Virus record (IMG/VR): IMGVR_UViG_3300003876_000001
Coordinates: 118,980-138,979 of that record
Length of the DNA stretch: 20,000 nucleotides
Reading direction: 5' to 3' (one strand)
Origin: an uncultured virus (IMG/VR IMGVR_UViG_3300003876_000001)
Lineage: Duplodnaviria; Heunggongvirae; Uroviricota; Caudoviricetes
Program-made: the position numbers and the translations under genes
Part shown: positions 1 to 20,000 of the stretch, piece after piece
Layout of the letters: the number at the start of each line of letters is the position of its first letter
Numbering within the stretch: position 1 is the first letter of the stretch
The notes under the pieces: generated by a model
Told to the model about the DNA's origin: nothing
The model's database searches: none
The model's input: only the letters and a program-made list of their open reading frames with translations

Positions 1-1
1 T

Positions 2-718
2 AGTTATCCTTTAGGTCAAATACCCAAACATTTACAACGTCCAGAACTTGACATAATAAAAGAAATGGGTTATTATTGGAACGACCCAAGAGAAGTGATT
101 GACATGTTTGAACAAAAAGTTGCTGAATTTGCAGGTGCAAAATATGGTATTTTAACTGATTGTTGTACAAATGGTATGTTTTTATCATTAAAATATCTAA
201 TGAATATTGGTGAAATAATGGTTGAATGGAATATTCATCCTAAAATAACCATACCTAATAGAACATATGTTTCATTACCTATGTTAATTAATCAAGTAGG
301 ATTAGATTATGAGTTTAAAGATTATGAATGGAGTGGAATTTATCGATTAAATCCTACTAGAGTATATGATGGTGCAGTACGTTGGACTAAAGACATGTAT
401 GTTGGAAATAATGCATTACAGGTTGTATCTTTTCAAATAAAGAAAAGAATACCAATTGGTAAGGGTGGTATTATTTTAACTGATGATAAGGAAGCAGCAA
501 AGATGTTAAAATTAATGAGTTATGATGGTAGAGATCTGACAGTATCATATAATGATTGTAATCATATAAAAACAAAGGGATATCATATGTATATGACACC
601 TGAAGATGCAGCAAGAGGAATAATATTAATGGATAGTGTACCTGAAGAAAATGAAGATAGTGGAAATAGTACGATGTATCCAGATATTGAAGAAATGATA
701 AAAAATATAAGAATATAG
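2..718 (+). CDS. DegT/DnrJ/EryC1/StrS-family PLP-dependent sugar aminotransferase (short form; 5' end lies upstream of the window)
   Basis: The frame is open from position 2 (SYPLGQIPKHLQRPELDIIKEM...), so the ATG at 65 is probably internal. Family motifs: FEQKVAEFAGAKYG, DCCTNG, SFQIKKRIPIGKGG (catalytic-Lys region), GYHMYM. Confidence 0.85.
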   Translation, partial: SYPLGQIPKHLQRPELDIIKEMGYYWNDPREVIDMFEQKVAEFAGAKYGILTDCCTNGMFLSLKYLMNIGEIMVEWNIHPKITIPNRTYVSLPMLINQVGLDYEFKDYEWSGIYRLNPTRVYDGAVRWTKDMYVGNNALQVVSFQIKKRIPIGKGGIILTDDKEAAKMLKLMSYDGRDLTVSYNDCNHIKTKGYHMYMTPEDAARGIILMDSVPEENEDSGNSTMYPDIEEMIKNIRI

Positions 719-735
719 TAAAATAAATATAAAAT

Positions 736-1728
736 ATGAAAAAAGCGTTTATAACAGGAATTAGTGGTCAAGATGGTAGTTATCTTAGTGAATATTTATT
801 ATCACTAGGATATGAAGTACATGGAATGATTAGAAGAAACTCTGTTGCTGAAAACCAACAATATAGGATTGAAGGTTTAAGAAGTAATAAAAATATGTAC
901 GTACATTATGGTGATTTATTAGATCAAACATCAATAGAACGTCTATTAACCGAAATAATGCCCGATGAAATATATAATTTAGGTGCTCAGTCACACGTTA
1001 GAATTAGTTTTGATATACCACAATTTACAGTACAAACAAATGCGTTGGGTGTTGTTAATATATTAGAAGCGTATAAAAGACTTTGCCCTGATGCTAAATT
1101 TTATCAAGCAAGTTCATCTGAAATGTTTGGTTTAACTGTTGAGAATGATAAGTTTCAAAGAGAAACTACATTAATGAATCCAGTATCTCCTTATGGTTGT
1201 GCTAAAGTATTCTCATATAATATGGTTCGTCATTATAGACGTGCTTATAATTTACACGCAACCAACGGAATATTATTTAATCATGAATCACCAAGAAGAG
1301 GAAGTAATTTTGTTACAAATAAAGTAGTTAAAATTGCATGTATGATTAAATTAGGAAAGGCAGATAAACTAGAATTAGGGAATATTGATTCTTATAGAGA
1401 TTGGGGGCATTCAAAAGATTATGTTCGTGCAATGCATAAAGTAATTAATCATGATATTGCAGACGATTTTGTTATATCAACAATGGAAACACATTCAGTT
1501 CGTGAAATGTGTGATGTTGTTTTTAGTTATTTAGATATGAATTATAAAGATTATGTAGTACAAAACCCTAAATTTATTAGACCAGAAGAGTTACCATATC
1601 TAAAGGGTGATTCAACAAAAGCAAGAAATGTTTTAGGTTGGAAACCAGAATATTCATTTGAGATAATGATGCATGAAATGGTTGATCATTGGATGGATGA
1701 ATTACAGGGTATTAAATCGAATAGATAA
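736..1728 (+). CDS. gmd: GDP-mannose 4,6-dehydratase
   Basis: ITGISGQDGSYL, YNLGAQSHVRISF, FYQASSSEMFG, PVSPYGCAK (YxxxK), GILFNHESPRRG, RDWGH are hallmark Gmd motifs. Confidence 0.97.
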   Translation: MKKAFITGISGQDGSYLSEYLLSLGYEVHGMIRRNSVAENQQYRIEGLRSNKNMYVHYGDLLDQTSIERLLTEIMPDEIYNLGAQSHVRISFDIPQFTVQTNALGVVNILEAYKRLCPDAKFYQASSSEMFGLTVENDKFQRETTLMNPVSPYGCAKVFSYNMVRHYRRAYNLHATNGILFNHESPRRGSNFVTNKVVKIACMIKLGKADKLELGNIDSYRDWGHSKDYVRAMHKVINHDIADDFVISTMETHSVREMCDVVFSYLDMNYKDYVVQNPKFIRPEELPYLKGDSTKARNVLGWKPEYSFEIMMHEMVDHWMDELQGIKSNR

Positions 1729-2429
1729 TGAAAATAATAATACCTACATGTGATAAATATCGTAATATATTAGAAGCTAATAAATATACAATGGATAAAT
1801 TTGGCGGTTCAAATTTAGACATTACTATTTTAGGATATAAAAAACCTGAATTTGATATGGGTAATTGGAAGTTTTTTTGTTTGGGTAATGATAATGGTGC
1901 AGATAATTTCACTAATGATATATATAATTTTTTTAAAGATTTTAAAGATGAATATTTTATATATGGTAATGATGATATTGTTGCAGTTGATGAATTAAAT
2001 ATTGAAATGATAAATGAATTTAAAAAATTAATGGATAATGATGACAAAGTAGTAAAAATCTGTTTAACATCTGCTGCACCAAGTGTATATGGTAATGATA
2101 TTTATAAAAATGGGAATGATTATAATTTTATTAAATTACCTAATAATGGGGAATATAGATTATCGTTACATTATGGTGTATGGAGAACATCATATTTTAT
2201 GAAATATTTTGAATTAGGAATTTCTCCTTGGGAATGGGAATTAAGAGATGTTGCAAAAAATGATGGTGCTATCATATTAGGTACTGATAAAAAACATGTT
2301 TTAGATTTTGGGCATATACTTAGAAGGGGTGGTATGATAACGGAAACATGGTATAAATCATTATATACCAATAAACAATTAAATGATGATGATATTCAAT
2401 ATGTAAAAAAAATAATTGAAAACTTATGA
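1728..2429 (+). CDS. Hypothetical protein, possibly glycosyltransferase-like (GT-A fold)
   Basis: N-terminal KIIIPTCD strand, YFIYGNDD (DxD-like) and SPWEWE; translationally coupled within the sugar cluster. Confidence 0.55.
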   Translation: MKIIIPTCDKYRNILEANKYTMDKFGGSNLDITILGYKKPEFDMGNWKFFCLGNDNGADNFTNDIYNFFKDFKDEYFIYGNDDIVAVDELNIEMINEFKKLMDNDDKVVKICLTSAAPSVYGNDIYKNGNDYNFIKLPNNGEYRLSLHYGVWRTSYFMKYFELGISPWEWELRDVAKNDGAIILGTDKKHVLDFGHILRRGGMITETWYKSLYTNKQLNDDDIQYVKKIIENL

Positions 2430-3442
2430 TACTATTAACATTTGGAACAAGACCAGAATATTTGAAAATTAAACCTTTAATTAAAGAGTTTATAAAAAAT
2501 AATATTGATTATAAAATACTATTTACTGGTCAACATTTAAATATTGCTGATTTTAAATCAGATTATGTAATATCAATTAAAGATGGTGAAAATCGTTTAG
2601 ATTCAATAGTTAGTTCAATAATGAATGAATTAACATCTATAATTAGATTAGAACCAACATTAAAATATGTTTTAGTACAAGGCGATACGACATCAGTATT
2701 AGCCGTTGCATTGTCTGCATTTCATCATCAAATAAAAGTAATTCATCTTGAAGCTGGATTAAGAACATTTGATAAGAAAAACCCATATCCAGAAGAAACA
2801 AATAGACGTATAGTGTCATCAATTGCTGATATACATTTATGTCCAACAGATTTATCTAAAACGTACTTAGAAAGAGAAAAAACAGAAGGTGATATATATG
2901 TTGTGGGAAATACAGGATTAGATAATCTATTACCTTGGAAAGAAAAATTAAAAACATTTACAGGTAGCAACGATATTTTAATTACACTCCATAGAAGAGA
3001 AAATCATCATTGGATGAAAGAGTGGTTTTTATTAATAAATGAAATAGCAAAAAAACATAATTATCTTAATTTTATATTTCCAATGCATCCAAACCCAAAA
3101 GTTCAAATAAATAAAGTATTCATTGATGCACCAAACATTAAAATAATTGAACCATTAGATCATGATGAACTATTAGATGTTTTAGTAAATTCAAGATTAG
3201 TTATAACTGATTCAGGTGGGATACAAGAAGAATGTAGCTTTTTAAATAAAATTTGTTTAACTTGCAGAAAAGTAACGGAAAGACCCGAAGCAATAGGATA
3301 TTCTACAAGAATGGTTAAATCACCATTAGAATTACCAGATATATTTGAAAAATATATAAACAATTCAATTATTAAATATGAATCACCATTTGGTGATGGA
3401 CATGCTTCAGAAAAGATAGTAAAAATACTAAAAGAATTATGA
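2426..3442 (+). CDS. wecB: UDP-N-acetylglucosamine 2-epimerase (non-hydrolysing)
   Basis: FGTRPEYLK, FTGQH, VQGDTTS, HLEAGLRT, PYPEETNR, TLHRREN, TDSGGIQEE, TERPE, PFGDGHASEKI. Confidence 0.96.
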   Translation: MILLTFGTRPEYLKIKPLIKEFIKNNIDYKILFTGQHLNIADFKSDYVISIKDGENRLDSIVSSIMNELTSIIRLEPTLKYVLVQGDTTSVLAVALSAFHHQIKVIHLEAGLRTFDKKNPYPEETNRRIVSSIADIHLCPTDLSKTYLEREKTEGDIYVVGNTGLDNLLPWKEKLKTFTGSNDILITLHRRENHHWMKEWFLLINEIAKKHNYLNFIFPMHPNPKVQINKVFIDAPNIKIIEPLDHDELLDVLVNSRLVITDSGGIQEECSFLNKICLTCRKVTERPEAIGYSTRMVKSPLELPDIFEKYINNSIIKYESPFGDGHASEKIVKILKEL

Positions 3443-4218
3443 AAAAAGTATTAGTAATAGGAGATAGTTGTTTGGATGTATTCCAATATGGAAAATGTAA
3501 TAGAATAAGTCCTGAAGCACCAGTACCAATATTTGAACCAACAAATACGGAAAGTAATGTAGGTATGGCTGAAAATGTATTAAATAATTTATTAGCATTG
3601 AATGTTCATGTTGATATTATTACAAACGATTCAGATAAACCTACAAAAGTAAGATATGTTGATGAAGTATCAAATCAAATGCTTTTACGTATAGATACTG
3701 AAGATAAAGTTAAACCATTAAAAAGTTTTTGGGGTAAATTAAAACTAACGCATTGGGATGGTGTTGTTATCTCTGACTATAATAAAGGGTTTTTAGATGA
3801 AGAAATTATATTTAAAATAGTTACATATTGTAAGGGACATAAAATACCAACATTTCTAGATACTAAGAAAAAAATAGGTAGTTGGGCAAATGATATTAAT
3901 TTCATTAAAATTAATGAAAAAGAATATTTGGAAAATGAAGATGAGTTATATGGGTTTAAAAATCATCTTATAACAACACTAGGAAAAGAGGGTGCTAAAC
4001 ATTATGATAAGACATTAGGAACAACTATAATACACCCAATTAAAAACAAATCAGAAGTTCGAGATTTATCAGGAGCTGGTGATACATTTTTAGCTAGTTT
4101 TGTTGCGGATTATCTAGAAAATAACGATATTGCATCTGCAATTAATTTTGCAAACAGATGTGCATCATATGTTGTTACACAAAAGGGGGTTGTTGTTGTA
4201 GATAATGATAAAATTTAA
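3439..4218 (+). CDS. HldE/RfaE kinase domain (D-glycero-manno-heptose-7-phosphate kinase-like, PfkB family), stand-alone
   Basis: VLVIGDSCLD, RISPEAPVP, K.RY...QMLLRID, ISDYNKG, KINEKE, DLSGAGDTF; no C-terminal adenylyltransferase domain. Confidence 0.9.
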   Translation: MKKVLVIGDSCLDVFQYGKCNRISPEAPVPIFEPTNTESNVGMAENVLNNLLALNVHVDIITNDSDKPTKVRYVDEVSNQMLLRIDTEDKVKPLKSFWGKLKLTHWDGVVISDYNKGFLDEEIIFKIVTYCKGHKIPTFLDTKKKIGSWANDINFIKINEKEYLENEDELYGFKNHLITTLGKEGAKHYDKTLGTTIIHPIKNKSEVRDLSGAGDTFLASFVADYLENNDIASAINFANRCASYVVTQKGVVVVDNDKI

Positions 4219-4862
4219 TGTTCAAAATAGGTAATATTATATATGAAGATGAATTAGTTAATCATACTAAGGTTGATTATATTAATTATATTGATATGAA
4301 AAATGGTGGTAATGATTTAAATATACCAACAGATATACCAATATTGTTTGTAGGGTGGAATCAGTTTAAAGTAACACTCAATGATTTCCATGATAAAATA
4401 TCAATTCTAAATAAAGAAATCAAATCAAATCAATTATATTGGGAATTTTCTTTCAATGAAAATAAAGCACAACATGTAGGTGGAATAGAAATGTTTGTTA
4501 GAAATGCACCGTATTATTATTTTAGAGGTAAATATACATATAAAAATATTGATCCCATATTTGATAAAATATCTAATTTAGAAAATTTTAAAAATATACT
4601 ACCTAATGAAAAATTTAATACATTTCAATATAAGGATGAAATGATTTACATATTAGATAATAATAATAATATATTTGGTATTGATTTAAAAATGTATGAA
4701 TATTTTAATTTTAATCTAGATAAATTAACATCTATTCTTATTGATAGAAGTATTACAACAAAACACGATATAGATGGTTCTATCTATCAAAAACAATATA
4801 AAATTTTTCCTTTTTTCGAAGAATTAAAAAGATACCTAGTAGTTTTAATGTTAAAACCTTAG
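4218..4862 (+). CDS. Hypothetical protein
   Basis: 214-aa ORF coupled by a TAATG overlap to the kinase gene; no recognised motif. Confidence 0.8.
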   Translation: MFKIGNIIYEDELVNHTKVDYINYIDMKNGGNDLNIPTDIPILFVGWNQFKVTLNDFHDKISILNKEIKSNQLYWEFSFNENKAQHVGGIEMFVRNAPYYYFRGKYTYKNIDPIFDKISNLENFKNILPNEKFNTFQYKDEMIYILDNNNNIFGIDLKMYEYFNFNLDKLTSILIDRSITTKHDIDGSIYQKQYKIFPFFEELKRYLVVLMLKP

Positions 4863-4887
4863 TTTTTTAGTTTAAGTCTATAATAAC

Positions 4888-5199
4888 ATAAAAAAATGGA
4901 CGTATGAAAATAGTAAATTAGAAGCACTAAAATATGAATTTTTACATGAATTTAGAAAAAATTCTGAAAGAGTATATAAAGTTTGTAATAAAAATAAATG
5001 AATAAAATTAAATAGAAGAAAAACAGGTGGAATTGGGAGTTGTTCTACTGTATTGGATTTTAATAGAATGAATAAATTGATTAGAAAATATGATTGTTTG
5101 GATGAATTTAAAAATGATGACATTGAACTATATAACATTGCAAAAAGAAGTGGTTGAGTTAATTGTTTATTTGTTTGTGAAGATTTAATGAATTTGTAA
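4888..5199 (+). pseudogene. Decayed remnant resembling phage homing-endonuclease-associated helical repeats
   Basis: The frame reads (ATA)KKWTYENSKLEALKYEFLHEFRKNSERVYKVCNKNK*IKLNRRKTGGIGS...YNIAKRSG*VNCL...TAA, with in-frame TGA at 4999-5001 and 5155-5157. It resembles the 'WTxExCxxEALKY...W' repeats and 'LN+xKTGGxG' linker I recall from phage GIY-YIG proteins. Confidence 0.55.
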
Positions 5200-5208
5200 G
5201 TATTTATA
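5200..5208 (+). promoter_or_regulatory. Putative phage late-promoter motif GTATTTATA
   Basis: The same motif occurs at 10192-10200, 16404-16411 and 17823-17831, each time intergenic and upstream of a gene block. Confidence 0.5.
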
Positions 5209-5237
5209 TAAAATAACTTTATTTTAAAAAAAAAATA

Positions 5238-5417
5238 ATGAAAGATAATAATGAAAAAGTATTAAATGATTTTCTTGGTACTGAAGAAGAGGTTGTTGAT
5301 GAAAAGATTAAGAACGAAAAAAAAATAATCCTAGATGAACGTGAGGGATTGATTGAGAGAATTGATCGTACATTTGTAGATAGTAAAGGTCGTCAATTAT
5401 TAAGAGAGCAATACTAA
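5238..5417 (+). CDS. Small hypothetical protein (59 aa), missing from the ORF track
   Basis: MKDNNEKVLNDFLGTEEEVVDEKIKNEKKIILDEREGLIERIDRTFVDSKGRQLLREQY*. It has an A-rich leader, follows the putative late promoter and ends 12 nt before the next ATG. Confidence 0.8.
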   Translation: MKDNNEKVLNDFLGTEEEVVDEKIKNEKKIILDEREGLIERIDRTFVDSKGRQLLREQY

Positions 5418-5429
5418 AACTTTTAAAAT

Positions 5430-6140
5430 ATGGCAATAGAGAAAAAGAAATCTATGAACGAAACCGTTGATAGAATGAAATACTTGTTCAAATATACGTT
5501 GAATGAGGCTAGTTATACCCTTATTGATGGAATAGAGGAAGATGATAGTATTCCAGAAGAAATCTGGACAGAACCATCATCGGTATCACCTGTATCTCCT
5601 AACAATTCTAATGTTATGGAAGATGAAGAACCACAAATGGATAACGAAGGATTGCCTGTTGAAGAACCTGTACCTGCTGAAGGTGAATTTCCAAAAGAAG
5701 AAATGGGAGTTGAAGACCCTATGGCTATGGATGGTGAAATGAGTATGGAAGAACCAATACCAGAAGAACCAGCACCACCATCAGCAGATGAAATACAAAA
5801 TAATATATTAAAGTCAAGCATATCTGCAATGCAGAAAATGAATGATGAATTAAATAGTTTAGAATCAACATTAGGTATGTTGAATTCAAAGATTGATGGA
5901 TTAAACAAAGAAGTTGAAGAAGTTAGAGAACCAACTAATGTTGAAAAATTAATGTCAAAAAAGGAAGATTCACATCCCTTTTATTATAATTTAAATGATA
6001 TGTGGGATGGTAATTCATTTCAAGCAAGAAGACAAGTTGAAAATAGTGAAGGTATGAAACAAACTGATGATGGTTCATTTGTTGCTGATTTTGATACACT
6101 ACCTAAATACACAGATCAAGAAGTAACTGACAGTTTTTAA
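5430..6140 (+). CDS. Acidic low-complexity/coiled-coil protein, probable prohead core or internal head protein
   Basis: Basic N-terminus ending TLNE, Glu/Pro/Met-rich middle, heptad coiled coil (MQKMNDELNSLESTLGMLNSKIDGLNKEVEEV). Confidence 0.6.
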   Translation: MAIEKKKSMNETVDRMKYLFKYTLNEASYTLIDGIEEDDSIPEEIWTEPSSVSPVSPNNSNVMEDEEPQMDNEGLPVEEPVPAEGEFPKEEMGVEDPMAMDGEMSMEEPIPEEPAPPSADEIQNNILKSSISAMQKMNDELNSLESTLGMLNSKIDGLNKEVEEVREPTNVEKLMSKKEDSHPFYYNLNDMWDGNSFQARRQVENSEGMKQTDDGSFVADFDTLPKYTDQEVTDSF

Positions 6141-6142
6141 TT

Positions 6143-7603
6143 ATGAGAGTACATAAAAAAATAGGCACTAAAGAAAAACTTTTTGAAATGTTCGAAAACG
6201 TTAATAAGATTAAATTAAATGAGGAAATCCACAATACTTCGATTGATGATTTAAAACAATATGATAGACTTGAAGATTCTGAAGGAAATCAATTTTCAAT
6301 ACAAAGTTTTGAAGATGGTCATGTTAATGTAAGGGGTGATAGGGGAGGTAAATTTATTGCAAATAATGAGTTAAAGTATTATAAAAAAAGACCATCAATA
6401 GGTAAATTTGATACAAATGAATCATTTGATTCTCCAAAGGAAAAAGATAAAAAATATTTAGATAAGACTGTTGGTGATGAAAGTTCACAAGTTTCTAAAT
6501 ATGATGATGGTATACGTTATCCAGTAGAAGATAGGTTAAAAGTTAAAGACCCATCATTAGAAAAACTTAAAGGTGATGATGCTCCAATTAAAGAAGCGTT
6601 TGATGAAGATGATCAAGATGTTGTAGATAAAAATTCTGAAGAAACACAATTAGATGTAAATCCTGATGAAGAACCAGTAGATAATGATGATGGTGAAAGT
6701 GCTGAAGAAAAACCAGCGTGGGATGAAAATTTTGGTGATGAACCAGAACCTGATGATATGGAAATGGATACACTCCCACCAGATGAAGCAGCAGAAGATG
6801 CACCAGAATTAGGTGGTGAAATTGAAAATGGTGGTGTTGAACAAATGACAAATACTATGGAAGAACCACATGTTGATCAAATCGAAGGTGGTTTAGCAGA
6901 TGATGCACAACCTAGTGATTTTTGTCCTGTTCAAATTGCTAAAGGTATTCAAGTAGAAATGGAACATACGGATGATCCTCACAAAGCATTAGAAATTGCA
7001 ATGGATCATTTAACCGAAATTTCTGATTACTACGATAGATTAGAAGCTATGGAAGCTGAAGCTAAAGGAATGGAAACAGATATGGGTGCTCCTGAAGATA
7101 GTCTATTAGACCCTTCTAAGCATTGGGTTGATGATTATACACCACAAAATGTTTCAATGAGAGATGAAGAACTAGAAGAGGATTATCCACTTGAAGGTGG
7201 TGACCCTGAAGCTGGTGAAGAAGAATATGAATTTTATGAAAAAGCTAAAAATGGTGAGTTTGAAGATGATGATGAAAAAACAATAGATGAAAATGTAGAT
7301 TCTATTAATGGTATTGATATTAATGGTGTCCCTATTAATAAATATGAAAAATATCTTAATAATGAATTAAGTAATCCATCTAGTAATAAATTTGAAGGGG
7401 GTACTGATGTTTGGGTTTTTGATTTTCCTAAATCAAAATTTGACGAAAATTGGTACAATTCCATGAAACAATATATGGGTTATAGTGATGCTGGTGTTGA
7501 GGGAAATGCTGGTGGTTGGGTTACTAAAGAAAGAAAGGATATTGAAGATGTTGGTGATTATTATAGATTAACAGTAACAATTGAAAGTGTAATGGATATT
7601 TAA
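6143..7603 (+). CDS. Acidic virion-associated protein with DUF5661-like domain
   Basis: QIAKGIQVEMEHTDDPHKALEIAMDHLTEISDYYDRLEAME resembles DUF5661; the N-terminal leader is shared with the next gene. Confidence 0.7.
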   Translation: MRVHKKIGTKEKLFEMFENVNKIKLNEEIHNTSIDDLKQYDRLEDSEGNQFSIQSFEDGHVNVRGDRGGKFIANNELKYYKKRPSIGKFDTNESFDSPKEKDKKYLDKTVGDESSQVSKYDDGIRYPVEDRLKVKDPSLEKLKGDDAPIKEAFDEDDQDVVDKNSEETQLDVNPDEEPVDNDDGESAEEKPAWDENFGDEPEPDDMEMDTLPPDEAAEDAPELGGEIENGGVEQMTNTMEEPHVDQIEGGLADDAQPSDFCPVQIAKGIQVEMEHTDDPHKALEIAMDHLTEISDYYDRLEAMEAEAKGMETDMGAPEDSLLDPSKHWVDDYTPQNVSMRDEELEEDYPLEGGDPEAGEEEYEFYEKAKNGEFEDDDEKTIDENVDSINGIDINGVPINKYEKYLNNELSNPSSNKFEGGTDVWVFDFPKSKFDENWYNSMKQYMGYSDAGVEGNAGGWVTKERKDIEDVGDYYRLTVTIESVMDI

Positions 7604-7606
7604 ACT

Positions 7607-8785
7607 ATGAGAATACATAAAAAAATAGGGACTAAAGAAAGACTTTTCGAGATGTTCGAAAATGTTAATAAGGTAAATCTAAATGAATCATATGTTGATA
7701 CATTAAGTAATGAAGTAGGAACTGATAGTGTAATTTTCAAAATATTATTTACTTATATTTCTAAAAATACTATTACTGAAGAGGAATTTCAAGTAGGTGA
7801 ATTAACAGTTCAAATTGAAGCAAATCCTATAACATGGGATGAACCATCATATCAAGCAGCAACACAAATACAACCTGAAGAAGGTGGATATCCTGAAAAT
7901 GTTCAAGGTGAAATTTCAGATATTGTAATATGGGATAGGAATGATAATGAATATAAATTATCAAGTGATGCATTACAAAAATTAAATCAAAAGGTACAGT
8001 TTGATGGTAAAGTATTAGAAGATATTACAGAAAAAGCAATTAATGTTGATGGAGAAGATGAATATAGTCGTGCTGATTTTGCTCGTAAAGATAGTTTAGA
8101 AAATGAAGGTATAATTAAAGAAGAACAATCAGATGAAGAATTACATCAAGAAATTTATAATGAATTAGAAATGAGATATTCAAATTCATTAAAAACAATA
8201 CCACATAACGACATTACTGATGTTTCTCAAATGTATAATGTAGATGATGAATATATTATTAATGTTGCTGCAAATGTAATTGCAGATATTAATAATATGG
8301 TAAATACTGAAAATGAAGAAGAATTAGATGATATTTTTAATAGATTTTTGAAAGATTTAGATGAAAAAAATATTGATTATACACAACATGATTTTAATAC
8401 TCTTTATGATATAATGAATCATGAATATGCAATTTCTGGTGGTGATTGGAGTAAAGGAGATGTTAAATTAGCTTGGGATAAAAAAACTAAAGACCCAAAT
8501 CAAAGAAATATGTTTGAAACATCGTACTATGACTTAAATAAAAAAACAGGTGTTGTTGACAAGATGGAAGGGATTAAATTTAAATATGATCAAAAGGGTA
8601 ATTGGATACCTGAAGGTTATGAAGATAAAAAAATTGCTTTAAGATCATTAGAACAACCATTAGGTAGTGATAATTGGAAAGTTGTAGTAGTTACTTTAGA
8701 TATTAATGGTGAACTTGATGATATTATTAAAGTTACTGATAGTTGGGAAGAAGGAAAGAATGCACTACATACATCAATCACATAA
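7607..8785 (+). CDS. Acidic hypothetical protein with the shared N-terminal leader (probable internal head protein)
   Basis: MRIHKKIGTKERLFEMFENVNKVNLNE is near-identical to the start of the 6143 ORF. Confidence 0.7.
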   Translation: MRIHKKIGTKERLFEMFENVNKVNLNESYVDTLSNEVGTDSVIFKILFTYISKNTITEEEFQVGELTVQIEANPITWDEPSYQAATQIQPEEGGYPENVQGEISDIVIWDRNDNEYKLSSDALQKLNQKVQFDGKVLEDITEKAINVDGEDEYSRADFARKDSLENEGIIKEEQSDEELHQEIYNELEMRYSNSLKTIPHNDITDVSQMYNVDDEYIINVAANVIADINNMVNTENEEELDDIFNRFLKDLDEKNIDYTQHDFNTLYDIMNHEYAISGGDWSKGDVKLAWDKKTKDPNQRNMFETSYYDLNKKTGVVDKMEGIKFKYDQKGNWIPEGYEDKKIALRSLEQPLGSDNWKVVVVTLDINGELDDIIKVTDSWEEGKNALHTSIT

Positions 8786-8817
8786 TTAATAAAATATTCT
8801 TAATCACATACAAGGTA

Positions 8818-9675
8818 ATGAGTATATATCGATCATATTTTCTTAAAAACAATACGCTGATAGAGAATAATAGAACTAACAATTCTCAAAATCCTGTTAC
8901 CGAAATTTCTTACGGTACACCAAATTCTGATGTAAGTAGATTCATATTTAATATTGACTTAGAAGGACTTAAAACCTATATTGATAATGGTACTATCAAA
9001 CCAGAAATGATTGTAGGACACGTTCTTAAAATGGTTAATACAATAAGATTTAGTGAAGATAGAATAGGTGGAAAGTTTAATGATTTCATTACTGATAGAA
9101 CAACTTCTTTTGATTTGGATTTATATAATATAGATGAAGATTGGGATGAAGGAAATGGATATGATTTTGTTTATATAGATGAACAATTTCCACAAATACC
9201 ACATCAAGCAGTTAATTGGTTCGATAGAAAAACAGATGTACCTTGGACTGTTGAAGGTGGTTATATTAGTGGTTCAACTAACATATTAGCATCACAACAT
9301 TTTGAAGTCGGAAATGAAGATATTGAAATTGATGTAACTGATTATATTAATGATATATTATTCAGTGGTTCAACAGGATATACAGCAACAACATCAGGTG
9401 TTACTTATGGTTTAGGTTTAAAATTTCCTGATAATTTAGAAATACTTGAAACGTTAAATAGACAAGCTGTAGCTTTCCATGTTAAAGATACAACAACATT
9501 TTTTGAACCATATATTGAAACCATATACGATAATAGAATTACAGATGATAGAAATTACTTCTACCTAGATAAGGATAATGAATTATATTTATATTCTAAT
9601 GTTGGTGGAACACTACAAGATGTTACCGTTAACAGTGTTACGATTATTGATTATAATGATATTGAAGACACTTAA
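8818..9675 (+). CDS. Virion-type protein (DNRLRE-like beta domain), N-terminal part of a frameshifted gene
   Basis: Probable start is ATG 8818 (MSIYRSYFLKNNTLI), after the upstream stop at 8785. Motifs SRFIFNIDL, EDWDEGNG, GNEDIEIDVTDYIN. Stops at TAA 9673-9675 while a +1 frame continues. Confidence 0.65.
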   Translation: MSIYRSYFLKNNTLIENNRTNNSQNPVTEISYGTPNSDVSRFIFNIDLEGLKTYIDNGTIKPEMIVGHVLKMVNTIRFSEDRIGGKFNDFITDRTTSFDLDLYNIDEDWDEGNGYDFVYIDEQFPQIPHQAVNWFDRKTDVPWTVEGGYISGSTNILASQHFEVGNEDIEIDVTDYINDILFSGSTGYTATTSGVTYGLGLKFPDNLEILETLNRQAVAFHVKDTTTFFEPYIETIYDNRITDDRNYFYLDKDNELYLYSNVGGTLQDVTVNSVTIIDYNDIEDT

Positions 9676-10183
9676 TATTAATTCCGATGAATATCCAGAT
9701 GCTGTATTATTTACTGATCGTTGGAATATTACACAAAATGGAAAAAATAAAGATGTTGATCAAGAATTTTACTTGATTTCTCAAGATAAATATTTTAACT
9801 TTGAAAATACAAATAGAGTATTATCAGATAATCACTATTTTACATATAGTGGTATTAAAGAAAGTGAAAATATCAAACGAGGTAGATTCAGAAAGATTTT
9901 TGTTGAAACTAAAGCATTTTATCCTAATCAAGATAATAATCAAACATTTGATATCGAATATAGATTATTTTCAACACAGAATAATAATTATGAATTTGAT
10001 GTAATTCCTTGGACTAAAGTAGATAGAACATCCAAAGGTTATGAATTCACATTAGATACTTCGTGGTTAATTCCACAAGACTATTCTCTTCAAGTTAGAA
10101 TGGTAGAAGGAGACATTTTTTATGTAAAAGAAAAAATTAAATTTTCTGTTGTTTCCGATGGTGTTACTGGTGCACAAAACTAA
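9668..10183 (+). CDS. Probable C-terminal continuation (+1 frame) of the 8818 gene
   Basis: The ORF-track N-terminus (9578-9667) looks like shadow translation. From about 9668 (TLNINSDEYPDAVLFTDRW...VIPWTKVD...LDTSWLIPQDY) it reads as genuine beta-rich protein with no start codon of its own. Confidence 0.6.
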   Translation, partial: TLNINSDEYPDAVLFTDRWNITQNGKNKDVDQEFYLISQDKYFNFENTNRVLSDNHYFTYSGIKESENIKRGRFRKIFVETKAFYPNQDNNQTFDIEYRLFSTQNNNYEFDVIPWTKVDRTSKGYEFTLDTSWLIPQDYSLQVRMVEGDIFYVKEKIKFSVVSDGVTGAQN

Positions 10184-10242
10184 AGTTATACGTATTTATA
10201 TTAGTAAAGGTTACGAAAATATTAATTTATTTTCAAAAACAC

Positions 10243-10273
10243 TTGTAGAACACTGAAAAAAATTGTAGATTTG
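10243..10273 (+). promoter_or_regulatory. Bacteroidota-type housekeeping promoter (-33 TTG, -7 TAGATTTG)
   Basis: TTG 10243-10245, 20-nt spacer, TAGATTTG 10266-10273; fits (T)TTG-N19-21-TAnnTTTG; upstream of the SSB gene. Confidence 0.7.
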
Positions 10274-10291
10274 TAAATGTATTTAAAATTG

Positions 10292-10379
10292 TAATAACAA
10301 TGTAAATAATAACAATGTAAATAATAACAATGTAAATAATAACAATGTAAATAATAACAATGTAAATAATAACAATGTA
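10292..10379 (+). repeat. Perfect 15-bp tandem repeat TAATAACAATGTAAA, 5 full copies plus 13 nt
   Basis: Read directly from the sequence; the last partial copy supplies the ATG at 10375. Confidence 0.97.
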
Positions 10380-11625
10380 TTACTCTGATGTAATGACAAT
10401 GTTTGATGATTATGAAAATAAATCAACGGACAACAAGCCTAAACAAACAAAAGAAGACATTCTTGCTAAATATTTCACCCCACGTAATGGGATTGAACAA
10501 TTTAGAATTTTACCACCACTTAAAGGTAGAAAAATAATTGAATCAGCATTTTTTCACTATGTACCTGTTAATAAAGCAATAACAGCAGGTAAAGGTTGGA
10601 GGAAAATCTACTGTCCTGCACACAACTCTCCTAAAGTTCCTAAATTAGATGCACAAGGTATGGTAATTAAAGATCAGGGTGGCAATCCTGTATTAGTTGC
10701 CGAAAAATGCCCTTTATGTGAAAAGGCAGAACAAATTAAGCAACGTCTTGACACAAGTGTTAAGTTTATTAAGAAAGATGCTATGAATGATGCACAATTA
10801 GCAATTCGTGAAAAGAATATTATGATTTATAAGGAAGCAGGTAAGTGGGAAGCTAGAAAATATCACATTGTTCGTGGTATCGATAGAGGTAAAGTAAAAG
10901 ATGGTGTAAAATTTTGGAGATTTAAAGACAACTTTAAGAATCAAGGTATTCTTGATAAGTTAGTTCCTGCTCTTAAATTATATTACGAAGATCAACAAAA
11001 AAATCCAACTGATATTAATGAAGGTACTGATTTATATATTAATGTAGTAGACTCTAGAATGCCAAATGGTAACACATATAAAGATGTTTCTTCAATTACT
11101 GCAAGACAACCAAGTAAATTATATGATGATCATATCGTAGTTAATCAATGGTTAAGTGATCAAGTTACTTGGAGAGATGTATTTAAAGAAGCAACAATGA
11201 CGAAAGTTTTAACTTCGTCAGAATATCTTGAAAGAGTTGCTAAAGGTACAGACCCATTTTGGGATGATAGAGATCAAGATAATAAGAGATATATATTTCC
11301 AGATGTTGCTGATGCAGATTTAATGGTAAAAGCAAATGAAAAATCAGAAAGTCTTGATGCAGATTCAACAGAAAGTTATGAGATGGCTTCAGACGTAGCA
11401 GCAGCTAATGTTGTAAATGATTCTTATAATGTTAACATCACAAATGTTACAGCAGAAGATGTAGGAACACATAAAGATGATGCAGTTGATGTTGGTGCAG
11501 AATTTACTAATACACCTACTGAACAAGTTGCACCGCAACCTGTTGTAGAACAAGCACCACATATATTTACACCATCAGTTGAAGATGATGTAGAAAGTGA
11601 AGAGTACGATGATCTACCATTCTAA
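10375..11625 (+). CDS. Single-stranded DNA-binding protein, T4 gp32-like
   Basis: FRILPP, FFHY, CPAH...CPLC (Zn ligands), GVKFWRF, PTDINEGTDL, and an acidic tail ending DDLPF; heads the recombination/replication operon. Confidence 0.85.
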   Translation: MYYSDVMTMFDDYENKSTDNKPKQTKEDILAKYFTPRNGIEQFRILPPLKGRKIIESAFFHYVPVNKAITAGKGWRKIYCPAHNSPKVPKLDAQGMVIKDQGGNPVLVAEKCPLCEKAEQIKQRLDTSVKFIKKDAMNDAQLAIREKNIMIYKEAGKWEARKYHIVRGIDRGKVKDGVKFWRFKDNFKNQGILDKLVPALKLYYEDQQKNPTDINEGTDLYINVVDSRMPNGNTYKDVSSITARQPSKLYDDHIVVNQWLSDQVTWRDVFKEATMTKVLTSSEYLERVAKGTDPFWDDRDQDNKRYIFPDVADADLMVKANEKSESLDADSTESYEMASDVAAANVVNDSYNVNITNVTAEDVGTHKDDAVDVGAEFTNTPTEQVAPQPVVEQAPHIFTPSVEDDVESEEYDDLPF

Positions 11626-11638
11626 ATAGGATGAACAT

Positions 11639-11678
11639 AAAAGGGGAGAGTGGGAATTAGATCTTCCCCCTTTTTTTA
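11639..11678 (+). terminator. Probable intrinsic terminator/attenuator after the SSB gene
   Basis: AAAAGGGGAGA...TCTTCCCCC followed by T7; the stem is imperfect with a large loop. Confidence 0.55.
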
Positions 11679-11712
11679 TTACACTAAAACACACAAATAA
11701 AAAAACATTAAT

Positions 11713-12825
11713 ATGAGCGATATACCTAAAGGTGGTAAAAGAAAACCTACCAATAAAAAATCATTTTCATTAGATGATTTTAGAAAAAAAACAGGAACTG
11801 AAATAATTAAAGATAAACAATTAAATTGGTATAAAACATCTAGTGCTTTACAAAAAGCAACAGGATTACCCGGTTTTCCTAAAGGATACGTATCACTTGC
11901 ACGTGGTTTTTCAAATACAGGTAAATCAACATCAGTATCAGAAGCAGCAGTTGCAGCACAAAAGGAAGGTGATTTAGTTATATTTATTGACACTGAGAAT
12001 AATATTGGTGAAGATAGATTAACAGCAATGGGGTTAGATGTTAATGAAGTAATAATGATTAGAAATGATTATTTGTTAAAACATTTTGGAAAAGTAAAAG
12101 ATAAAAACAGATCAGAAGCAGCAATAGAAGATATGGCTGATTGTATAACACATTTTCTTAATTTACAAGATTCAGGTGAATTACAAAACAACTTATGTAT
12201 TATTATAGATTCTCTTGGTAGTTTAGATTGTGTTAGAAGTATTAATGCAGCAGATAAAGGGACTTCTGATAATAATATGTGGAATGCAGGTGCTTTTGAA
12301 AGATCATTTAAATATCTATTAAATAGTAGAATACCATCTTCAAGAAAAGAAAATAAACCATATATAAATACAATTATTGGTGTACAAAAAATATGGTTAG
12401 ATTCAATGCAAGGTGCTGGTGTTGTAAAACATAAAGGTGGTGAAGCGTTTTTCTTTGGAGCAAGATTAATATATCATCATGGTGGTATTCAATCACATGG
12501 AACTAGAAAAGTAACGGCTACTAGCAAAGGAAGAGATGTTGCCTATGGAATTGAATCAAAAGTAGCAATTGTGAAGAATCAGATAGACGGTGCTTTAGGT
12601 GGTATAAATATGGAAGGTAAACTTATTTCAACTAAACATGGATTTATTGGTACAGATAAGGATGATATTGATACTTATAAGAAAAATAATTTAAAATTCT
12701 TTAGAGATGCATTAGGTGGTGATGTTGATTTAAATGATATTGCAACTAAATTTGTATCAATAAGAAATGATGAGGATTTATCTTTTCTAGAAAATGTAGA
12801 TACTGAAACAGGTGAAGTTACATGA
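11713..12825 (+). CDS. RecA/UvsX-like recombinase
   Basis: Walker A RGFSNTGKST, FIDTE, Walker B IIIDSLGSL, KGGEAFFFGARL, KNQI. Confidence 0.9.
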   Translation: MSDIPKGGKRKPTNKKSFSLDDFRKKTGTEIIKDKQLNWYKTSSALQKATGLPGFPKGYVSLARGFSNTGKSTSVSEAAVAAQKEGDLVIFIDTENNIGEDRLTAMGLDVNEVIMIRNDYLLKHFGKVKDKNRSEAAIEDMADCITHFLNLQDSGELQNNLCIIIDSLGSLDCVRSINAADKGTSDNNMWNAGAFERSFKYLLNSRIPSSRKENKPYINTIIGVQKIWLDSMQGAGVVKHKGGEAFFFGARLIYHHGGIQSHGTRKVTATSKGRDVAYGIESKVAIVKNQIDGALGGINMEGKLISTKHGFIGTDKDDIDTYKKNNLKFFRDALGGDVDLNDIATKFVSIRNDEDLSFLENVDTETGEVT

Positions 12826-13871
12826 AAATAAAAACATTATTAGTTGATTCATCATTTCTATTAAAGAGATCGATTCATGGTGCTAAAGATGTTTATACAC
12901 CAAAGTTTGGTCATATTGGTGGGTTATACCAATTTATGACCAAACTTAGGAAATTGGTTAAAGAGAATCAAATTAATAAAGTTGTTCTTGCATGGGATGG
13001 TGAAAATGGTGGTATATATAGACACAATATTGATCCTGCATATAAAGCAAATAGAAAAGATAAGACTTGGGGTGATAGAATAGTAATGTCTGATTACGAT
13101 ATTAAGAAAGAGAAAGAAAAAGACGAATCTGTTTTAAAACAACGTAAGAGAATTCAAGCATATGCAGAAGAACTTTTTCTAAGACAAATTGAGGTATTTA
13201 ATGTAGAAGCTGATGATTTAATTGCAGAATATTGCAATGAAAATCATAATAAAGAAGATATTATAATTTATACCAATGATAGAGATTTTGTTCAATTATT
13301 AAAATTAAATATTAAAATTATGTTTGATAATATTGATATGATTATAGATAAACATAATTTCTTCTTACATTTTCCATATGATTATAAAAACGGATTAACT
13401 TTGAAAATAATTGAAGGTGATGTCTCGGATAATATTCAAGGTATTCAGGGATTAAAAATAAAAACATTATTAAAACATTTCCCAGAATTAGCAAATAGAT
13501 ATGTATCTGTAAAAGAAATATGTACTAATGCAGATAAGATTAATGAAGAACGTGTTAGTAAGAAAATGAAACCACTAAAAGCACTTACAAATTTAACCGA
13601 AAATGTAGATAGATTAAAATTAAATTATCAACTTATTAATCTAGATGATCCATTTTTAAATGATGATGCTGAAGAAGAATTAGAACAACTATCACTACCA
13701 CTAAATGATGAAAATAGAAATTCTAAAAATTTAATTAATATGATGATTGAAGACGAATTTTTAACAGTATATAATGGTAACTTTGTTAATTATATAGAAC
13801 CATTTTATCCTATTATAATGAGTGAGAAAAAAATGTTAAAAGATTACAAGAAATCACATGTAAATGGTTGA
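12822..13871 (+). CDS. 5'-3' exonuclease / flap endonuclease (T4 RNase H or Pol I N-terminal-like)
   Basis: LLVDSSFL, AWDG, YKANR, EADDLIA, TNDRDFVQL, GDVSDNIQGIQG (H3TH motif). Confidence 0.92.
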   Translation: MKIKTLLVDSSFLLKRSIHGAKDVYTPKFGHIGGLYQFMTKLRKLVKENQINKVVLAWDGENGGIYRHNIDPAYKANRKDKTWGDRIVMSDYDIKKEKEKDESVLKQRKRIQAYAEELFLRQIEVFNVEADDLIAEYCNENHNKEDIIIYTNDRDFVQLLKLNIKIMFDNIDMIIDKHNFFLHFPYDYKNGLTLKIIEGDVSDNIQGIQGLKIKTLLKHFPELANRYVSVKEICTNADKINEERVSKKMKPLKALTNLTENVDRLKLNYQLINLDDPFLNDDAEEELEQLSLPLNDENRNSKNLINMMIEDEFLTVYNGNFVNYIEPFYPIIMSEKKMLKDYKKSHVNG

Positions 13872-13899
13872 CATATTAGACAAATTTAACGTATATTTG
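13868..13899 (+). promoter_or_regulatory. Bacteroidota-type promoter (TTGACA ... TATATTTG)
   Basis: TTG 13868-13870, 21-nt spacer, TATATTTG 13892-13899; upstream of the ATG at 13935. Confidence 0.7.
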
Positions 13900-13934
13900 T
13901 ATTAAACAATTTATAACAATAACACACACATAAA

Positions 13935-14600
13935 ATGACTGAAAAAGTACAAGAAAAATCACATACAAATAAATTCAAATTTGTCCTTTATCAAGGTAAA
14001 GACATAATAATTGAAAGAATATTCAATGCAGATGTTTTTAATCCCATAATTAGATATTCGGTTGACATTCGGGATTCCATTCCTGAAATAATTCAAAATC
14101 TACAAAGAGTTATGTCAGGAAGAAATTTAAATTATAAGGATTATGGGTATGATTTCTTAGAAAATTATAAGAAATTAATAGATTTATATTGTATTGATGA
14201 AAATAAACTATCTAAACCAAATTTTATTAAATATAAATATGGTAATAAAACCATAAAAGGTATTGAATGTAAATTTGGTTTATATATTAATGATAATCCT
14301 ATTGTTGAGAGGAAATTTTATGTTGATAATTATAACCCTGCTTCGAGATTTTCTATTGAAATAAGAGAAATTATTAATGAAATTATTGATGATATACATG
14401 AATCTTTAAAAGAGTTAGATGTTAATCATATGTGGGATGATTACACTTTGATTAACATATATGGATTATATGTAAATCAAATAAGAGAACTATCCAAAAA
14501 TAGAAGAAGTGAAATGATTGAAAAATCAACTGATAGAAGCTATATTAAAATGATTAAATCTCATTATTGTAATCAAACTCATCAACAATTAAATAATTAA
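13935..14600 (+). CDS. Hypothetical protein with an internal two-fold repeat
   Basis: KFVLYQGKDIIIERIFNADVFNPIIRYSVDIRDSIPEII aligns with KFGLYINDNPIVERKFYVDNYNPASRFSIEIREIINEII. Confidence 0.8.
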   Translation: MTEKVQEKSHTNKFKFVLYQGKDIIIERIFNADVFNPIIRYSVDIRDSIPEIIQNLQRVMSGRNLNYKDYGYDFLENYKKLIDLYCIDENKLSKPNFIKYKYGNKTIKGIECKFGLYINDNPIVERKFYVDNYNPASRFSIEIREIINEIIDDIHESLKELDVNHMWDDYTLINIYGLYVNQIRELSKNRRSEMIEKSTDRSYIKMIKSHYCNQTHQQLNN

Positions 14601-14699
14601 CACAAATTCCTGTTATATTTTTATAAACCTATAGTTGGAAAGTTAACTCTAGCGTTTTGAATATATACGTAGACTAATGTACTAGATGTATTATTCTAG

Positions 14700-14727
14700 A
14701 AGTAAAAACAAGTAAAAACAAGTAAAC
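14700..14727 (+). repeat. Short tandem repeat AAGTAAAAAC x2 plus AAGTAAAC in the helicase leader
   Basis: Read directly; ends 4 nt before the ATG at 14732. Confidence 0.8.
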
Positions 14728-14731
14728 AATA

Positions 14732-16354
14732 ATGATGGGAGATGAATATACTATTTCACAATATTTAGGTGCTGAATTTCAATTAAAAATTTTATGGCAA
14801 TTAGTAAGTGAACCAGAATTTGCAGAAAAATCAATTCCATTATTAGAAATATCGTATTTTGATGATGCTACATTTAAAAGATTTTTTTCTATAATACAAC
14901 AATATTTTGAATTAAATGGTAAACCACCTAATTTACAAAATAAAAGTATTTTACATGCAATTAGAAAATTCAGTAAAAAAAATGACCCTATTGAAATTGA
15001 TTTATTGGATGCAGTTGCAATCCAATTAAATAATTGGAACGAAAGAGTTTTAAATAAAGAACTTCAACATGATGGTGATACAATTCAAAAGGAAACATTA
15101 AATTTTATTAAACAACAAGAATATAGAAAAATAGCATCCTATATTCAAGGTGAAGTTAAACAAGGTAATAATAGTGATGAATTTTTATTTAATGTTGAAA
15201 ATGACTTAAAGAAAATCGGTGAGATTGGTGATGAAGATGATATGGGTATCGAAATTATGGATAATATTAGTCGAGCACTTACTAAAGAATTTCGTAAACC
15301 AATACCAACAGGTATTAAAGGTATTGATACGTTAACTAATGGTGGTCTCGGTGGTGGTGAGATTGGAATTATATTAGCACCATCAGGTGTTGGTAAATCA
15401 ACAATATTAACATATATTGCAAATACTGCATATAATTTAGGGTTAAATGTTTTACAAATTATTTTTGAAGATAAAGAAGATGATATTAGGAGAAAACATT
15501 TTGCTAAATGGTCTAAAATCCCACTATCTGAAATGGATGATAATCTAGTTAAGGTAAATGATAAAATTATTGATTGGCACAAAGAAAATATATTTGGTAA
15601 ATTAATAATAAAGAAATTTTCGCAGGAAGATACCACAATGCCTAAAGTTAGACAATATGTTAATAGATATAAAAAGAAATTTGGGTTATCGTTTGATATT
15701 ATAATATTAGATTATTTGGATGTCCTAGAACCACATACAAGAGGTTTAGATCAAAATGCTGGTGAACTTCAAATAGTTAAATCATTTGAAGGTATGGCAC
15801 ATGAATTAGATATTCCATGTTGGACTGCACTTCAAACTAATAGAAGTGGATTTGGTTCTGAATTAGTAGATACAGGTCAAATGGGTGGTAATATAAAACG
15901 TGCACAAAAAACACATTTTTTGATGTCTGTTGCAAAAACTCAAGAACAAAAATTAATAGGACAAGCTAATATTGCTATTCTAAAAGCAAGAATGGCAAGT
16001 GATGGACATGTATTTAAAGATTGTATATTTAATAATGATACTATGGAAATAGCATTGACTGATCCAGTTAATGATCCTACTAGAATTAATTTACCTACAA
16101 TTACTGAAGAAAAAATAGATAATTTAAATCAAGAAATAAGTGAAAGATATAAAGCACGTAGTGAAAATGAAGCAGATGAAATAAATAATAGTAATGAAAA
16201 TATTGAACACATTAAACCTATTGCTATTGAAAATGGTAAAGAAATATTGAAAAATCTTCACGAAGGAGAAGATATTGGAGATAAATCTAAAACAGATTTA
16301 ACTGAAATATTAAGACAACAACGTGAAAGTCAAAATGTTATGAAAAATAATTAA
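14732..16354 (+). CDS. DnaB/gp41-like replicative helicase
   Basis: IPTGIKGIDTLTNGGLGGGE, Walker A APSGVGKST, IIFE, Walker B IIILDYLD, PCWTALQTNR, ILKAR. Confidence 0.93.
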   Translation: MMGDEYTISQYLGAEFQLKILWQLVSEPEFAEKSIPLLEISYFDDATFKRFFSIIQQYFELNGKPPNLQNKSILHAIRKFSKKNDPIEIDLLDAVAIQLNNWNERVLNKELQHDGDTIQKETLNFIKQQEYRKIASYIQGEVKQGNNSDEFLFNVENDLKKIGEIGDEDDMGIEIMDNISRALTKEFRKPIPTGIKGIDTLTNGGLGGGEIGIILAPSGVGKSTILTYIANTAYNLGLNVLQIIFEDKEDDIRRKHFAKWSKIPLSEMDDNLVKVNDKIIDWHKENIFGKLIIKKFSQEDTTMPKVRQYVNRYKKKFGLSFDIIILDYLDVLEPHTRGLDQNAGELQIVKSFEGMAHELDIPCWTALQTNRSGFGSELVDTGQMGGNIKRAQKTHFLMSVAKTQEQKLIGQANIAILKARMASDGHVFKDCIFNNDTMEIALTDPVNDPTRINLPTITEEKIDNLNQEISERYKARSENEADEINNSNENIEHIKPIAIENGKEILKNLHEGEDIGDKSKTDLTEILRQQRESQNVMKNN

Positions 16355-16460
16355 ATTATTTATAAAAAAATGGAATTTTTTGTAACCTTTGAGGAATAAA
16401 TCCGTATTTATTATCACACAAAAACAAAAAATAAAAGTTTTAAAATATTTTACAAAATAC

Positions 16461-16491
16461 TTGCATATTAAATTTAAGTATTTTACATTTG
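16461..16491 (+). promoter_or_regulatory. Bacteroidota-type promoter for the ncRNA operon
   Basis: TTG 16461-16463, 20-nt spacer, TACATTTG 16484-16491; about 33 nt before the tRNA-like element. Confidence 0.75.
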
Positions 16492-16524
16492 CAACACCTT
16501 TAAGAAGTAAAGGTAATAAATTAT

Positions 16525-16592
16525 GGGGATGTAGTATAAATTAGTATAGCACCTGTGAGGTGCAGGTATAGGTGTAAGACCTATCAACTCCA
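16525..16592 (+). tRNA. Aberrant tRNA-like RNA (Ala-type acceptor, non-canonical anticodon and T loops)
   Basis: Acceptor GGGGATG/CAACTCC-A (G3:U70, one A-A mismatch), D arm GTAT-AAATTA-GTAT, anticodon arm GCACC-TGTGA-GGTGC, variable AGGT, T arm ATAGG-TGTAAGA-CCTAT. Confidence 0.6.
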
Positions 16593-16606
16593 CTTATTAA
16601 GAAAAC

Positions 16607-16622
16607 GTTCTTTAATATATTG
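16607..16622 (+). promoter_or_regulatory. boxA-like antitermination motif GTTCTTTAATATATTG
   Basis: Resembles rrn boxA (GYTCTTTAA) and lies immediately 5' of the large RNA. Confidence 0.45.
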
Positions 16623-17447
16623 AAAACTTTTGGGGGTGCTTATGCTCCCTGCTGTCTTCGGATAGTAAGTTCATTACCTTCGGGTATTGAAAAGATAAAC
16701 CGAGAAATCGGGATAAGGGTTAGGTGGAAATGCTAATTGTCCACTCTATCGGGTCGCTTGCGACCTCAAATAAGCACTACAATACATCTTCCTTCTTTTG
16801 GGGAGTGCCTAACGGTCTAACCAGATGAAGACATAGATTATGCAGAAAGGACTGCATAGTTGAGTATGAAAATACAATAAATGTAAATGTAGGGTTGATG
16901 TTCATAATTCCTACCAAGGATGAAGGGCAAGCAACCAGTTGGTAACTTAAACCGTAAGGCGAACACAACCATCTTCGGGTGGGGAAATAAGTCAGGAAGG
17001 TTATTAATTGCGGATTGGTATACGCATGGAGTCGTGCAGCATTGATCGTTCAAAAGACGGGCAACTGCATCCTAAACCACGACTTCAAAACTCCGAATTA
17101 GCTGTAAATTTTATAATCTTTTGAATTTAGATCAAAACAGATTTTATATCAATATAAAAGCACAAGTGTTTAGGCGTTGCATTAGAAAGTCGCATAACTC
17201 GCCATTGAGGTGGGGTAAGTCGGTAGCCAATCCGAATATTTGTTGTGGATGTTTATTCTAGTCGATCTAGTTAGTTTGCTCTGAAACGGGTGAGATAGAT
17301 ATGAAACAGCAGTAGAAAATGTAACGATACGATTGGTTAACGTAATTAACTTGCGATGATAGGATAATGTGGGCAACTGCATTGGACAATGAGAGAATAA
17401 GATAATGCTCTCAAGACCTATTGTTAAACTTGTAGTCTCAGAGTTTT
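16623..17447 (+). ncRNA. Large (~825 nt) highly structured ncRNA, GOLLD-like
   Basis: No credible ORF and visibly higher GC than the flanks. Three cUUCGg hairpins (16650-16667, 16670-16691, 16969-16982) plus GAAA/GTAA/GCAA/CTTG tetraloop hairpins. Long-range helices 16636-16643/16770-16777 and 17028-17036/17078-17086; terminal helix 16623-16630/17440-17447. Flanked by tRNA genes. Confidence 0.75.
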
Positions 17448-17549
17448 ATTTAAAAAGAAATTATAGTAGGTAAAAACCTCTTTCAAACTATTGGGTGAAA
17501 ATATTCCCTTTAGTCCCTGAAACGTAACCTACTAAAAATATTTAAGATT

Positions 17550-17636
17550 AGCGAGTTGGAGAAGTTGGTATCTCGCCTGTCTCATAAGCACGGAGTCCCT
17601 TTTGGGTTTACGCTGGTTCGAGTCCAGCACTCGCAA
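17550..17636 (+). tRNA. tRNA-Met/fMet-like (anticodon CAT) with a long variable arm
   Basis: Acceptor AGCGAGT/ACTCGCA-A (A1xA72 mismatch), D arm GAGA-AGTTGGTA-TCTC, anticodon loop CTCATAA (CAT at 17583-17585), 19-nt variable region, T arm GCTGG-TTCGAGT-CCAGC. CCA is not encoded. Confidence 0.85.
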
Positions 17637-17647
17637 CATATAAAATA

Positions 17648-17684
17648 GTTGACAAAACCACCTATGAGAGGTGGTTTTGTCAGC
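17648..17684. other. 16-bp hairpin downstream of the tRNA
   Basis: GTTGACAAAACCACCT-ATGAG-AGGTGGTTTTGTCAGC, fully paired with one G-U. Confidence 0.8.
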
Positions 17685-17747
17685 TAGAAAGCCCTGCTTG
17701 TAAAAATGGTGATTAGGTTCTCCCGAAATTAGTTAATAGTTTGATTT

Positions 17748-17782
17748 AAAAACCCATAGGACATTCCTATGGGTTTTTTTTT
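17748..17782 (+). terminator. Intrinsic (likely bidirectional) terminator closing the RNA operon
   Basis: AAAAACCCATAGGA-CAT-TCCTATGGG followed by T9. Confidence 0.9.
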
Positions 17783-17822
17783 GTTTAATCTAAAATATTC
17801 TGGTTTTCTTTATTTTTATTAT

Positions 17823-17831
17823 GTATTTATA
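17823..17831 (+). promoter_or_regulatory. Putative phage late-promoter motif GTATTTATA
   Basis: Lies after the terminator and about 90 nt upstream of the virion-protein genes. Confidence 0.5.
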
Positions 17832-17922
17832 TACAAATAATCGATATAAACTTCGATTTTTTTTGTAACTCACTGGACGGTCAATGTGTTACGTTAATTA
17901 GAAAGGAAATAAAATATATAAT

Positions 17923-18987
17923 ATGCCATTTTTCACAAGACCAGAACTTATTGATGAACAATTTAAACAATTAGCTGGCACAACTTTAACGCTTAGTGGT
18001 ACAACTAATTTTGTTGGTATTCTTCAATCTAAAGGTGTAGAAATTGATGCAACTATCACAGGATCAAGTGCATTAGTTAATGGTTATGTTTTAACATATA
18101 ACGATTCATTAAGTAGAATAGTTTTAGAACCATCAACATCTGGTGGAACAGGATTTTATAATTTAGCATCACCATCTACAATAACTGTTGGTGGTATTCC
18201 AGCAGGTACTACACTTACAGGTAAACCATTAGAACAACTATGGGAAGATTTATTAGTAGTATATCAAGTACCAACATTTACTTTATTTAATAATAATATT
18301 AGTTTATTAAATCAAGTAGGTAATCCAGTTTCATGGTCAGGTTCAAAAACATTTAATTGGAACACAACAAATTCTGGAAATGTTCAACCTAACAGTATTG
18401 AAATTATTGATGTTACTAATGGTAATGCTATTTTAGGTACTGGACTCGCAAATGATGGTAATGAAAGTTTAGCATTAGGAATAACAATAAATAATAATAT
18501 TCCAATATCACATACATGGGGTGTTAAGGGTACAAATACTGAAGCTAATCCTATGGGACAAAAGAATTATACAATAACATCAATTTATCCTTGGTTTTTT
18601 GGAAAGATAAGTTCAGGTGGTGCACCTTCAGGTAGTAATAGACCTGATCCTACTAATCCAGTAACAGCACAATCATTAATAGATAATGGAAATATTGTTG
18701 TTGGAAATAGTAATGGAACTATTGTAGTAAATAGTTTCGCTGGAACACCAGATGATTATATATGGTTTGCAATTCCAAGTACATCAACATCAAAACTAAA
18801 ATGGTATGTAAATGGATTAGATAATGGTACTATTGGTGGTGCAGTTTCTCCAGCAGGTAATTTATTCCCAGACCCTGCAATACCAAATGTAGATTCACCT
18901 AGTGCATATTGGAATGGAATACAATATAAAATATATTTGAGTAATAAACAAGTTAATTCAACTTATATGGAATTTAGAAATAATTAA
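17923..18987 (+). CDS. Gly/Thr/Asn-rich virion structural protein (fibre/decoration-like)
   Basis: Beta-rich, low-charge composition; shares a ~45-aa module with the next ORF. Confidence 0.7.
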   Translation: MPFFTRPELIDEQFKQLAGTTLTLSGTTNFVGILQSKGVEIDATITGSSALVNGYVLTYNDSLSRIVLEPSTSGGTGFYNLASPSTITVGGIPAGTTLTGKPLEQLWEDLLVVYQVPTFTLFNNNISLLNQVGNPVSWSGSKTFNWNTTNSGNVQPNSIEIIDVTNGNAILGTGLANDGNESLALGITINNNIPISHTWGVKGTNTEANPMGQKNYTITSIYPWFFGKISSGGAPSGSNRPDPTNPVTAQSLIDNGNIVVGNSNGTIVVNSFAGTPDDYIWFAIPSTSTSKLKWYVNGLDNGTIGGAVSPAGNLFPDPAIPNVDSPSAYWNGIQYKIYLSNKQVNSTYMEFRNN

Positions 18988-18989
18988 TT

Positions 18990-20000
18990 ATGGCAATACA
19001 ATTAAGTGATAATTTAAAGATAAATGTAGGTGCACCAATAGATGAAAAATATCTTAGTGCTGCTAATTCACCATATATTGACACTAATGAAGTTAATACC
19101 AAGATTCCTATTGCTCAAAGGTATTTAGGATTGACAGTTAATATTGCTAATGTTGAATATTGGTATGAATTAGGTGTAAGTAATGGTAACTTAGTTATTA
19201 AGGGTTCTGGTGGTGGAAGTGGTTCTGGTGAAAGAATTGAAAAAATTGTTAATCAAGTTGCACACGGTTTTGGAATTGGTGATGTCATCACATATTCTGG
19301 TGGTACATATATTAAAGCAATTGCTGATGGTACACAAGGTGGTGAGGTAATTGGTTTTGTTAGTCAGGTTAATACTATTGATGAATTTATTGTAGTATAT
19401 GCTGGTTATCTTGAGGGTGCTAGTATAAGTGGACTTGTTTTAAATCCAAGTACAACATATTATCTTTCAACAAGTACAGCAGGTGGAATACAATCAACAG
19501 ATCCAACAGTATTTGGTCAAATATCAAAACCAATATTGGTAACTTTTGATAATAATAGTGCATTAATCTATCAATATAGAGGTTTTGTAATATCATCAGG
19601 AGCAACAGGTGGTGGTGTAACATCAGGTATTAGTAGTATGGAAAATATTGGTTTGGGTACTGGTGAAATATTTTCAGGAATAACAAGTGGTATTAATGGT
19701 GAAACTGCACAAATAAGAACATTATTAGGTTCTGGTAATACAAATGTAACAACATCTGGTGACACTGTAATAATTACATCATCAGGTGCTACTGGAATTT
19801 ATAATAGTGCATCACCTTCAAATATTGATGTTGGTGGAATTACAACAGGTACTGTTTTAACAGGTAGAACCGTAGAAAATATTATTGAAGAAATGTTAGT
19901 AACAACATTTTTTCCAACATTAGTTGCACCTGATAATACGTTTGCAGATGATACTACAAATATACAAGAAGTTGGTATAACCGCAGGTACAATTAATTTC
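18990..20000 (+). CDS. Gly/Thr-rich virion structural protein (tail-fibre-like), 3' truncated by the window end
   Basis: ATG at 18990 (MAIQLSDNLKINVGAPIDEKY...RYLGLTVNIANVEYWY...HGFGIGDVI...YYLSTSTAG...) and open to 20000; absent from the ORF track because it has no stop in the window. Confidence 0.85.
   Translation, partial: MAIQLSDNLKINVGAPIDEKYLSAANSPYIDTNEVNTKIPIAQRYLGLTVNIANVEYWYELGVSNGNLVIKGSGGGSGSGERIEKIVNQVAHGFGIGDVITYSGGTYIKAIADGTQGGEVIGFVSQVNTIDEFIVVYAGYLEGASISGLVLNPSTTYYLSTSTAGGIQSTDPTVFGQISKPILVTFDNNSALIYQYRGFVISSGATGGGVTSGISSMENIGLGTGEIFSGITSGINGETAQIRTLLGSGNTNVTTSGDTVIITSSGATGIYNSASPSNIDVGGITTGTVLTGRTVENIIEEMLVTTFFPTLVAPDNTFADDTTNIQEVGITAGTINF

What the first reader, a model, noticed from the sequence alone, without database searches (positions are those of the whole stretch)
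16623..17447. ~825-nt ornate non-coding RNA (GOLLD-like) in a probable Bacteroidota jumbo phage
Seen: a GC-enriched stretch with no credible ORF, packed with stable tetraloop hairpins: TGCTGTC-TTCG-GATAGTA, TTCATTACC-TTCG-GGTATTGAA, CCGA-GAAA-TCGG, GGTCG-CTTG-CGACC, CC-GTAA-GG, CCATC-TTCG-GGTGG. Domain-closing helices are GTGCTTAT/ATAAGCAC and GGAGTCGTG/CACGACTTC, and the ends pair (AAAACTTT/AGAGTTTT). Orientation of the UUCG/GNRA loops fixes the + strand. Established: GOLLD RNAs are ~800-nt phage-associated RNAs of unknown function that typically lie beside tRNA genes; GOLLD and ROOL RNAs have been reported to form RNA-only multimeric cages. Inference: size, tRNA context and the 3' half (ending ...GAGAG..CTCTC...TGTAGTCTCAG) suggest a GOLLD member or a divergent, possibly undescribed relative with its own 5' domains.
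Basis: partly seen in the sequence, partly recalled or inferred. Interest (0 to 1): 0.9.

Follow-up and report, generated by a model that had tools for sequence, protein, structure and literature searches.

The report
Divergent GOLLD RNA in jumbo phage
This gene-free stretch encodes a full-length but unusually divergent copy of GOLLD, a known giant phage RNA that builds RNA-only cages, so it adds a new lineage to a known family and is not a new kind of RNA.

Summary
Window 16602-17447 (+) is a GC-enriched, ORF-free, highly structured RNA gene.

It is a GOLLD RNA. Rfam RF02032 matches 17027-17444 over the whole model at 171.8 bits (cut-off 150). The Rfam model covers only the 3' half. I built a covariance model from the 5' core of 13 canonical GOLLD loci. 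It hits window 16781-16940 (39 bits, rough E 1e-7) and the same place in two relatives. So the 5' half is a diverged canonical GOLLD cap, not a domain of its own.

The lineage is rare in the viral collection searched: four records, in a ~326-kb phage and relatives. It scores 160-181 bits against 227-307 for 15 canonical GOLLDs. It has two extra UUCG hairpins, a shorter P11 region, and different kissing-loop sequences.

It lies after a DnaB-like helicase gene, behind a conserved TTG-N20-TAnnTTTG box, and before a long-arm tRNA(CAU). Contigs from three metatranscriptome libraries match it.

It most likely assembles into a cage like env-38, which is inferred and not shown.

This scan has noted GOLLD many times on other DNA. 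Verdict: new member of a known kind, low to moderate interest.

The parts
14732..16354 (+). DnaB-like replicative helicase gene. This is context: it is the last gene of a replication module with a gp32-like protein, a UvsX/RecA-like protein and a 5'-3' exonuclease.
   Evidence: PHROG 19 at E 6.9e-50 and Pfam DnaB_C. It was used to fetch 29 related loci.
16461..16491 (+). Promoter-like box: TTG (16461-16463), 20 nt, then TACATTTG (16484-16491).
   Evidence: The same TTG...TAnnTTTG arrangement is kept in window, L003, L004 and L005 while the flanks diverge. TAnnTTTG alone is not enriched in the window: 41 found against 35.9 expected. Reading it as a Bacteroidota-type -33/-7 promoter is recalled knowledge.
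16497..16513 (+). Small hairpin just after the box (CCUUUA-AGAAG-UAAAGG). Possibly the 5' terminal stem-loop of the primary transcript.
   Evidence: Read by eye. L003, L004 and L005 each have a different small hairpin at this place. Inference.
16525..16593 (+). tRNA-shaped insert, found in this phage only among the four records. Possible processing signal or decayed tRNA.
   Evidence: Absent from L003, L004 and L005. The MFE fold is a four-way junction. ARAGORN does not call it, and the Rfam tRNA model does not match it at E up to 10. A relative in DNA run X2 carries it (record 25).
16602..16631 (+). Conserved leader of the RNA (AAAACGTTCTTTAA.ATATTGAAAA...).
   Evidence: Nearly invariant in window, L003 and L004. 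Less conserved in L005.
16632..17026 (+). GOLLD 5' domain, the 'cap' domain in env-38 terms.
   Evidence: 122 predicted pairs, 38 with a change on both sides. The canonical 5' core model R1 hits 16781-16940. Same order of motifs as canonical GOLLD.
16632..16649 (+). First hairpin GGGGG[UGCUUAUG]CUCCC. Its loop (16638-16643) is complementary to AUAAGC at 16770-16775, giving a pseudoknot that closes the first subdomain.
   Evidence: The stem covaries in L004 (G-C to A-U) and in L005. Canonical GOLLD has the same arrangement, CGGCC[GCCUAU]GGUCG with GUAGGC; that loop pairing covaries in 2 of 6 pairs (columns 6-11 with 110-115).
16650..16691 (+). Two UUCG-capped hairpins that the canonical GOLLD 5' domain lacks at this place. 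Specific to this lineage.
   Evidence: Present with compensatory changes in L003, L004 and L005. Absent between the first hairpin and the GAAA hairpin in 15 of 15 canonical loci.
16700..16711 (+). GAAA hairpin flanked by GAUAAAC and GGAUAAG. Equivalent to env-38 nt 29-40, whose A34/A35 make intermolecular contact B1.
   Evidence: The motif GATAAAC-stem-GAAA-stem-GGATAAAG is shared with all canonical loci. The stem covaries in L004 and L005. env-38 contacts come from Supplementary Table 2 of PMC12286853. The mapping is by eye.
16781..16940 (+). 5' core block: closing stem CUACA/UGUAG, long hairpin, hairpin 16838-16859, UUGAG, GAAA hairpin 16864-16875, and a hairpin with loop UACCAA.
   Evidence: R1 gives 39 bits, rough E 1.1e-7, model 1-172 of 172. 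In the model-fitted alignment of 14 sequences, 96.3% of cells pair, 40 of 47 pairs change on both sides, and 0 of 500 shuffles reach this.
16912..16917 (+). Loop UACCAA, complementary to loop UUGGUA at 17015-17020. This is the position of the env-38 intermolecular kissing loop B4.
   Evidence: One search finds a 6-nt perfect complement at the homologous loops. Canonical loci pair AUCCCU with AGGGAT-type loops, L038 pairs AUCUCU with AGAGAU, and L036/L037 pair CUGUCA with UGACAG. Shuffle test: loops only, 33 of 2000 reach 6 nt; whole regions, 447 of 2000.
17010..17025 (+). Last hairpin of the 5' domain, GCG[GAUUGGUAUA]CGC, with loop UUGGUA (17015-17020).
   Evidence: Invariant in window, L003 and L004. 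The partner loop is described in the row above.
17027..17444 (+). GOLLD 3' domain, the conserved half that Rfam models.
   Evidence: RF02032: 171.8 bits, E 5e-47, model 1-416 of 416. 119 pairs, 25 with a change on both sides, in the three relatives.
17087..17155 (+). AU-rich variable linker, equivalent to the disordered env-38 linker 497-538. It holds no tRNA here.
   Evidence: It aligns to the unstructured, low-confidence part of the Rfam model. ARAGORN finds nothing there. The env-38 linker is described in passages of PMC12286853.
17175..17183 (+). 5' strand of the Rfam pseudoknot (CGUUGCAUU). It pairs with AAUGUAACG at 17318-17326.
   Evidence: Marked [[ ]] in the Rfam alignment. One pair changes from C-G to A-U in L003 (columns 155/297).
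17258..17270 (+). Hairpin CUAG[UCGAU]CUAG. Equivalent to the env-38 hairpin whose loop makes the self-kissing contact B8 (G656-C657).
   Evidence: It aligns to Rfam positions 'agcccGCAAggcuu'. The window has CG inside the palindrome UCGA, while L003 and L004 have GC. The paper reports GC/CG switching in loop L21a (passage). The mapping is by eye.
17550..17637 (+). tRNA with anticodon CAU, a long variable arm and an unpaired 1:72 position, 103 nt after GOLLD.
   Evidence: ARAGORN. Rfam tRNA 42.5 bits.
17748..17786 (+). Terminator-like hairpin followed by a T run. Likely the end of the GOLLD-tRNA transcription unit.
   Evidence: 14-pair stem, then TTTTGTTTAA. 2 sites found in the region against 0.8 expected.

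Best explanation
Window 16602-17447 (+) is the gene of a full-length GOLLD RNA of about 820-845 nt, carried by a ~326-kb phage.

Shown:
- Its 3' half is the conserved GOLLD 3' domain.
- Its 5' half is a diverged version of the canonical GOLLD 5' (cap) domain.
- The two halves are joined through an AU-rich linker placed as in env-38.

Inferred:
- It is transcribed from its own conserved promoter-like box (16461-16491), together with a tRNA-shaped insert upstream and a tRNA(CAU) downstream, up to the terminator at 17748-17786.
- The flanking tRNA-like elements may let RNase P and RNase Z trim the ends.
- Like env-38 (14-mer) and the S. agalactiae GOLLD (12-mer), it assembles with copies of itself into a closed RNA-only cage, with the linker inside. 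The contacts would be A-minor contacts from GNRA-type loops plus loop-loop kissing.

I give about 0.97 to GOLLD membership and about 0.65 to cage formation. What the cage does for the phage is unknown for the whole family.
For: - Rfam RF02032 matches 17027-17444 (+) end to end at 171.8 bits, above the cut-off of 150.
- Model R1 was built from the 5' core of 13 canonical GOLLD loci, none from this lineage. Its best hit in each source is at the syntenic place: window 16781-16940 (39 bits, rough E 1.1e-7), L004 (34 bits), L003 (27.4 bits). The best other hit scores 16.3 bits.
- In the model-fitted alignment of 14 sequences, 96.3% of cells pair and 40 of 47 pairs change on both sides. 0 of 500 shuffles reach this, and slid controls give at most 17.
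- Motifs are shared in the same order with canonical GOLLD and with the env-38 sequence printed in the paper's supplement: a first hairpin whose loop pairs downstream, GAUAAAC-hairpin(GAAA)-GGAUAAAG, and UUGAG-hairpin(GNRA-like)-AAUAA.
- The layout matches env-38. The window has a 5' part of 395-425 nt, then a 3' part of 418 nt with a linker about 60 nt into it. env-38 has 1-420, 421-833, and a linker at 497-538.
- Within the lineage there are 38 + 25 pairs with changes on both sides. L005 adds more.
- Loops that make intermolecular contacts in env-38 are kept: GAAA 16704-16707, GAAA 16868-16871, the A-rich loop 17051-17055, GCAA 17373-17376, and a palindromic loop UCGA at 17262-17265.
- The two loops at the B4 kissing position are complementary (UACCAA/UUGGUA) although both differ from the canonical pair.
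- Contigs from three metatranscriptome libraries of three studies match 16640-17440 at 85-99%. One of them carries paired changes that keep two pairs of the first 3' helix: 17044 G>A with 17062 C>T, and 17047 C>T with 17059 G>A. The pairs are read from the alignment.
- Context is phage, with a tRNA beside the RNA.
Against: - The Rfam score is only 22 bits over the cut-off and far below the 227-307 bits of 15 canonical loci.
- Plain sequence methods do not link the 5' half to canonical GOLLD: nhmmer gave nothing and a profile HMM gave nothing. The link rests on one custom model whose E-values are rough.
- The lineage has only three full sequences and one fragment, so covariation counts are small.
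- Quaternary structure is inferred by eye from printed contact tables.
- The 6-nt kissing complement is perfect only in the window. L003 and L004 reach 4-5 pairs with a wobble, read by eye. 7 of 15 canonical loci also lack a perfect 6-mer. With whole regions shuffled, 447 of 2000 reach 6 nt.
- The loop equivalent to env-38 L21b has no GC palindrome in L004.
- The P11 region is about 40 nt shorter than in env-38 and two hairpins are added, so stoichiometry could differ.
- RNA-library contigs can come from contaminating DNA. No silent control stretch could be laid.
- No transcript ends are known.
Confidence: 0.8

Rival explanations
1. It is a GOLLD homologue, but the remodelled cap (two added UUCG hairpins, shortened P11 region, changed kissing loops) gives a different assembly. 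That could be another stoichiometry, an open ring, or a monomer acting as a scaffold or decoy in the tRNA-processing or replication context.
For: Differences in 5'-domain elements go with different stoichiometry in solved GOLLDs: 12-mer against 14-mer, and the 3' domain alone is polymorphic (review passages). The window lacks about 40 nt of the canonical P11 region and adds two hairpins. The L21b-like loop is not palindromic in L004. The gene sits in a replication module, about 100 kb from the phage's main tRNA island.
Against: Most loops that make contacts in env-38 are kept, and the B4 loops stay complementary. Both domains and the linker are in the canonical order.
Confidence: 0.15
2. The stretch holds two separate RNA genes: an independent structured RNA (16602-17026), and a cap-less GOLLD (17027-17444).
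For: Rfam matches only the 3' half. Earlier notes of this scan, unchecked here, describe cap-less GOLLDs and separate folded stretches before GOLLD genes.
Against: The 5' half is homologous to the 5' domain that is covalently part of env-38. No promoter-like or terminator-like site lies between the halves. RNA-library contigs bridge the junction: X18 record 18 spans 16911-17243 and X11 record 5 spans 16905-17022.
Confidence: 0.03
3. It is not a stable RNA gene at all. It could be a protein-coding or cis-regulatory region, or an intron, that resembles GOLLD by chance.
For: Short ORFs exist on the minus strand (63-71 aa).
Against: No frame is open beyond 90 codons, and none is kept in L003 or L004. 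The Rfam E-value is 5e-47. No intron or other family reaches threshold. Compensatory changes run throughout.
Confidence: 0.01

Closest known systems
GOLLD RNA, env-38 type (Rfam RF02032; 833 nt; D7 14-mer cage, listed as PDB 9MEE in the review PMC12990946; Kretsch et al., Nature 2025, PMC12286853)
   Same: - Two-domain layout of nearly the same size.
- Full-length Rfam match of the 3' domain.
- The 5' core is recognised by a model built from env-38-type sequences.
- The AU-rich linker is in the same place.
- Shared features: first hairpin with loop pseudoknot, GAAA hairpin in GAUAAAC/GGAUAAAG, GNRA-type and A-rich donor loops, self-complementary loop at the L21a position.
- Phage context next to a tRNA with anticodon CAU. 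env-38 was found downstream of a Met-tRNA (passage).
   Different: - About 130 bits lower Rfam score than env-type loci.
- No detectable primary-sequence similarity in the 5' half.
- Two extra UUCG hairpins after the first hairpin.
- P11 region about 40 nt shorter.
- Kissing loops UACCAA/UUGGUA in place of AUCCC/GGGAU.
- CG in place of GC in the L21a-like loop.
- A 30-nt conserved leader.
- Sits after a helicase gene and not inside a tRNA array.
Streptococcus agalactiae GOLLD (700 nt; 12-mer, listed as PDB 9L0R; known to me only from passages of the review PMC12990946)
   Same: A GOLLD with a reduced 5' domain, lacking part of the P9-P11 elements. This shows that trimmed caps still cap a cage. 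It also has a kissing loop between two 5'-domain loops (L10-L12').
   Different: Bacterial chromosomal or prophage origin in Firmicutes. It is shorter overall, while the window RNA keeps the full length by adding other hairpins. I did not see its sequence.
ROOL RNA (Rfam RF03087)
   Same: A large phage-associated RNA near tRNAs that forms RNA-only cages (passages).
   Different: Unrelated sequence and fold. There is no ROOL match in the window at Rfam's threshold.

Membership tests
GOLLD RNA (Rfam RF02032) | Match to the family covariance model (conserved 3' region) at or above the curated gathering score. | tested here: met
   171.8 bits against 150, model 1-416 of 416, + strand, E 5e-47. Relatives score 181 bits (L003) and 160.2 bits (L004).
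GOLLD RNA (Rfam RF02032) | Long-range pseudoknot of the 3' region (the [[ ]] pairs in the Rfam consensus). | tested here: met
   17175-17183 pairs with 17318-17326 in 9 of 9 positions. One pair changes on both sides in L003.
GOLLD RNA (Rfam RF02032) | 5' domain of the canonical (env-38) type, covalently upstream of the 3' region. | tested here: met
   Model R1, from 13 canonical loci, hits 16781-16940 at 39 bits with rough E 1e-7. The best other hit in the window scores 16.3 bits. Motif order is shared. Only the core (172 positions) was modelled. The first subdomain and the P11 region were compared by eye.
GOLLD RNA (Rfam RF02032) | Variable, unstructured linker after the first helix of the 3' region. 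| tested here: met
   The AU-rich stretch 17087-17155 aligns to the low-confidence linker columns. It diverges in L004.
GOLLD RNA (Rfam RF02032) | Phage or prophage context, often beside tRNA genes. | tested here: met
   Virus record. Phage replication genes. tRNA 103 nt downstream. Relatives without GOLLD have tRNAs in this slot.
GOLLD RNA (Rfam RF02032) | Self-assembly into an RNA-only multimeric cage. | not testable with these tools
   Only sequence-level agreement of contact loops with the env-38 tables.
GOLLD RNA (Rfam RF02032) | Expressed as a stable RNA, with expression rising during phage lysis in the one system studied. | tested here: inconclusive
   Contigs of three metatranscriptome libraries match 16640-17440 at 85-99%. 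DNA carry-over is not excluded, and no ends or strand are known.
ROOL, OLE, group I/II introns, RNase P, tmRNA, rRNA | Match to the Rfam model at its gathering score. | tested here: not met
   No such match anywhere in the window. In 16350-17900 at E up to 10 there are only chance-level hits far below the cut-offs.

The most novel reading that the evidence does not exclude
This marine-sediment and vent jumbo-phage lineage carries a remodelled GOLLD. Its cap (two added UUCG hairpins, trimmed P11) and its own kissing-loop pair (UACCAA/UUGGUA, with a CG-type L21a-like loop) would give a cage of different stoichiometry. That cage would assemble only with its own kind, so loop sequences would act as a lineage-specific assembly address. 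tRNA-shaped elements on both sides would set the RNA's ends through RNase P and RNase Z.
Probability: 0.25. Interest if true: 0.45.

Novelty: new member of a known kind. Interest (0 to 1): 0.27.

Why it matters
The family, its phage and tRNA context, and its cage structure are already described, so this does not open a new question. It has modest value in four ways.

- It shows GOLLD in a ~326-kb phage lineage with a probable Bacteroidota host. GOLLD was not found in the 151 genomes sampled from the phylum of the Prolixibacteraceae MAG (that search had no positive control).
- The lineage sits only 10-31 bits above Rfam's cut-off, so more distant GOLLDs are probably being missed.
- Rfam models only the 3' half. 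The 400-nt 'unknown structured RNA' just upstream of a GOLLD hit is the cap domain and should not be scored as a new RNA.
- The concerted change of both kissing loops across lineages is a natural experiment on what holds the cage together. It offers variants for structural work on stoichiometry.

Tried and rejected
- blastn of 16400-17700 against 50,697 phage records found no match.
- nhmmer with the window's 5' half found only its own lineage: L002/L042, L003/L039, L004, and L005 as a fragment. One meaningless hit at E 9.7 also appeared.
- A profile HMM of 12 canonical 5' domains found nothing in the window (best E 6.7, elsewhere). Sequence alone does not link the halves; only the covariance model did.
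- An exact 21-mer from the 5' core found only the same three viral contigs, and one metagenome contig that is the L004 contig.
- I looked for hidden GOLLDs in the other 25 helicase-related loci. None reaches Rfam's gathering score. The apparent 850-nt gaps are filled by the longer helicase ORF, other ORFs and tRNAs.
- TAnnTTTG is not enriched in the window (41 found, 35.9 expected, 36 of 200 shuffles as high). The sigma-70 scan gave 6 sites against 7.1 expected. Only the positional conservation of the box counts.
- GOLLD was sought in the Prolixibacteraceae MAG (0 of 1) and in 151 genomes of its phylum (0 of 151). No control genome rang, so this says only 'not found in those searched'.
- RNA libraries gave no cover of 16450-16633 or 17462-17800. 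This proves nothing, because these flanks are also less conserved. RNA contig ends did not coincide between studies, so they give no hint of transcript ends.
No habitat claim is made from them.
- The original GOLLD paper (Weinberg 2009) could not be read. The PMC id I recalled is not held, so what I say of it comes from later papers' passages.
- A literature search for long-arm tRNAs with a CAU anticodon in phages showed nothing relevant in its listing.
- This scan's notes hold nothing on this genome or sequence.
- The helix between the two ends of the RNA is kept only as a possibility.
Full report
**What is there**

The window is the last 20 kb of a 138,979-base virus record that CheckV rates 42% complete. 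A second record carries an identical helicase gene and the same GOLLD score, and is 325,854 bases long. So the phage is of jumbo size.

The genes before the finding form a phage replication module: a gp32-like protein, a UvsX/RecA-like protein, a 5'-3' exonuclease, and a DnaB-like helicase at 14732-16354. Between the helicase gene and the next long ORF (17923) no frame is open for more than 90 codons on either strand. The same holds for the two full-length relatives.

GC is 0.391 in 16604-17447 against 0.28 elsewhere. The + strand folds to -225.9 kcal/mol (z -3.19). The - strand folds to -175.8 (z -1.71).

**Identity of the 3' half**

Rfam's GOLLD model (RF02032) matches 17027-17444 on the + strand from model position 1 to 416. 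The score is 171.8 bits against a gathering score of 150, with E 5e-47. Nothing else in the window reaches a curated threshold except a tRNA at 17550-17637. A permissive scan of 16350-17900 gave only chance-level hits.

**Relatives**

The helicase protein fetched 29 viral loci. GOLLD at or above the threshold is present in three of them:
- L002, the same phage as the window.
- L003, 181 bits.
- L004, 160.2 bits.

L005 ends 144 nt into the RNA but clearly belongs to the lineage (nhmmer E 2.2e-8; alignment). The other 25 loci have no GOLLD at the threshold. In them the slot after the helicase holds a longer helicase ORF, other ORFs and tRNA genes.

An exact 21-mer from the 5' core found only the same contigs in the viral and metagenome collections. 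So the lineage is rare in those collections.

A conserved-motif scan gave 17 loci. Two lie on contigs I already had. All 15 others are GOLLDs scoring 227-307 bits. That pattern favours sequences close to the Rfam consensus, so these 15 are a 'canonical' sample and not an unbiased one. The env-38 sequence printed in the supplement of PMC12286853 is of this canonical type.

**The 5' half**

Rfam models only the 3' region. The literature passages I read say the 3' region is universally conserved and the 5' region less so. Plain sequence searches did not connect the window's 5' half with canonical 5' halves.

By eye, the two share a series of elements in the same order:
- A first hairpin whose loop is complementary to a segment about 130 nt downstream. 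The window has GGGGG[UGCUUAUG]CUCCC with AUAAGC. Canonical loci have CGGCC[GCCUAU]GGUCG with GUAGGC, where 2 of the 6 loop pairs covary.
- GAUAAAC-hairpin(GAAA)-GGAUAAAG.
- A closing stem around a long hairpin, a second hairpin, UUGAG, a GNRA-like hairpin, and AAUAA.
- A hairpin with a large loop.
- A last hairpin just before the 3' domain.

To test this, I built a covariance model (R1: 172 positions, 47 pairs) from the core block of 13 of the 15 canonical loci. I left out L035 and L045, which read the same as L033 and L032 in alignment A2.

With filters off, R1's best hit in each source lies at the syntenic place:
- Window 16781-16940: 39 bits, rough E 1.1e-7.
- L004: 34 bits.
- L003: 27.4 bits.
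- The best other hit scores 16.3 bits.

Fourteen matches were aligned to the model; L003 fell below E 0.001 with default filters. In that alignment, 96.3% of cells form standard pairs and 40 of 47 pairs change on both sides. No shuffle of 500 reaches this, and slid controls give at most 17. The alignment is fitted to the model, which favours the structure.

So the 5' half is a diverged canonical GOLLD cap domain. It differs in two ways. Two UUCG-capped hairpins (16650-16691) are inserted after the first hairpin. The region equivalent to P11 (16938-17009) is about 40 nt shorter than in env-38.

**Structure within the lineage**

Across window, L003 and L004, RNAalifold predicts 122 pairs in the 5' half, 38 with changes on both sides. 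In the 3' half it predicts 119 pairs, 25 with changes on both sides. L005 adds further compensated stems. The Rfam pseudoknot (17175-17183 with 17318-17326) pairs at 9 of 9 positions and has one compensated pair in L003.

It has no change on both sides. Its 3' strand overlaps Rfam's last hairpin and could instead pair with 17088-17096. I leave it open.

**How it probably works**

env-38 GOLLD (833 nt) forms a D7 14-mer cage. The 5' region (1-420) forms the caps, the 3' region (421-833) forms the rings, and the linker 497-538 is disordered inside (passages). A 700-nt S. agalactiae GOLLD forms a 12-mer, and cap elements influence stoichiometry (review passages).

I mapped the contact tables of env-38 onto the window by eye, through the Rfam and R1 alignments. 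The donor loops are kept:
- GAAA 16704-16707 (contact B1).
- GAAA 16868-16871 (B3).
- The A-rich loop 17051-17055 (B6).
- GCAA 17373-17376 (B10).

The hairpin equivalent to the env-38 self-kissing loop (B8, G656-C657) reads CUAG[UCGAU]CUAG in the window and CUAG[GCAU]CUAG in L003 and L004. That is a CG against GC switch, of the kind the paper reports for loop L21a.

At the position of the B4 kissing loop (env-38 410-414 GGGAU with 253-257 AUCCC), the window has UUGGUA (17015-17020) and UACCAA (16912-16917). A script found a perfect 6-nt complement at the homologous loops in these cases:
- The window.
- 5 canonical loci, AUCCCU with AGGGAU.
- L038, AUCUCU with AGAGAU.
- L036 and L037, CUGUCA with UGACAG.

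It did not find one in 7 of the 15 canonical loci, nor in L003 or L004. By eye, those two reach 4-5 pairs including a wobble. For the window alone, 33 of 2000 loop-only shuffles reach 6 nt, against 447 of 2000 whole-region shuffles. The concerted change of both loops between lineages is therefore suggestive and not proven.

The loop equivalent to L21b is not palindromic in L004.

Taken together, I think a cage like env-38's is the most likely behaviour (about 0.65). A different stoichiometry or assembly is the main alternative.

**Transcription unit**

Upstream, all four lineage members keep TTG, 20 nt, TAnnTTTG (window 16461-16491), while the surrounding sequence diverges. From memory, this is the shape of Bacteroidota housekeeping promoters. 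The motif alone is not enriched in the window. Each member has a different small hairpin right after the box.

Only the window, and a relative seen in DNA run X2, has a 69-nt tRNA-shaped insert (16525-16593). Neither ARAGORN nor the Rfam tRNA model recognises it. A tRNA(CAU) with a long variable arm follows at 17550-17637, and a terminator-like hairpin at 17748-17786.

Co-transcription and trimming by tRNA-processing enzymes is an inference. It agrees with the suggestion in PMC5737381 that such RNAs may be co-transcribed with tRNAs (passage).

**Expression and habitat**

One run holds the whole stretch and may be its source (hydrothermal vent metagenome). Nineteen others, in ten further studies, hold small shares.

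Of the four runs I laid, contigs of three metatranscriptome libraries from three studies match 16640-17440 at 85-99%. Some bridge the junction between the 5' and 3' halves. One DNA run also matches.

One RNA-library contig carries 17044 G>A with 17062 C>T, and 17047 C>T with 17059 G>A. These changes keep two pairs of the first 3' helix as aligned. This is a hint of expression of relatives. It is not proof: DNA carry-over is possible, and no silent control could be laid.

**Host**

The promoter box is one clue. The other is a GDP-mannose 4,6-dehydratase gene (736-1728), whose best genome match is 72% in a Prolixibacteraceae MAG, with the next at 51%. That contig is only 9.4 kb and could itself be viral. 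GOLLD was not found in that MAG or in 151 genomes sampled from its phylum, but no control rang in that search.

**Comparison and verdict**

This is a member of the GOLLD family: every sequence-level defining feature that I could test is met. It is a divergent lineage with a remodelled cap, in a jumbo phage with a probable Bacteroidota host.

GOLLD's variable 5' domain, phage and tRNA context, and cages are all in print. This scan's own notes list GOLLD in over a thousand genomes (unchecked notes, none on this DNA). I therefore rate it a new member of a known kind, with low to moderate interest.

Supplementary alignments of the Nature paper (the zip file) were not opened. They might already include this lineage.

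Noticed in passing
window 17550-17637; own genome C1 20885-20969 (-) and 23102-23188 (-): Three related tRNAs of 85-88 nt have anticodon CAU, a long variable arm (class-II shape), and an unpaired 1:72 position (A.A, C.U, U.U) in ARAGORN's drawings. Similar long tRNA(CAU) genes follow the helicase gene in related phages that lack GOLLD (L011, L016, L021). A class-II tRNA reading AUG or AUA would be unusual. A literature search listing showed nothing relevant.
   Followed up: partly
window 16525-16593: A tRNA-shaped element (four-way junction by MFE) sits between the promoter-like box and GOLLD. It has a 7-nt 'anticodon' loop UGAGGUG and no T-loop consensus. It is absent from L003, L004 and L005 but present in a relative in DNA run X2. 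tRNA finders do not call it.
   Followed up: partly
L004 about 6010-6150; L009 7696-7831: tRNA-like genes with insertions of about 60 nt. Rfam tRNA scores 34 bits over 136 nt in L009. L004 has matching acceptor and T-arm halves around a long insert but is not called by any tool. They may be intron-bearing or split tRNAs.
   Followed up: no
window 19990-20000 and L002 end: The window's record and the 325,854-base record both stop about 3.65 kb after the helicase gene, within about 10 bases of each other. This could be a shared assembly break or a real genome end.
   Followed up: no
window 65-4862: A sugar-nucleotide gene cluster sits in a phage: DegT-type aminotransferase, GDP-mannose 4,6-dehydratase, UDP-GlcNAc 2-epimerase, PfkB-type kinase. 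The dehydratase is 72% identical to a gene on a 9.4-kb contig of a Prolixibacteraceae MAG, and the next best match is 51%.
   Followed up: partly
own genome C1 13144-34391: The phage fragment carries 22 further tRNA genes in an island about 100 kb away from GOLLD. So this GOLLD is not inside the main tRNA array, which is where GOLLDs are usually described.
   Followed up: no
window 17650-17682: A 14-pair hairpin lies right after the tRNA. It reads as a terminator on the minus strand, and on the plus strand as a stem without a clear T run. A further conserved-looking stretch lies between it and the terminator at 17748.
   Followed up: no
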